From positions 448,001 through 512,000 of the forward strand of contig OY970280.1 in assembly GCA_963715865.1 (NCBI GenBank): a DNA stretch of 64,000 nt, in the 5' to 3' direction. Below are positions 1 through 64,000 of this stretch, piece after piece. A program made the translations under genes and the position numbers. Source of the stretch: Candidatus Bathyarchaeota archaeon (lineage in GTDB: Archaea > Thermoproteota > Bathyarchaeia > Bathyarchaeales > Bathycorpusculaceae). Below the pieces are notes generated by a model, which was not told where the DNA came from, made no database searches, and saw only the letters and a program-made list of their open reading frames with translations. The number at the start of each line of letters is the position of its first letter. The stretch's first letter is position 1.

Positions 1-720
1 AAGTGTCTGGGGCATACCCCTAAATATTTTATATTCATAACCTTCGACGTCCATTCGAATAAGGCTTGGCGAAAGTTTATTGTTGAGGAATCTGTCGACT
101 GTTTCTTCAGAAACGCTTTGTGTTCCTATAATTTTGCCTCCGACGGAATTTTTATCCATGGAACATAGATTACAAAAGTTGGAAACATAAATCTCGGATT
201 CTTCGTTGCACTCTCCAAATGCTAGTTGAAAAGTATCCACGTTTTCTAAATTATTTAGGCGCACGTTCTTTTTCAGTAATTTGATGTTACCTTGTACGGG
301 TTCAACTGCATAGACTTTTCCGTTTGCTCCCACGAGTTGAGACTCGATTAATACGTAGTAACCGATGTTGGCGCCAATATCTAAGACAACATCACCTTCC
401 TTGATGACGCCGTCACCAATCAAGTAATCAGTGCAGATAACCTCTCTCTTCTTGTACAAAAATAAGTCCCTGTGAATGGCACCATTTTTTGGAAAGAGAA
501 ACATTTTGGATTTGTTTACTTCTACAATGGCACCGTTTTTAGGCAAGTATCTTAGACGCAGAAGAAGGTTCTTGAGTAATACTGCGATGAATATGGAAAC
601 TGTCTTTTCAAAGCCTCTCTTGCGAGCCATTTTAATAGTTCTATGAAATGGGATTGTCGTTATTACGAACCTTCTTAATGTTCGCATGGGGTCCTTCGCT
701 TTCACCCGGCGACCATGCAT
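1..720 (-). CDS. FkbM-family SAM-dependent methyltransferase (3' end runs off the window; start 720 or 687)
   Basis: Not in the ORF track. Hand translation gives VVLDIGANIGYY...VYAVEPV and LIRMDVEGYE, the FkbM motifs. Confidence 0.85.
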   Translation of the reverse strand, partial: MHGRRVKAKDPMRTLRRFVITTIPFHRTIKMARKRGFEKTVSIFIAVLLKNLLLRLRYLPKNGAIVEVNKSKMFLFPKNGAIHRDLFLYKKREVICTDYLIGDGVIKEGDVVLDIGANIGYYVLIESQLVGANGKVYAVEPVQGNIKLLKKNVRLNNLENVDTFQLAFGECNEESEIYVSNFCNLCSMDKNSVGGKIIGTQSVSEETVDRFLNNKLSPSLIRMDVEGYEYKIFRGMPQTL

Positions 721-1225
721 TCATCTTTTTAGCCCTTAAGTAATCCATTTTCCCAGTTTAGCCCCAATTCCTTCCCAAATTAACCAATGATTTGACCTTG
801 CCCAAGCAAAATTGAAGGAACATAAAGTTATACAACGATTAACAGGTCCAAAAACAGTAAACATTAACTCAATTTCGGGACAAGGCAAGCACAATAGTCG
901 CAACTATTGAGCCTGTTGAATAGCCTACTGTAGTATAGTGATAGTGAAGCCGAGCGTTAAAGTGATGACTATTGAGTCTGCTTCGGCGCATTTATGATAA
1001 AGTCAGTTTTCCTAAGTGAAAAAGGTTGACGCAATAAGCATACAGGCCAAAAGCTAGAGACATTTGTTCGGTCGCGTAAAAGTTTTGTTCAAACAATCCA
1101 GCCCGCAAAAGAAGCCTTGAGCATAGAAAAAGTTGTTAGGAAACACGCATTTGTCTGTCGCTAACGTGGCAGGTTTTCTCTAGGTTTTTATAAAAAGAGA
1201 TTGCCCGTAAGAAAAATGGGCTAAA

Positions 1226-2680
1226 TTAACGTTTTAAAGTGCTGATTAACTGTTTTTCAGCGTTGAAGACTTCAACAGTTAACGGCATTTGTCCAACTGC
1301 AAAGTGCGTTGCGCATCCGAAGCATGGGTCGTAAGCTCGGAAAGCCATTTCAACCATGTTAAGTATGCCTTGGTCAACCTTGCCGCCGTGGATTAAACCT
1401 TTAGCTGCATCGCGTACGCTCATGCATATTGCTGGGTAATTGTTTGTTGTTGCAACAATCAGGTTTACGTCTTTAACAAGCGCATCCTTATCTAACGTGT
1501 AATGGTGAATCAATGTGCCCCTTGCGGCTTCGACTATGCCAACGCCTTCGCCTGGTTCACCTGGTTTGTTGCGTACGTTTGTGCTGGTGATTTCCGGGTC
1601 TTTGACTAGTTCCATTGTTCTTTCAGTAGCGTAAAGCAGCTCGATTAGTCGTGCCCAGTGGAAAGCCAGAGTGCTGTGGACTGGTTTGCCGCCTAAAGTC
1701 TTGTACATTTCTTGGTATTCTGCCTGTGCAAGCGGAGTAGCCATGCCGTCTGAAGCGTTTAGTCTTCCAAGCGGACCAACACGGTAAACGCCGCTGGCTG
1801 CGCCTGAAACTTGGCCTTTCCAACCTACTGCTTTAAGGAATGGGAATTTGCTGTATGTCCATTCTTCGACGTGTTCGCCGATGTGTTTGAGGTAGTCTTT
1901 TGATTCGAATTTTACGAATTCTTTGCCTGATGGGTCGACAACGCGGATTTTGCCGTCATAAAAGTTAACTTTATTGTTCTTGTCAACTGTGCCCATGTAG
2001 TAGGTTGGCATTGTGTAAGCTGGGCTTTTGATTAAGTCAACGTATTTGCTGTTGCCTAAAACAATGTCATGGAAAAGTTTAAGCGTGAACTGCGCGAAGT
2101 TTACGCATGAAGCAGCCATTTTCTCGATTTCTTGCCTGTTAGCTTCACTTAGTGGCTTGGAGATTCCGCCTGGTAAACCGCAGACTGGGTGAGTTGCTTT
2201 TCCACCGATGATTTCAGTTATTTTTTGACCGTAAGCTCGGTGTTTTATGACTTCTTTTGCAACCTCCATTCCTGCTTTCTCGATGACGCCGAGGATGTTG
2301 CGTTTTTCTGGTGGTGCGTCTGGTCCAACTATGAAGTCTGGTCCACCAAGATAATAGAAGTGCAATGTATGATCGTAAATGAAATATGCGCTATACATTA
2401 GTTCGCGCAGTTTCTTTGCGGCTGAGGGTGGTTCAACGTTGAATGCTGCGTCTAAGGCTTTGGTTGCTGCAAAATGGTGAGCAACTGGGCAAACGCCGCA
2501 GATTCTAGTTGTGAGTTGCGGCATGAGTTCGGCTTTTCTGCCGACACAGAATTTCTCAAAACCTCGAAGCTCAGGAATTTTAAGGTAAGCGTTTTCAACT
2601 TCGCCTTTATCGTTGAGAAATATGGAAACGTTTCCGTGTCCTTCAAGACGCGTGATTGGGTCTATGACTATTTCTTTCAT
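1226..2680 (-). CDS. mvhA: [NiFe]-hydrogenase large subunit, group 3c (MvhA-like)
   Basis: L1 RICGVCP and L2 AYDPCFGCATH with a C-terminal extension; next to mvhG and hdrBC. Confidence 0.9.
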   Translation of the reverse strand: MKEIVIDPITRLEGHGNVSIFLNDKGEVENAYLKIPELRGFEKFCVGRKAELMPQLTTRICGVCPVAHHFAATKALDAAFNVEPPSAAKKLRELMYSAYFIYDHTLHFYYLGGPDFIVGPDAPPEKRNILGVIEKAGMEVAKEVIKHRAYGQKITEIIGGKATHPVCGLPGGISKPLSEANRQEIEKMAASCVNFAQFTLKLFHDIVLGNSKYVDLIKSPAYTMPTYYMGTVDKNNKVNFYDGKIRVVDPSGKEFVKFESKDYLKHIGEHVEEWTYSKFPFLKAVGWKGQVSGAASGVYRVGPLGRLNASDGMATPLAQAEYQEMYKTLGGKPVHSTLAFHWARLIELLYATERTMELVKDPEITSTNVRNKPGEPGEGVGIVEAARGTLIHHYTLDKDALVKDVNLIVATTNNYPAICMSVRDAAKGLIHGGKVDQGILNMVEMAFRAYDPCFGCATHFAVGQMPLTVEVFNAEKQLISTLKR

Positions 2681-3667
2681 TTTTTAATCACCTTTCTCTT
2701 AAGGATTGATGCTGGTAAACTGATACATGTAGAATGTGCCAACTGGATCTTGGACTTGGCTAAGTAAGTCTTCAATCTCTTTTTCAGTGTACTTGGTTTT
2801 GCCTGGTTCACCATCATATCCGAGAATGGAAGCTAAAGCAGATATCATTGCTGCTCCTTGCTCTGGAACGTTCGGAGCTGGTCCACCGCAACCTGTGCAG
2901 GGCATGTCAACGTTTAAGCATTGAGCGCCGCAGCCGCTTCTGGTTGCAAGTCCTAGGCAGAGTATGCCTTGTTCAAGGAGGCATTTTTCTGGTTCTGGAG
3001 CTTTCTCGTAGACTCGGTAGATTTTGCCGATTTTTTTGTTTTCTCGTTTTCTTGGGCATTCGTCGCATACTGCTTTGAGTGGTGCGAGCACTGAGCCTTT
3101 TGGCGGTAGCTTGTTGCTTGCTATCGCGTCTACTGCGGCAGCGATTAGTTTGACTGGTGGCGGGCAACCTGGCAGATAATAGTCTACGTCCACTGTTTGA
3201 TCTAGGGTTTTTACGGTGTCGTAGAATTCTGGGATTTTTAGGATGCCTTCTTTAACTTGAGTTTGAGTTTTAGGCGTTACTGCTTGAGGGTTGATGTTTG
3301 ATTTGTCTTTTACGTAAACTTGCTCGAAAATTTCTTTCTTATTGTGTAAGTTTGCTAATCCAGGCACGCTTCCTTGGTGTGCGCATGAGCCGAACGCAAC
3401 AAGGGTTTTAGATTTTTGCCTCAATAGCTTAGCCATGTGTTCTTGTTCGGAATTGCGTATTGAACCGTTAAAGAAGGTTATGTCAATGTACTTGTCAGGC
3501 ATGTTTTCAACATCTTTGTATTTGATGTCAATGGCTACTGGCCAAAAAACTATGTCGGCTATTTGTACTACGTCAAGGATTTTCTCGTTTATATCTAAGA
3601 CGGCTATTTCGCAACCGCCGCAACTTGCAGCCCAGTAAAATGCTATTTTTAACTTGTTTTTACTCAT
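2677..3667 (-). CDS. mvhG: [NiFe]-hydrogenase small subunit MvhG (1-nt insertion near 2723)
   Basis: ASCGGC, GSCA, GCPP and CLGLATRSGCGAQC motifs. Removing one base at ~2723 restores YMYSLPASILKRKVIKK* overlapping the mvhA ATG. Confidence 0.88.
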
Positions 3668-4557
3668 TGTTTGAGTACTCCCTCGGTTACTTGTTTTAGT
3701 ATTTTTGATGCGTTTACTCGGAGTTCGTTGAAGGCTAATTCTTCAGGTGCCATACCCATTGCTAACCCGAGTAATTGTGGGTAATGGAGAATTGGAATAC
3801 CATAGGTTTCATTAAACATTTTCTCTATTCGCAACTCGTTTGTATCATACATTATGTGGCAAAACGGACAAATGGTGATTAACGCTTGTGCATCAACCAT
3901 TTTTACATGGTTTAGTTTGTCTCTTGCGAGTTGCAGAGCGACTTTGTCGCTGACTCCGACGCTTGGTGCTCCACAGCATTCTGTTTCATCAATGTAGTCT
4001 AGGCATGTGGCTCCTGTAGCTTCGATGAGCATTTTGAGTGTTTGCGGGTCTTCTGGGTCGTCAAAGCCTATGTATTCTTTGGGTCTTAGGATGTGGCAGC
4101 CGTTGTGCTCAGCAACTTTAAGCATAGTAAGCGGTTTTACGACGGAGGCTTTTATTTTTTCTACACCAACATCTTCCTTTAGCAGTTGCAGAAGGTGTTT
4201 GGCTTCGATGGTCCCCTTGAATTCTAATCCTACTTCTTTGAGGTGACCGTTAATTTGCTCCTTTAATGCTTTGTCCTCTTTTAGAATCTTGTTAACTTTC
4301 TTTAACGTGCCAGCGCAACCTGGGCACAAAGTGAGAATATTCAATCCTTGTTGTTCTGCCAGCGCCAAGTTTTTTGCCGCTAAAATAAGCATGGTTTCAT
4401 GGCTTACTGGATCTAAAGGTAAACCGCAACAGTTGAATTCTGGCATTTCAACCAGTTCAACGCCAAGTTTAGTTAAGACTTTGCGTGCGGAAATCTCGTA
4501 GGCTGAAACGCGATAGGGGATGGCGCATCCGAGAAAAATGAGGTATTTACTGGGCAT
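3664..4557 (-). CDS. hdrB: Heterodisulfide reductase subunit B
   Basis: Two CCG domains (FNCCG, CPGC, ECCG, CPFC). Confidence 0.9.
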   Translation of the reverse strand: MPSKYLIFLGCAIPYRVSAYEISARKVLTKLGVELVEMPEFNCCGLPLDPVSHETMLILAAKNLALAEQQGLNILTLCPGCAGTLKKVNKILKEDKALKEQINGHLKEVGLEFKGTIEAKHLLQLLKEDVGVEKIKASVVKPLTMLKVAEHNGCHILRPKEYIGFDDPEDPQTLKMLIEATGATCLDYIDETECCGAPSVGVSDKVALQLARDKLNHVKMVDAQALITICPFCHIMYDTNELRIEKMFNETYGIPILHYPQLLGLAMGMAPEELAFNELRVNASKILKQVTEGVLKQ

Positions 4558-5104
4558 TTGGTTGCTCTCCTGCCGGTTTTTGGACGGTTTCGATGAATTT
4601 TACGCCTTTGAGCGTTTTTCGCACGTTTTCTGCGTTGCCTTTCGGCAGGGGTGGGAGCCCTTGTGATTCACGTTTTTTAATTCTTAACTCGGGAATCTTG
4701 TAAGCATAGCCTGATTCAAGAAGACTTGCGGCTTGCTCTTTGAAAACTTGAGGTATGCAACCATTTTCTGCTGCTAAATTGCGAAACACGCGGATTACGC
4801 TTGCTACTTCAACGTCTTGTGGGCAGCGGTCTGTGCATGTGAAGCAGGCTGCGCATAACCATAATGTGTCGCTTTTGAGCACGCGGTCACGAAGGCCAAG
4901 CTGAGCCATGTGGATTAGGGTTCGTGGACGATAACTGTCGCTGTATCTTGCGACTGGGCAGTCTGATGTGCATGTTCCGCACTGAAAACATTTGAGTATT
5001 TTTTCGCTTCCGTGCATTTTCAGCAATTCATACTTGAATTTTGGGTCTAGCTCGGAAGCTTTTATCGGCTCTTTGCCTGATGTTGTTGCTGCTGTCTCAG
5101 TCAT
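4547..5104 (-). CDS. hdrC: Heterodisulfide reductase subunit C
   Basis: CFQCGTCTSDCP and CAACFTCTDRCP 4Fe-4S motifs; overlaps hdrB. Confidence 0.9.
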   Translation of the reverse strand: MTETAATTSGKEPIKASELDPKFKYELLKMHGSEKILKCFQCGTCTSDCPVARYSDSYRPRTLIHMAQLGLRDRVLKSDTLWLCAACFTCTDRCPQDVEVASVIRVFRNLAAENGCIPQVFKEQAASLLESGYAYKIPELRIKKRESQGLPPLPKGNAENVRKTLKGVKFIETVQKPAGEQPNAQ

Positions 5105-5334
5105 TTGAATTCACTTGACTGGTTTTCGGTAGCACCATGCGTGCTATTTACTCACAATTCCCAACTCAACTACATAAATGTTCAGTCAAGGCTTAGGCGA
5201 TTCTTCCATAGTTGCAGGTAGTATCATCTTTACTTTTTCCATGTGTCGATACCAGCGTACAAAGGCTTGTTTGAGAAGTTACAGCGGAAAAAATGGAGTT
5301 TTAAAAGTCTTTTTCATTCAAAATGCGCCTATCC

Positions 5335-5495
5335 TACGTCTTTTTAGGACGAGTTTCACTAGTAAAAAGTAGCCCTCCTCCCTCTACCGGTACCTCATTT
5401 TTGAGCCAGAAATCCACTAACAAAAAGCAGCCTACTCTACCCCAGCAACCGCTAAAAACTTACCACGTACAAGCCAAGACTTATGCTCTTTTTGA
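5335..5495 (-). repeat. Dispersed intergenic repeat, copy A (two internal sub-units)
   Basis: The reverse complement aligns by eye with 31575-31745 (e.g. GTACGTRGT-AAGTTTTYAGCG..GCWGGGGTAGRGTAGGCT..TCAAAAA..AGGTACYGG). Confidence 0.6.
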
Positions 5496-5561
5496 GCGAT
5501 TAAAAACAAATTCGCTAGAAACTAAAAATGAAGCAATAACAAAAAGAAAGAAAAAGATTGC

Positions 5562-7008
5562 TTATCTTACTTTGCGGTCAACCAGTCTGCCATCAGCATC
5601 GACTAGTTTTACGTCTAATGGCATGTTGCCGACAGCGTGCGTTGCGCAGCTTAAGCATGGGTCGAAATGCTCTGATTACTGCTTCAACCCTGTTTAGCAT
5701 GCCTTCTTGGAGCTGTTTTGCTTTAACGTATTTCTTAGCTACCTGCGTTATTGCCATGTTGTAGGCGATGTTGTTGTGTTCCGTTGCGATTACCATGTTG
5801 TTCCATGTGATTAATCCTTGCGGGTCAACTTTGTAGTGGTGAATTAGAGTGCCTCTTGGTGCTTCAGCTACGCCGACGCCTTCATAATTGTTCACCATGG
5901 CTTTGGATGTGACGTGTTCAGAGAGGATTTCTGGGTCTTCAAGTAGTTTCTTAGCGGTTTCAACACAAAACAGCAGCTCTATCAACCGTGCGTAGTGATA
6001 GTGGAATGTGCTTTGAACAACTCCGTTCTTGCCCAGCTTCTTGAATTCCTTTAGTTCTTGGTCTGCAAGCGGTGTGTCACAGTGCGAAGCAACGTTAAGC
6101 CTTGCCAATGGTCCGACTCTGTATGCGCCGTCTGGGTAACCGATGGGTTTGAAGTATGGAAACTTCATGTAAGACCAGGGTTCAACGGCTTCACCGATAA
6201 ATTCATTGTACTTTGTCGGGTCGACACATTCAGCGACTATTTTGCCGTTCTTATCCCTTATTCGAAGTGTGCCATCGTAATGTTCAAGTCCGCCGTCAGC
6301 ACTTACCAAACTCATATAGTATGTTGGGAAGTTGCCGAAGTTTTCAACTTCTTCGTCGAATCCTTCCAGCCACTTCTTGAATAGCGCAATGGTTTTGAGT
6401 GCGCTTTCTTGGGCTTCAGGCAAATTAGACAACAGGTAATCAGCTCTTTCTTTTGTAAGTGGCCATTTGGCGCCGCCTGGCAAAATCCAGTCGCTTGAGT
6501 GAATTCTTTTGCCAGCTATTTTCTCGATGAGTTCTTGACCGAACTTTCGAAGCCTGATGCCTTGGCGTGCAAGTTCAGGCTGCTTTTCTATCAAGCCGAA
6601 CACGTTTCGTACCGCTGGGTCAGCATCCATACCTAACAGCAAGTCAGGCGATGAAAGGTAATAGAAGTTTAATGCGTGAGATTGAATCAGTTGCCCCATG
6701 TGCATTAGGCGACGCAGCATTATGGCAGTTTTTGGTGGGCTGACTCCGACGATTGCATCGCACGCTTTGGCTGAAGCTAATAGGTGGCTTACTGGACAGA
6801 TACCGCAAGCTCGTGATGTTATGCCGGGCATTTCGTAGAATGGTCTACCTTCAGTGAATTTCTCGAAACCTCTGAAGTCAGTCACTTGGAACCTTGCGTC
6901 TCTTACAGTATCGTCGTCTTTTAGGAAGATGGTTACTTGAGCGTGCCCTTCGATTCTTGTTATGGGGCTGATTACGATTTGTTTACCGTTTTTTTGTTCC
7001 TTAACCAT
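5562..7008 (-). CDS. hoxH: NAD-reducing/bidirectional [NiFe]-hydrogenase large subunit HoxH (1-nt insertion at ~5666)
   Basis: L1 RACGICP. Removing one T from the TTT run restores [36 protein letters not shown] (stop 5562-5564). Confidence 0.88.
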
Positions 7009-7543
7009 ATTTTGATCTACCCTCCATGTTAGGTGTTCTGCCAGCCAACAACTCGGTTAACACGTAGTTAATCAGGTCTGCAGATGGCGGACACCCAGGA
7101 ATGAAAAAGTCAACTTTAACAGCTTCATGAAGCGGACGAGCCTTAACAAGCAGTTTAGGCACCTGATCTGGACGCTGCGGGTTCAAATCAGACTTGTCAA
7201 GGTAAGCTCTCTCCAAAACTTCTTGGTCACTGCGGTCCCAAGCGTTTCGCAAAGCGGTAACGTTTCCTGTTACAGCACAGTCGCCCAGTGAAATCAAGAT
7301 TTTACTTCTTGCTCTAGCTGTTTTAAGCATAGCTAACTGTTCCTCGTTGGCTAAAGCGCCCTCAATCAAGGTTACGTCAACATTTTCTGGGAATTGCTTA
7401 ATGTCAGCGATTGGGCTGTAAACTAGCTGTATTTTCTGGGCTAAATCAATAAGTCGCTCATCTTGGTCTAGGAATGACATGTGGCAGCCTGAGCAGCCGC
7501 TAAGCCAAATGGTGGCGACTCTAACTTTTGCGGGTGGGGTCAT
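7001..7543 (-). CDS. hoxY: Hydrogenase small subunit HoxY
   Basis: 180 aa single-cluster small subunit with SGCSGC, GDCA and GCPP motifs. Confidence 0.88.
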   Translation of the reverse strand: MTPPAKVRVATIWLSGCSGCHMSFLDQDERLIDLAQKIQLVYSPIADIKQFPENVDVTLIEGALANEEQLAMLKTARARSKILISLGDCAVTGNVTALRNAWDRSDQEVLERAYLDKSDLNPQRPDQVPKLLVKARPLHEAVKVDFFIPGCPPSADLINYVLTELLAGRTPNMEGRSKYG

Positions 7544-8247
7544 TTGCGGTTCCTCCTTGCCACGATAAACTCGGCAATATCTTTACGCTTACTATGTGCG
7601 ATGGGTTCTCCTTCTATGTAAATGGCTCCAACAGGACAAACTTTAGCGCATTTGCGGCATGAAGTGCAAGAGCAAGAATTAGCCCAATGCTCATCAAGAT
7701 CCATGATTACCTGAGAATCTTTACCTCGCAACTTCAGGTCAAGCGTGTGAACACCTTCAATTTGATCACACACACGTATGCACCGAGTACACAAAATGCA
7801 CCTGTTCCGATCAATAACTAAGAAGTCATGAGTGGAATCAATTTCGTCGCGGCTCCAGTTTCGCTCAAACATGACATGGTCAACGCCAAGCTGGTTTGCC
7901 ATGTCTTGCAGTTCACAGTGTTCGTCGGCTATGCAGACTGAGCAGATGTGGGTTCTCTCGGCAAGAAGCATCTGCACAACCATCTTGCGGTATTCTTTTA
8001 GTTTTTCTGAGTTAGTGGTAACTTCCATTCCAGTGCTCACAGGAGTTATACAAGCTGGGAAAAGCTTAGGTGAACCGCTAATCTCGACGAGGCAAAGGCG
8101 GCAGCCGCCATAGGCGGTTAAGCCTTCTAGGTTGCAGAGCGTGGGAATAATGATGCCGATGTCTTTGGCAGCTTTGAGAATCATTGTGCCTTCTGGAACG
8201 GTAACTTCAACACCATCTATTTTTAATTTAACAGTTCCAATACTCAA
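7540..8247 (-). CDS. hoxU: Diaphorase subunit HoxU (NuoG N-terminal-like)
   Basis: 2Fe-2S (PTLC..CRLC..C), HxxxCxxC and 2x4Fe-4S motifs. Confidence 0.88.
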   Translation of the reverse strand: MSIGTVKLKIDGVEVTVPEGTMILKAAKDIGIIIPTLCNLEGLTAYGGCRLCLVEISGSPKLFPACITPVSTGMEVTTNSEKLKEYRKMVVQMLLAERTHICSVCIADEHCELQDMANQLGVDHVMFERNWSRDEIDSTHDFLVIDRNRCILCTRCIRVCDQIEGVHTLDLKLRGKDSQVIMDLDEHWANSCSCTSCRKCAKVCPVGAIYIEGEPIAHSKRKDIAEFIVARRNRK

Positions 8248-8250
8248 GTT

Positions 8251-9917
8251 TTAAGCCTCCTTCCCATTTTTGAAACATTTACCTGCCTTGCATTTTTTCT
8301 CAACAATATGCTCAAGGTACTCATCTTTGAAGTATCGCAAAGTTGTCAAGACAGGGTTCGGTGCTGTTTGCCCCAGACCGCAAAGGCTTGCGTCTCTTAT
8401 GAAAACGCCAGATTTTTCTAAGGTTGCAATATCATCCATTTTGCCAGTGCCTTGCGTGATTCCATCGAATATTTCTTTTATTCGTGCAAGCCCTGCTCTG
8501 CAAGGAGTGCATTTTCCGCAGGATTCATCAACGCAGAATTCTGTGAAGAACTTTGCTGTATCCACCATGCAGGATTGGTCATCAAGGACAACGATGCCTC
8601 CTGAACCCATGATTGCGCCGACTTTTGTTAATGAGTCATAGTCTATTGGAAGTTCAAGTAAAGTGTCTGGTAGACAACCGCCTGAAGGACCACCAACCAA
8701 GACTGCCTTGAATTTTCTTCCATCAGGGACTCCTCCGCCAATATCAAAAACAACCTCTCTTAGAGAGATTCCCATAGGTACTTCAATGAGTCCTGGATTG
8801 TTGATTTGACCAGTTAAAGAGAAGCACTTTGTTCCAGTGCATTTAGGCGTTCCAATCTTTGTGAACCATAAGCCACCGTTCTGCACGATAAGCGGGACGT
8901 TGGCTAGGGTTTCAACGTTCTGGATAAGTGTGGGTTTCTTCCATAAACCAGAATTCGATGGATATGGTGGGCGTGGACGAGGCATTGCTCTCTGACCTTC
9001 AACCGAGGCAAGTATGGCTGTTTCTTCTCCAGCTACGAATGCGCCCGCACCGAAGCGTAGTTCAAGGTCAAACTTGAAGGACCCCATTTCAAGAATGTTA
9101 TCGCCAAGTAGGGACATTGCTTTTGCTTGAGCGATGGCTTTCTGCAAAGTTTGAATAGCCAGTGGGTACTCGGACCTAATGTAAATGTAACCTTTTTGTG
9201 CTCCCACGGCGTAAGCAGCTATTAGCATGCCCTCAATTATAGCGTGCGGGTCAGCTTCTGCTAAAGTTCGGTTAGCAAAGACTCCCGGGTCTCCTTCATC
9301 CAAGTTGGCGACTATGTACTTGGGAAAGTTTTGTGCTCTTGCTACGAGGCTCCATTTTTGCCCAGTTAAAAAGCCTGCGCCACCTCGACCTCTAAGACCA
9401 CTGGTTTTAACTTCGTAAATTACGCCTTGGGAGTCATGGTTGCAAGGCATTTAGCTAGGGCAGAGTAGCCACCTGCGGAAATGTAATCTTGAATTCTTGA
9501 AGGATCAATTTTGCCAGCATTTCTCAAAACAAGCCTATGCTGCTTCTGGAAGTATGCTTGGTTCTTGTAGAGCATTTCTTTGACTGGTAACCCTAAAACA
9601 ATGTGGTCACGCACTATTTCTCGAACTTTTTCAGGAGTAACACTCTGATAGAGATAATCTCCTGGTTCAATCAGCACTGCTGGACCAACTGAGCATGTGC
9701 CTATGCAGCCTGTACGTGCAACTTTGCATTCCTTATCAACGCCGAATTCTTTAACCGCATCTTCGAATGCTTTTAGCACTTTTAAAGCGCCGAAAGGAAC
9801 ACATCCGCTTGAGCAGCACACATTAATGCGGTATTTGTAGGCTCGTTCAAAATCTACTTCATGCTCAGCTACTTTTTGAAGATCATCAAGTTTCAGTTTT
9901 AACCCCTCCAAGTGCAC
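8251..9917 (-). CDS. hoxF: Diaphorase subunit HoxF (NuoF-like), split by a 1-nt deletion at ~9430
   Basis: ORF 9420-9917 encodes the thioredoxin-like 2Fe-2S domain; ORF 8251-9450 has SGLRGRGGAGF, DEGDPG and CGKCTPC. Adding one C to the CCC run joins them (TMTPQGVIYEV). The start may be CTG at 9896. Confidence 0.85.
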
Positions 9918-10374
9918 TTTTAATTTTTGCTATCACTACCTCTTTTGTGGCTTTACCGATCACTTCGTCGTCCACAACAATGTTTGGCGCCATTGCACAC
10001 GCACCAATACAGCGAGTTACAAGCAGTGAAAGCTTTCCGTCTGGTGTGGACCCGCCGCGTTTAAGACTGAATTCTTCTTCGATCGCCTGCATGATTTGTT
10101 CAACACCTTTCACATAGCAGGCGGTGCCTAAGCATCCGGTTACGACGTGTTCACCTGGTTTTTTAAGTTTAAAGTAACTATAGAAAGTCGCTACCCCGTA
10201 GACATGGCTGGGAGGAATGTTTAGTGAACCAGAAATATCCATAAGCAAATCTTTATCTAGGTACCCGTAAATTTCTTGGGCACGATGCAGTATTTCTAAA
10301 AGAGCGCTTTCTTGAAAATTATGTTCTTTCAGAACTTTTTCCAGCAATAAACGTCTATTATCTATCTCAGGCAA
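9886..10374 (-). CDS. hoxE: HoxE / NuoE-like 2Fe-2S subunit
   Basis: VATFY, CLGTAC and CIGAC motifs. Confidence 0.88.
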   Translation of the reverse strand: MPEIDNRRLLLEKVLKEHNFQESALLEILHRAQEIYGYLDKDLLMDISGSLNIPPSHVYGVATFYSYFKLKKPGEHVVTGCLGTACYVKGVEQIMQAIEEEFSLKRGGSTPDGKLSLLVTRCIGACAMAPNIVVDDEVIGKATKEVVIAKIKSALGGVKTET

Positions 10375-10469
10375 GCATTTGATCCTCCATTGAGTTTATG
10401 GGAATCATGTTCATCGCAGGCACTACTTGAAGTCCTAGTATAAAAGGTTAGAGGAGCAACTAAATGGAA

Positions 10470-10492
10470 TTTTATAGAAAATTTTCATAAAA
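10470..10492. promoter_or_regulatory. Near-perfect palindrome in the hoxE/hydBG divergent promoter
   Basis: TTTTATAGAAAATTTTCATAAAA (one bulge). It is AT-rich, so chance is possible. Confidence 0.3.
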
Positions 10493-10642
10493 TATAACGT
10501 AACTATCAAGGAATTTAGTTGTAAAGGATCAAGAAAATAGGCTTTCCCCATTCTTTTCCTTCTTTTAGAAAACAATAAATTGCTCAACTCATCAATATTA
10601 GCAAAAAAATTGCTTACATTAAGCAATCGGAGAAGAGTTAAA

Positions 10643-12559
10643 ATGCGTATAATATCAAAAGAAAACTTTACCGAGTTTGTCAACGCTCTGATAAAAGATA
10701 GTTCTTTGAACGTTATAGGCGTCAAAGCCAAAGGTGATAAATTCGCTTTTGGACCCTTAGAATCTGCCAATGAACTGCGATTGGATTACGATGTTACCCT
10801 TCTTCCGCCTAAGAAGTATTTTTTTCCACAAAGAGAAACCTTAGTAACTTATAATGTTGGAAAGGGATTTTCCGCCAAAAATCCATCTGAAATCAAGCCC
10901 ACGGTAATAATCGGGGTTCATCCATATGACATGATAGCTCTTCTCCACATGGATGAAATCTTTAGCGAAACAAAATCAGACCCTTACTATTTTGAAAAAC
11001 GAAAATCGTCGATAATTATCGGCGTAAACATTCAAAAAATGTCAAAGTGGTGTTTTGCATCTTACATGGGCTCTGTCACAGTAGAATATGGCTATGATCT
11101 TATGCTTACTGATCTTGGAAACAGGTACGCCATCAATATTGGCTCGCCAAAAGGTGAAGAGCTTTTAGATAAATATGCCAAAAACGTGGATAATGCGCTT
11201 GCAAGAGACAGCCAGCTGGTCGGTCAGAAAAAACGGGAAATAATGGCGATGACTCAGCAAAAGCTAGATTTTCCACCAGAATTAATTCCTGAAATGCTAA
11301 GCAAAAGTTATGAAGACAGCATGTTTTGGGAGAAACATTCAGAGAAATGTTTAGCATGCGGTTCCTGCGTCCTTGTTTGTCCCACGTGCTACTGCTTTGA
11401 CGTTAAAGATAATCCTGATTTGTCGCTTGAACATGGCGAACGAGTAAGAACATGGGACGGATGCTTGCTGGAAGATTTTGCGAAAATCTCTTCGGGAGAA
11501 AACTTTCGCCCAACAAGACCGACCAGATATAGGCACAGATACTTCAAAAAAGGCAAGTACTTGTTTGACCGATTCGGATTTATTTCATGTGTTGGTTGCG
11601 GCAGATGCTCCTCAAACTGCCTTCCCAACATTGCCAATCCAGTCAACCTATTCAACGATATGTACCATGAAAGCCAAAACAGCGGAGTGCAAGTAACAGT
11701 TGCATCAACACCAGAAATTAAGATTCAAACTGAAGGCAACATAGACTACGTTCCCAGACTGGCAACAATAATAAAGAAACAACCCATGACTGCTAATGAA
11801 ACGTTATTTGAAATCAAGTTAGACGACGGCTCAGTACTAGGTCACAAACCAGGCCAATTCGTTGAAGTTTCAGTTTTTGGAATAGGCGAAGCACCAATTT
11901 CTATATCGTCGCCGCCGACAAAGAAAAACACGTTTGAACTATGCGTCCGCAAACTGGGCAACGTAACAACCAAGATGCATACGCTTAATGTGGGCGATAA
12001 AGTGGGAATAAGAGGACCATTCGGAAATGGCTTTGACGCAGAATCCCTGAAAAACAAGGACTTGCTTTTTGTAGCAGGCGGTCTTGGGCTGGCGCCATTG
12101 CGGTCATTGTTCAATTATGTTCTTGATAACCGAAAAGACTACGGCCAAGTCACGTTGCTTTATGGTTGTAAAGAACCAAGAGAACTACTTTTCGCTGATG
12201 AACTCCTTGCGCTCGCTAAGAGAGACGATGTAGAATTCAAGCCTACAGTTAACTGGTGCCCTGAAAACGAAGCTTGGACAGGCAACATAGGCGTAATCAC
12301 AACTCTGATTCCTGAAGTCAACTTTGATCCAGAAAAAACTTACGCTGTAGTTTGTGGTCCACCAATCATGTACAAGTTCGTTATCGCCGACCTAAAAAGC
12401 AAAAACGTTCCAGACGACCACATAATCATCTCTTTAGAGCGAAGAATGAAATGTGGAGTTGGAAAATGCGGCCACTGCCAAATTAACCAAGTCTATGTAT
12501 GCAAAGATGGCCCAGTGTTTAATTATTCAAAAATTAAAGGAATCCCGGAGGCGCTTTAA
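10643..12559 (+). CDS. hydBG: Group 3b sulfhydrogenase beta (4Fe-4S) and gamma (FAD/NAD, 2Fe-2S) subunits fused in one ORF
   Basis: CLACGSCVLVCPTCYC and CVGCGRCSSNC followed in frame by RGPFGNGF, VAGGLGLAP, VCGPP and MKCGVGKCGHC. Likely start ATG 10643. Confidence 0.85.
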   Translation: MRIISKENFTEFVNALIKDSSLNVIGVKAKGDKFAFGPLESANELRLDYDVTLLPPKKYFFPQRETLVTYNVGKGFSAKNPSEIKPTVIIGVHPYDMIALLHMDEIFSETKSDPYYFEKRKSSIIIGVNIQKMSKWCFASYMGSVTVEYGYDLMLTDLGNRYAINIGSPKGEELLDKYAKNVDNALARDSQLVGQKKREIMAMTQQKLDFPPELIPEMLSKSYEDSMFWEKHSEKCLACGSCVLVCPTCYCFDVKDNPDLSLEHGERVRTWDGCLLEDFAKISSGENFRPTRPTRYRHRYFKKGKYLFDRFGFISCVGCGRCSSNCLPNIANPVNLFNDMYHESQNSGVQVTVASTPEIKIQTEGNIDYVPRLATIIKKQPMTANETLFEIKLDDGSVLGHKPGQFVEVSVFGIGEAPISISSPPTKKNTFELCVRKLGNVTTKMHTLNVGDKVGIRGPFGNGFDAESLKNKDLLFVAGGLGLAPLRSLFNYVLDNRKDYGQVTLLYGCKEPRELLFADELLALAKRDDVEFKPTVNWCPENEAWTGNIGVITTLIPEVNFDPEKTYAVVCGPPIMYKFVIADLKSKNVPDDHIIISLERRMKCGVGKCGHCQINQVYVCKDGPVFNYSKIKGIPEAL

Positions 12560-13297
12560 ATGAAGACAAAAGTAGCATTCTTTGATTTTGCTGGTTGCGA
12601 AGGTGACCAATTGCAAATCGCTAATTTGGAAGAAGATTTACTTGCCCTTCTTGACCAAGTTGAAGTAGTTAGCTTTAGAGAAGTCATGAAAGAACACAGC
12701 GACAACTACGACATAGCATTCATCGAAGGGTCATGCACTCGGCTTCAAGACGAAGACAGGCTAAAACAGATCAGAAAAAACGCCAAGATAGTGGTTGCCA
12801 TAGGCTCATGCGCAACAATCGGCGGCATAAACTCGTTGAGAAACTACAGGGAACTAGATGATGTCAAAAAAATCGTTTATGGTGACAGCGCAAAACTCTT
12901 CGACGCCTACACCGCAAGACCGATAGACGCCATAATAACTGTGGATGCCTACGTACATGGATGCCCAATAGACAAAGAAGAATTCCTCAACGTAGTTAAA
13001 TCACTGTTACTTGGAAAGAAACCTGACATACCCACCTACCCTGTTTGCGTCGAATGCAAAAAGAACGAAAACGTGTGCGCTTTTGAAAGAGGCCAATTCT
13101 GCGTGGGACCAGTCACAAGAGCAGGTTGCAACTCCTGCTGCATTAACGAAGAAACTATATGCTGGGGATGCCGAGGTTTAGTAGATAATCCTAACGAGAA
13201 TTCTCAAAAAGAAGTTTTAATCAAATATGGCTTAACAGTGGATGATGCAATTAGTAAGTTTAGGTTGTACTTTGGTTGGCAGGAGAGGAGAAAATGA
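12560..13297 (+). CDS. hydD: Group 3b hydrogenase small (delta) subunit
   Basis: AGCEGDQL, GSCA, GCP and C-terminal CVGPVTRAGC motifs. Confidence 0.88.
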   Translation: MKTKVAFFDFAGCEGDQLQIANLEEDLLALLDQVEVVSFREVMKEHSDNYDIAFIEGSCTRLQDEDRLKQIRKNAKIVVAIGSCATIGGINSLRNYRELDDVKKIVYGDSAKLFDAYTARPIDAIITVDAYVHGCPIDKEEFLNVVKSLLLGKKPDIPTYPVCVECKKNENVCAFERGQFCVGPVTRAGCNSCCINEETICWGCRGLVDNPNENSQKEVLIKYGLTVDDAISKFRLYFGWQERRK

Positions 13298-14604
13298 AAA
13301 ACCGCAACTTAAACCTTGAAGTACACCATGTTACACGTGTTGAAGGGCATGGCAACATATATGTGAACGTACGAGATGGAACAGTCGAAAAATGTGAATG
13401 GGCAATTCCAGAAGCACCTAGATTCTTTGAAGCCATGGTTGTTGGCCGCCAATACAGCGAGTTACACCACATAACCTCTAGAATCTGCGGAATCTGCTCA
13501 ATAGGTCACACGCTTGCTTCGCTTAAGGCAACCGAGGCAGCCATGGGCATAAAAATAAGCGAACAAGACCTAAAACTTAGGAAACTAGCGCTTCACGCAG
13601 AAAACCTGCAAAGCCACATTTTACATTTAGGATTCCTAGTCTTGCCCGACCTTTTAGGAGTAGGCTCAGTTATTCCACTTGCATCTTCAAACCCGAAAGA
13701 AGTAAAAACCGTTCTACGCTTGCATAGAAAAGCAAATGAAATGTCAAATCTACTCTGCGGCAGAACCACGCATCCTCAAAGGCTGATGCCGGGCGGCTTC
13801 TCAAAAATCCCTTCAATTAAAGAATTAACATCGCTCAGACAGAAATTGAAAGAGTCCGTTCCAGATCTTCAAGCCGTTGCAGAATTATTCAAAAGTTTAT
13901 CTCCTAAACTGCCTGATTTCACTAGAGAAACAGAATTCATCGCGTTAACCAGCCCTGACGAGTACGCGCTGTACGATGGAAAAATTGGCTCAACTGACAC
14001 TGGCACAGCGCCGACAAGCGAGTACCTATCATTTGCAAACGAGTACATTGTACCCATATCCACCGCCAAACGCGCAAAACACGCCCGTGAATCCTACATG
14101 GTCGGAGCACTTGCCAGATTCAACCTTAACTACGATAAACTCTCACCTTTAGCTAAGAAAACAGCGGAAATGTTCGACCTCAAACCCGTTTGCCATAACC
14201 CATTCATGAACAACATTGCACAACTCATAGAAGTTGTTCACAGCTTAGAAGACTCAATTAAGCTGATTAATGAATTGGAAGCGGCAGGCTTGAAGAGCCA
14301 ACCAGACTACAATAAACCAGAAATCAAAGTTAAAGCTGGGGGTGGAGTAGGCGCTGTTGAAGTTCCAAGAGGCATACTTTTCCACGATTACACATACAAT
14401 GACAAAGGATATTGCACTAAAGCCAACTGCATAATCCCCACAAACCAAAATCACGGAAACATCGAGTTAGACATGAAAGCACTGCTGCCAAAGATTCTTG
14501 ATAAACCTGAGAAAGAAATTGAGCTAAACTTGGAAATGCTCGTCAGAGCCTATGACCCATGCATTTCTTGCTCGACGCACTACATAAAAGTTCACTTCGT
14601 ATAA
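13294..14604 (+). CDS. hydA: Group 3b hydrogenase large (alpha) subunit
   Basis: RICGICSIGH and AYDPCISCSTH motifs. Confidence 0.9.
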   Translation: MKNRNLNLEVHHVTRVEGHGNIYVNVRDGTVEKCEWAIPEAPRFFEAMVVGRQYSELHHITSRICGICSIGHTLASLKATEAAMGIKISEQDLKLRKLALHAENLQSHILHLGFLVLPDLLGVGSVIPLASSNPKEVKTVLRLHRKANEMSNLLCGRTTHPQRLMPGGFSKIPSIKELTSLRQKLKESVPDLQAVAELFKSLSPKLPDFTRETEFIALTSPDEYALYDGKIGSTDTGTAPTSEYLSFANEYIVPISTAKRAKHARESYMVGALARFNLNYDKLSPLAKKTAEMFDLKPVCHNPFMNNIAQLIEVVHSLEDSIKLINELEAAGLKSQPDYNKPEIKVKAGGGVGAVEVPRGILFHDYTYNDKGYCTKANCIIPTNQNHGNIELDMKALLPKILDKPEKEIELNLEMLVRAYDPCISCSTHYIKVHFV

Positions 14605-14701
14605 ACTTTCAAACAACTGCAGTTTTTTCTTTTTTTATTTTTAAGAAATTATTGTTGGGAAAATAAAGAGGTTTAACTATGATCTCAAAAAAAGGTTGCT
14701 G

Positions 14702-17521
14702 TTAAGCAGAAGCAACCTCTGGCTGCTCTTGAACTTCACTTTTGTTTTCTTCCGAAACTTGTGTCATCTGCTGTTCTTCTACTGCAACTTTCTGTGAAAT
14801 CTGTGGTCGGAGACATCGGACATCCACATCCTCATTTTTGAGGTCTAAAATACCTTTCACTGTGCCGTCGCTTAAGTATTCAAGGTTGAAACCCATTTTC
14901 TTTGTCAGGCTTAAAGCTCTGTAATTATCCAGCAACATTATCGCATAGACGCTTTCAACGCCCATTTCCTTTGCAATGTCAAGCACGTAATCCACCATTT
15001 TAGTGCCTAAGCCTAAACCCTGCCAGTAGTCAGTTATAATGAAAGCCATTTCACCGCTTTTTCCGTTTGGTTCTATGCTAAGGCGGCTTACTCCCAATAT
15101 TTTCCGTTGTCCATTTTCCACTACTTCAGCAACAATGGCTATTTCTCGGTCGTAGTCAATGTTGCAGTAGCGTACTCGAACTTCATGTGGTGTATCTTTA
15201 AGTATCTGGAAGAACCGATAGCGGATAGATTCCTCGGAGAAGCTTTGGAACATTTCCAGCCACATGGGTTCATCTTCAGGTTTTATGGGTCGCAGCAACA
15301 CTTCTTGGCCGTTTTTAAGAGACCACAGCATCTCGTATTTTTTGGGGTAAGGACTAATCACCATATGCTCGTGAGGTTCAAATTTCTTGCAAACTTTATC
15401 TTTGTCAATTACTATTCGTGCATCAATGATGCAAGCTTCTTTCTCATTTATCAATAGCGGATTGATGTCGATCTCTTTTATCTGCGGAAAATCAATAAGT
15501 AACTGAGAAAAGAGCAGCATAGTTTCATCAAGCCGTTTAAGATCAACGGGCGGCGTGTTACGATATCCTTTCAAAAGCTGGTAAACCTTTGTTTCCTCCA
15601 TCATGCGGCGAATGAGCGTCGTATTTAACGGTGGAAGCCCGATGGAATAGTCCTTGAAGAGTTCCACACCTACACCGCCCATTCCGAACAGGATCACTGG
15701 TCCAAAGACAGGATCGGTTTTTCCGCCGATTATTATTTCATAACCTTTTTTCTCAATCATAGGTTGGACTGCAACGCCGATTATTTGGGCATTCGGGTTG
15801 TAGGCAGTTGCTCTTTGAATTAAAATGTCAAAGGCTTCACGTACCTCACCTGCCGAATTTATGTTTAAGATAACTCCGTCCGCATCACTTTTGTGGACAA
15901 TTTGAGGTGAAAGAATCTTTAAAACTACAGGGTAGCCCATTTCCTGCGCAAGCGTAACTGCTTCATCAACATTGTTGGCAACGCCAGTTTTTACAACTGG
16001 AAAATTGTAGTATTTGAGCACTTTTTTTGCTTCATCTTCAGTTAATACTTCACGGTTTTCAAACCATGCGTTTCTCAGTATAGCCATAATGGGACGTTTA
16101 GGTGGTGAAGCATCAACCGGTAACTCTTCAGGAGTTTCATAAAGAAGCCCGAGATTGCGCTGGTAAGTGTACATGTACATGTAGGTTTTGGTTGCTTGCT
16201 CAGGCATAGAGTAAGTTGGAATGTTGTTGGCGTTAAAAATATTGTTTGCCTCTTGCACCGCATCAAAACCCATGAAAGAGGTGAGAATTGTTTTGTTTTG
16301 GTAGGCTTTGCTACGAATAAGTTCAACTATGCCTTTTGCTATTTCCACTGGTTCTGAACCTGCTTGCTGAGTAAAAATAATTAGTATTCCATCGATAGTA
16401 TCATCGTTAAGGCAAGCTTCAACCGCGGCTTTATATCCGTCAGCGCTAGCATCCCCAAGAACGTCAATCGGGTTGCCTTTGCTCCAGAAAGGAGGCAAAA
16501 CACTGTTAAGCGTATTCATTGTTTTCTCACTCAGTTTAGCCAATTTGCCGCCGTGAGCAATCAAAGCGTCAGTAGCCATTACTCCAGGCCCGCCAGCGTT
16601 AGTTATTACGGCAAGTCTTGGCCCTTTCGGCAACGGTTGGGTTCCTAAAACCTCAGCCGCATTAAACAAATCAGCTATTTCTTCAACCCGAACTATGCCT
16701 GCTCGTTTAAAAGCTGCGTCGTAAATGTCATCTTCTCCTGAAAGTGAACCAGTGTGAGAAGCAACGGCCTTTGCGCTCTCAGCAAATTTGCCTGATTTCA
16801 CAACAATTATGGGTTTGGTTCTTGCAAAGTGTCTTGCTGCACTCATGAACTTGCGGGCTTCTGTTATTCCTTCTATATACATTAGTATACTCTTAGTTTT
16901 TGGGTCAGAACCAAAATAATCAATTAAATCGCCAAAGTCCACGTCAATCATTGACCCAACTGAAACAAAGTTGCTGAAGCCGATGTTTTCGTGAATTGCC
17001 CAGTCCAAAATGGCTGAGCCTAAAGCGCCACTTTGAGACAGAAAAGCAATGTTGCCTGGTTTAGGCACCTTATCCAAGAAGGTGGCATTGAGATTTATTC
17101 TGGGACGGATTATGCCAATGCAGTTTGGACCAATAACTCGAATGCCATATTTTTTGGCGGCTTCAAGAATTTTCTCTTCCAAAGCCTTACCTTCAGGACC
17201 TGTCTCCTTGAAGCCGGCAGAAACAATAATTACGCCTTTCACATGTGCCCTTCCACATTCCTCCATAACGTCAGGAACGGTTTTGGCAGGCGTAGCAATC
17301 ATAGCTAAATCAACAGCCTCAGGAATCTGATCGACTGTTTTGTAAGTTTTAACCCCTAAAATCTCGGGCTTTCGAATATTCACAAAGTAAACTTTACCAG
17401 CGTAGCCTAACTGGGTAAAATTTTTAACTATCGCGTAGCCTACTGAACCTTCAACGTCGCTGGCCCCAATGATAGCTACATTTTGAGGGTTGAAAATCTT
17501 GTCAAGGTTTAATGTAACCAT
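14702..17521 (-). CDS. ADP-forming acyl-CoA synthetase (alpha+beta) fused to a C-terminal GNAT (Pat-like architecture)
   Basis: CoA-binding domain, SHTG, ATP-grasp (VHKSD), and a GNAT with WQGLGLG. Confidence 0.88.
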   Translation of the reverse strand: MVTLNLDKIFNPQNVAIIGASDVEGSVGYAIVKNFTQLGYAGKVYFVNIRKPEILGVKTYKTVDQIPEAVDLAMIATPAKTVPDVMEECGRAHVKGVIIVSAGFKETGPEGKALEEKILEAAKKYGIRVIGPNCIGIIRPRINLNATFLDKVPKPGNIAFLSQSGALGSAILDWAIHENIGFSNFVSVGSMIDVDFGDLIDYFGSDPKTKSILMYIEGITEARKFMSAARHFARTKPIIVVKSGKFAESAKAVASHTGSLSGEDDIYDAAFKRAGIVRVEEIADLFNAAEVLGTQPLPKGPRLAVITNAGGPGVMATDALIAHGGKLAKLSEKTMNTLNSVLPPFWSKGNPIDVLGDASADGYKAAVEACLNDDTIDGILIIFTQQAGSEPVEIAKGIVELIRSKAYQNKTILTSFMGFDAVQEANNIFNANNIPTYSMPEQATKTYMYMYTYQRNLGLLYETPEELPVDASPPKRPIMAILRNAWFENREVLTEDEAKKVLKYYNFPVVKTGVANNVDEAVTLAQEMGYPVVLKILSPQIVHKSDADGVILNINSAGEVREAFDILIQRATAYNPNAQIIGVAVQPMIEKKGYEIIIGGKTDPVFGPVILFGMGGVGVELFKDYSIGLPPLNTTLIRRMMEETKVYQLLKGYRNTPPVDLKRLDETMLLFSQLLIDFPQIKEIDINPLLINEKEACIIDARIVIDKDKVCKKFEPHEHMVISPYPKKYEMLWSLKNGQEVLLRPIKPEDEPMWLEMFQSFSEESIRYRFFQILKDTPHEVRVRYCNIDYDREIAIVAEVVENGQRKILGVSRLSIEPNGKSGEMAFIITDYWQGLGLGTKMVDYVLDIAKEMGVESVYAIMLLDNYRALSLTKKMGFNLEYLSDGTVKGILDLKNEDVDVRCLRPQISQKVAVEEQQMTQVSEENKSEVQEQPEVASA

Positions 17522-17677
17522 TTCTCAATTTAACCTCTGCGTTATGGGTCGTGCAACAGCATAAATTAAAGTTTATTGTTCCATAATCTTTATTTTCGGA
17601 TGAGCTTCAGTATTTTAAAAAGCAAAAACTAACGTTTAAAGATTACATAGCTGGGTAAACAGCGCTTAAAACTAAGG

Positions 17678-18133
17678 TTACTGGAAATACTTTTTGATTT
17701 CATCAAGCGAAAGAATAGCAACGCCATTAGCGGTTAACATTTGCTCTGCCTTCTCGATGCTGCTAGGGCGCAGTATCAACGCAACTTTGCCGTCAGCGTG
17801 AACAGCTGATGAATAAGCGTATTCTATGTTTATGCCTCCGTCGCCTAAAATCTTGGTTATCTTTGACAGCGTTTCCTGCGCAGTTATGAAGATCGCAGTT
17901 ACTTCCGTGTTCTTCTTGGACTTAGCAAGATTAAAGTCGGCATCTTCCAAGAACTTAGCAGCTTTCTCAGGCTCTTCAGTTATCAACCGCACTAAACCAA
18001 ACTCTCCTGCCTCAGCAATTGATAACGCGAAAACTTTCATTTTGTTTTGATCGAGCCGCGACATAACATCAAAAAGGGAACCCGGATGATTATCAAGAAA
18101 GACGCTTACTTGAGTTATAGGCAAACACGACAC
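17678..18133 (-). CDS. ACT-domain protein (type found beside phenylacetate-CoA ligase)
   Basis: QVSVFLDNHPGSL...GINIEYAYS tandem ACT repeats. Confidence 0.8.
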   Translation of the reverse strand: MSCLPITQVSVFLDNHPGSLFDVMSRLDQNKMKVFALSIAEAGEFGLVRLITEEPEKAAKFLEDADFNLAKSKKNTEVTAIFITAQETLSKITKILGDGGINIEYAYSSAVHADGKVALILRPSSIEKAEQMLTANGVAILSLDEIKKYFQ

Positions 18134-18365
18134 CCATACCTCAATTGTTTCAAACGATATTTAACTTTAACCAAAGTATTTTGAAGGAGAAATTGATGGT
18201 TTTTCAGAGTGTTTCCGGAAATTGGTTTAAGTTTTTCTGCCTGAGTTTAAGCACTGATTGTACCAAATGGAACACAAATGCTACAATTTGTGACATAAAA
18301 GTCGCAATATTTAATAGATATCCTTATCCTTAGAAAGAGTTATCCCTAAAAAAGTGAAAAAAATA

Positions 18366-18584
18366 ATGATTAATCCCGTAAATTCAAATTTTCAAAATAA
18401 GGATAACAAAGCTAAATGTCCAGACTGTGATTCAGAATTAAATGTTCCATGCGACATAGAAAAAGGAGAAGTACTGAGTTGTCCTAGTTGTGGACTTGAA
18501 CTTGAAGTTAAAAAAATAACTGGTGGAGGTGGATGCGTAGATCTTCAAGAGTTAACTATTGAAGGCGAAGATTGGGGCGAATAA
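18366..18584 (+). CDS. lysW: LysW-family amino-group carrier protein
   Basis: CPDC...CPSC zinc ribbon and a C-terminal EDWGE. Confidence 0.85.
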   Translation: MINPVNSNFQNKDNKAKCPDCDSELNVPCDIEKGEVLSCPSCGLELEVKKITGGGGCVDLQELTIEGEDWGE

Positions 18585-18798
18585 GAGTATTCGCTAAAAT
18601 TTCACTTGTTTTTTAAACACTTTTTCCTATTTTTATTTAAGTTTTCGATTGGGACACGCTAAATAAAATTAAATTGGTTGGTTGGACTAAACATTAGTCA
18701 AGAATCCTCCTGTTGAAAACTTATGAATGAAACAGTATTTTTACCAAACTTTATATTTGCACTTTGAATAATTCCTTGCTAATCGGAGAACGGCTAAT

Positions 18799-19536
18799 TT
18801 GCTAAAGTGCACAGAAGTCTCAAAGCAGTTTGGCGGACTTCAAGCATTAAAAAAAGTAGATTTCACAGTAAACAGCAATGAGATAGCTGGGCTTGTTGGA
18901 CCCAACGGGTCGGGTAAATCTACACTTTTGAACCTTATCAGTGGCGTGTACAAGCCAGATTCTGGAAAAATATTTTTTTTAGACGAAGACATCACGAAAC
19001 TTCCTCCTTACAAAATTTGCGCTAAAGGCATAACTAAGACATCTCAAACCGTTCAATCCTTCCCAGAAATGACCGCCGTGGAAAATGTGTTAACCAGCGT
19101 ACTCTTTAACGAGAAAAAATCCACAGGCAAAATAGAAGCATTGCCTAAAGCAAAAGAACTATTGGATTTCGTGGATTTAAGCAAAGAAAAATTTGATGTA
19201 CCAGCAAAAAACCTAAACGTTGTTGAGTTACGGCGTGTCCAACTTGCCAAAGCTTTAGCAACAAGTCCTAAACTGCTTCTTTTAGATGAATTACTCACGG
19301 GTTTAACTCCAGCAGAATGTGACGAAGCCATCGAACTAATCAAACTCATTAACAAGCAAGGGGTAACCGTGCTCATAGTTGAACATGTAATGAGAGTAAT
19401 AATGGGTTTATGCGATCATGTGATTGTCTTGCACCATGGCGAGAAAATCTGCGAAGGAACACCAAAACAAGTAGTTAATGATGAAAATGTAGTGAAAGTT
19501 TACTTGGGCAAAAGGTTTACGCTTTGTGAGGAGTAA
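18799..19536 (+). CDS. livG: Branched-chain-type ABC transporter ATPase
   Basis: Walker A GPNGSGKS, LLLLDE, VEH, C-terminal VVKVYLG. Confidence 0.88.
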   Translation: MLKCTEVSKQFGGLQALKKVDFTVNSNEIAGLVGPNGSGKSTLLNLISGVYKPDSGKIFFLDEDITKLPPYKICAKGITKTSQTVQSFPEMTAVENVLTSVLFNEKKSTGKIEALPKAKELLDFVDLSKEKFDVPAKNLNVVELRRVQLAKALATSPKLLLLDELLTGLTPAECDEAIELIKLINKQGVTVLIVEHVMRVIMGLCDHVIVLHHGEKICEGTPKQVVNDENVVKVYLGKRFTLCEE

Positions 19537-19539
19537 AAC

Positions 19540-20244
19540 GTGTTAGAAACCCAAAACTTATCCGCGTCGTATGGCATGGTGCAAATACTCCGCGACGTAA
19601 CCTTCAAAGTGGAAGAGAAAGAAATAGTCAGCATCATCGGACCTAACGGAGCTGGAAAAACAACCCTTGTAAAAACAATCATGGGTTTCTTGCATCCAAA
19701 AAACGGAACAATCAAGTTTAAAGGCGAAAACATTGAGAAACTGCCCCCATACGAGATAGTCAAGAAAGGAATTACAATGATTCCTGAAGGCAGAGAAATC
19801 TTCCCCCGCATGACCATCGAGGAAAACCTGCTTTTGGGCGCCTACACAATAAAAGACAAAGCCAAGATTAAGGAAACTAAGGAGAAGGTTTACCAGATTT
19901 TTCCTGTCCTAAAAAAGAAGGAAAAAGCGTTAGCTCAAACGCTCAGCGGCGGCGAACAGCAAATGCTTGTTATTTGCCGAAGTTTAATGTCTAATCCTCA
20001 ACTGTTAATTCTAGACGAGCCTTCATTGGGACTGGCACCAATCATCGTGGAAAAAGTGTTAGACACTATACGCACAATCAACGAAGAAGGCGTAACCGTC
20101 TTGCTGGTTGAACAGAACATTCACGATTCATTAAATGTGGCTGACAGGGGCTATGTTCTCGAGGAAGGAAGAATCGTTTTAGAAGGAAGGAGTAGGGAAC
20201 TTTTATCTAACAGTCACATAAAAGAAGTGTATCTAGGCCTTTAA
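19540..20244 (+). CDS. livF: Branched-chain-type ABC transporter ATPase
   Basis: GPNGAGKT, LSGGEQQ, LDEPS, VEQN motifs. Confidence 0.9.
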   Translation: MLETQNLSASYGMVQILRDVTFKVEEKEIVSIIGPNGAGKTTLVKTIMGFLHPKNGTIKFKGENIEKLPPYEIVKKGITMIPEGREIFPRMTIEENLLLGAYTIKDKAKIKETKEKVYQIFPVLKKKEKALAQTLSGGEQQMLVICRSLMSNPQLLILDEPSLGLAPIIVEKVLDTIRTINEEGVTVLLVEQNIHDSLNVADRGYVLEEGRIVLEGRSRELLSNSHIKEVYLGL

Positions 20245-20261
20245 GAGAGAAGGAACAAAAA

Positions 20262-21581
20262 ATGGTAGACGGCAAATACTGGAACGAAAAAATCGAAACC
20301 ATGCCCACTGAAGAACTAAAAAAGTATCAACTTAAAAAACTAAAAGAGCAGGTAAAAAACTGTTATGAAAACAGCATTTTTTACAAGAAAAAATTTGATA
20401 GCGCGGGATTGAAACCTGAAAAAATACGCTCACTAGAAGACCTCCAGAAAATTCCTTTCACAGTAAAGAACGATTTACGAGACAACTACCCGTTCGGCAT
20501 GGTTACCGCTAAATCTGACGAAATAGTAGAGATTCATGCTTCAAGCGGCACAACTGGAAACCCAATAATCAGCGCCTACACCAAAAACGACATGGATATT
20601 TGGCAAGAAGTAATGGCAAGATCCATCTACACCACAGGCGGAAGACAGCAAGATGTCATACACATCGCTTATGGCTATGGTTTATTCACTGGCGGATTAG
20701 GTTTTCACTATGGTGCTCAAAAAGTCGGAGCCACAATCATTCCTGCGAGCGGCGGAATGACACAGCGCCAAATAAAGCTCATGAAGGACTTGGGCGCCAC
20801 AATCTTAGCCTGCACGCCAAGCTTCGCAGTTTACCTTGCTGAAACCATGGCTCAGGAAGGCGTTGACCCAAGAAAAGACCTCAAACTTAAAAGCGGAATG
20901 TTCGGGGCAGAACCATGGTCAGACAAGATTAGAGAAAGAATCGAGAAAGAGTTGGGAATTGAGGCTTTTGATGTTTACGGGTTAACCGAACTGTGCGGTC
21001 CAGGCGTTTCCATCGAATGCTCTGAGCATAAGGGAATGCATATTTGGGAAGACCACTTTATTGTGGAAACAATTGACCCTGACACAGGAGAGGCTCTGCC
21101 TGCCGGAGAAGAAGGCGAATTAGTCTTCACAACCCTTACTAAAACAGGCTTACCCATGCTAAGATACAGAACAAGAGACATCTCCAAAATTGAAACAGAA
21201 AAATGCAAATGCGGACGCACACACGCCAGAATGATGCGTGTGCATGGAAGGTCTGATGACATGTTGATTGTACGTGGAGTAAACGTTTTTCCCTCACAAA
21301 TTGAGTATGCAGTGATGTGCTTCTCCGAATTAGCGACACAGTACTTAATAGTTCTTGACAGACCTGGAGCCTTGGACACGTTTTTGGTTAAGGTTGAATT
21401 GTCTGAGCAAGCCGCTAACAACCCGCAGTTGGACAAGAATGCGTTAAAGAATAGCATTCAGCAGAGAATTCACATTGTTACTGGGTTAACAGCTGACGTT
21501 GAAATCGTTAAGCCAGGCGAGCTTCCGAGAACTGAGGGAAAAGCAAAAAGAGTTCTGGATTTGCGCAAGGGCAAAATGTAA
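20262..21581 (+). CDS. paaK: Phenylacetate--CoA ligase family protein
   Basis: SSGTTG, YGLFTGGLG, YGLTELCGPG, RYRTRD, GRSDDM motifs. Confidence 0.9.
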   Translation: MVDGKYWNEKIETMPTEELKKYQLKKLKEQVKNCYENSIFYKKKFDSAGLKPEKIRSLEDLQKIPFTVKNDLRDNYPFGMVTAKSDEIVEIHASSGTTGNPIISAYTKNDMDIWQEVMARSIYTTGGRQQDVIHIAYGYGLFTGGLGFHYGAQKVGATIIPASGGMTQRQIKLMKDLGATILACTPSFAVYLAETMAQEGVDPRKDLKLKSGMFGAEPWSDKIRERIEKELGIEAFDVYGLTELCGPGVSIECSEHKGMHIWEDHFIVETIDPDTGEALPAGEEGELVFTTLTKTGLPMLRYRTRDISKIETEKCKCGRTHARMMRVHGRSDDMLIVRGVNVFPSQIEYAVMCFSELATQYLIVLDRPGALDTFLVKVELSEQAANNPQLDKNALKNSIQQRIHIVTGLTADVEIVKPGELPRTEGKAKRVLDLRKGKM

Positions 21582-21593
21582 AGGACTTAGCAT

Positions 21594-23786
21594 ATGACTT
21601 CCAAGATTGCAGTAAATAAGCCGGGCAGTTTTGCCTTGCTTAACGGCGATGAAGCAGTGGCTAGAGGTGCAGTCGAAGCAGGAGTTAAAGTTGCAGCCTC
21701 GTACCCTGGAACGCCAGCTACTGAAATTTTGGAAGCCTTAGCCGAAGTTTCAAAGGAATTTGACATTTATGCAGAATGGAGCACAAACGAGATTGTAGCC
21801 ACAGAAGTTGCTGCAGGCGCTTCAATGGCAGGCGTCAGAGCCATTGTTTCGATGAAGCATGTTGGCTTAAACGTCGCCGCAGACGCAGCCATGACATTGG
21901 CATACACGGGCATTGAAGGCGGAATGGTTATTGCCGTCTGTGATGACCCAGCATTGCATAGTAGCCAAAACGAGCAAGACAACAGGTACTTTGCTGTCCA
22001 CTCGAAGTTGCCATTGTTGGATGCTGGCAGTCCGCAGGAAGCTTTGGATATGGCGAGGGAAGCTTTTGAATTAAGCGAAAAATTGCATTTGCCAGTGATT
22101 TTGCGGCTAACAACCAGAGTGGCGCATGGAAAGGCAAGAGTGAAACTGGGCGAGTTTCAGAAAATCAAGCGGAAACCTGAGTTTGACAAGAACAGCTCAA
22201 GATGGGTGATGGTGCCTTCTAACGCTATTAGGCAGCATAGGGTTTTAGAGGGCAGGTTGACGGAAGCAAAAAAGCTTGCTAATGATTCAAAGTTTAATGT
22301 GGTTGAGGACAATGGAAGCGAAATAGGCATAATTGGAAGCGGAGTAGGCTACTATTACGCACGTTCAGTTCTGGATACAAAAAAGTTTTCGTGGTTAAAA
22401 TTAGGTTTTGTTTACCCTTTCCCAGAGGAAGTAGTTAAAAAATTCGCTTCAAAAGCTAAGAAGCTAATAGTGATTGAAGAGTTAAGACCATACATTGAGG
22501 AAAACATTCAGCGGTTAAATTTCCAAGTATGCGGAAAAAGCCAGTTAGGCTTAGAAGAGATAGGCGAATTCACGCCCGATAACGTGCGCCAAGCCTTTGC
22601 AAGTTTAGGATTGACCGCTAAAGCAGAACCGCAGGAGCCTCTGGATTTGCAGCCTCGACCGCCAGCTCTTTGCCCAGGATGCCCTCACAGAGCGTTTTAT
22701 TACGCTTTAAACATGGTTAACCAGTACGTTAATTGTGACAACGAGAAATGCGTTGGCTGCGACATTTGCGAGTACGCTTGCTCTTTTGAGAAAGAAAAAG
22801 TCTTCAACCCGCTTAAGTCGCGGATACGTTCGGTGAGGATTGGGCTAACTTTTAACACAGCAGTGACCTGCAAAGCCTGCAAAGATGCGCCGTGTGTCGC
22901 TGCCTGCCCGGAAGATGCGTTAACGCAATCACAAGAGACAGGAGTAATAACTGTTGACGAGGAGAAATGCAAAGGCTGTGACTGGTGCATCGAAGCATGC
23001 GAATACGGCGCCATAACATTGCATCCGAACAAGAACAAAGCAGTTGTCTGTGACATGTGCCAAGGCGACCCTAAATGCATCCCGCTATGTCCAGAAAGCG
23101 CTTTGAGTTTGACTGGAAAATCAAACGACAAAATCGTCACAGGCGACATCGGCTGCTATACGCTGGGTGTTTTGCCGCCTGTAAACACGGTTCAAACATG
23201 CCTGTGCATGGGAGCTGGAATTTCGCAGGCTGCAGGCATGGTTCATGCTGGCGTAAAGGACAAAGTATTCGCAGTCATTGGCGACTCCACCTTTTTCCAT
23301 GCGGGAATGCCTGGGCTGCTGAACATTGCGTACAACAAGGCTAACGTATGCGTAGTTATCATGGATAATAGCATAGTTGCAATGACAGGACATCAGCCAA
23401 CACCAGGGTCAGGAAAAACCGCTATGGGCACTGATGCTAAAATAATAAGAATTCAAGATGTTGCAAAGGGTCTTGGAATAGAAAAAGTAGACGTTGTTGA
23501 CCCCTATGACATTAAAGCCACAACCCAAGCAATAAGAAAAACTCTTGATTACAACGGTCCATCAGTCATTATATCCCAGAGACCATGCCCGCTTTTAATT
23601 GAGAAAGGTGACCCTAGAGAAGTTTTGGAAAAATGCAACGCTTGCGGAGTATGCGTGAAAGCCTTCGGTTGCCCCGCCATCTACTTATCAAGCGAACGCG
23701 CCGAGATAGATGCCACTCTCTGCTATGGATGCGGCGTCTGCGAAACTGTCTGTCCCTTTGAAGCCATAAGGAGAAAAGAAAAATGA
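21594..23786 (+). CDS. iorA: Indolepyruvate:ferredoxin oxidoreductase alpha subunit with an internal inserted 4x[4Fe-4S] ferredoxin
   Basis: GDEAVARG, YPGTP, RPPALCPGCPH, GDIGCY, GDSTFFH motifs and a C-terminal ferredoxin; an extra ~135 aa Cys-rich block at ~22712-23125. Confidence 0.9.
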   Translation: MTSKIAVNKPGSFALLNGDEAVARGAVEAGVKVAASYPGTPATEILEALAEVSKEFDIYAEWSTNEIVATEVAAGASMAGVRAIVSMKHVGLNVAADAAMTLAYTGIEGGMVIAVCDDPALHSSQNEQDNRYFAVHSKLPLLDAGSPQEALDMAREAFELSEKLHLPVILRLTTRVAHGKARVKLGEFQKIKRKPEFDKNSSRWVMVPSNAIRQHRVLEGRLTEAKKLANDSKFNVVEDNGSEIGIIGSGVGYYYARSVLDTKKFSWLKLGFVYPFPEEVVKKFASKAKKLIVIEELRPYIEENIQRLNFQVCGKSQLGLEEIGEFTPDNVRQAFASLGLTAKAEPQEPLDLQPRPPALCPGCPHRAFYYALNMVNQYVNCDNEKCVGCDICEYACSFEKEKVFNPLKSRIRSVRIGLTFNTAVTCKACKDAPCVAACPEDALTQSQETGVITVDEEKCKGCDWCIEACEYGAITLHPNKNKAVVCDMCQGDPKCIPLCPESALSLTGKSNDKIVTGDIGCYTLGVLPPVNTVQTCLCMGAGISQAAGMVHAGVKDKVFAVIGDSTFFHAGMPGLLNIAYNKANVCVVIMDNSIVAMTGHQPTPGSGKTAMGTDAKIIRIQDVAKGLGIEKVDVVDPYDIKATTQAIRKTLDYNGPSVIISQRPCPLLIEKGDPREVLEKCNACGVCVKAFGCPAIYLSSERAEIDATLCYGCGVCETVCPFEAIRRKEK

Positions 23787-24370
23787 AACTGGACATCGTT
23801 TTCAGCGGCGTTGGCGGGCAAGGAGTGGTAGTTTTAAGTGATATTTACTGTGAAGCCGCCATGCTGGACGGCTTTGATGTGGCGAAGGCAGAGGTTCATG
23901 GTATGGCGCAGCGTGGAGGGTCAATAGTGGCATACGCAAGAATCGGCGATAAAGTTGAATCTCCCCTGATTGAAACTGGAAAAGCCGACGTGCTAGTTGG
24001 TTTTGAAATTCTTGAAACTGCAAGAGCTCTTCCAATGCTAAAGAAGAACGGCACCGTAATCGTTAACATGAAGTACATTCAGCCAAACTGCATGGTTTCA
24101 GGTACCAAACCTAAGAAAATAGAAGAATTGATGCAACTGTTGAGGTCTAGAGCTACGGTTCATGAAGTTGACGGGATAGGCATCGCTGAAAAGCTAGGCA
24201 ACCTGTTGGTTGTGAATACCATTCTGCTTGGAGCACTCTCTGCTTTGCCTAAGGTTCCGGTGAAGAGGGAGTCTTTTGAGCAGGCGATAGCTGGTAGGCT
24301 TAAAGAAAAGTACGTCAGTTTGAACCTCAAAGCGTTCAACCTAGGCAGAGAAAGCGTGTTAATCAGTTAA
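23783..24370 (+). CDS. iorB: Indolepyruvate oxidoreductase beta subunit
   Basis: GVGGQG, VHGMAQRGGS motifs. Confidence 0.9.
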   Translation: MKLDIVFSGVGGQGVVVLSDIYCEAAMLDGFDVAKAEVHGMAQRGGSIVAYARIGDKVESPLIETGKADVLVGFEILETARALPMLKKNGTVIVNMKYIQPNCMVSGTKPKKIEELMQLLRSRATVHEVDGIGIAEKLGNLLVVNTILLGALSALPKVPVKRESFEQAIAGRLKEKYVSLNLKAFNLGRESVLIS

Positions 24371-24426
24371 TTTTATTAGCTGTACGCTTCGAAATATAGC
24401 AAACAAAAAAGAGAGAGGAAAATAAT

Positions 24427-25812
24427 TTGCAAAAGAAATTGCTTGCTATAATTGTAGTAGTAATAATAATCATTGCAGCAGTTGCAGCAATAGAATTAGC
24501 ACCACAAGCACCTTCAGCAGAAGCGAGAAACATTCAGATAGGCTTAGTTGCACCAGTATCAGGATCACCTGTCGGAGTAGACATGCAACGCGCAGCTCAG
24601 ATGGCTGTGAACGAAATTAACAATGCTGGCGGCGTTTACGTGTCTAGTTGGCACGCTCATGTGAACATTACTTTAGTAACCGCTGATACAAAGGGTGATG
24701 CTCCAGCCGATGCTAAGACAGCCGTAACCCAATTAGAGAATACAAACCCAGTTGACCTATTCATTGGTGGATACGGAAGCGCAGGCACTCTTGCTGACGA
24801 AGTAGTGGCTACACAAGATCGTATTCCATTCATAATAACAGGTGCATCAAACGATCTTGTCACAAGAAGAGGACCACAAGGTGACTATGGCGGTTTCGGA
24901 CCGACAGGCACATACAGTACTAATGATACGGAAGGAATGAGTTACGTTTTCCACTATTGTACCACAACCTACGATTACACTAAGACAGTAGTTGATTTCT
25001 TTGCTCAAGTAATGAAGCCAATGGTAGCAGCCAACCGAAACTTCAGCCTCGCCATACTCTACCGAAATGACGCCTTTGGGCAAGGCGTTGACCAAGCAAC
25101 CAAGTACTGGATAAAGAACGAAAGCTTACCGATTACTGTTGTCTCCGACAGAGGTTATACTGCAGGTGAAACTGATTTTACAACCGACCTCAAAGTTGTT
25201 CAACAATCGAACCCAGACGCAGTATTTGTCGCTGAAAACCCAAACTTAACGCCGTTAGTAATTCAGCAGGGATGGAGTACCGTTGGACTAAAAACTGTTT
25301 ACGTAGCAGTCGAGAACAATCAAGACCCACAGTTCTATAGTCTACTAGAAGGCATGGGTAATGGTATGGGCAACGGCCAACTGATGGAATCAAAGATGGA
25401 CCCCTTCATGAATCCTTCATACAGTACAGCAGTTGGAACATACGCAACGAAATTTAATCAGACTTACAGCGTAATGCCTGGAATGATGGGTGCTGACACC
25501 TATGACGCGTTCTACATCGCTAAAGCAGCAATCGAAAGTGCAGGAACACTTGACAAAGCAGCCGTGCGCCAGGCTATAGAGAACACGAATATGAAAGATA
25601 GCCTTATACTAACGCAAACTGGCAAAATACAGTTCAGCACAGGCGTTAACTATCATGAGATACAGCCGATAACCTTCATGGAGCAACTCAACCGGAACTC
25701 GGCGACTAACAAGCTACAGTCCCAAATAATCTGGCCAACAAGCGCTGCGGGCATAAGCAACTTTAATCAAACGTCATTCACTCTGCCAACAGGATACATT
25801 GCTGGAAAGTAA
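24427..25812 (+). CDS. Liv-type ABC substrate-binding protein with N-terminal membrane anchor
   Basis: Periplasmic binding protein type I features (AVNEINNAGG, YDAFY) and a hydrophobic N-terminus. Confidence 0.85.
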   Translation: MQKKLLAIIVVVIIIIAAVAAIELAPQAPSAEARNIQIGLVAPVSGSPVGVDMQRAAQMAVNEINNAGGVYVSSWHAHVNITLVTADTKGDAPADAKTAVTQLENTNPVDLFIGGYGSAGTLADEVVATQDRIPFIITGASNDLVTRRGPQGDYGGFGPTGTYSTNDTEGMSYVFHYCTTTYDYTKTVVDFFAQVMKPMVAANRNFSLAILYRNDAFGQGVDQATKYWIKNESLPITVVSDRGYTAGETDFTTDLKVVQQSNPDAVFVAENPNLTPLVIQQGWSTVGLKTVYVAVENNQDPQFYSLLEGMGNGMGNGQLMESKMDPFMNPSYSTAVGTYATKFNQTYSVMPGMMGADTYDAFYIAKAAIESAGTLDKAAVRQAIENTNMKDSLILTQTGKIQFSTGVNYHEIQPITFMEQLNRNSATNKLQSQIIWPTSAAGISNFNQTSFTLPTGYIAGK

Positions 25813-25933
25813 AAATTCATTTAATATTTTCTCTTTTTTTGTAAGAATCTAATACTGATATGTTTTAAATACTTAAGTGAGAAATAGTTGAGCCAATTGC
25901 CAACTAATCATAAAAAATGAGGAAAAATTCGAC

Positions 25934-26812
25934 ATGTTCATTACCGCATCGACTATCATCTTTTCTCTAATCTGGGGGGTGGCAATTGGATGCGTATACA
26001 TGTTGCTGGCAACTGGATTAAACGTCATTTTTGGCGTTATGAAACTTGTGAATTTCGCGCACGGCCAGTTTCTCATGATTGGCGCGTTCGCAACTTGGGC
26101 TATCTCGGTTGCAATTGGATTAAACGCATATATTGCAATTCTTATCTCAATAGGCATCGTTGCAGTCCTTGGTGTTGTTGTTCAACGGTTTACTTTTCGC
26201 AAGGTTCTTGGCACAGACAAGCTGAACGAAATTTTTGTCAGCCTCGGATTGATTTACATCTTTGAAAACGTCGCAGTGCTTCTTTGGGGAAACGGGTCCC
26301 AACGGATTGTTAGTCCTTTAAACGGTTTAAGTTTGGATATGCAAAGCATTTCGATTAGTTATGACCTCCTCGTTGTCGTCGTTGCCGTAGTAGCTATCCT
26401 CATTGCTTTCGGTGTTTTAATGTACCGAACAAAAATTGGACTAGCAATGCGAGCTACGAGCCAGATTAATCACGCAGCCATGCTCATGGGAATTAATGTT
26501 GACAGAATTTACTTGATTACCTTCACTTTGGGCTCAGCCCTGGCTGCTACGGCTGGAGGATTATATGGGGTCATCTACACATTTAATTATCAAAGCGGGG
26601 AGTTGCCAACTATCATTGCTTTCGCAGTTATCATTCTTGGCGGTTTAGGAAGCATACGGGGAGCCATCGTTGGTGGCTTACTGTACGGCATCGCGGAGCA
26701 AATGGCAACTCTGTTCCTTGGGGGAATATGGTCAAGCGCCGTTGCATTTGCCCTGCTAATAGCTGTCCTTATTGTTAGACCTAACGGGCTATTCGGCGAA
26801 AAAGGAGAATGA
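25934..26812 (+). CDS. livH: Liv-type ABC permease
   Basis: GLNVIFGVMKLVNFAHG, GLAMRA, GGLGS motifs. Confidence 0.88.
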   Translation: MFITASTIIFSLIWGVAIGCVYMLLATGLNVIFGVMKLVNFAHGQFLMIGAFATWAISVAIGLNAYIAILISIGIVAVLGVVVQRFTFRKVLGTDKLNEIFVSLGLIYIFENVAVLLWGNGSQRIVSPLNGLSLDMQSISISYDLLVVVVAVVAILIAFGVLMYRTKIGLAMRATSQINHAAMLMGINVDRIYLITFTLGSALAATAGGLYGVIYTFNYQSGELPTIIAFAVIILGGLGSIRGAIVGGLLYGIAEQMATLFLGGIWSSAVAFALLIAVLIVRPNGLFGEKGE

Positions 26813-26813
26813 C

Positions 26814-27905
26814 ATGCTAAATAAACAGAAACTGAGCACTCTCGTGCAATCGAAGAGCTTCCAACTTTTCCTAATTGCCACTGCAATTTTGGTCTTGATT
26901 CCAATTTTCATACGGAATAGCTTCTTCATGTTCGTTTTTACTCTCATATTCATTTTTGGGATTTATGCGGCAAGTTGGAATTTTTTAGCTAATTCAGGGC
27001 AAGGGTCCCTTGGCCACGCTGTGTTTCTAGGAATCGGCGGTTTTGCCTCAGCCATAATCGGCACCAAAATATCAGCTACCATAATTTCAGCTTCAGGGGT
27101 TTACACGATGCCGATAGGCTTCTTATCGGTGCTAATCCAGGTTCTTGTGATTCTTGTAGGCGGCTTGCTTTCAGCAGGAATTGGCTTACTGATTGGATTG
27201 GCGTGCGTACGGTTGAAGGCGTGGTATCTGGCAATAGTTACTTTTGGTTTCTCAGTCATTGCTGAAACGCTCTCAAGCCAGTTTGATTCCATCACAAATG
27301 GGATAAATGGCTTTCCGCCTGCAACCTTTGTGCCAAGCGGGTATCCATTTTACCTTTTGGTGATTCTTTTCGCTGTCGCATCAATTTCAGTGATGTATCT
27401 ATTAATGAAATCGCGAATGGGCTTGGCTTTCAGAGCTATTCACGGCAACGAAGCTGAGGCAAGGATGATTGGGATTAACACGGCGAAGTATAAGCTCATC
27501 GCCTTTGTTATCAGCACGTTCTTCGCTGGCCTAGCTGGTGGATTGTATGTTTATTTCTATGGGTTTGTTGATAACTCCATTTTTTCGCCGACTAACTCGT
27601 TTACGCCGCTTATAATGACTGTTATCGGTGGCCTAGGCACGGTAGCCGGGCCTGTAGTGGGCTCGATTTTCTTTACCTCAGTCGGGCAAATTCTGTCAAC
27701 TCAAAGCGTGACACAAAGCCTCAACAATACGCTTGGGCCATTCTTCCCTAATGCTGGCTATGTTGGACCACCTCTGACTTACCTATTTATAGGGGTAATC
27801 CTGCTGGTAATCGTGATTTTCTTCCCCAAAGGCTTAACGCCCTTGTTCCACAAGTTTTACAAGTATATAATGACCGAAGAAAAACCAGAGAGGAAGAAAG
27901 CATGA
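26814..27905 (+). CDS. livM: Liv-type ABC permease
   Basis: SLGHAVFLGIG, GLAFRAI, IGGLGT motifs. Confidence 0.86.
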   Translation: MLNKQKLSTLVQSKSFQLFLIATAILVLIPIFIRNSFFMFVFTLIFIFGIYAASWNFLANSGQGSLGHAVFLGIGGFASAIIGTKISATIISASGVYTMPIGFLSVLIQVLVILVGGLLSAGIGLLIGLACVRLKAWYLAIVTFGFSVIAETLSSQFDSITNGINGFPPATFVPSGYPFYLLVILFAVASISVMYLLMKSRMGLAFRAIHGNEAEARMIGINTAKYKLIAFVISTFFAGLAGGLYVYFYGFVDNSIFSPTNSFTPLIMTVIGGLGTVAGPVVGSIFFTSVGQILSTQSVTQSLNNTLGPFFPNAGYVGPPLTYLFIGVILLVIVIFFPKGLTPLFHKFYKYIMTEEKPERKKA

Positions 27906-28264
27906 AAGGAACAGATTACTTTGCTGAAGAGTTAGGAATCAAGCTGGTTGAAGCCAGGGACGGCTACGCAAAAGTGTCAATGAAGGTTGAGAAGAACCAT
28001 ACGAACGCTTTAGGCTTCACTCATGGAGGCGCCATTTTTTCGCTGGCTGATTACGCTTTTGCGCAAGCATGCAACTATGGAGATAACGTTGCCGTTGCAG
28101 TTCAAGTAAACATAAACTTCCTAAAACCTTCTGTTGAAGGAGACACTTTGACGGCTGAGGCAGTCAGGGTTTCTGATGGGAAAACAATGGGCTTGTACCA
28201 CGTGACGATTAAGAATCAGGAGAAAATGATAGCTTTCTTTTCAGGATTAGCATTCAAAAAGTAA
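27902..28264 (+). CDS. paaI: PaaI-family hotdog-fold thioesterase
   Basis: HGGAIFSLAD motif. Confidence 0.85.
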   Translation: MKGTDYFAEELGIKLVEARDGYAKVSMKVEKNHTNALGFTHGGAIFSLADYAFAQACNYGDNVAVAVQVNINFLKPSVEGDTLTAEAVRVSDGKTMGLYHVTIKNQEKMIAFFSGLAFKK

Positions 28265-28278
28265 TTTTACTCATGCGG

Positions 28279-28545
28279 TTAGTTCTTATTGCTCTTGTTG
28301 AAGGCGCCGCAGGCAATCCCTGGTCTATGATCTCTAGCGCACACTGGAACACCTTCGACGTTCTCAAAGTTGACGCAGTTTACGCAAAACCGCTCGTATG
28401 GAGCATCAGGGTCTGAAATCTCTGGTTTTGGCTTGAACTCTTGGCAGCAAACCGAAGGCCCATGATGCATAGCGCATAAGGCAACTTTATCGATGCTTCT
28501 TCGGTCCTCGAGGTTCAAGCAGTCTCTGCAACTTTCTATTTGCGT
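28279..28545 (-). CDS. Small protein with a twice-repeated CxxC...CxxxHxPxxxCxxF motif
   Basis: The frame is open upstream of the tracked TTG to 28557 (SCRDCLNLE), with an AGGTGA RBS-like site at 28553-28558. Confidence 0.6.
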   Translation of the reverse strand, partial: TQIESCRDCLNLEDRRSIDKVALCAMHHGPSVCCQEFKPKPEISDPDAPYERFCVNCVNFENVEGVPVCARDHRPGIACGAFNKSNKN

Positions 28546-28805
28546 TTTGCTATCACCTTACTTACTCACTATTCTTCAATTTTGATTAAACAACCATTTA
28601 TTTTATAATAATCTAAACGTATAAAAGGTTTGCTTGAATAATATTGAACGTCTGTTTAAAAGAACAGCCCATAAACCATTATTTGATTAATAAAAACTGC
28701 CGCTCAAACTTAATTTACAAATCAACCAAACACAACCGCGGTCCATTCAGAAAAAGGAATTAACCAACAATATTTTTATGTCGGTCTAAACCCTAGAGTC
28801 ACAAT

Positions 28806-28878
28806 GCTGGGGTGGCCGAATGGTTCAGGCGACAGCCTGCAGAGCTGTTATATATGGGTTCAATTCCCATCCCCAGCT
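28806..28878 (+). tRNA. tRNA-Cys(GCA)
   Basis: Acceptor GCTGGGG/CCCCAGC, anticodon arm ACAGC-CTGCAGA-GCTGT, T-arm ATGGG-TTCAATT-CCCAT, discriminator U; CCA not encoded. Confidence 0.93.
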
Positions 28879-28880
28879 TT

Positions 28881-28920
28881 TTGGCATAAACCCATATACT
28901 TTGGATAAACCCATATACTA
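28881..28920 (+). repeat. Tandem 19-20 bp direct repeat between the tRNA and the integrase stop
   Basis: TTGG(C)ATAAACCCATATACT twice. Confidence 0.75.
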
Positions 28921-29145
28921 TTTGCGTTTTCTAAAGAGTTTCAGCTTATCCATTTCACAAACGTATTCGTAGCCTGACTCAATGAGATCTGTTGCTTCCT
29001 TGGCGTTTGAAGCTGCTTTACAGATGAAGTCGTCATCCTCGAATGTTACCAGCTGCGTGTAGATTAGAGTGTTTTTGATGTTTTTGTGTCCGAGCAGACG
29101 CATGACGCGCAGGATGTCTTTGGTTTTGCGGTATTCCATTGTGGC
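28918..29145 (-). pseudogene. Tyrosine integrase C-terminal remnant
   Basis: ATMEYRKTKDILRVMRLLGHKNIKNTLIY retains the LLGH..T..Y catalytic motif; convergent on the tRNA. Confidence 0.8.
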
Positions 29146-29147
29146 AA

Positions 29148-29204
29148 GGACGTTGCCTCGTCCAGCACTAAAATTTCAGGATTTGCAACCAGCGTTTTGG
29201 CTAA
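29148..29204 (-). pseudogene. ABC ATPase Walker-B fragment joined to the integrase remnant
   Basis: Hand translation LAKTLVANPEILVLDEATS. Confidence 0.7.
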
Positions 29205-29284
29205 ACATGAGTTGCGCGCACTTTCCCATTTGCAGCATTAATTTATCGATTTGCTCTTAGCAAATTATAATTATCTCGCTCACT

Positions 29285-30415
29285 TTGGACAAGGTGTTGT
29301 TAAGAACGGTAAGAACGATCGACGAGTGTGATCCCTTGAAAGAAAAACCCAATGTTCTAATCGTCGGAGCAGGCGCAATCGGTTTAAGCGTAGCAGGCTG
29401 GATTTTTCCTTCCAATGAAAACTTGCATCTTCTAGCACGAGGCGAAAGCGTTGTTGCGATTAGAAAACACGGGTTACGGCTTTATCAAATAGGTAAAGAA
29501 GACACAACTGTTCCAATGCCAGTGAAAGTAATTGAATCATTAGACGAGATTCCGCCTCCAGATATTATAATCATTGCCGTGAAAAACTATGATCTCGACC
29601 GAACAGCTCAGACGCTCAGGCACCAACTCGGAAATTATCAGCCAATCGTTGCGACCCTTCAGAACGGCGTAGACAACCAGCAGATACTGCCCAAGTATTT
29701 TTCCAAAGTAACATACGGCGTCGTCTGCTACAACGCATGGCGAGAAGGTGCCGGGAAAGCCACATATGTGAAACGAGGATACCTAATTATTGGAACCCCA
29801 AACAATGGCCTGCAACCCGAACTTCAAAGCGTTAAAAACGTCTTATATCCTGGATTAGAATGCTTTATCACCAATCGTTTACAGGATGCAGTTCACTGCA
29901 AATTAGCAATTAATCTCATAAACGCATTAATGGCACTAGTGGGGTTTCGAAAACGGTCCATTGAGTCTGAAAAGATTCTTGTGCACATGACAACTAGATT
30001 GCTATGGGAAGGAATTCAGGTGCTGCAAGCGACAGGTTTTGAGGAACATGATCTTGGTAATATGCCCTCTTGGAACGATATCCGAATAGCTGTTAATATC
30101 CCAGAATCACCTGCAAATCCCCTTTACGACTTTATCGTCAACAGGGTCGGACCAACCAGCATGACACAAGACGTGTTCAGTGGAAAGACGAACACAGAAT
30201 TGGAATCATTGAACGGGCATATGCTTGAGTTAGCCCGCAGGGTAGGGGTTCCGATGCCGATTAACCAAGCTATCTATGAGATCGCTAAGGAACGTTTCTG
30301 CTCCAGCTTCAAACCCATCCAAGAAATTGACCTTTGGGAAATGATAAACAATAGAATTCTCGACCGTTCGCACGTGCTTATTCGAAAACTTGCAACATTA
30401 GGCGATTGCAATTGA
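29285..30415 (+). CDS. Ketopantoate reductase (PanE/ApbA) family oxidoreductase
   Basis: GAGAIG, AVKNYD, LQNG, SMTQD, ELESLNG motifs. Confidence 0.8.
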   Translation: MDKVLLRTVRTIDECDPLKEKPNVLIVGAGAIGLSVAGWIFPSNENLHLLARGESVVAIRKHGLRLYQIGKEDTTVPMPVKVIESLDEIPPPDIIIIAVKNYDLDRTAQTLRHQLGNYQPIVATLQNGVDNQQILPKYFSKVTYGVVCYNAWREGAGKATYVKRGYLIIGTPNNGLQPELQSVKNVLYPGLECFITNRLQDAVHCKLAINLINALMALVGFRKRSIESEKILVHMTTRLLWEGIQVLQATGFEEHDLGNMPSWNDIRIAVNIPESPANPLYDFIVNRVGPTSMTQDVFSGKTNTELESLNGHMLELARRVGVPMPINQAIYEIAKERFCSSFKPIQEIDLWEMINNRILDRSHVLIRKLATLGDCN

Positions 30416-30478
30416 AAGCAAATGTTAAAGAACGAAAAGAAAAAAGTGGGTTTGCGGGTGACATCTCCACTTTGGTGA

Positions 30479-30501
30479 GGGTTCAATTCCAATCTCCAGC
30501 T
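30479..30501 (+). repeat. Degenerate copy of the tRNA-Cys 3' end (att-like)
   Basis: GGGTTCAATTCCAATCTCCAGCT vs tRNA 28856-28878 GGGTTCAATTCCCATCCCCAGCT (21/23). Confidence 0.8.
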
Positions 30502-30610
30502 CTTAAGATGAATCATGGATTTCTCGAGATAATTGTTTTCTGTTCACTTGCGTCCTTTCTGGATAGTATAGCTGCAAAAATTGGCAGAAGAATTTCTTCG
30601 TTTTCTTCTT

Positions 30611-31318
30611 TCAGTTTAGCTTAAAGTAAATGCGTCTGTTATTTTTGCCCTTGTTCTCAGTTTTAACAAGTTCGACTTTTCCAATCTCTCTCAGGTTTCT
30701 TACGTGAGTACCGCCGTCCGCCTGCCTGTCTACACCGACTATTTCGACGATTCTGAGGACTGGAAGATCTGGCGGGAACGCTTCAGCCATCTTAACGATG
30801 CCAGGGATTTTCATCGCTTCTTCTCGGGGCAACTCATACCACTTAACAGGGACATCGGTGATGAATAACTCGTTCGCCTTCGCAAGGTACGCTTCCAGAA
30901 GTGCTCTGTCAAATTTTTCTATGCTGAAGTCAAAGCGGACATGGTCTTCTTCAAGCTGGTTGCCCGTGATAAGTGCGCCTGTGCCTTTGTTAAGAAGGGC
31001 TGCGAGGACATGGGCGGCAGTATGACTGCGCATAAGTTTGTACCTTCTTTCCCAGTTTAGAACTAAGCGAACCTTGTCGCCTGGTTGAAGACCAACATGG
31101 TCAACTTCATGAGAGATTTCGCCTGAGAACTTGCCAACATAGATGACGTTATAGACCTCGTTGCCTTTGATTATCTTGCCCGTGTCATGTGGTTGACCCC
31201 CGCCTTTGGCATAGAAAATCGTTTGATCCAGAATCACGTACTTTCCATCTTTGACAGAAACTACGGTAGCGTCGGATTCTTTGAGGTAACTGTCGACCAA
31301 GAACAATGCTTTAGTCAT
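30611..31318 (-). CDS. alaX: Alanyl-tRNA editing protein AlaX
   Basis: FYAKGGGQPHDTG, HTAAH, GGTHV motifs. Confidence 0.9.
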   Translation of the reverse strand: MTKALFLVDSYLKESDATVVSVKDGKYVILDQTIFYAKGGGQPHDTGKIIKGNEVYNVIYVGKFSGEISHEVDHVGLQPGDKVRLVLNWERRYKLMRSHTAAHVLAALLNKGTGALITGNQLEEDHVRFDFSIEKFDRALLEAYLAKANELFITDVPVKWYELPREEAMKIPGIVKMAEAFPPDLPVLRIVEIVGVDRQADGGTHVRNLREIGKVELVKTENKGKNNRRIYFKLN

Positions 31319-31498
31319 GGAAGCATCTCTTTGAAGGCTCTGTTGTTCTTTCTCTAAAAAACTCTATATCAGCTTTGCGTAAACAGCGGCGCATTTAAAA
31401 GCAAAAGCCAAAGAAGCACAGAACAAAAAATGCATGCCTGCCTAATCCGTGAATTTCCTAAATTCAAAACATGTTTTCGTTCTCAGCTTTTCAGCATA

Positions 31499-31512
31499 CA
31501 TCCCCAGCTTTT
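31499..31512 (+). repeat. Third, shorter copy of the tRNA-Cys 3' end
   Basis: CATCCCCAGCTTTT is identical to 28868-28881. Confidence 0.6.
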
Positions 31513-31574
31513 GAACGAATCCACAACTTCTGAAGGCGAAGTTCAGGTTGAATCATCCTGTAAGCGAAGTTTTT

Positions 31575-31745
31575 AATTGGAAAGGGGGGGCAGAGGCGGC
31601 TATTTGCTTGGTAGTTTAAGGGTCAAAAAGAGGGTATCCTTTGTCTTGTGCAGTACGTAGTTAAGTTTTCAGCGCATAGCAGGGGTAGGGTAGGCTAGTT
31701 TTTAGCTAGCGAAACTAGGTCAAAAAACTAGGTACTGGTTGGGTA
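31575..31745 (+). repeat. Dispersed intergenic repeat, copy B
   Basis: Aligns with the reverse complement of 5335-5495 and with 32480-32527. Confidence 0.6.
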
Positions 31746-31751
31746 GGTGTT

Positions 31752-32177
31752 CTAAGCCTTTGATTGATTGCTAAAATACTCTTTCATCGGGTTCCAGTAA
31801 AATTCTGTCCAGCCCTCAGCAATCTCGTCCGCTTGCTCTTTGGGCACATTCGAGTGTACCATCAAAATTTCTGTTCCTCCGGGAACTTCTCTGAAAGTCA
31901 ACTCTAGTTTTGAAGGAGGATAACCTTTTAGCCAATCCGTCGTCGTCCATTCTTGAACTACACGTTTGCCCTCTTCAAGCTCCAAGTTTTTGCCAAAAAT
32001 GTACCCGTCCCAAGCTGTGAATTTGCCGCCGACCACTGCTTTGCCTGTGGCTTTGCTGCCCGTGAATTTGCCGTGTTTTTTCGCGTCAACGTAAGCCTCG
32101 TAAACTTCTTTTGGAGAGGCTGGAATAACCACTTTCTGCTTTATGGTTGTAACTTCTGTTTTCATAAAAAACGTCAC
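31752..32177 (-). CDS. SRPBCC/AHA1-domain protein
   Basis: ASPKEVYEAY...GGKF...W.EFYW.PMKEYF pattern. Confidence 0.8.
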   Translation of the reverse strand: MTFFMKTEVTTIKQKVVIPASPKEVYEAYVDAKKHGKFTGSKATGKAVVGGKFTAWDGYIFGKNLELEEGKRVVQEWTTTDWLKGYPPSKLELTFREVPGGTEILMVHSNVPKEQADEIAEGWTEFYWNPMKEYFSNQSKA

Positions 32178-32249
32178 CTATCTCTAGTAGCTGGAAGGGT
32201 TTTTAACTCTGACGCTTAATTAGCAGTTATTGCGAAAGGAGCAAAACGT

Positions 32250-32456
32250 ATGGTCACAAGAGGTCAACGCAGACTAGGCAAAACAATAAGGAAACTAGAA
32301 GGAAGCGTAGAGCTCAGCACCAAAGAAAGCCACGCAAAGGAATCAGAGAAGAAATACAAACAAAAAGCTCAAGCATCCTTGGGTTACACGGATGATTCGC
32401 CAATACAGAACTTACGTGACCCTTCAAAATGGAAAAAAGATAAGGCAGAAGCGTAA
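32250..32456 (+). CDS. Small basic hypothetical protein
   Basis: 68 aa ORF in its own intergenic slot with a GGAG RBS-like site. Confidence 0.55.
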   Translation: MVTRGQRRLGKTIRKLEGSVELSTKESHAKESEKKYKQKAQASLGYTDDSPIQNLRDPSKWKKDKAEA

Positions 32457-32479
32457 GCGAGTTCTCAGCAGTAGAAAAA

Positions 32480-32527
32480 GGGGGTAGGCTATTTGCTTGG
32501 TCGTTTAAGCAGCAAAAAGAGGACCCC
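32480..32527 (+). repeat. Dispersed intergenic repeat, copy C (partial)
   Basis: GGCTATTTGCTTGGTCGTTTAAGCAGCAAAAAGAGG vs GGCTATTTGCTTGGTAGTTTAAGGGTCAAAAAGAGG in copy B. Confidence 0.65.
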
Positions 32528-32621
32528 TAAGGTTGACCAGGGAATGTATTTACGTCTAAATTGCGCCTATACCCTCCAAGTTTTTAAAGCTGGAAACATT
32601 TAGTTTTATTGTGAAAGTTTT

Positions 32622-32981
32622 ATGTCGGCTTCTTTAGATGTGGCAAGCGATTGGAATTTTAGGATTCTTGATAAACGGTTGGTTGTTGTTAAAACTAAAA
32701 ATGATAGCGTGCGCAAGGTTGCTGTTTTAGACGTTTTAAGCAACTTGACATTTGCGGTTGAAGTGCCAGACACGATTTCAATGCAAGAGCTAAATGCTGA
32801 GAAAGAATATTTGGCTAACTTGAAAGTTTACACATCAAAAAACCTAAAAGACGTAGATAAGGACTTCATCAATTTCTTCGAAGCCTTGGACGTGGACCAA
32901 AGCATCGAAGACTTCATCAAAGCATATTGGATTTACCCAAGCAAAATACGCTTTGAACTAGTGGACGTAGAAGAGTCATAG
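32622..32981 (+). CDS. Hypothetical protein
   Basis: 119 aa ORF convergent with ftsY; the stops are adjacent. Confidence 0.7.
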   Translation: MSASLDVASDWNFRILDKRLVVVKTKNDSVRKVAVLDVLSNLTFAVEVPDTISMQELNAEKEYLANLKVYTSKNLKDVDKDFINFFEALDVDQSIEDFIKAYWIYPSKIRFELVDVEES

Positions 32982-32982
32982 T

Positions 32983-33888
32983 TTATCTTAGTATCATGTT
33001 GACGAATTTTTCAGGGTTGAACAGTTCCAAATCCTTGTAAGTTTGCCCAACGCCAATGAACAAAATCGGCTTCTGAGTCACGTACGTTACGCTTAACGAG
33101 GAACCACCCTTCACGTCAGCATCCACCTTCGTCAAAATCGTAGCATCAATGCCAACAGCCTTATTGAATTCTTCCGCTTGCATAACCGCATCATTGCCAA
33201 TCAACGAATCAACGGTTAAAACAGTCAAGTCAGGACCAACAACACGCTTCACTTTAACAAGCTCATTCATCAAGTTCTGATTCGTCTGCATTCTACCAGC
33301 AGTATCAATCAAAACAACATTAATTCCATGCGCCTTAGCATGACTCACAGCGTCAAAAGCTACCGCTGCAGGGTCACCACCATAATTGCTCTTAATGACA
33401 CGAATGCCTAAACGCTTTCCATGCTCATCTAACTGCTCAATCGAGCCCGCACGGTAAGTGTCAGCGCCAGCAAGCACCACTGAATAGCCTTTATCCCCGA
33501 AAAACTGCGCAACCTTAGCGATTGTAGTGGTTTTTCCTGTGCCGTTAATGCCGACAAACATTAAAACAAATGGCTCCTTCTTCTTGCGTTTCTCATCTGC
33601 CAACTTGAGCAAATCAATTCTTTTGTTAGTAACCATAACTTCCAAGAGAACTTGTCGGAGGTTTTCCTCAACGATTTTTTTTCTGTCTTCCAAGCGCTTA
33701 ACCTGAACGCCAACTAAGCGCTTTTCAAGTTCATCACAGATTTTGTCTGCTACGGGAAAAGCCACATCGTTTTCTGCAAGGCTCATTTTGAAATCTGATA
33801 AAATAGGGTTTAAATTTTCTGCTTTAAGCTCTGTTATTGTAACTTTGTTTACTAAGCCTTTAAAACCTGACTTGAGCTTCTCAAACAT
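32983..33888 (-). CDS. ftsY: SRP receptor FtsY
   Basis: GINGTGKTTT, DTYRAG, DTAGR, TKVD motifs; likely start ATG 33888. Confidence 0.95.
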   Translation of the reverse strand: MFEKLKSGFKGLVNKVTITELKAENLNPILSDFKMSLAENDVAFPVADKICDELEKRLVGVQVKRLEDRKKIVEENLRQVLLEVMVTNKRIDLLKLADEKRKKKEPFVLMFVGINGTGKTTTIAKVAQFFGDKGYSVVLAGADTYRAGSIEQLDEHGKRLGIRVIKSNYGGDPAAVAFDAVSHAKAHGINVVLIDTAGRMQTNQNLMNELVKVKRVVGPDLTVLTVDSLIGNDAVMQAEEFNKAVGIDATILTKVDADVKGGSSLSVTYVTQKPILFIGVGQTYKDLELFNPEKFVNMILR

Positions 33889-33892
33889 TGCT

Positions 33893-34333
33893 TCAAGGTT
33901 TCCCTTCTCTTGCTGTGGCAAGCAGGGTTTCAAGTCTGTTTCTGCCCGTGTTTATTCTTTCAGCCACTTGGGTAAACTGTTGCTGAGCTGAGTTCATGGT
34001 TTTTTCCAGTTCATCCAACCGTTCTTTAAGGATGGTTTTTGCTTCCTGCAAGGTCTTTTCAACAGATACTCCTGCACCCATTCCAACAATTACCTTGTTT
34101 GAGTCGGCAAGTTTAACTTTCACGTAAGCACTACCGCCAATTGGAACTAAAAGTTCACCGTTTTCTTTTTCCTTTTCAATTCCATCCAACGTCATGTTAG
34201 CATAAGCTAAGTCTGTAATAGCAGCGTTCACCATGCCGATGCGTTGTTGCAAGGTTTCCGCAGTTTGCTCTAGATAACGCATTTCCAAGCTAAGTCTACG
34301 AAGTTCTTCCTCTGTTTTACCTCTTTCTGCCAA
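33893..34333 (-). CDS. pfdA: Prefoldin alpha subunit
   Basis: LLVPIGGSAYVK...VIVGMGAGVSVEK; conserved synteny. Confidence 0.92.
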   Translation of the reverse strand: MAERGKTEEELRRLSLEMRYLEQTAETLQQRIGMVNAAITDLAYANMTLDGIEKEKENGELLVPIGGSAYVKVKLADSNKVIVGMGAGVSVEKTLQEAKTILKERLDELEKTMNSAQQQFTQVAERINTGRNRLETLLATAREGKP

Positions 34334-34337
34334 GTGC

Positions 34338-34565
34338 TTATTCTCCAGCCACAATTTTCTTTAAAAGGGGATTCTCAATTTCTTCCGCAGAAATTTCTTC
34401 AACATTGGCTATTCTAATGTGGCATCTTTTCACGCGGTGTTTGCTGCCTATTTCAGCGTAAACCTTCTCCACTGCATGCTCACTCTTGTAAGCTAACACT
34501 TCCTTTACAAAGGGAGTAGTCAATTTTGGCTTATCGATTTCGCCAGTTACTTTGAAAGCCTTCAT
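34338..34565 (-). CDS. rpl18a: 50S ribosomal protein L18Ae (LX)
   Basis: MKAFKVTG...EKVYAEIGSKHRVKR; synteny. Confidence 0.9.
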   Translation of the reverse strand: MKAFKVTGEIDKPKLTTPFVKEVLAYKSEHAVEKVYAEIGSKHRVKRCHIRIANVEEISAEEIENPLLKKIVAGE

Positions 34566-35245
34566 TTTTCATCTTCCCGCACAACATCCAGCGCATTCCC
34601 AATAATAAACATCTCGGGTCCAGTTGTCATAGAGCCAGCCACAGCAGCATGCGAATTAGCTAGTAAGCCAGTTCCAACATATGGGATTCCACAGTTAACT
34701 GTGCCCACATCGACTGGAACTTTGAAAACGTTTTCTAATGTTTTCTTCTCTTCGTCCTTTAGTAATGGGTGAGCTAGTAAGCCTTTGTTTGTTGCAGTGG
34801 CTAATGAGCCGACATAGGGTAACCCTGCGATTTCTGTTGGCAGTGCCTCTACGCCTAGGGTTTCGGAGATTTGTTTTATTTCAGACGCTTTAAAGCGTGG
34901 ATCAACCACTGCTCCCTTGTCGCTGGCTAAGACTAGGTTACCATAAGCTGTCTTTTTTGTTTCCATAATGGTAATGTTGCCTTCAAAGGCTGATTTGATT
35001 TGTGTTAATTCTTCCTCTCGGACGGAGTTTGGAAGCAGCATCCCGTTTGAATTTGCGCATGCTAATGCACCTGCAAGGACTGAGCCGCTGATTGAGGTGT
35101 AGATAAGTTTAACTTTTAGCCAATCGGCGAACTCTTGAGCTTTTTCCTTGGGAACCATTCTTGGAATAACCACTATGCTCTCATTGGCTAACGAGTATAC
35201 GCCTATGCTTGCGCTTCCAACTATACTGGATAAGTAAACGGTCAA
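34562..35245 (-). CDS. eif6: Translation initiation factor aIF-6
   Basis: ANSNG, YVGS, GTVNCG pentein repeats. Confidence 0.93.
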   Translation of the reverse strand: MTVYLSSIVGSASIGVYSLANESIVVIPRMVPKEKAQEFADWLKVKLIYTSISGSVLAGALACANSNGMLLPNSVREEELTQIKSAFEGNITIMETKKTAYGNLVLASDKGAVVDPRFKASEIKQISETLGVEALPTEIAGLPYVGSLATATNKGLLAHPLLKDEEKKTLENVFKVPVDVGTVNCGIPYVGTGLLANSHAAVAGSMTTGPEMFIIGNALDVVREDEK

Positions 35246-35465
35246 GAATTAATTTCTCCTGATGATGAACATTAATGGCGAAGTTTCACGCATACTCCTT
35301 TTTTTAGATTGCGGTGCTCTTTTAACAATTAAAAATTACTTTCCTGCTTGGCCTATTGGTATTTTTACTATGAATGTGGTGCCTTTTCCAACTTGACTAT
35401 CAAAAGTAGGTATAGTCTCTCTTACGAGCAATAGAATGAAAGAAAATAAAAAATTAAAGAAATAA

Positions 35466-35957
35466 TTATTGAGCTTCAGCTAAGTAAACGGTTACGTTGC
35501 CGTCTTTGTCTTTAGCTGCGCGTACCCGAATCTTGCGAGGAGGCTTTTCAATTCCCCTGCTCCAGATTTTCTCGTTAACTTCCTTGCTTATCAAAAGTTG
35601 AGGCAGTTCTTCCTCTTCCTCTTCTTCGGACACTTTAACTTCAAGTTTCATGTGTTTTGTTATGAAAGCTTTAATCATTTGGATTGCACGTGGAGCACGC
35701 TTCTTTGGGGGCCTAACCAGCGCTTTCTGCAGAGGAATCGTGTAGGTTCGTTCTTCAACAATCTCTTCTTCCTCTTTCTTTTTCTTGCGTGGTTTGGCTT
35801 TCTCCTCTTCTTCTGCTGGCTGCTCTTCAGCTGGAGCTTCCTCTTTTGCCGCTTCTTCTACAGGTTCTTCTTTCTCGATTTTTTCGTCTTCGTTAAGTTC
35901 TGGTAATTCTTTTGCTTCTTCAGTTTTCTGCTGTTCTTCTTTGTCTTCTTTAACCAT
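35466..35957 (-). CDS. rpl31e: 50S ribosomal protein L31e with long acidic N-terminal extension
   Basis: ERTYTIPL...KRAPRAI...WSRGIEKPPRKIRV motifs. Confidence 0.93.
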   Translation of the reverse strand: MVKEDKEEQQKTEEAKELPELNEDEKIEKEEPVEEAAKEEAPAEEQPAEEEEKAKPRKKKKEEEEIVEERTYTIPLQKALVRPPKKRAPRAIQMIKAFITKHMKLEVKVSEEEEEEELPQLLISKEVNEKIWSRGIEKPPRKIRVRAAKDKDGNVTVYLAEAQ

Positions 35958-35973
35958 GTAACTTCTACTTCTC

Positions 35974-36132
35974 CTATGCCTTTATTTTCCTGGTTCTCCA
36001 GTTTCGTCTTTGCTTAGGGTTATTTCTAACTTTACCATCAGTTCGGGCAATTACCCAAGTTGGAACAGACTCTGCCTCTTTGCCAGCTTTAGCTAGCCTA
36101 CGTTTTTTTGCTGTAGGTTTAACTCGTGCCAT
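35974..36132 (-). CDS. rpl39e: 50S ribosomal protein L39e
   Basis: Not in the ORF track; hand translation MARVKPTAKKRRLAK...VPTWVIART...RRNWR (52 aa). Confidence 0.93.
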   Translation of the reverse strand: MARVKPTAKKRRLAKAGKEAESVPTWVIARTDGKVRNNPKQRRNWRTRKIKA

Positions 36133-36136
36133 GTTT

Positions 36137-36466
36137 TCATATCCTTCTTATTGTTGGTTCCCGCTTCCGTGATTGAAGCTGAATCAATATTTGCTTGAGC
36201 TGAGTATCTGACAATGGAATAGGCAACTTGCCAATTTGCGCCATCTCAATCAACTGCAGTTCTATTTGCTCTATGAATTCAGGCTTAACCATCTTCAGGT
36301 TATTTAGCCTTTGCCGAGCTTCAGGCGTCAATATTTTGCTTAGCAACGCCTGTTTTTGAGCGTCCAATTGCGATTCTGCTTGAGCTTGTCTTTGCTCGTC
36401 ACTTACTCTTTGCTGCATTGACAATAGTTTTCTTTTGCGGATCTGCTCAAGCTCTTCATCCGACAT
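36137..36466 (-). CDS. PDCD5-like DNA-binding protein
   Basis: LTPEARQRLNNLKMVKPE; synteny with rps19e. Confidence 0.9.
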   Translation of the reverse strand: MSDEELEQIRKRKLLSMQQRVSDEQRQAQAESQLDAQKQALLSKILTPEARQRLNNLKMVKPEFIEQIELQLIEMAQIGKLPIPLSDTQLKQILIQLQSRKREPTIRRI

Positions 36467-36471
36467 TGTTG

Positions 36472-36936
36472 CTATTCGCCTTGATACTTCTTGAGCTCTG
36501 GGATAGTTTTAACTATTTCCTTATGCAAGTCTCCAGCAACTTCCTGAAGAAGCTTGCGACCTTTAGGAGTCATTCTTCTGCCCTGAGGTCTTGTGGTTTG
36601 AACTAAACCAGCAGTCTCAAGTTGCTGCAGAATCTTGCGGATGCCACTTCCACCTGCTTTAACTACATGTGAACGTTTAACACCATTATTTTTTCTTCCG
36701 CCGTAATCAGCACGCAGTTTCTCCAATCCGATTGGACCATGAACGTAAACTTTGCGAAGTATGGATGCACTTCGAGTATACCACCAATTCGGATTCTGCG
36801 GCTGCTTTTCTACATGATTGCCTGTTTTAACAAAACTTGCCCAGGGAAGAGGCTGAACTTCATCAACATTTTCCCTAAGATACTTAGCTAACTTATCAAT
36901 GAATTTTGAAGCTGGAACGTCATAAGGAGTCGTCAA
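36472..36936 (-). CDS. rps19e: 30S ribosomal protein S19e
   Basis: PWASFVKTG...WWYTRSASILRKVY...LQQLE motifs. Confidence 0.95.
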   Translation of the reverse strand: MTTPYDVPASKFIDKLAKYLRENVDEVQPLPWASFVKTGNHVEKQPQNPNWWYTRSASILRKVYVHGPIGLEKLRADYGGRKNNGVKRSHVVKAGGSGIRKILQQLETAGLVQTTRPQGRRMTPKGRKLLQEVAGDLHKEIVKTIPELKKYQGE

Positions 36937-37029
36937 GATGCTCTATCCTTTGTTTTTCCTTGCAGTAAAACAATGAAGCCTAATATAAATATTCTCTGAA
37001 CAACTAGTAAACTCTAGGTGCTCTTTTTT

Positions 37030-37064
37030 AATTAGCTTATATAAAAAGCAAGATATAGCTAATT
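37030..37064. promoter_or_regulatory. Inverted repeat enclosing a TATA-like box upstream of vapB
   Basis: AATTAGCT-TATATAAAAAGCAAGATAT-AGCTAATT. Confidence 0.45.
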
Positions 37065-37125
37065 ACGTTTTTCTTGAATAGTAATGCTTATAGGTATATA
37101 CGTAATGTATATCTTTTTGATTCAT

Positions 37126-37353
37126 ATGGGGCAGATTGATGTTATTACGGTTAAGGTTCCGAGTGAATTAAAGAAGAAAATGAAGCAGATCAACATCAAC
37201 TGGAGCGAGTATATCAGGGAAAGCATCAAAAAAAAGATAGATGCGCAGAGATTAAAAGCCGCTTCTGTTAAGCTTGATGAAGTTCGGATGCGAGCTAAAC
37301 CTGTACCTACCGATGAGCTGATATCCTGGATTAGAGAGGACAGGGAGAGATAA
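37126..37353 (+). CDS. vapB: VapB-type RHH antitoxin
   Basis: VITVKVPSELKKKM...INWSEYIRESI; directly upstream of a PIN gene. Confidence 0.8.
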   Translation: MGQIDVITVKVPSELKKKMKQININWSEYIRESIKKKIDAQRLKAASVKLDEVRMRAKPVPTDELISWIREDRER

Positions 37354-37370
37354 ACACGGCTCGCTACGTT

Positions 37371-37787
37371 GTGGATGCTAGCATAGTCGCAAAATGGGTC
37401 CTGCCAGGTGAACCGCATCAAGAAAACGCAGTTAAATTAATGGAAGACCATGTCTCAGGAACTGCTGAATTATGTGCACCTTCTTTCATATCACAGGAGA
37501 TCGCTAATGCTCTTTGGAGAGCTGTAAAACTAAGAAGAATTTCCGATGAAGATGCCCAGATATCCTTGAAAGCCTTAAACGATATGCAAATAGAACTCTA
37601 TGAGTTAGATTGGGACCAGCTATCTCAAACACTAAAGATAGCATGCAAATTAAACTTGACAATTTATGATGCATCATACCTTTTTCTAACTCAAAAAGTC
37701 AAAAGCCGACTTATCACAGCCGACAACAAACTATACGAAATGGCAAAAGGGCACTTCGAAGTATTACATATCAAAGACTACTTGTGA
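37371..37787 (+). CDS. vapC: VapC PIN-domain toxin
   Basis: VDAS, EIANAL, YDASY, TAD motifs. Confidence 0.88.
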   Translation: MDASIVAKWVLPGEPHQENAVKLMEDHVSGTAELCAPSFISQEIANALWRAVKLRRISDEDAQISLKALNDMQIELYELDWDQLSQTLKIACKLNLTIYDASYLFLTQKVKSRLITADNKLYEMAKGHFEVLHIKDYL

Positions 37788-37933
37788 TTCACTAACATAA
37801 GCTAATAGCCCTTGTTTTAAGACGCTAACTGCGTAGGCGCATTAGGTTTCATCTAGTTCTATCCCTACAGACTTCAAACATATTTTGAAAATTAAAGTGC
37901 AAAAATGGTTGCTAAAGCCGAAGGCAGGCGATT

Positions 37934-38233
37934 TTATTTTGGGGGCTCTACTGCTTTACGCTTTCTAAAAAGAATAAACACGTGACCTCTAACCTCAACC
38001 AAAGCAGCTCCAGTTTGCTCAGCAGCCTTAGCTGCTATCGCCTGAGCTGTGTTATCCCCCTGCAACGCGGCAGGCAAAATCTTTACCTTAACCATTTTGT
38101 TCTTCTGAAGTTGCTTCTCAATCTCACCTATCAACTGAGGAGTCAAGCCATCCTTGCCGACCCAAATGGTAGGATTCTCATCTTTCAACACGTGCCTAAC
38201 ATGACGCTTCATTCGAGTAGTTATTTTGCTCAA
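37934..38233 (-). CDS. YhbY/CRM-domain RNA-binding protein
   Basis: PTIWVGKDG...VKVK...EVRGHVFILFR motifs. Confidence 0.88.
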   Translation of the reverse strand: MSKITTRMKRHVRHVLKDENPTIWVGKDGLTPQLIGEIEKQLQKNKMVKVKILPAALQGDNTAQAIAAKAAEQTGAALVEVRGHVFILFRKRKAVEPPK

Positions 38234-38555
38234 GTTCCATTTGCTCCTTTTTCTTCCTTAACGATATACGAGTCTGGTTGCCGCAGTTTAAACACGTTAT
38301 TACAACATGAGGCTCCCTTTTCTGCTTTATCCTAATGCGACAATTATAACCCTGCACAAGCAGCGCATTACAGTTTTTGCAAGTTTCACGCTTGAACTCA
38401 ACTGGCAAACGAATTTTTGCAGCCATAGCAATTCTCCTAGCGGACTTAATGTACTGCATGGCTAATTGGGGATTAGTCTTGCGAACCTGCTTTGCCTGCT
38501 CAAACAATATTTGAATCCGCTGTTTTGCTATTTGCTTAACACTGGTCGGTTTCAT
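38196..38555 (-). CDS. rnp4: RNase P protein component 4 (Rpp21)
   Basis: IAKQRIQILF...CKNC...ITCLNCG motifs. Confidence 0.9.
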   Translation of the reverse strand: MKPTSVKQIAKQRIQILFEQAKQVRKTNPQLAMQYIKSARRIAMAAKIRLPVEFKRETCKNCNALLVQGYNCRIRIKQKREPHVVITCLNCGNQTRISLRKKKEQMELEQNNYSNEASC

Positions 38556-38611
38556 CTATTTCCCAAACAACCCAAAAAATACTAGACTCACACATAACAC
38601 TTGCGTATAAG

Positions 38612-39502
38612 TTAACGTCTTTTCTTTGAAAGCTCAAATTTCAACCTTTTCAACGCTTCATCAATCTCAAGCGGCTTATTCCGCAATACTTGCTGAGCCT
38701 TTGAAGTATCAAGCGAAGAATCCATAGGCCGTTTTGCAGGCCACTTAAACTGTGAAGATAAAGCAGGGTCAATCAGGCTCTTATCCAAGGCAAAAGCCTC
38801 AGCGATTAATTCAGCAAACTGGTACCTGCTGACGCGTGTGGCGCCACAAAGATGAAACGTTCCTGTTAACCTGCGCTCAACAGCTTCCAAGGTCATCTCA
38901 GCCAAATTTGTGTTCAACGTAGGCGTGTTCCACTGGTCAGTCACAATCTTAACACGTTCACCCTTACCAAGCGCATCAATTAGCCAGAGAGCAAAATTGA
39001 CTTTTCCAGCGGCAGGAGTTGAACCGTAAATAACGCTTGGCCTTGCAATAAAGTATTCTGCTTGAGTTTTTATCAATTCTTCAGCTTTAAGTTTGGTTAC
39101 ACCGTAATAATTAATCGGGTCAGGCTTATCCGACTCCTTGTATTTACCCTTTTCACCGTTGAAAACGTAATCTGTTGAAATATAAATCAGGAATGAGCCC
39201 GTATGTTTGGCTGCTTCCGCGATGTTTTTTGTGCCTTCAACATTTATTTTCCAAGCAAGCTCCTTATTCAACTCACACTTATCCACATCAGTCAAAGTAG
39301 CAGCATGAACTACAACGTCAGGCTTAACTCGCTTAAACGCCTCATTAACCAACTCCTTATTTGAAACGTCAAATTTAACGAAGTTACCACAAACCGGCAA
39401 CTCCTGAACATCACATGAATAAACCTCAAAATTTCTTGCAACGGCAATTTCCGCTAGTTTTGAACCATAAAGACCACTGGCGCCAGTGATCAAAAGTTTC
39501 AA
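38612..39502 (-). CDS. rmlD: dTDP-4-dehydrorhamnose reductase
   Basis: ITGASGLYG, ISTDYVF, YGVTK, KRP motifs. Confidence 0.9.
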   Translation of the reverse strand: MKLLITGASGLYGSKLAEIAVARNFEVYSCDVQELPVCGNFVKFDVSNKELVNEAFKRVKPDVVVHAATLTDVDKCELNKELAWKINVEGTKNIAEAAKHTGSFLIYISTDYVFNGEKGKYKESDKPDPINYYGVTKLKAEELIKTQAEYFIARPSVIYGSTPAAGKVNFALWLIDALGKGERVKIVTDQWNTPTLNTNLAEMTLEAVERRLTGTFHLCGATRVSRYQFAELIAEAFALDKSLIDPALSSQFKWPAKRPMDSSLDTSKAQQVLRNKPLEIDEALKRLKFELSKKRR

Positions 39503-40506
39503 TGAAAACCACCTAACTTCCAAGGCGTCGGATGAAGAATCACGTCCGTGGCAAACGGCGTCCACCAATGCTCATTTTCTAGATACCACCCAACAGTCGA
39601 CTCCAAAGATTCCTCGAAACTAAATTTTGGCTGCCAACCCAGCATGGATCTTATTTTTGAAGAATCCAAACTGTATCTTGTGTCATGCCCTGGACGGTCT
39701 TCCACAAAAGTAATCAAACTCTCAGGCTTATGCAACAAAGCAATAATTTTTTTCGCAATCTCAATGTTAGGAACTTCATTCCCAGCTGAAACATTGTATA
39801 TTTCTCCAGCATTTCCTTTTTCAAGAACCGTTGCAATTGCTTCGCAGTGGTCTTGAACGTAAATCCAATCGCGAATGTTTTGCCCAGACCCGTAAATCGG
39901 TATCGGAAGGTCCCTTAGCGCACGAATAACGATTTTAGGAATCAGCTTCTCCGGAAGTTGATAAGGACCAAAATTGTTCGTACAACGTGTGATGGACACG
40001 TTCAAACCATAAGTTTTATGGTAAGATAACACAAACATGTCAGCAGCCGCTTTAGAAGCTGAGTAAGGATTAGACGGCTTAGGCGGATTATTCTCCGTAA
40101 ATGACCCTTCAAGCGCTTCGCCGTAAACCTCGTCAGTGGACACCTGCAAAAGCCTAGCTTTATGATTATGCTTGCGTATGACCTCTAAAATAGTAAAGGT
40201 GCCAATCGTATTATTCTGCAAAAACACGTAGGGATCTGCAATGCTCCTGTCCACATGAGTCTCCGCCGCAATATTCACAACAGCATCCACTTGATGGATT
40301 AGCCTGTTCATAAGCTGCGGATTGCAAATGTCACCCTTAATGAAAGTATACCTTTTGTCATTTTCAATGTCATGAAGGTTAACTGGGTTAGCGCCTATGC
40401 CTATCTTGTCAACATTTATCAATTCGTAATCAGGATACTTCGCAAGCATGTGCCTGCAAAAATTGCTTCCGATAAAGCCTAAACCGCCAGTAACTAACAC
40501 TTTCAT
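39499..40506 (-). CDS. rmlB: dTDP-glucose 4,6-dehydratase
   Basis: AAETHVDRS, STDEVYG, YSASK, DRPGHD motifs. Confidence 0.93.
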   Translation of the reverse strand: MKVLVTGGLGFIGSNFCRHMLAKYPDYELINVDKIGIGANPVNLHDIENDKRYTFIKGDICNPQLMNRLIHQVDAVVNIAAETHVDRSIADPYVFLQNNTIGTFTILEVIRKHNHKARLLQVSTDEVYGEALEGSFTENNPPKPSNPYSASKAAADMFVLSYHKTYGLNVSITRCTNNFGPYQLPEKLIPKIVIRALRDLPIPIYGSGQNIRDWIYVQDHCEAIATVLEKGNAGEIYNVSAGNEVPNIEIAKKIIALLHKPESLITFVEDRPGHDTRYSLDSSKIRSMLGWQPKFSFEESLESTVGWYLENEHWWTPFATDVILHPTPWKLGGFH

Positions 40507-40512
40507 AATTCA

Positions 40513-41016
40513 TCACTTATGAGGGGGATAATTCCAATCCCAAGGTTTACCAACACGCGCATCATTCTTTTTGCCGTTGATAATTTTAGGAATAAGTGTC
40601 GGGTCATTCCAAGGTCTGCGCTCTTCATCCGGATTAGCTGGGTCATAAAGGTTAGTGGTGAAGTACAACAGCATAGCTGGTTCGTTACCGAGTGCTTTAA
40701 AGCCGTGCCAATAATGACCTGGAATACGCACTACTTGCAGGTCTAAGGCGCTGGAGATAATCTCGTTAATTTCTTCTGTTTTCTCATCAAACGCGCAAAT
40801 TTTTATTAATCCTTTTAGAGCCAAAAAATAGTCCGTTTGTCCTTTAAGGTGCCTATGCCACGCGCGAATAATGTTAGGATACGTTAATGAAAGATTTGCT
40901 TGTGCAATTGTGTCGTCTGCAAATAAGTCTTTCCAATCTTTACGCATAACTTCAGTAAAGAAGCCTCTCTCGTCTGGAAACCGGTCTATTGGTTTAATTC
41001 TTATTCCTTTTAACAT
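40513..41016 (-). CDS. rmlC: dTDP-4-dehydrorhamnose 3,5-epimerase family protein
   Basis: DERGFF, IIRAWHRH, YWHGF motifs. Confidence 0.88.
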   Translation of the reverse strand: MLKGIRIKPIDRFPDERGFFTEVMRKDWKDLFADDTIAQANLSLTYPNIIRAWHRHLKGQTDYFLALKGLIKICAFDEKTEEINEIISSALDLQVVRIPGHYWHGFKALGNEPAMLLYFTTNLYDPANPDEERRPWNDPTLIPKIINGKKNDARVGKPWDWNYPPHK

Positions 41017-41085
41017 GGATTATTCCTTGTCTTATTCCTAACATATTTTCTAAAAATATTTATAATAGTTGTCATGTTCTCGGGG

Positions 41086-42144
41086 TTAAACTTCCACTTC
41101 CGAGTAATCACCCACATGCAACTTGATGGTTCTGTTCCTTTGGTTTCTTGCCACCTTCGCATTTTTGCCAATTAAACTTTCCTCTAACCGTTCCACATCT
41201 TTAATGGTAACGTTTTCTTGTATAACACAATATTCAAGGTTAGAATTAAAAATTTTAGAACCATCACCCACGCTCGTGTACGGTCCAATGAAAGAGTTTT
41301 CAATCAACACGTTCTTTCCAATTACGCATGGTCCCCTGACTATACTATTTACTATTTTTGCTTCTGGTTCCATCTTGACCCTGCCGTCTATAGTGCTGTT
41401 TGTTACTGTTCCCTTAACATCACGCTGAATAAACGCATCCAGTATTTTCGCGTTAGCGGATAAAATATCATCTTTTTTGCCTGTGTCAAGCCACCAAGAG
41501 TTCAGGATTTCGGCTTTAACTGAAAATCCCATGTTAATCATTTCTTGGATTGCGTCGGTAATTTCCAATTCTCCCCGCCATGACGGCTTTATCCTTTCTA
41601 TAGCTTGATGGACTTTGTTGGAAAAGAGGTAAGTGCCAATAATGGCTAGATTCCCCATTGGCGTTTTAGGCTTTTCCACCAATTTGATAATGTTGCCCTT
41701 TTCATCAAGCTGAGCTATACCAAAACTCGACGGGTTCTCAACTTCTTTGAGAATAATAAGCGCATCAAGATGCCCACTCTTAAATTTCTTGACAAACGAG
41801 TTCAAACTTTGACCAGTAACGTTATCCCCCAAACACATGACAAAAGAATCCTGCCCTAAAAAACGCTTAGCAGTCTTAACCGCATGTGCCAAACCAAGCG
41901 GCTCCTGAGGAATATAGGTAACATTAAGGTTCCAGTTTGAGCCGTCATTAACATAGTCCTTAACAAACTGCCCAGTCTCTGGCGCAGTAATAATGCCCAC
42001 CTTTTTTATGCTTGTTGCCGCTACCTGGTCAAGAACATATCCCAATATAGGCTTGTTAGCTACTGGAATAAGCTGTTTAGCGCAAGTGAAAGTTAAAGGC
42101 CTAAGCCTAGTTCCTTTACCGCCGCTAAGAACAAGTGCTTTCAT
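41086..42144 (-). CDS. rmlA: Glucose-1-phosphate thymidylyltransferase (long form)
   Basis: GGKGTRLRP, RGELEITD, WLDTG motifs and a C-terminal left-handed beta-helix. Confidence 0.92.
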   Translation of the reverse strand: MKALVLSGGKGTRLRPLTFTCAKQLIPVANKPILGYVLDQVAATSIKKVGIITAPETGQFVKDYVNDGSNWNLNVTYIPQEPLGLAHAVKTAKRFLGQDSFVMCLGDNVTGQSLNSFVKKFKSGHLDALIILKEVENPSSFGIAQLDEKGNIIKLVEKPKTPMGNLAIIGTYLFSNKVHQAIERIKPSWRGELEITDAIQEMINMGFSVKAEILNSWWLDTGKKDDILSANAKILDAFIQRDVKGTVTNSTIDGRVKMEPEAKIVNSIVRGPCVIGKNVLIENSFIGPYTSVGDGSKIFNSNLEYCVIQENVTIKDVERLEESLIGKNAKVARNQRNRTIKLHVGDYSEVEV

Positions 42145-42251
42145 GTCAATCCCTAATTATTAAGTACTGGTTTTTATTATGACTTGCTATATTACTTAAA
42201 TAAGTTTACGTTAAATCCTAACCGCGGTTTATCTTTCATTTAATTTATAAT

Positions 42252-43829
42252 CTATGCGTGAAGGATTGTCATCAATTTCTCGATGAGATTTAGCAGAAAA
42301 TGCAACGGTTTACGAAGAGGACCAAGCGCATTAATAATTTCCCGAAGAGTACTCACCTCAGCTTTGTTAACAGTTCGAATGACCAGCGCTGCAACAGTGA
42401 AAACAACCACGAAAACAATTACGCCAATGACTAATTGTATCGGACTTGAAAAAGCCAGTTGAGAAATGAGAACATATGTTAAGATGGCAGCTATTGCTGA
42501 CGAAAACAGAATCTTGGCGGAAGAAACCCAATCCACCGATACTCCAAATTGCTTTTTAATAAAACGTAAACTTATGAATAAGCCCGGAAGACTGACCGTT
42601 AACGTGGTAACAATTAAACCTATGACACCAAACTGAGAAATCAACACGAAACTCTCAGGAAAACCAATCACGGCTGTAAGAATAGCCACTTTCATGTTGA
42701 ATGTTGTGTAACCTTGTCCGTTTATCAAGGTGCCTGCACTCAAACTTCCAAAAGCAGTATAAAGATAAGTTATTGACAGTAAGGCCAAAAACAATGGCGC
42801 TTGAGCATAACTATCTTGGAATATAGTGCCAATAGCAGGTTGCGCAAGAGCAATAACCATAGCTGTAACCGGCACAACGACAAGCGCAGCATACTTCACA
42901 GAATACTGAAAAATATTCTTTAGAAGCTCCCCGTCTCTCTGAGAATCCAACTTAGAGAATGCGGGAAACAGCATGGTTGTTACGGGAGTAGCAAAGAAGG
43001 TGATCAAAACCACGAAATTTAAGGCTACGTTATAATTGCCGATAGTGGCGTTGTTTATGACATAAATTGCCAGTATGTAGCTGTAGAATTGAGTTACAAA
43101 TCCTGTAAGAATAGTGCCTATTGAAAGTGGTAAACCATACTTGAACATGGTTTTAGTAGTTGTTATAATTTCTAGTTTGCTGTGGGTTGGTTTAGGCAAA
43201 GTTTTGTACATAGTCCACATTAGAAGCACACCAGTTAACCCTGCAAATAGAACGGCAACTGTAAAACCTGTAACTGCTCCAAGAGTGCCTAAACCTAATA
43301 GTACAAGCCCAACTATCAGAACAGTTTTGATTGTTGATTGAATTATTAGCAAGACACTGTTGAGGTGCATTGTCTCCATACCCGTGAAAGCCGCAGATGC
43401 CGTATTAACCAGCGCACCGGTCAAGATGAAAAAGGAAGCGATTCGGATCAATGGAGCTATTGCGGGGCGGTTTAAGTTCATAGCTAAAAAGGGAGAGATA
43501 ACAAAAGAGAGAACGGAAAGCGATAAACCTAAAACAATCTCAAACAATAAGCCTGAAACAAAAACACTTCTTATTTTAGCCACATTGTTTTCACTGTTAT
43601 ACTGTGCAGAGTATTTTATCATGGCCGTGTTGATTCCCCAGTCCCGAAATGTGGAAATAAGGTTTGGCGCAGTAAGAGCAATTGCATATAAACCGTAGTT
43701 TTCTGGGCCTAGAAGCCGAGCGATAATTATTGTACCTACAGCTGAGATGACCGTAGAAAAAACTAAACCCCATAAGAGGTGAAAACCGCCTTTAGCTGAA
43801 ACCCTTGCCATCTCTGTAGCCTTGGTCAT
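42252..43829 (-). CDS. Wzx/MATE-like polysaccharide flippase
   Basis: About 14 hydrophobic segments, ARLLGPENYGLY; next to rml. Confidence 0.85.
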   Translation of the reverse strand: MTKATEMARVSAKGGFHLLWGLVFSTVISAVGTIIIARLLGPENYGLYAIALTAPNLISTFRDWGINTAMIKYSAQYNSENNVAKIRSVFVSGLLFEIVLGLSLSVLSFVISPFLAMNLNRPAIAPLIRIASFFILTGALVNTASAAFTGMETMHLNSVLLIIQSTIKTVLIVGLVLLGLGTLGAVTGFTVAVLFAGLTGVLLMWTMYKTLPKPTHSKLEIITTTKTMFKYGLPLSIGTILTGFVTQFYSYILAIYVINNATIGNYNVALNFVVLITFFATPVTTMLFPAFSKLDSQRDGELLKNIFQYSVKYAALVVVPVTAMVIALAQPAIGTIFQDSYAQAPLFLALLSITYLYTAFGSLSAGTLINGQGYTTFNMKVAILTAVIGFPESFVLISQFGVIGLIVTTLTVSLPGLFISLRFIKKQFGVSVDWVSSAKILFSSAIAAILTYVLISQLAFSSPIQLVIGVIVFVVVFTVAALVIRTVNKAEVSTLREIINALGPLRKPLHFLLNLIEKLMTILHA

Positions 43830-43883
43830 GTTTCTTTCCCATGTTTGCTGTTGACTTGTAAGTTAACTGTTGTTGGTGGAGTG

Positions 43884-44055
43884 ATGTTTATCGCTTTTGG
43901 TTTTAATATATTGGAATTAGTGATAACTTTTGTGGTTGTCTTGTTTTTGGTTTTCTTGTACGTGAATGGTTGTGTTTTTGCCTAGGATGCAGGATGCTGC
44001 TTTGAAAGGGTTGATTGAGGAAGAGTTGAATAAGTCGGTTTCTTTGCAGAGATGA
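43884..44055 (+). CDS. Putative single-TM microprotein (needs removal of one base)
   Basis: GGAGTG RBS; MFIAFGFNILELVITFVVVLFLVFLYV then, in the next frame, MVVFLPRMQDAALKGLIEEELNKSVSLQR. Confidence 0.3.
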
Positions 44056-44201
44056 TGGACACTGAAAAGTGTGTGTTTTGCGCTAGATTTTTTGGTTTCG
44101 GCGTGATAACGCATTTCCTAAGTAACGGTGACACCATTTAAGAATACTAAAAAGCACTCAGAAAAAGAACAAAGGGGTAAACTAAAAAATAACAAGTTAA
44201 A

Positions 44202-44336
44202 TTAACGTTTAATGGTAAGCATATGGCCCTTATGGTTGACCATCCTATGTATTCTTAGGTCTTCGGGATTAGAAAAATGGGCTGCGCATATTCTACATTT
44301 AAATGACTCACTAAACAGGTTTTTGTAAGGTAACAT
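44202..44336 (-). CDS. 44-aa microprotein with a canonical C2H2 zinc finger
   Basis: Hand translation MLPYKNLFSESFKCRICAAHFSNPEDLRIHRMVNHKGHMLTIKR; GTGAG RBS-like site. Confidence 0.75.
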   Translation of the reverse strand: MLPYKNLFSESFKCRICAAHFSNPEDLRIHRMVNHKGHMLTIKR

Positions 44337-44678
44337 CAAATCTCACTTTCTAACTATTGACTTTGCAAAAAATCGCTTCTTACAAGTCTTAATTAAAGAC
44401 CGCTCCGCCACTTATAAACCAATGATTATTCTTTCCAAAATAGCTATTACATATTGCTCTTCAGATTCGTTTTTAACTCATCTGAATGAAGTCCTAAAGA
44501 CCTGCCAAAAAAGTTTAGGACCTATTAACATTCAGATTCCAACGTTTCCGCAAATAAACCAAATCAATGGAAGGTTTGTTAACAAGTTTATAGGCATACT
44601 CAAATAGTAATTGTTCATAATAAAAGCCATAAAACAGCAGTATATTCCTAGAAAAAAGAGCCAGAGAGGACTACACTA

Positions 44679-44828
44679 ATGAAAAAAACGAAATTGAAAG
44701 CTAAAGGAAAAAGATATTACAAAAACGCCCACGGAAACGTGTACAGAATAAGACCTAATTTTAAACTTAATAAAAAGATTCTGCTAAGAAAAAGACAAAG
44801 AGCACTAAAGGCACAAATTAGCGGCTAA
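44679..44828 (+). CDS. 49-aa highly basic microprotein
   Basis: MKKTKLKAKGKRYYKNAHGNVYRIRPNFKLNKKILLRKRQRALKAQISG; GAGAGG upstream. Confidence 0.5.
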   Translation: MKKTKLKAKGKRYYKNAHGNVYRIRPNFKLNKKILLRKRQRALKAQISG

Positions 44829-45028
44829 TTTTTACCATTTTAGTTTTAATTTGCTTATAAGTACGACGACACACTTCTAAGTAAAGAGCTTCTCCGTTCT
44901 CTGGGGCTAAAACCTACTGAGTGACCGACTCTTTTCAAATATAAAATAAAGACAAAAAGTTGAACATGCTAACAAGCAAGAGATATCAGATGGATAAAGC
45001 TACTGCCACTTTTGGTTAGGTGTAGCTT

Positions 45029-45145
45029 TTGAGTAGGCCCAGACAAAAGCGCTTTGAAAGAACAGAATGCAAAAATTGCATGTACAAAGCAAGCCCCTAC
45101 TGCTGGAACCAGTGTCCATTTAACATCTGGCAAAACCAAGCTTAA
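45029..45145 (+). CDS. 38-aa Cys4 microprotein
   Basis: AGGTG RBS then TTG: MSRPRQKRFERTECKNCMYKASPYCWNQCPFNIWQNQA. Confidence 0.6.
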   Translation: MSRPRQKRFERTECKNCMYKASPYCWNQCPFNIWQNQA

Positions 45146-45150
45146 GCTTT

Positions 45151-45396
45151 TTATTCAATCATTCCGTTTGGGTGTTTACCCATCCAGTTCAAGGCGAAAG
45201 CTTCAGCTTTAGTCTCCTTGGAGAACTCGGGCGAAATTTTTTTGCTTTCAGCTTTATTGGTTTGCTCTCCAATAAATAGCAATATATGATAGTTTTCGCT
45301 GAATTCTTTTTTTGCTACGATCAGAGTTTGTCCTGTATTTTCGTTAATATAGCCGCCTTGATTGCTTATTTTCTTCCATCCTTTAATGATCTTCAG
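45151..45396 (-). CDS. Hypothetical ~81-aa protein (no ATG/GTG/TTG start; CTG candidate)
   Basis: Open frame KIIKGWKKISNQGGYINENTGQTLIV...AEAFALNWMGKHPNGMIE*. Confidence 0.5.
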   Translation of the reverse strand: MKIIKGWKKISNQGGYINENTGQTLIVAKKEFSENYHILLFIGEQTNKAESKKISPEFSKETKAEAFALNWMGKHPNGMIE

Positions 45397-45480
45397 TTTT
45401 ATTTCGTCTTCTTGTAACTCTATTACAAGCTTTAATTGCCATTAGGAGTTAGAAGTTAAAGTAAATAAAAGACGCTTAGG

Positions 45481-45675
45481 CTATTTTCTTCGTCGTGCCC
45501 ACGCCTGTTTTGGCTCAAAATTATTGCTACTATTTGTCCTTAGGGGTTGACTGGTTAAGCGTTTGGAAAAGCAAGTTTTACAGTAAACTGGCTTGCCTGG
45601 AGTGGGCTTGAAGGGTACAATGGCGATTTGATTGCAAGAAGTGCATTTTACTTCGTAACTGTTTCTTTGAGACAT
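45481..45675 (-). CDS. CxxC-x17-CxxC zinc-ribbon protein
   Basis: CTSC...VPFKPTPGKPVYCKTCF. Confidence 0.85.
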   Translation of the reverse strand: MSQRNSYEVKCTSCNQIAIVPFKPTPGKPVYCKTCFSKRLTSQPLRTNSSNNFEPKQAWARRRK

Positions 45676-46252
45676 TTTTTCACCTCGTTTAACCTATCGT
45701 TAAGGAGAAAATTCTCAGTGACTTTGGATTTGGAAATCTTAAATTGTTTATAAGTTAAGCTTTTTCGCCTCTTTTCTTATTATCTGTATAGCTTTTCTTT
45801 CCTGCTTTCTTTCTTAACACACAATTTAGCCGTACAGAAGATTTGCATCTGCGACAGCTTTTAACTAAACCTGCTCTTAACATACACATTTTCATTTACC
45901 TATGTCATTTTTTGAAAAGAATCAGTTATACGGAAGGGTAAGCCCAAGAGGATAAAAGAAACTCTTCAACTATGAGTGCTGCTACCATGCTTATAAAGGC
46001 ATATATGAGGAAATGCTTTTTTAGTATAATAAAAAGCTTTTTTGCAGATAAATTTAGCAAACGTAAAATAAACCATAGAAAAACGTTTTGTGTCTTAGCT
46101 ATGCTAATATAGTCCACTAAATACTTTATTGTACAACGGTTAGAATTCTTTAGAGGAAAAGTCAGATCGGCTGTTCGCACGTTTTTACTTTTTCTCCAGA
46201 TTGTTCTGATTATAAGGTTTCGGTATAAGCCAGAAAAAAGAGGTGTATAGAA

Positions 46253-46558
46253 ATGGGTAAAAGAAAAATTACAAATGAGGGCAACCTCGAAAGTATGATC
46301 TTGCCTTCCTCAAATGACGTATTAGGTATGGCCGTTAAGATGCTTGGGGCAGAAAGAATTATGGTTAAATGCCAAGACGGTAAAGAACGATTATGTCGAG
46401 TTCGCGGTAAACTCAAAAGGCGTGTATGGATCCGAGAAGGAGACATCGTTTTGGTTTCACCTTGGGATTTTCAAAAAGAAACGAGAGGAGACATTTTCTG
46501 GCGTTACCGTAAAAATCAGTCTGATTGGCTTAGAGACCACAATTACCTTAAAATGTAA
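46253..46558 (+). CDS. eif1a: Translation initiation factor aIF-1A
   Basis: [14 protein letters not shown]...[21 protein letters not shown] motifs. Confidence 0.93.
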
Positions 46559-46560
46559 AG

Positions 46561-46748
46561 AAAGAGGGGCTGAAAATATTATTCTAAAATGTTCAGAATG
46601 CGGAAATACTTTCAAACGGGATGGTCTTAAAGATGGCGAGATAGTGGCTTGTCCAATTTGCGAAGCTGACTATAAAATATTAGTTAAAGATGGGAAAGTG
46701 CATTTACAAGATTACGTTTATGAAAGTAAAGACTTAGGCGAACTATAA
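46561..46748 (+). CDS. LysW-like zinc ribbon with non-canonical C-terminus (start unclear)
   Basis: CSECG...[14 protein letters not shown]...ESKDLGEL; the longer tracked ORF overlaps eif1a. Confidence 0.6.
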
Positions 46749-46894
46749 AATGGCATGCTTTTAGCTCCTGTAGGATAGAAGGTTATATTAACTATAAACG
46801 ACGTATATATATAGGGAATGAACTGAAGTTTTTGGGCTTCCTCCCGAAGTCTGATGGCTTTTGAGATAGACTTGTCTACCTCTGCATTCTGAAG

Positions 46895-47446
46895 TTGATT
46901 AAAATGAGTGTTGAAGATAAAACTGAATTTATAATGGCTATTCGCAGCTATAAATGTACAAAAACAGAAAGACGCTTAGACCGTACTGATGTAACAGCGT
47001 CGAATGCGTCAAATGAGAAAATACTTTTGCGCTCAATAGAGTCGCAAGGAGCTGGATTTGTTGGAGTAGATGAAGTCAAGAATATGATTAAAGTGATGAA
47101 ACATGAAAATTACAACAGTGGCATTCTTATCAGTAAAAGATTCACTACCGCCGCAGTTCAAGAAATGAGACAAGAAAACATCCAGCAAGTTTCAGATGGA
47201 TATATGCCTCCGTTTGATACAGAAAAACTCTACTTGGCAATAACTAATTGCGTAAATGAGAATTGCAAAGTAAAATGTGGTAAAATTCCGTTGAAGAAAT
47301 CTGATTGCAAGGGGCATCTTAATGGTAGCTTTTGCAGAGTAAGGGCACTTAGCGATAATTCCTCGTTTCACTTTGAACATGGCTGGATAGACCTTATGAA
47401 AAACGATCTTAAGCAACTTTTGTCATTAAGTAAGTCTATCCAGTAA
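46895..47446 (+). CDS. Mrr-like restriction-endonuclease-fold protein with Cys-rich C-terminus
   Basis: VGVDEV...GILISKRFTTAA resembles Mrr_cat; C-terminal CxxxCxxxC..C..C. Confidence 0.55.
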   Translation: MIKMSVEDKTEFIMAIRSYKCTKTERRLDRTDVTASNASNEKILLRSIESQGAGFVGVDEVKNMIKVMKHENYNSGILISKRFTTAAVQEMRQENIQQVSDGYMPPFDTEKLYLAITNCVNENCKVKCGKIPLKKSDCKGHLNGSFCRVRALSDNSSFHFEHGWIDLMKNDLKQLLSLSKSIQ

Positions 47447-47528
47447 AAATATTGGCTTAATAATAAGTTGCTTTTATTGAAATCGCATCATTTAGGAAGA
47501 AAAAGAATTAATTTTTTTGAAACAAAAA

Positions 47529-47798
47529 CTAACTCAACAATTCAACTATTGTACCTATCGCTTGACCTGGAACCCCATGCGCGAATTTTACTCGAACCAT
47601 ACCGTTTCTGCCATGTGCACCCATAATTTTTCCAACAAACTTATCGGTACCTTTTTTCCAGATTACCTTTTGCCCTACGAGTTGGCCTGCCAAAGATGCG
47701 GAATCAATCGTTTCAAATTCAATTAAGCATTCTCTTGATGCTTGTGCTTTTAAGCCTATTCTGTAATTAACTATTCTTCCATATACTGTTTGAGCCAA
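47529..47798 (-). CDS. rpl35ae: 50S ribosomal protein L35Ae
   Basis: GRIVNYRIG...GKIMGAHGRNGMVRVKF..GVPGQAIG motifs. Confidence 0.88.
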   Translation of the reverse strand: MAQTVYGRIVNYRIGLKAQASRECLIEFETIDSASLAGQLVGQKVIWKKGTDKFVGKIMGAHGRNGMVRVKFAHGVPGQAIGTIVELLS

Positions 47799-48000
47799 AA
47801 ATATTCACCACTTAGCTTTCCCTGTTAAGGTACACTAGCTAATAAAGCTGTTCTACTTGGCTTGGAGGACGCTACCGATTTTTTTAACAGCTAATTCTAG
47901 CAAATCTATGGTTTCCTGAACTTTCATTGTTACTTTTTTTATTATTCCATCGCCATGGGAAAATACGTATCAGATTTTTTTTGAAAATTTTTTCCGGTTT

Positions 48001-48145
48001 TTACCTTGGAATTACTGCTAGGAACGGTTCTGGTTCAGTTTCTTTGCTAGCATAACACGCCAGCGCTAAGGCGAAAAAGTTGGTCGTCATGCCTACCTTT
48101 TGGATGGTGGAATTTGATGTATGCGTTTTCATTACTCAATTTAAA
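48001..48145 (-). pseudogene. Terminase large subunit C-terminal remnant
   Basis: IKFHHPKGRHDDQLF/ALALACYASKETEPEPFLAVIPR* with a 1-nt insertion in a T run; resembles YHDDCVVALALA of 55379-56596. Confidence 0.6.
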
Positions 48146-48172
48146 ATGTCCATTGTGAGAGCTCTAATTGGT

Positions 48173-49513
48173 CTACTGTCCTAATCCTATAGCGACGAAT
48201 TTCATTTTTCTGCTGAAAATTTTAGGATCATAGATCCTTCTTCCGTCAATCAGTACAGGTTGCTTCATGTTTCTTGTGAAATCTTCGGGCATGAGCTTTT
48301 TAAATTCAGGCCATTCTGTCACGATTATGCAACAGTCCGCTTTTTTGAGGCAGCCTATTGCTGAGGTGGCATATTGGATTTTGTTGTTGAAGATGACTTT
48401 TGCAACGGGTATAGCGACTGGGTCGTAAGCGGTTACGTTTGCACCTTCTTCTAAGAGTTGGTTTATTATCGGTATGACTCGAGCTTCTCTCATGTCATCT
48501 GTGTCTGCTTTGAATGCTAAGCCTAGAATTGCTATGCGTTTACCTTCTAGGTTGCCGAGTTGTTCTTTGCAGAATTGGATTGCTTTTAGGGGTTGAGTTT
48601 TGTTTACGTCTTCGACGGCGTCTAGTAGTTTTAGTGGGTAGCCGAGGTTTTTTGAGTATGCCATGAGGGCTTTTACGTCTTTGGGAAAACATGAACCGCC
48701 GTAGCCTAGTCCAGCGTTTAGGAATAGTGGGCCGATTCTTTTGTCTAGTCCCATGGCGGTGGCTACAGTTTTTACGTCTGCGCCGGGGATTTTTTCGCAT
48801 ATGTTGGCGATGGTGTTGATGAAGCTGATTTTTGTGGCGAGTAAGGAGTTGCTGGCGTACTTGATCAGTTCGGCTGTTGAGAGTGTGGTTCTGATTGTTG
48901 GGGGCGCATTTTTGGCGTAGAAGTCTTTGTAAAGGTTTTCTAAGGTGTCACCAGATTTCTTGTCGTATTCGCCTATGACTATGCGGTCGGTGTGCATTGT
49001 GTCTTCGAAGGCGGAGCCTTGGCGTAGGAATTCTGGGCTCATGCATAAACCAAAGTCTGGGCCACATTTCTTTTTTGATTCTTTTTCAAGGATTGGTTTG
49101 ACCAGATCTTGTGTTGTTCCTGGGACAACGGTGCTTTTTATTACTACCACGTGGTATGTACTTTTTTTGTGGAGCGCCTTTCCCATGTCGCGTGATGATG
49201 TTTCTATGAATTGTAGGTCTATGCTGCCGTCTGGTCTGCTGGGGGTTCCCACGGCGTTAAAGGTTAGGTCTGTTTCGAGGACGGCTTTTTCTGTTTGATC
49301 AATTAAACATTTTAGATAGCCATTTTGGACGGTTTTTTCAAGCAGATTTTGAAGGCTGGGTTCGTGAAATGGTGGGATTCCTTGATTTATTTTGGCTGCT
49401 TTTTCGGCGTCATGAGTCGAAGCGATGACGTTGTAGCCTTTGCTGGCAAATCCAACGGCGGTGCACAAGCCTACGTAGCCTATGCCTAAAACAGATATGT
49501 TAGGTTTTTCCAT
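48173..49513 (-). CDS. ugd: UDP-glucose/GDP-mannose dehydrogenase
   Basis: GIGYVG, PEFLRQG, GYGGSCFPKD, GLAFK..TDDMR motifs. Confidence 0.92.
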   Translation of the reverse strand: MEKPNISVLGIGYVGLCTAVGFASKGYNVIASTHDAEKAAKINQGIPPFHEPSLQNLLEKTVQNGYLKCLIDQTEKAVLETDLTFNAVGTPSRPDGSIDLQFIETSSRDMGKALHKKSTYHVVVIKSTVVPGTTQDLVKPILEKESKKKCGPDFGLCMSPEFLRQGSAFEDTMHTDRIVIGEYDKKSGDTLENLYKDFYAKNAPPTIRTTLSTAELIKYASNSLLATKISFINTIANICEKIPGADVKTVATAMGLDKRIGPLFLNAGLGYGGSCFPKDVKALMAYSKNLGYPLKLLDAVEDVNKTQPLKAIQFCKEQLGNLEGKRIAILGLAFKADTDDMREARVIPIINQLLEEGANVTAYDPVAIPVAKVIFNNKIQYATSAIGCLKKADCCIIVTEWPEFKKLMPEDFTRNMKQPVLIDGRRIYDPKIFSRKMKFVAIGLGQ

Positions 49514-49601
49514 GAGTTTGATTCCTCAATTTAGTGTAATGATTCGTTTTCAATCTTCATTGAGTATATATTAGTTATGGCGGAAAGGTTAGAAAAAAAT
49601 T

Positions 49602-49652
49602 TTGATAATTCGTAAAGTTGTTGTTCCGGCTGCAGGTTTGGGAACGCGTTTG
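49602..49652 (+). pseudogene. N-terminal 17 codons of a second galU
   Basis: TTG-IIRKVVVPAAGLGTRL, paralogous to the start of 49977-50849. Confidence 0.8.
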
Positions 49653-49891
49653 TGCTTTTTCTGTTTGGTTAACTAAGCATTTCAGATTGCCTTTTTGTAC
49701 ACTATCCTTAAGCTTTTCTTGGAGCCCAGGCTCATGGAATGGGGGAAAACCCTTGTTAATTTTTGCCGCTTTCTCAGCATCAACATCTGAAGTGATAACA
49801 TTATAGTTTGGCTTGCGAAGCCAACCGCAGTGCATAGGCCTACGTAGCCAGCGCCTATAACCGAGATTTTTGTTTGTTTTTTCAAAGGCAA
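49651..49891 (-). pseudogene. N-terminal fragment of a second ugd (frameshifted, truncated)
   Basis: KISVIGAGYVGLCTAVGFAS / YNVITSDVDAEKAAKINKGFPPFHEPGLQ...NQTEKA parallels the 48173-49513 N-terminus. Confidence 0.85.
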
Positions 49892-49976
49892 ACCCTCAAA
49901 TTAATTGTTAATTTGGATTAAATATTCATATTAAATATATATGGGTTAACATAAGAACAGAGAGGCAAGAGGACGT

Positions 49977-50849
49977 TTGATGATTCGCAAGGTTATAATT
50001 CCTGCTGCAGGCTTGGGAACGCGCTTGTTTCCAGCTACTAAGGAGCAGCCTAAAGAGATGCTTCCAATTTTCTCTAAAACAATGCATGGTGACATGTCAG
50101 TAAAACCCGTGGTGCAGCTGGTTTTTGAGCAACTGTATGATGCGGGTCTCCGAGAATTTTGCTACGTGGTGGGCAGAGGAAAACGAGGCATAGAAGACCA
50201 CTTTACTCCTGACGCAAATTGTGTTAGAAACCTTGAGGGCATGGGCAAAAACGGCCAAGCATCGGACCTTGAGGATTTTTACCAAAAACTCAATACGTCC
50301 ACCATCATGTACGTGAACCAGCCTGAGCCGAAGGGGTTTGGCAACGCGGTTTTGATGGCGCAACCCTTTGTGCAGAACGAGAGTTGCCTTGTTCACGCTG
50401 GAGATAGCTGCATTATATCAAAAGACATGGATTACATCAGAAAGCTGTTGGATGCGTACGAGAGGCTTAATGCGGATGCAGCGTTCATCGCGTTGGAAAT
50501 TGAGAAACCAAAGCAATATGGCATCATCGAAGGAAACGAAGTTGAAAACGGAGTATACAAAGTAAAAACTGTAGTTGAGAAGCCTGAGAAACCTAAGACG
50601 AACTTGGCAGTCATGGCTATGTACGTCTTTCACCCAGTCATCTTTAAGGCGTTAGAAGCAACTAAACCAGGCAAAAACGGGGAAATCCAGTTGACAGACG
50701 CGATACAGAAGCTCATAGATTGGGGATTAAGCGTGTACGCAGTCAAGCTCGACAAAAACTATGCGCACCTGGACATTGGCAGTCCAGAAAGGTACTGGGA
50801 AGCCCTAGAGCTATCGTACAGGCAATTTTGCAGGAGAACAAATGTATGA
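49977..50849 (+). CDS. galU: UTP--glucose-1-phosphate uridylyltransferase family protein
   Basis: PAAGLGTRLFPATK..PKEMLP, QPEPKGFG, EIQLTDA motifs. Confidence 0.88.
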   Translation: MMIRKVIIPAAGLGTRLFPATKEQPKEMLPIFSKTMHGDMSVKPVVQLVFEQLYDAGLREFCYVVGRGKRGIEDHFTPDANCVRNLEGMGKNGQASDLEDFYQKLNTSTIMYVNQPEPKGFGNAVLMAQPFVQNESCLVHAGDSCIISKDMDYIRKLLDAYERLNADAAFIALEIEKPKQYGIIEGNEVENGVYKVKTVVEKPEKPKTNLAVMAMYVFHPVIFKALEATKPGKNGEIQLTDAIQKLIDWGLSVYAVKLDKNYAHLDIGSPERYWEALELSYRQFCRRTNV

Positions 50850-51856
50850 TGGACGAAATAATCCGCGAAGACATCAAAAAAATAAAAAGCCACGTCAAAG
50901 GCGAATTCTTCTCAGAGAAGAAGATGCTGGTGACTGGAGGAGCGGGCTTCATCGGCAGCTGGCTCTGCGATGTTCTGCTTGACTTCGGCGCTCAAGTCAT
51001 GGTTCTTGATGATTTTTCAACAGGAAGAATGAAGAACATCGATCATCTGTTGCAAAACGCGAAGTTTAAGCTGATAAAATCAGATGTCTGTAAGTTTAAG
51101 AGTAAAGAAAAATTCGATATCATTCTTCACATGGCAGGGCATGCTTCTCCGGACGAGTATCAGGTTCACCCAATTGAAACGCTGCAGACTAGCGCTGTTG
51201 GCACCAAGAACATGGCGGAGCTAGCTCGAAAGAACGATGCCGCATTGCTGTTTGCTTCAACTTCAGAAGTTTACGGTGACGCGGAAGTTGTACCTACGCC
51301 TGAAAGTTACTGGGGAAAAGTTAACCCCGTTGGACCTAGGTCGTGTTATGATGAAGGAAAGCGTTTTGCTGAGGCTTTACTTATGGCTTATGTTAAGCAA
51401 TATGGGTTGGATGTTAGAGTTCCGAGAATCTTCAATTCCTATGGTCCGCGTTTGCGAGAGGATGGATTGTATGGTAGGGCTATGTCGCGTTTTATTTTGC
51501 AGGCGCTGTCTAATCAGCCCATAACTGTCTACGGCGATGGAAAGCAGACGCGGTCATTCTGTTACATAACAGACACGGTAACAGCGTTAATGTTGTTGAC
51601 GGCAAGCTCGAAGGCGAAGGGAGAAGTTGTAAACGTAGGCAATACCAGCGAAGTTACTATACTTGAGTTGGCGGAGAAAGTCAAAGAAACAACAAAATGC
51701 AAATCAACCATAGAATTTCACCCACTGCCCAAAGACGACCCGAAAAGGCGCTGCCCAGACACAAACAAGTTGGAGCGGCTTGTAGGGTGGAAACCAACCG
51801 TGAGCTTCGAAGAAGGGCTAAAGAGAACGATTGGGTGGTTTTCGCAAAAGAAGTAG
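50846..51856 (+). CDS. UDP-glucuronate decarboxylase (UXS)-like SDR epimerase/dehydratase
   Basis: TGGAGFIGS, STSEVYG, YWGKVNPVGPRSCYDEGKR, DDPKRRCPD motifs. Confidence 0.9.
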   Translation: MMDEIIREDIKKIKSHVKGEFFSEKKMLVTGGAGFIGSWLCDVLLDFGAQVMVLDDFSTGRMKNIDHLLQNAKFKLIKSDVCKFKSKEKFDIILHMAGHASPDEYQVHPIETLQTSAVGTKNMAELARKNDAALLFASTSEVYGDAEVVPTPESYWGKVNPVGPRSCYDEGKRFAEALLMAYVKQYGLDVRVPRIFNSYGPRLREDGLYGRAMSRFILQALSNQPITVYGDGKQTRSFCYITDTVTALMLLTASSKAKGEVVNVGNTSEVTILELAEKVKETTKCKSTIEFHPLPKDDPKRRCPDTNKLERLVGWKPTVSFEEGLKRTIGWFSQKK

Positions 51857-51965
51857 TCGACACTTAACGTAGGATAAGTAACTTTGGTTAGCAGCTAGAT
51901 AAGTTTGTGTTTGGTGCTGCTATATTTTTATAATAGAATAGGTATTATTATTTTGGTAATACCAA

Positions 51966-52196
51966 ATGGGTAATCAGGTTACTGTTACGGCTAAAATTCC
52001 TGCTGAACTTAAAAAGAAGCTCACCAAGCTGGGTGTAAACGTGAGTGAATTGACGCGGGAAGCTTTGCAAAGGGAAGTGGAACGTTTAGAGAGAGAAAGG
52101 CTTAGGAATCTAGCTGAAGAGGCAAGTAAAATTCTTCAAAAAGTTCCAGCTGAAGAGATCGTTGAAGCTGTGCGGGCGAGCAGGGAGAACCGTTAA
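51966..52196 (+). CDS. vapB: VapB-type RHH antitoxin (cassette 1)
   Basis: VTAKIPAELKKKL..LGVNVSELTREAL; same family as 37126. Confidence 0.82.
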   Translation: MGNQVTVTAKIPAELKKKLTKLGVNVSELTREALQREVERLERERLRNLAEEASKILQKVPAEEIVEAVRASRENR

Positions 52197-52618
52197 TGAA
52201 GCGTCCGTTGCTTTTTGATGCTAGTAGCATCTTTGCGCTTGTTAGAGAACTCGGAGGCGAAGCTCCAAATAAGCTTCTGGAGGGCTCCACCATATCGTTG
52301 GCTTATTATGAGTTGGGCAACGCTTTGTGGAGAGAGTGTTCTTTGCTCAAACACATAAGTCAGGAAGAAGCAGAAAAACTGCTAAGGGCAATGTATGCAA
52401 TTCTTCAAGCAATGGACGTAGTTGGGTTGGAAAATGAAGATGAAGGCACCATAATCTTGGATAAGGCATGCAAATTTAACATTACTTATTATGATTCCGC
52501 GTATGTTGCTGAAGCGTGCAAATCCAAGAAAACCTTAGTAACAGATGATAAAAAACTTGCTAAAGCAGCAGAAAACGCAGGCATAAAAACCTTAACCAGC
52601 AGAGACCTTATTCGATAG
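52196..52618 (+). CDS. vapC: VapC PIN toxin (cassette 1)
   Basis: FDASS, YELGNALW, YYDSAY, VTDD motifs. Confidence 0.88.
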   Translation: MKRPLLFDASSIFALVRELGGEAPNKLLEGSTISLAYYELGNALWRECSLLKHISQEEAEKLLRAMYAILQAMDVVGLENEDEGTIILDKACKFNITYYDSAYVAEACKSKKTLVTDDKKLAKAAENAGIKTLTSRDLIR

Positions 52619-52699
52619 GCATTTTTTATCACATGTTGAACTTATGTTTCTTATTCTAATTGTTTTTTTCTCAAACTGCAATTTTAAAATTCTTTGATA

Positions 52700-52772
52700 G
52701 AGTGGAAGCTAAATGTGAGTTTTGAATGAAGGGCTTAAGAGAACGATTGGGTGGTTTTCACAAAGGAATTAG
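52700..52772 (+). repeat. Copy R2 of the uxs 3' end
   Basis: GTGAGTTTTGAA(T)GAAGGGCTTAAGAGAACGATTGGGTGGTTTTCACAAAGGAATTAG vs 51800-51856. Confidence 0.9.
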
Positions 52773-52882
52773 GCGCCGTTAAGGGGTTATCTTGTTTTCA
52801 GCTGTTCGTTTCCCTGGCTTGTTTTAGTGGTTTATGATTCGTCAGCGTGTAAAAGCGGGCGAGAAGAATTTTGAAGACTGAG

Positions 52883-53278
52883 TTATTTTATGAAAATTAC
52901 GTTTTTTAGTTTTTTGAAGTGTTCGTCGCCAGTCACTACTTCTGCCTTCTTGATTTGTCCAGTGGCGTAGACTATGGAGTCGGCTAATCCCCAGCCGTCG
53001 ATTTCCTTTTTCATTCTGTTCTGTATCTTGGCGGATTCCAGAGCGATGAGTTCGTCTAACGGCACTAAGGCGCTTTTTTCTTTTATGAAGGTTCTCTGCT
53101 TTTCTGCTAGTTCTTGGTTCTCCACTCTGAGGGTTTTAGCGTAGATTTCAGCTAGGCATATTGTCGGGGTAATTTTTTCTTCTTGGCCTTCGATGGTGGG
53201 TTTGACTTTTTCGCCTGTTTTGGTTCCCATGAAGTATTCTATCCACGCGTAGGAATCGATCACATATTTCATAGACAA
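52883..53278 (-). CDS. vapC: VapC PIN toxin (cassette 2)
   Basis: VIDSYAWIEY, AEI, GLADS, VTGD.HF motifs. Confidence 0.88.
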   Translation of the reverse strand: MSMKYVIDSYAWIEYFMGTKTGEKVKPTIEGQEEKITPTICLAEIYAKTLRVENQELAEKQRTFIKEKSALVPLDELIALESAKIQNRMKKEIDGWGLADSIVYATGQIKKAEVVTGDEHFKKLKNVIFIK

Positions 53279-53469
53279 CGGTCCTTGTGGTCGCGGAGGT
53301 CGGTTAGGTCCGTTTGTTTCATAACGCCGAACATGCTGTCTTTTTTGGTGAAGTACTCGATGAGTATTTTGTTTATTTGGTTTGAGATGTTTCTGGCGCC
53401 CGCTTTCTCCTTTAAATTTTGGTAAACGTCGTCTCTTAGCGTTATTGTTGTTTTTTTGGTCGTGAACAT
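53269..53469 (-). CDS. vapB: VapB-type antitoxin (cassette 2); true start ~53469
   Basis: TTITLRDDVYQNLKEKAG...SMFG; overlaps the toxin start. The tracked upstream extension lies in repeat R3. Confidence 0.78.
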   Translation of the reverse strand: MFTTKKTTITLRDDVYQNLKEKAGARNISNQINKILIEYFTKKDSMFGVMKQTDLTDLRDHKDRCL

Positions 53470-53572
53470 CACCATAAACATGTATGTAAATGCCTTCATT
53501 AATAGTTTGCGAGTTGAAGTTGAGGGCAACTTTGATTTCAATTTTCGCATGGCTGGCATGGCGTCTTCTGAT

Positions 53573-53826
53573 GAGAGAAACTGAACGTTGGGAATTATTA
53601 GGAAGTAACTATTTTTGAACTTGCAAAAAAGGTCAAAGAAGTATCCAAATGCAAATCGGCTATAGAGTTTCACCCGTTGTCAAAGCAGTACCCGAAAAGA
53701 CGCTACCCCGACATAAGCAAAATAGAGAAGCTTGTTGGGTGGATGCCGAATGTGAGCTTTGAAGAAGGACTTCGCAGAGTCTCTATTCCCGTCGCAGTTT
53801 TCGAGCGTACTTGCCACAAGAAGTAG
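53573..53826 (+). repeat. Copy R3 of the uxs 3' end (~250 bp, degenerate)
   Basis: Translates NVGNY*EVTIFELAKKVKEVSKCKSAIEFHPL..PKRRYPDISKIEKLVGWMPNVSFEEGL...KK*. Confidence 0.9.
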
Positions 53827-54030
53827 GAAGCATCTAGCACTTAACACGTTAAACATTCAGGGCATTCGAGAAAAAGCGGAAACGCAAATTTTGGGTGTCG
53901 TGTTTTGCTTTTTGGCGGGGAGTTGTTTGTTATCTTTCTTTGATTGTTTCGGTGGAAATGTTGAATATGGTGGTAAAGGGTGGTAAAGTATTAAAGTGTC
54001 TTTTTCTACTTTGTTTATTGGTGTAGTTTT

Positions 54031-54306
54031 GTGACTGTTACTGTAAAAATCGAGGAGGAGAAAAAGGCAAAAGTGGACCGTTTTTTAGCCTCCATTATGC
54101 TTCAGGAAGGTGTGAAGGTAACTCTGCAAGAAGCCATAGGTCTAATGATTGATTATGCGCTTGAAAATGAGGAAGAGGTCATTAAGAAGCTCAGGGAGTT
54201 GCCTGTTCTTGAGGAGGATCCGGCGTGGAAAGCGCTTAAAAATCCGAAGCATTGGGGAGTAAAAGATTCTTCGAAGAGGATAGATGAATTCGTGTACGGT
54301 TGCTGA
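54031..54306 (+). CDS. Putative antitoxin (cassette 3)
   Basis: 91 aa, N-terminal TVTVKI strand, overlaps the downstream PIN gene. Confidence 0.75.
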   Translation: MTVTVKIEEEKKAKVDRFLASIMLQEGVKVTLQEAIGLMIDYALENEEEVIKKLRELPVLEEDPAWKALKNPKHWGVKDSSKRIDEFVYGC

Positions 54307-54719
54307 ATGGCATGGCGGTTTTTGTGGATACTGGAATTTTTGTGGCTATGCACAATGCGGATGACGAGTTTCACTTAAGAAGCAAAGACCTTGTTGAGCG
54401 CGCTTTAAAGGGCGATTTTGGTCGGATATTTACTTCAGACTATGTGGTGGATGAGGCGATAACTACTGCTTTGGTGAGAACGAAGAGGCATGATTTGGCA
54501 TTAGACTTGGGAAGGTACATAATTGAGTCCCCGAGAATCACGAAGGTATGGGTTGGGGAAGATGCTTTTAAAAAGGCATGGGGAAAATTTAGGGTTTTTA
54601 AAGATAAGCCCTTAAGCTTTACAGATTGTACCTCAATAGCACTCGTTGAGATGAGTGGGATTAAGCAGATTATGAGTTTTGACTGCGGCTTTGACGGATT
54701 AGTCCCCAGAATTTGCTAG
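54300..54719 (+). CDS. vapC: VapC PIN toxin (cassette 3)
   Basis: FVDTG, YVVDE, SFTDCTS, SFD motifs. Confidence 0.88.
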   Translation: MLNGMAVFVDTGIFVAMHNADDEFHLRSKDLVERALKGDFGRIFTSDYVVDEAITTALVRTKRHDLALDLGRYIIESPRITKVWVGEDAFKKAWGKFRVFKDKPLSFTDCTSIALVEMSGIKQIMSFDCGFDGLVPRIC

Positions 54720-54727
54720 TTAGCCTT

Positions 54728-54922
54728 ATAGAACTGGCTCTAAGAAAAATAAAAGAATCCCACAGTGCAAATCCACCAGAGCTTCATCCGTTGTCTTGAG
54801 ACGACCCGAAAAGACGCTGCCCAGACACAAGCAAACTAGAAAGGATTGTTGGGTGGAAGCCGAACGTGAGCTTTGAAGAAGGGTTGAAGAGGACTGTAGC
54901 TTGGTTCTCAAGAAAGCCGTAA
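54728..54922 (+). repeat. Copy R4 of the uxs 3' end (~195 bp)
   Basis: Translates ..LHPLS*DDPKRRCPDTSKLERIVGWKPNVSFEEGLKRTVAWFSRKP*. Confidence 0.92.
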
Positions 54923-55378
54923 AGAACGGAAAACGGTCCCTTTTTATTTTTTGCAAGTTTTGAAGCTAATTCTTCAAAAACTTCTTATTTTTCAATAGGA
55001 AGGGGCTTGAAATGGGCTTGGAATTGCTAAAGCTTGAAGATAACGGCTTGCAGTGTTGGAAGTTTGTGAAGGAATTAGGTGTGAAACATGCGCTTACTTG
55101 TCATTATTTGCACAATTTTGATGCGTTTGTGCGCGATAAATGGCGTTTTGGGAAGCTTCCAAGAAAATGTTAAGGGTGACGTGATGCAGAAAACAATTCA
55201 TTCAGAAGACATGTAAACGCTAGCTTGTTTAAGGCTTAGGCTGCTGAAAAAATTATTGAAAAACGATAGGGGCACTCAGCGTAATCCGATTTCGTCAAAG
55301 CCCTCTATTGCATATTCCCAGCGTTTACATTCGAGATTCTCAAGCATTTTTTATGTTAAGCAAAGCATCATTATGAGT

Positions 55379-56596
55379 CTAGTGGGGCAGGAAGAAAGCA
55401 CCTATGCCTGGAGGTGGAGTTCGTTTTAGTTGCCAAGCAGCCAACGCTAAAGCTACAACGCAGTCATCGTGGTAGCCTTCAGGCGCCCCATACTGCACAT
55501 TTCCACTTGGCGTAGTCTTGTAACCGTACAGCTTAAGCTCATTGATCAACTCGGGAACCTGTGGTAACGTCAGCTGCTGATTCTCAATCATTATGCTCAA
55601 GTTCTCGATAAGGTCTTTTTTCGTTGCGTTCGTGAACTTGTAACCTTCAACACGGATGTTTTCACGGTGGAGCTCATCGCATATTGGATCACCAACACCT
55701 GTACTATCGATAAGCAAGCGAGCATCATATCGCTGGGCAAGTTGAACTATGCGTTTACGCTGCAAAACCCAGTCTAACTCGCTAAACCTGTCGAAAGCGC
55801 AGAGGTGCCCGTCCATATCTAAAACGCAAAGCACTGTGAAGTCTTCAAGCTTAGCAAGGTCAGCGCCCATAACGTACTGTTTATGTTGTTCAAAGGTTTG
55901 AAAGCTGCCTTTGACTATGCGGTCAACGCCTCGGAAAACACTGCCAACATCCTCAAGAAACTCAGCGAGAACCTCTTGACGGTAAGCCAGCTCAGGCATA
56001 TCCCTGGCGAAAGCCGCAATCTCTGCTGGATCCAAATATGGGTTGCTGGCGCTTGGGAAACTCCAGCTCTTATAATCAGTCTGCGACGGGTCTTGCCCGC
56101 GAGTCCAGAGCCGAAAATACCAGTTATGCCCTCTTGGCGTGCCCGTGAAAAAAGCTATTCCTTTCTCATCCATAAGCGCTGGTCTAAGCGCAAGAGTCCA
56201 AGCTTCCTCAGCAATCTGTGCACCCTCATCAACCCAGAGAACTTTTACGCCTTGGCTCCTAAGTGAATCAGGGTTATCTGCGCTCTTAAACCAGATATTG
56301 CGGTTACCCTTGAGGATAACATGGCGGTCAGCGCGATGAATTTCCTCTATCAGTTCAGCTGGGCAAAAATTGAAGAACTCACTCCATTGCCGCTGAGTAT
56401 GCCAATAAGTGGGAGCTACAGCGAAGCCTACTATGTTTGGGTCTTGTTTCCACATTTGCCTTATGAATTCGTTGGCGCCTGCAACAGTTTTACCCCAGCG
56501 ACGCCCACAGTTAAGCACCCTAAACCTTGCTGCGTGATAGTGGAATTCAACTTGCCCAGAGTGAGGCTTGTACCTAATCAGTATTCTTTTTTGCAA
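55379..56596 (-). CDS. Viral terminase large subunit
   Basis: Walker A GRRWGKT, Walker B LWVDEGA, coupling motif GTP, nuclease GADLA and HDD motifs. Confidence 0.92.
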   Translation of the reverse strand: MQKRILIRYKPHSGQVEFHYHAARFRVLNCGRRWGKTVAGANEFIRQMWKQDPNIVGFAVAPTYWHTQRQWSEFFNFCPAELIEEIHRADRHVILKGNRNIWFKSADNPDSLRSQGVKVLWVDEGAQIAEEAWTLALRPALMDEKGIAFFTGTPRGHNWYFRLWTRGQDPSQTDYKSWSFPSASNPYLDPAEIAAFARDMPELAYRQEVLAEFLEDVGSVFRGVDRIVKGSFQTFEQHKQYVMGADLAKLEDFTVLCVLDMDGHLCAFDRFSELDWVLQRKRIVQLAQRYDARLLIDSTGVGDPICDELHRENIRVEGYKFTNATKKDLIENLSIMIENQQLTLPQVPELINELKLYGYKTTPSGNVQYGAPEGYHDDCVVALALAAWQLKRTPPPGIGAFFLPH

Positions 56597-56979
56597 ACCT
56601 TAGGGTCCTCCCATTTGATGACAGTTTCTTCAGGCTCAGCGGACTTTTGAGATTTAGCGCCTGTTAACTCAGCGAGGTCAAAGTTTATCTGCCGCAGAAG
56701 ATTCAAAGCAGTTATCCGAGCCCGGTCAGACTTAGCCTGCATATACGCGACTACAGCTTTCCGATACAGCTGCTCATGCCTATTGCGAACTTTAAGCAGA
56801 GCATCCTTCGTCTCTTGCAACAGAGGCTGCCAGCTCCTTCGAGTCTCAAAATCCAAGTAAACTGCACGCTGAGTAACTCCATACTTAACACTTAATTCCT
56901 TCACAATCTCAGAAGGCTGAAAACCGTTTCCTTCAAGCCTCAACAGTTCCAAGCGTCTTTCAAGCGTCTTCTCGTTCAT
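56578..56979 (-). CDS. Putative terminase small subunit (HTH)
   Basis: N-terminal HTH-like SEIVKELSVKYGVTQRAVY; overlaps the terL start. Confidence 0.6.
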   Translation of the reverse strand: MNEKTLERRLELLRLEGNGFQPSEIVKELSVKYGVTQRAVYLDFETRRSWQPLLQETKDALLKVRNRHEQLYRKAVVAYMQAKSDRARITALNLLRQINFDLAELTGAKSQKSAEPEETVIKWEDPKVCKKEY

Positions 56980-56998
56980 AATTCAGCACCTTTTTCTC

Positions 56999-58097
56999 TT
57001 ACTCGGATGAATAGCCTCCGCATGTTCGTTTCTGAGGAATATATTCAAGGGAAACGGTAAGACGCCGCTTACTGCTAGACTTTAGCAATTCCCGATTTAT
57101 CCGAGTGTCCTCTCGCCCATGGCTGCCATGGCCAACACGCTTAACTCTCCAGTTACCCAGATTTCCGCGGACGAGCTGAGGATTGCTCGTAACCAGATAG
57201 AAGGGCAAATTCACCTGAGAAGTGTAAAGCTCAGCGATAAAATTTAGTAGCCTTTTGCCGATACCTATGCCCTGGTAATCAGGCAAGACAACTAAGCGGC
57301 TGACGCGATAATAATTTGCCCTCATACGAATGTGCACTACAGCCATGAATGCTACCGGCTTATCCTGATTGACCGCCGCGTAGCATCGGGCGGTTGAAGG
57401 AAGTGAACCGCTTAGATAGTGATAGTGCCGAAACATTTTCCAAAGGGAAGCGCCGCACCGATAAACTTTGAGTTCAACGGGCGGCCGAGCTCTTTTTTTC
57501 GGTCAAACTCCATCGTATCAGTGCAGAAGACCCAGTCTGGATCCAACCAATCAACTAACGTCATAATGGCAGGTTACGGCAATGAATTTCTTGTCTTTCT
57601 GGCGCCGAATTGCCTTGCTGATTGCGTAAGAAGCGATCTTTGCAACTTCTCGGTCCACAACTGACGTGAACTCATCGAAAACGATAACTTTCTGAGAAAG
57701 ACAGAGAGCACGAGCGATATCAACGCGCATCTTCTCCCCTTGGCTAAGGCAGCTGTAAGCTTTGAGCCAGTCTGGAGGACTAGCAAAGCCAACGCTGCAG
57801 AGCAGTCGTGTTATTTCGCTTGTTTCTATAGTCTTCAGGAAAATCATCCAGTATGCATTGGTGCGTGTACTCGAAGCCAGTGAAGTAGGAGTCTGGGAAG
57901 AGCTGTTTGGCTATGCTTGATTTGCCTGAGCCGCTGCGCCCCACGATTATGCCGATCTGCCAGTCGTCGCCTTCTATTGGCAGCGAGCCTTTGAAACGCT
58001 TCTGCAACTTAACATCGTTTAGCGTGAAGCTGCCCACGACGCTTTGGGCTCGGAAACTGTCTGGTTCACTCCAACTGTTTACAAAATCAAAATCCAA
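56999..58097 (-). CDS. ABC-type ATPase-GNAT fusion, split over four frames (shifts at ~57830, ~57556, ~57495)
   Basis: GRSGSGKS, LSQGEK, VFDEFTS, then VDWLDPDWVF, then WKMFRHYHYL..VSRLVVLPDYQGIGIG. Confidence 0.75.
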
Positions 58098-58110
58098 ACT
58101 GTCAAGCCTC

Positions 58111-58680
58111 CTAAAGATTCAGGACTCTTACCTTGTAGCCTTCAGCCTTGAGTTTCTCAAAGAAGCACTGCTGTTCCGCCTCATCCTTGCATTCTATAAT
58201 GAGCTCGTAGCTGCCAGGTATGATGCTTGAGCCTTCATGTTCACCACCAAGGTCTTCGGGAAGCTTCTCGCCAACAGACTCTAACAAGGCTTTGAGACAG
58301 TCTTTTTCGCCAGCCTCTATAATGCGCATGTACTCAGCGCCGTCAAGCTCCTTGTTATGCTTGCCCTTGAGCTTGTTCAGAATTTGCCGAAGCATCCTTC
58401 TGTCGACGTCAGAAACAGGCAGCCGAAGAACTGGAGCAAAAAACTCGCCATGCCCCTTGCAGACTTCCGCCCGTTGCTCGCCATCAGCAAAAACGCCATC
58501 CTTGTTAGTTATGATAGGGTAAGTCCAGCCGTACTTCTGAAGGCTAAGCCAAACCTGATCCTTCTGCTTTATCGTCATCTTATTAGGGTTATTTTCGTCG
58601 CTTCTTAAAAGCCGAAGATCTTCAATGAGGGACAGATAAGCGTCAGGAACCTTAATTGTTGTTTTCTTTTCAGCCAACAT
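58111..58680 (-). CDS. ParB/Srx-domain protein (viral type)
   Basis: NNPN, YGWTYPII, DGEQR motifs. Confidence 0.75.
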   Translation of the reverse strand: MLAEKKTTIKVPDAYLSLIEDLRLLRSDENNPNKMTIKQKDQVWLSLQKYGWTYPIITNKDGVFADGEQRAEVCKGHGEFFAPVLRLPVSDVDRRMLRQILNKLKGKHNKELDGAEYMRIIEAGEKDCLKALLESVGEKLPEDLGGEHEGSSIIPGSYELIIECKDEAEQQCFFEKLKAEGYKVRVLNL

Positions 58681-58917
58681 GACACCCTACCGTTATCTTC
58701 TTTGTTGTTCTTCTCTGGTCTTGAAAACTTTTTCAAGCAAGTCTTTTTGCGGTATTCTGATTTCAATCGTGTTGTTACACATTTTTTTATCATCGCAAAA
58801 TATATATTAGCACCTTGCTGTTATATATCTTTAAGATACATAGCTAAATGATGCGGTATATATCTGAAAGCGCCGAATAGCTGTATATCGTAAAAAACTT
58901 GCAAGAGGGGACTATAG

Positions 58918-59727
58918 ATGCCAAAAAGAATAACAAATCCACTGAGAGCAGGATTGCCTTCAAAAATCTACTATTTAGCGTACAGTGGCCCTATAACTGG
59001 TTATGAAATAGCACAAAGGATTTACGGAATAAAACCTCCAGCCATTCCGCCAACAGCTAAAACTTACGAATGGATCAAGAAGCTAAAAGATCAAAGAATA
59101 CTTTCAGAAACAGAACATGGATGTATGTCCAATGTTGAGCCATTGCTGAATGAAATTGAATTGACTCTTAAAAAGAAAGATAGCTCTGATTTTTCAAACT
59201 TTGAAAAGCATATGACGGGAAAGATTCTAGGCTGTAGGGAGTTTAGGGCTTTTATAGGTAGATTTAATCTCGAAAGTTTCTCGCAAGATCAAGATTTTGA
59301 TGCTGCGTTCAGAATGATGGATCTTCTAAGCTTTCAAGCTATCCGCATCTTTTCATCAGGTGTCTCTAAATACGAGGCTAAGACTCAAAAAGAATTTGAT
59401 AAATTGTTTGATGCGGCTATTACGTTGATTCATAATCCCGAATTTCAAAAGGAGTTACAAGAAGTAAACTTACTTAAAGATATAAAGGATCCCAAGCAAT
59501 TAAGCGAAACAAAGAAGCTAATAAGTAAAATGAAAAATTACCCTTTATTTGACATCGACAACTTAGGCATCTTCCTAGCAGTTCCCAACCGAACCCTAAA
59601 AAAACTGTGCAAACTCAACAAATATTACGAAATGATAGAATCCTTAAGCAGTAACCCGCTATATTTTAAGACATTCCAAGCATTTGCTCAAAAACTATAC
59701 ATCCAAAGACGAGAAAAGACTGACTGA
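58918..59727 (+). CDS. Hypothetical protein with possible N-terminal winged helix
   Basis: 269 aa; PITGYEIAQRIY resembles a wHTH; divergent from the parB-ter operon. Confidence 0.6.
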   Translation: MPKRITNPLRAGLPSKIYYLAYSGPITGYEIAQRIYGIKPPAIPPTAKTYEWIKKLKDQRILSETEHGCMSNVEPLLNEIELTLKKKDSSDFSNFEKHMTGKILGCREFRAFIGRFNLESFSQDQDFDAAFRMMDLLSFQAIRIFSSGVSKYEAKTQKEFDKLFDAAITLIHNPEFQKELQEVNLLKDIKDPKQLSETKKLISKMKNYPLFDIDNLGIFLAVPNRTLKKLCKLNKYYEMIESLSSNPLYFKTFQAFAQKLYIQRREKTD

Positions 59728-59754
59728 TTTTCTATCTCTATAGCAATGATTTAG
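59497..59754 (+). repeat. Left copy of a ~255 bp direct repeat (3' end of gene 58918-59727)
   Basis: Aligns with 60350-60603. Confidence 0.88.
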
Positions 59755-59774
59755 TCGATTCTCTTCAATCAGAG

Positions 59775-60035
59775 CTATTTCATTTTGTAGACGTTTTTAC
59801 GATGACCAACTGCCAAGAGGATAATTTTCCCGCCTTCGATTCGGTATAGGACGCGGTACTTTCCAACTCTTGTTGAAAATACGCCTTTGAATTCTCCATG
59901 CAACGGTTTATCTACTTTAGGGTTGTTTTCCCATGAATAGACTTCTTTGATTATTTGAACCTGAGCTTTCTGGTCAAGAGTTCTGATTTGTTTCGAAAAA
60001 CGATGAGTCAGCTCAACTGTGAACTTGTGTTTCAA
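59775..60035 (-). CDS. relE: RelE/ParE-family toxin
   Basis: KPLHGEFKGVFSTRVGKYRVLY..VGHRKNVY. Confidence 0.88.
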   Translation of the reverse strand: MKHKFTVELTHRFSKQIRTLDQKAQVQIIKEVYSWENNPKVDKPLHGEFKGVFSTRVGKYRVLYRIEGGKIILLAVGHRKNVYKMK

Positions 60036-60219
60036 GGTGCAAATCCCGCACTAGCTCATCTAGCGTCATGGTTTTTCCCTGTTTAGCTTCGCGCAAAGAA
60101 GCCCGTAGGTCTTTTACCAATTTCTTGTCCTGCATGACTTCAAGCGTCTCGAGCAGTTCTTCCATCAGGCTTGCTGCTTTCGTGAGCAGTTCTTTTTCGT
60201 CGGTTGTTAAGAGAGCCAT
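60013..60219 (-). CDS. Cognate antitoxin
   Basis: ELLETLEVMQDKKLVKDLRASLREAKQGK; overlaps the toxin. Confidence 0.8.
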   Translation of the reverse strand: MALLTTDEKELLTKAASLMEELLETLEVMQDKKLVKDLRASLREAKQGKTMTLDELVRDLHLETQVHS

Positions 60220-60349
60220 AATTGTATGCGCCGTTGTTTAAGATATGAGCGATGGGGTTCTTATCTTTTGCTTTCCGGTAGGGAAAAATTGGGGAGAGCT
60301 TTAAAACTAAGCCTGAACGCTCGCATTGTCTGCTTCTTTGAATAAAACC

Positions 60350-60603
60350 AAAATTAAGAAAAAAGAAGCTAATAAGTGAAATGAGAAATGACCCTTTACT
60401 TTTCATCGGAAACTTGGGCATCTTCCTCGCAGTTCCCACCGAACCCTAAAAAAACTGCAAACTCAGCAAATATTACGAGTTTATAGCATACTTAATCGAT
60501 AGATCGCTAGATTTTTTTACATTCCAAGCATTCGCTCGAAAAACTATACACCCAAAGAGGAGAAAAGACTGACCGATTTTCTATCTCTAAAGCAATGATT
60601 TAG
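60350..60603 (+). repeat. Right, degenerate copy of the ~255 bp direct repeat
   Basis: e.g. GGCATCTTCCTCGCAGTTCCCA-CCGAACCCTAAAAAAACTG and GAGAAAAGACTGACCGATTTTCTATCTCTA. Confidence 0.88.
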
Positions 60604-60660
60604 ACGCCGTTGCTTTAACTATTGAAAAAACTTCGACCCCTCGTTTATAAGGGAATGAAG

Positions 60661-60726
60661 AAACCGAATGTGAGTTTTGAGGAAGGGCTAAAGAGAACGG
60701 TAACGTGGTTTTCACAAAAAAGCTAA
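60661..60726 (+). repeat. Copy R5 of the uxs 3' end
   Basis: KPNVSFEEGLKRTVTWFSQKS*. Confidence 0.92.
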
Positions 60727-60736
60727 AGGAAACACA

Positions 60737-60900
60737 AAGATAATCAATAACTATTTCAATCATAACTCGTTTCGGGAAGAATTAGGGGAGAAAAAAGCAA
60801 AGGTGATAACCAGCGTCGCTATGTTCTACGATCTTGAAGATCCCAACTCGTTTGTAAAAGACATAAAAAAATGCCTTGACCCTAATGGCTTATGGATAAC
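60737..60900 (+). pseudogene. Internal fragment of an NDP-sugar C-methyltransferase
   Basis: IINNYFNHNSFREELGEKKAKVITSVAMFYDLEDPNSFVKDIKKCLDPNGLWI. Confidence 0.7.
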
Positions 60901-60906
60901 TGCCCC

Positions 60907-61395
60907 ATGCGAACTTTGAAGCAGATAAGGGATAGGCTGTTCCAACCCTTGCATTTTCTGTTGGATAACCTTACAAGACCTATTTTTAGAAATTACTTCT
61001 TAAAACATTATCACGTTCATGGAGATCCAGCTAGGTTAAAAATTGCGAGAACGGCCGTTGTCAATAATGCAACCTTTAACTTATCGTCCGGAACCATCTC
61101 TATAGAGGATTATGTTTTTTTCGGTTCTAATGTGAGCGTAATTACTGGAACTCATGACATGAACAAACTGGGACTAGAAAGGCTGTCTGTTTTTCCTAGT
61201 TCTGGGAGAGACATAACTATAAAGAAGGGCGCTTGGATAGGAAGCAATGTCACCATCTTGGGGCCATGCACAATAGGAGAGAACGCCGTAGTTGGAGCCT
61301 GCTGTCTAATACGTCATGATGTACCGGCAAATACATTATGCTATACAGATAATAAAGTCATTTTGAAGCCTCTAAGCTTGCCACATTCGAATTAG
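60907..61395 (+). CDS. Hexapeptide-repeat (left-handed beta-helix) O-acetyltransferase
   Basis: ITIKKGAWIGSNVTILGPCTIGENAVVGA. Confidence 0.88.
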   Translation: MRTLKQIRDRLFQPLHFLLDNLTRPIFRNYFLKHYHVHGDPARLKIARTAVVNNATFNLSSGTISIEDYVFFGSNVSVITGTHDMNKLGLERLSVFPSSGRDITIKKGAWIGSNVTILGPCTIGENAVVGACCLIRHDVPANTLCYTDNKVILKPLSLPHSN

Positions 61396-61804
61396 CGCAC
61401 GCGCTACCACAAGCCGCCCTAAGCAGCGGGCTAACTGATACTCCTGCACGATATGAAAGTTTTAGAATTCTTAGAGTTTTATGTATGGAGCGCGCTGCCT
61501 TGTCCCTTTATTATGTGATGTGGAACTGATATTATACTTTTTCTAATGTAATTGATATATGGAAATTGTATCAAATGAAAAATAGGATAAAAACTTAAAG
61601 GAAACTTAGAGTTATTTCAATAAAGATTTACTGTGTACATCTTAACCCTTGAATGTACTCGGTAAAACTTTCTCAATGTTGAAATTCCATGTTTCCAGCC
61701 ATTATAAGAAATATAAAATATGGAGACCTACGACAACACAAGAATACGATGAGAAGCTAAAGAGAAAAGAGTGATGCGTCTTCTCAGCGCGAACAAAGGT
61801 CACA

Positions 61805-62491
61805 TTATACTTTTACGATTAAGCACTGGTTTCCAGATATAGAAATGATGGGTTCTGGTTTATCTTTGAAAAACTCGTGAAATGCCGTCCTAACGTCGTG
61901 TGCAAAGAAGTAATCATGTGAAATAATTATGCCACCTCGGCTCATACGTGGATAGAAGAATTTCAGACATTCCGAAGTACTCTTGTAAATGTCTACGTCT
62001 AGATGCACAAATGAAAATTTCTTATCTTTAACTGGGGTTGCGGTAGCTGGGAATAGTCCTTTATAGAAATACACGTTTTGGCATTCTCTAAGGCTATGTT
62101 TGACTTCTTCAAGCGGAGCAGCAAATTCCCCCTTGAAATATTGGTTATCAATTTCTTCAGCTTCAGGCAGCCCTTCATAAGTATCGAAAAGATGCAAAAC
62201 CTTATCGCCCTTTACTTTGCATATAAGTAAAGCTGAGCCACCTTTAAACACACCTACTTCAGCAATATCGCCTTCAATCTTTGAGGTATTTTGAACAGAC
62301 GTAACGATTTGGTATGCTTCATATGTTGCAAGCAGCATTACAGACTCTTTCTTACATTGACGAATTAAATTAACAATTTTGCTTCTTTCCGCGTCTCTTA
62401 GAGAGATGACAACCAAGTTTTGTCTTTCCATTTCATTAAACAAAAAGTTGACCAAGGTCCATTTTATTTTGTTTGCTGGGTTCATACGCAT
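61805..62491 (-). CDS. TylF/MycF-family O-methyltransferase
   Basis: GDIAEVGVFKGG, FDTYEG, KGLF, HLDVDIY, HDY motifs. Confidence 0.88.
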   Translation of the reverse strand: MRMNPANKIKWTLVNFLFNEMERQNLVVISLRDAERSKIVNLIRQCKKESVMLLATYEAYQIVTSVQNTSKIEGDIAEVGVFKGGSALLICKVKGDKVLHLFDTYEGLPEAEEIDNQYFKGEFAAPLEEVKHSLRECQNVYFYKGLFPATATPVKDKKFSFVHLDVDIYKSTSECLKFFYPRMSRGGIIISHDYFFAHDVRTAFHEFFKDKPEPIISISGNQCLIVKV

Positions 62492-62608
62492 ACAGTTATG
62501 TTAAGGAAGCTACTAAGCAGTTAATATATTGATAGCACGCTTGAACGATTACACGGCACAATCAGGCAGAGAAACAAAAATCATGCGAGGTTTAGACTGT
62601 TTTGAGTG

Positions 62609-62656
62609 TGAGAAGTCCCTGAAAAGCCTCTGAGAAGTATTTGAGAAGTCTCTGAA
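62609..62656 (+). repeat. 11-bp tandem repeat, four units
   Basis: TGAGAAGTCCC TGAAAAGCCTC TGAGAAGTATT TGAGAAGTCTC. Confidence 0.7.
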
Positions 62657-62690
62657 TGCTTGTTTTTTCGTTGTTAGAACCTATTTTTGA

Positions 62691-62812
62691 GTGCTGCACG
62701 CTACCTCTCTTTTGATTGCAGATTCAACGCCGCTGGTGGACCTCTACGATATGGAAGCAGGATGGGGTTACATGAGTAGAGGAAAGTTTAGAGGCTTTAA
62801 GCTTCACGCTGG
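62691..62812 (+). mobile_element. DDE transposase remnant (IS4/IS5-like)
   Basis: IADSTPL..D.EAGWGY...GFKLHA resembles the first DDE aspartate region. Confidence 0.6.
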
Positions 62813-63137
62813 TCAGGTGGCAGTTCAAGATGGACGCGGAACAAGCTCTAAAAGTCGCCGTGGACGCTGTCAACGTGTGGAGCAGCGGACAAACCTCTAC
62901 GCAAAAATGGGCAAAACTCACGCAGTATGATGTCAAGAAGCAACAAAAACAATCACAGGAGTACCAGTAATCGGTTCATTGCCAGTCAACAAGGAAATCG
63001 AGTTGCCAGAAGAGGCATCTGGGTCTTATCCCGACAGAAGAAAAAGAAACCTTAAATTCGTCCTTTCACCAATTGAGGATTTAGGACGCACTATCGTTCC
63101 ACTGTTGAGTCATAAAAATTCGTAAGGTCCTTTATGA

Positions 63138-63980
63138 GTGATATCGATAATTTCGGTAATAAATAATGAGCAACGTGCTAAAGAATACCTACTTCGAGCA
63201 CTCAACCGTCAAAATGCTAAATACCAGAGTTTGTTGATTGACAATACATCGGGTGTCTACAAAAATGCTGCCCAAGCTTATAATTATGCTGGCTCCAAAG
63301 CCAACGGTGATTATCTTGTATTCGTGCATCAGGACGTGTTTTTTCCTTTCAGAGAATGGCTAAAAGAAATTGAAGATTATCTCTCAACCCTATCAGATGT
63401 TGGTGTTGCAGGATTAGCTGGTATGGTGAAACCACGTTTCTTAAATGAATTTGAATTGTTTTCACGCTATTTTTTGCTTAACAAAATCGGAAATTACCGC
63501 TTATGGTTCTCTTTATATGGTCGAGGAAACTTGCTTCAAGAGATAGATGGTCAACCAGGTCCAGGTAGAATAATATCTGAACCCGTTCCAGTTCAAACGG
63601 TTGATGAACTAATGTTGATAGTTCCGGCCAAAGTTTTTGAGACCAACAAGTTTGATGAGAAAGTATGCGATAACTGGCACCTTTATGGCGTTGATTTTTC
63701 ATTGACTGTATCCAAGAAAGGCTTGAAAACCTATGTTCTGCCATCCTCAGCTATTCATCATTCAGGAGGTAAAATCGATAGTTTTTATGTCCAAACTCTT
63801 AAAAAACTAATCGAGAAACATGAAATGGAAAAGATAATAAATACTACGTGCGGATTAATTCCTACTAAAAAAGAGTTCATGGACTTCTTTTGGGAACGTT
63901 ACCCTTACCTTGTTCCCAACATGGCTAAAAATGGTCATAAGTTCGTTTTTACTTGTTTAAGCCTGTTATGGACTTTTTGA
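63138..63980 (+). CDS. Glycosyltransferase family 2-like protein
   Basis: AYNYAGSKANGDYLVFVHQDV, VQTVDE, WHLYGVD motifs. Confidence 0.85.
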   Translation: MISIISVINNEQRAKEYLLRALNRQNAKYQSLLIDNTSGVYKNAAQAYNYAGSKANGDYLVFVHQDVFFPFREWLKEIEDYLSTLSDVGVAGLAGMVKPRFLNEFELFSRYFLLNKIGNYRLWFSLYGRGNLLQEIDGQPGPGRIISEPVPVQTVDELMLIVPAKVFETNKFDEKVCDNWHLYGVDFSLTVSKKGLKTYVLPSSAIHHSGGKIDSFYVQTLKKLIEKHEMEKIINTTCGLIPTKKEFMDFFWERYPYLVPNMAKNGHKFVFTCLSLLWTF

Positions 63981-64000
63981 CGAACCCTTTTAGCCTGCGC

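Follow-up and report, generated by a model that had tools for sequence, protein, structure and literature searches.

Prophages e14 and phage 21 of Escherichia coli sit in icd with a diverged substitute 3′ end, leaving icd intact and the original end downstream. Published cases cover integration into the 3′ end of a protein gene with provision of a substitute end, repeated tandem use of att sites, and att-flanked remnants without an integrase (CIMEs) (PMC6563490, PMC5704250, bioRxiv 10.1101/2020.12.28.424599). ICESt1/ICESt3 at the 3′ end of fda in Streptococcus thermophilus provide a CIME example (reviewed in PMC5704250). The 3′ remnants of tRNA genes are a classical integrase footprint (PMC6563490), and chromosomal integrons have been reported in archaeal MAGs too (bioRxiv 10.1101/2022.02.06.479319). 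A preliminary description of the locus discussed here knew of no account of such an arrangement, which was too strong, as its component features are already published.

To our knowledge, Bathyarchaeia are abundant and barely cultivated, and their gene exchange is almost uncharted. The locus lies within a 64,000-nt stretch (the window) of the metagenome-derived genome of a peat-bog archaeon (Bathyarchaeia), a single 2.35-Mb contig. A repeat search and tblastn with the uxs protein confirmed that the 3′ end of a UXS-like gene (uxs) recurs in four extra plus-strand copies (R2-R5), near the positions first reported. Each interval between copies holds one cargo unit, as had been claimed; the four units are three vapBC-type pairs and a decayed head-tailed provirus with a nested relBE. 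A fifth piece, inverted and previously overlooked, lies just past the window at 64008-64178. Comparison with relatives shows the unit of exchange (cassette): a core, then a right arm (substitute uxs C-terminal codons and their own stop), cargo, a left arm (uxs sequence from 5′ of the core, 0-400 nt long) and another core. The features, in window coordinates, are:

50846-51856, plus strand: UXS-like extended-SDR gene (uxs), the target gene (Pfam GDP_Man_Dehyd and Epimerase)
51800-51816, plus strand: core copy 1 (GTGAGCTTCGAAGAAGG), within intact uxs
51817-52715, plus strand: cassette 1, with right arm, VapB-like antitoxin 51966-52196, PIN toxin 52196-52618 and left arm of ~20 nt (Pfam, NCBIfam)
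52694-52768, plus strand: R2 (tblastn match 52694-52766, aa 314-337), with short left arm, core with a 1-nt insertion and cassette 2 right arm (GWFSQRN*)
52734-53751, plus strand: cassette 2, with right arm, VapC 52883-53278 (minus), VapB 53269-53475 (minus) and left arm of ~190 nt (53575-53751) (Pfam PIN, VAPB_antitox)
53575-53781, plus strand: R3 (aa 262-330, E = 2e-25 in tblastn with the uxs protein)
53752-53768, plus strand: core copy 3, in R3; the cassette 3 right arm is absent through a 95-nt deletion
53769-54865, plus strand: cassette 3, with native-type downstream sequence, 91-aa putative antitoxin 54031-54306, PIN toxin 54300-54719 and left arm of ~145 nt (54722-54865) (Pfam PIN)
54719-54922, plus strand: R4 (tblastn match 54719-54916, aa 272-337, E = 3e-22), with core 54866-54882 and then cassette 4 right arm (AWFSRKP*)
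54883-60669, no strand assigned: cassette 4, a decayed head-tailed provirus (Pfam, PHROGs)
54976-55098: inverted terS fragment of cassette 4
55379-56596, minus strand: terL of cassette 4
56578-56979, minus strand: terS of cassette 4
56999-58097, minus strand: ABC/GNAT gene of cassette 4, broken into three ORFs
58111-58680, minus strand: ParB-like gene of cassette 4
58918-59727, plus strand: winged-helix gene of cassette 4
59508-60606, no strand assigned: nested relBE insertion, with RelE 59775-60035 (minus) and antitoxin 60013-60219 (minus)
60661-60726, plus strand: R5 (tblastn match 60661-60720, aa 318-337, E = 2e-5), with core (GTGAGTTTTGAGGAAGG) and then right arm (TWFSQKS*), together 60670-60726

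The last 40 nt of uxs, 3′ of the core, derive from cassette 1, and the working end of the gene is supplied by the cassette nearest to it. The last codons of the five copies had been read correctly (QKK*, QRN*, HKK*, RKP* and QKS*), but HKK* in R3 is not a uxs end because the deletion removed the right arm and the frame enters cassette 3. The right arm of R5 is of the type that ends intact uxs in the related genome G045.

A metagenome-derived genome with a strain-variable locus raises the prospect of an assembly artefact, in which strain variants downstream of uxs were collapsed or concatenated. This is scarcely credible here. The uxs repeats are mutually 60-85% identical, too diverged to mislead an assembler, and identical array junctions occur in independent MAGs, in JGI contigs and in contigs of other runs, one of which (2189 nt) spans 52663-54842. 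Joints such as 51720>54818 were considered as deletions and rejected; they are third alleles that align to two homologous fragments. Parts of cassette 4 lacked coverage in four peat runs, which says nothing about absence. One X11 contig joins the tail of cassette 1 to the R5 core with only 34 nt on one side, a weak observation.

The uxs product belongs with certainty to the extended-SDR family (Pfam). Its best NCBIfam matches are other sugar-nucleotide dehydratases, below equivalog cut-offs, and we infer the UXS name for 50846-51856 from a YDEGKR motif and the neighboring ugd and NTP-transferase genes. The conserved core is GTGAGCTTTGAAGAAGG. Allowing ≤2 mismatches, this 17-nt sequence is found four times in the 2.35-Mb genome (0.35 expected), and 4/4 occurrences fall in the array. 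The core also encodes a conserved peptide, and its conservation does not clearly exceed that of the ~25 nt on its left. A special conservation of the core in the pseudogene fragments was dropped as a candidate, because with core-independent ascertainment the adjacent 25 nt give a signal not clearly weaker. The only dyad symmetry at the core was CTTCGAAG in R1, which is accounted for by the S-F-E-E codons. An inverted-repeat scan found no recurrent palindrome at the boundaries, in keeping with the earlier remark that attC-like symmetry is lacking; the boundaries are uxs 3′ fragments joined at the coding core. We read this as a proposed attachment site inside the last 60 nt of uxs.

The PIN matches of the three toxins have E-values of 8e-4, 4e-14 and 5e-12, and two of the three antitoxins have VapB-like or VAPB_antitox matches. 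Each PIN gene follows a small antitoxin gene that overlaps it by 1-10 nt. The three predicted pairs fit the type II VapBC gene layout, a PIN protein with a small upstream overlapping gene, and the toxins are as dissimilar as first noted, with no significant mutual similarity. In cassette 4, the block at 55380-58690 has counterparts of 71-86% identity at different sites in about 20 Bathyarchaeia genomes, and an intact homolog of the broken ABC-GNAT gene is present in G094. The nested relBE is bracketed by a 250-nt direct duplication of the winged-helix gene 3′ end (59508-59757 and 60359-60606, 78-93% identical).

The array was compared with genomes of the same genus and with peat metagenome contigs. 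Extra uxs fragments occur in about 19/120 genomes of the genus. The same cassettes were found in other species at 90-97% identity, whereas uxs and the upstream flanking genes are 75-83% identical, and cassette order and number differ. Cassette 1 is 96.6% identical to positions 1433-2376 of L161 in G045, and cassette 3 is 95.5% identical to positions 2453-3583 of the same locus. Cassette 2 is 93% identical in G018, 90% in G003 and 95.6% in G045, with breakpoints at the cores; in all three and in the window, similarity begins and ends at the core. In G018 it lies behind intact uxs, in G003 and G045 between uxs fragments, and in the window in the R2-R3 interval. The array order is uxs-c0-c1-c3 in G045 versus uxs-c1-c2-c3-c4 in the window, again with junctions at cores. 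Metagenome contigs that are 97.5% identical to the window part from it exactly at the end of the R4 core (54882), and G045 does so at the same point. Judged by sequence comparison, these data show that cassettes have been horizontally transferred between species. Two checks proposed in the preliminary description were answered: there is a common crossover boundary, the core, and relatives vary in the number and order of cassettes downstream of uxs. Its claim that elements land repeatedly at the uxs 3′ end, so that modules from different sources pile up there, is supported. Its suggestion that the TA modules stabilize the glycan locus is speculation.

Each uxs fragment tested is a hybrid, its left arm tracking the left-hand cargo and its right arm the right-hand cargo. 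Left arms cluster with the left cargo (74-89% for cassette 2, 93% for cassette 3) and right arms with the right cargo (82-95% for cassette 2, 79-84% for cX). On these affinities, each fragment further downstream is shown to be a hybrid of two neighboring cassettes joined at the core. We rejected as the sole process a model of homology-facilitated illegitimate insertion in which a fragment is the contiguous old uxs end, a remnant of the displaced gene, because the two arms of a fragment differ in affinity. The same process may have been the first origin of the left arms.

With moderate confidence, we interpret the region as non-autonomous integrative cassettes that have stacked in tandem at an attachment site within uxs. 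The cassettes would enter and leave as circles via site-specific recombination at the core. The recombinase would be supplied in trans and would most likely be a tyrosine integrase encoded by a virus or another element with the same target site, and cassette 4 and the G094 provirus would show viral use of this site. Homologous recombination among uxs pieces would additionally move, delete and duplicate cassettes and whole arrays. TA pairs would predominate because they are selfish and hard to lose. The right arms retain an in-frame C-terminus and stop, typical of integrase-borne elements, and in cassettes 1 and 4 the homology to the left of the core extends over only ~15-20 nt, about as long as a usual att identity block. 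Against this reading, the left arm of most cassettes shows homology to uxs, and a true attP can do without it.

Homologous recombination demonstrably takes place at the uxs locus. In contig L184, c1-c3 at 97-100% identity follow upstream genes and a uxs 5′ portion of only 68-86% identity, with the switch within uxs near position 51250, roughly 550 nt short of the core. Contig L186 has a divergent patch at 51456-51856. Homologous recombination without any dedicated recombinase is a serious rival to site-specific cassettes, possible if somewhat unlikely. The uxs pieces would be portable homology for RadA-type loop-out, duplication and strain swaps, and crossovers would fall at the core, since no other stretch is nearly identical in neighboring fragments. 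Besides the switch and the patch, this account fits uxs-homologous left arms of variable length, the failure to find a recombinase in or near the arrays, and an inverted, nearly identical 560-nt duplicate of a cassette 2 segment with ends away from the core. But 17-35 nt of imperfect homology is not enough for each distinct cassette to insert for the first time at the core, and cassettes 1 and 4 offer just the short block described above. Moreover, all examined cassette-level junctions map to one short site, and the same cargo family occurs between tRNA 3′ remnants elsewhere. The choice between a trans-acting recombinase and homology-anchored recombination was left open in the preliminary description, and the evidence still stands there.

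The earlier observation that no integrase is visible was borne out, as there is no tyrosine or serine recombinase within 50 kb of the array. PF00589 and PF00239 were searched in the genome itself and PF00589 also in five relatives. No IntI-type integrase lies beside the array, the nearest match of the whole-genome PF00589 search being 52 kb past the window, and none of the five relatives has a PF00589 match near its arrays. Across the six genomes, including the apparently complete G094 provirus, no integrase or serine recombinase was found in or near any array. Pfam detected no recombinase in 27 cargo ORFs, and Pfam, PHROGs and NCBIfam detected no integration or transfer genes among all cargo ORFs. 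A tyrosine integrase gene is present in a virus related to cassette 4; tblastn with a related virus's integrase found nothing in or near the arrays. The cassettes are flanked by direct att-type repeats that include the target gene 3′ end. In contigs, which cannot show circles, no free attP form was seen, with the left and right arms of a single cassette meeting at the core. One candidate, a loose end that follows the R4 core and runs on into a c3-type right arm, was rejected as a circle junction, since contigs L184-L186 show an alternative array. A search of 120 terL-bearing loci for a uxs fragment serving as viral attP returned only L041, where terL lies beside a full uxs.

TA pairs resist loss, and cassette 4 is visibly a decayed provirus. 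Both favor a view in which the intervals are leftovers of full-size integrase-bearing viruses or plasmids that deletions stripped down to the att scars and the addictive TA pair, with small cassettes that were never mobile as such. Streptococcal CIMEs arise by decay (PMC5704250). We nevertheless consider decay alone quite improbable. The same minimal cassettes with the same ends are present in four species, at identities far above those of the surrounding genes and with differing neighbors and order, and independent decay would give differing deletion ends.

The same gene-end design is found at tRNA genes and other protein genes, in this genome and in metagenomes. In other metagenome contigs, the cassette vapBC family lies between tRNA-Leu 3′ remnants and has no integrase with it, and in this genome a tRNA-Gly remnant lies between VapBC and HEPN-MNT. 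The arrangement is specific neither to uxs nor to glycan loci. A broader proposal, unlikely in our view, is a general integron-like cassette system in Bathyarchaeia in which gene and tRNA 3′ ends are portable sites and the recombinase is never in the cassette. Single-operon TA and defense cassettes would be moved by an unrecognized enzyme family or a host function, and any gene end could gain a cassette stack yet remain intact.

At the uxs locus, TA and defense operons cross species as ~1 kb units whose ends can be read to a few bases, and cassettes accumulate at a site that preserves host gene function. If a trans-acting recombinase is responsible, this would be a gene-capture platform analogous to integrons in a domain with only few known integrons, and the core could be used directly as a substrate in searching for the enzyme. 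If homologous recombination acts alone, duplicated gene ends become portable homology arms for selfish cassettes. With either mechanism, much of the very large TA complement of Bathyarchaeia may have come this way.

Compared with known systems, e14 and phage 21 are each a single integrase-bearing prophage, whereas the uxs locus is an array of small cassettes. Chromosomal integrons share with it ordered, promoter-poor, TA-rich single-operon cassettes that are reshuffled at one site by a fixed gene. The uxs array, in contrast, has no IntI gene and no attC hairpins, its recombination site is coding sequence, and it is outside the integron family. CIMEs, like the uxs cassettes, lie in a protein-gene 3′ end between att repeats that contain the gene end, carry neither integrase nor transfer genes, and stack as new arrivals settle beside old ones. 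The uxs array differs in its archaeal host, in having 0.2-1.2 kb single-operon TA cassettes rather than many-kb decayed ICEs, in the lack of a neighboring integrase-bearing element, and in cassettes that are shared and reordered across species. Prochlorococcus tycheposon islands are likewise punctuated by partial target-gene 3′ ends, with newcomers displacing older elements outward, degenerate remnants and defense or accessory cargo (bioRxiv 10.1101/2020.12.28.424599). Unlike the uxs cassettes, tycheposons have a tRNA target, a bacterial host and a tyrosine recombinase in intact elements. Archaeal integrated elements use the same target class (gene 3′ ends in 14/68 surveyed) and also provide a new stop, with tandem re-use of sites noted. 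They are at least 5 kb and mostly carry an integrase or casposase, with short, near-identical att repeats; the uxs cassettes carry no recombinase, including the integrase gene that elements with a tyrosine integrase have beside the att site, and their arms are long and diverged. The uxs array is akin to CIME accretion, to tycheposon islands and to archaeal elements integrated in gene 3′ ends.

The genome is a single contig of 2.35 Mb, and the window corresponds to its positions 448001-512000. Within it, ugd, an NTP-transferase gene and an extended-SDR gene form an operon-like run that ends at 51856. The extended-SDR family of the last gene, uxs, is certain (Pfam); we infer the UXS name only from the neighbours and a YDEGKR motif, because the NCBIfam matches are to other dehydratases and fall below threshold. 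The terminal 75-280 nt of uxs are repeated four times downstream, all on the plus strand. Sequence comparison placed the copies as follows:

52694-52766, plus strand: R2, copy of the uxs 3' end
53575-53781, plus strand: R3, copy of the uxs 3' end
54719-54916, plus strand: R4, copy of the uxs 3' end
60661-60720, plus strand: R5, copy of the uxs 3' end

A 17-nt core within the uxs end, GTGAGCTTTGAAGAAGG, has four genomic matches at ≤2 mismatches (expected 0.35), all of them in the array. The conserved block has a gene-start remnant at its opposite end: frameshifted 5'-end pieces of a second UDP-glucose dehydrogenase gene (49575-49891, minus strand), lying immediately upstream of the intact ugd (48173-49513).

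The four intervals hold one cassette each, c1 to c4:

Interval 1: VapB-like antitoxin and PIN toxin
Interval 2: VapB and PIN, on the opposite strand
Interval 3: 91-aa protein and PIN
Interval 4: head-tailed virus remnant of 5.8 kb carrying terL, terS, ABC/GNAT, ParB-like, winged-helix, and RelE plus antitoxin genes

BLASTP detected no similarity among the three PIN proteins. The ABC/GNAT gene of c4 is split into three ORFs in the window; the copy in another genome, G094, is intact (523 aa). About 20 Bathyarchaeia genomes and several IMG/VR proviruses have relatives of the block from terL to the ParB-like gene (55380-58690) at 71-86% nucleotide identity, almost invariably at places other than uxs. 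The relBE pair is flanked on both sides by a 250-nt duplication of the winged-helix gene 3' end. A 123-nt inverted repeat (54976-55098 versus 56872-56994, 71% complementary) places a reversed fragment of the terS 5' end at the edge of c4 nearest uxs, and marks a rearrangement within the provirus remnant.

The array is not an artefact. The uxs copies are mutually just 60-85% identical, too far apart for an assembler to have joined on them. The junctions recur in three independent MAGs of the genus (G045, G018 and G003) and in three JGI peat contigs, and a single 2189-nt contig of another public run bridges 52663-54842.

The limits of similarity between genomes were read from three-way and pairwise alignments. 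Cassette c2 (52702-53771) matches a stretch of G018 at 93% identity, where it lies directly behind an intact uxs; its first 67 nt are therefore the working end of that gene. It is also found in G003 (90%) and G045 (95.6%), with different neighbours each time. G045 has the order uxs, a 190-nt empty unit, c1 (51812-52756, 96.6%), c3 (53774-54916, 95.5%) and host genes, and lacks c2 and c4 at that place. The JGI contigs match the window at 97.5% identity and are collinear over uxs-c1-c2-c3; they diverge from it exactly at 54882, the final base of the R4 core. All breaks examined fall at the core or just past it. The unit is thus core, right arm, cargo, left arm and next core. The right arm, a substitute uxs end of about 40-65 nt, encodes L-K-R-T-x-x-W-F-x-x-K and a stop; the left arm consists of uxs sequence 5' of the core and is 0 to about 400 nt long. 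The HKK* end of R3 results from a 95-nt deletion that removed the c3 right arm; this arm is retained in contig C92 of G045, in G003 and in metagenomes.

Arm identity was scored separately in 14 copies, using 170 nt on the left side of the core and 60 nt on its right. Left arms track the cargo on their left (cassette 2, 74-89% in four genomes; cassette 3, 93%), and right arms the cargo on their right (cassette 2, 82-95%; cX, a cargo type of relatives' arrays, 79-84%). The fragment behind c2 has a c2-type left arm in 4/4 genomes, joined to a cX-type right arm in G018 and to a further type, B, in the other three. The differing affinities of the two arms rule out the simple view of each fragment as an uninterrupted remnant of a displaced uxs gene. 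Recombination at the core has contributed to the array's history.

The cassettes have moved horizontally, since they are 90-97% identical between genomes that share just 75-83% identity in uxs and its upstream genes. A uxs orthologue is present in about 65 of 120 genomes of the genus, and extra 3' fragments in about 19, with a maximum of nine (G003). Other arrays carry more VapBC pairs, RelBE, AbiE-like pairs, AAA ATPases, an aspartyl protease pair, a STAND NTPase with TPR proteins, and viral genes. In G022, the cassette that comes first after uxs (L029, G022:C4 2433-7559) spans 6 kb, carries genes for one STAND-type NTPase and two large TPR proteins, and resembles an antiviral STAND (Avs-like) defence module. 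In array-less uxs orthologues the canonical core is mostly absent (>3 mismatches in 7/9), a correlation expected anyway because the part of the gene beyond the core comes from the first cassette. Just past the window, an inverted part-copy of c2 of about 560 nt with few mismatches (window 64008-64590, genome 512008-512590; L040 1015-1590) spans the vapC start, the whole vapB and most of the left arm, stopping about 40 nt before the core. It is evidently a recent internal duplication; it provides a second vapB and could permit inversion of the intervening 11 kb.

Cassettes may integrate and excise as circles at the core, and the observed products fit such a scheme. We give site-specific recombination in trans about an even chance of having built the array. 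The cassettes share the design of gene-targeting elements that carry an integrase, in that they bring a replacement gene end and its stop and, in c1 and c4, a short block of identity. A virus related to c4 encodes a tyrosine integrase. Two negative findings weigh against site-specific recombination: no recombinase was found in or near the arrays of six genomes examined, and no free attP form was seen. Viruses occupy the uxs site in c4, in locus L041 and in an apparently complete G094 provirus of about 26 kb (L163/L181, G094:C3 ~270000-296000), in which no integrase is recognisable and whose far end retains no uxs right arm. That the array consists of decayed full-size elements, its cassettes being without mobility, seems improbable. 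The locus clearly undergoes homologous recombination, and it is possible, if rather doubtful, that this process explains the array by itself. Peat contigs L184 and L186 were compared with window 49756-54882. In L184, c1-c3 follow a uxs with just 68-86% identity in its 5' part and in the genes upstream of it, and identity rises from about 75% to >95% inside uxs near 51250; L186 is divergent only at 51456-51856 (88-93%). The same c1-c3 array lies behind these two different uxs alleles, and such mosaic tracts are typical of homologous recombination or gene conversion. The near-identical inverted c2 copy, which lies at 64020-64590 and ends away from the core, is further evidence of such activity.

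The same design, a vapBC pair or ATPase cassette between duplicated 3' ends of a neighbouring gene (82-85% identical), is found at three more places in this genome, which also has about 30 sites with tRNA 3'-end remnants, many downstream of their tRNA genes (examples listed):

1670753-1673634: bracketed cassette (repeats at 1670753/1673360)
1725971-1727311: bracketed cassette (repeats at 1725971/1727132)
1756315-1757734: bracketed cassette (repeats at 1756315/1757501)
1010492-1011265: tRNA-Val remnant site
1731489-1740367: tRNA-Ala remnant site
1903945-1905406: tRNA-Val remnant site
2009497-2009537: tRNA-Gly remnant

Between several of the tRNA remnants and their parent tRNA, 0.7-1.4 kb upstream, no integrase is present, and one such interval holds a lone 327-aa gene. 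A tRNA-Gly remnant parts VapBC from HEPN-MNT. Relatives of the c2 VapC (70-86% identity) occur in 77 other metagenome contigs, 0/77 at uxs. Bracketing direct repeats were found at 13 of the 39 VapC-relative loci with enough flank (2/39 at uxs); four of the 13 are tRNA-Leu 3' remnants, and the remainder include protein-gene 3' ends, one from a ugd-like gene.

Archaea are known to show both insertion of elements into the 3'-distal portion of protein genes and re-use of att sites (PMC6563490). In streptococci, CIMEs are att-flanked remnants lacking an integrase that pile up in tandem at the 3' end of a gene (PMC5704250), and tycheposons build islands punctuated by partial target copies (bioRxiv 10.1101/2020.12.28.424599). 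Integrons resemble the uxs array in behaviour but differ in their parts. In the literature searched, the coverage of which is incomplete, we found no description of such arrays in Bathyarchaeia. The array stands out by its scale and regularity, with single-operon units of about 1 kb and a recombinase nowhere nearby, together with cross-species exchange and the recurrence of the same design at many targets of one genome.
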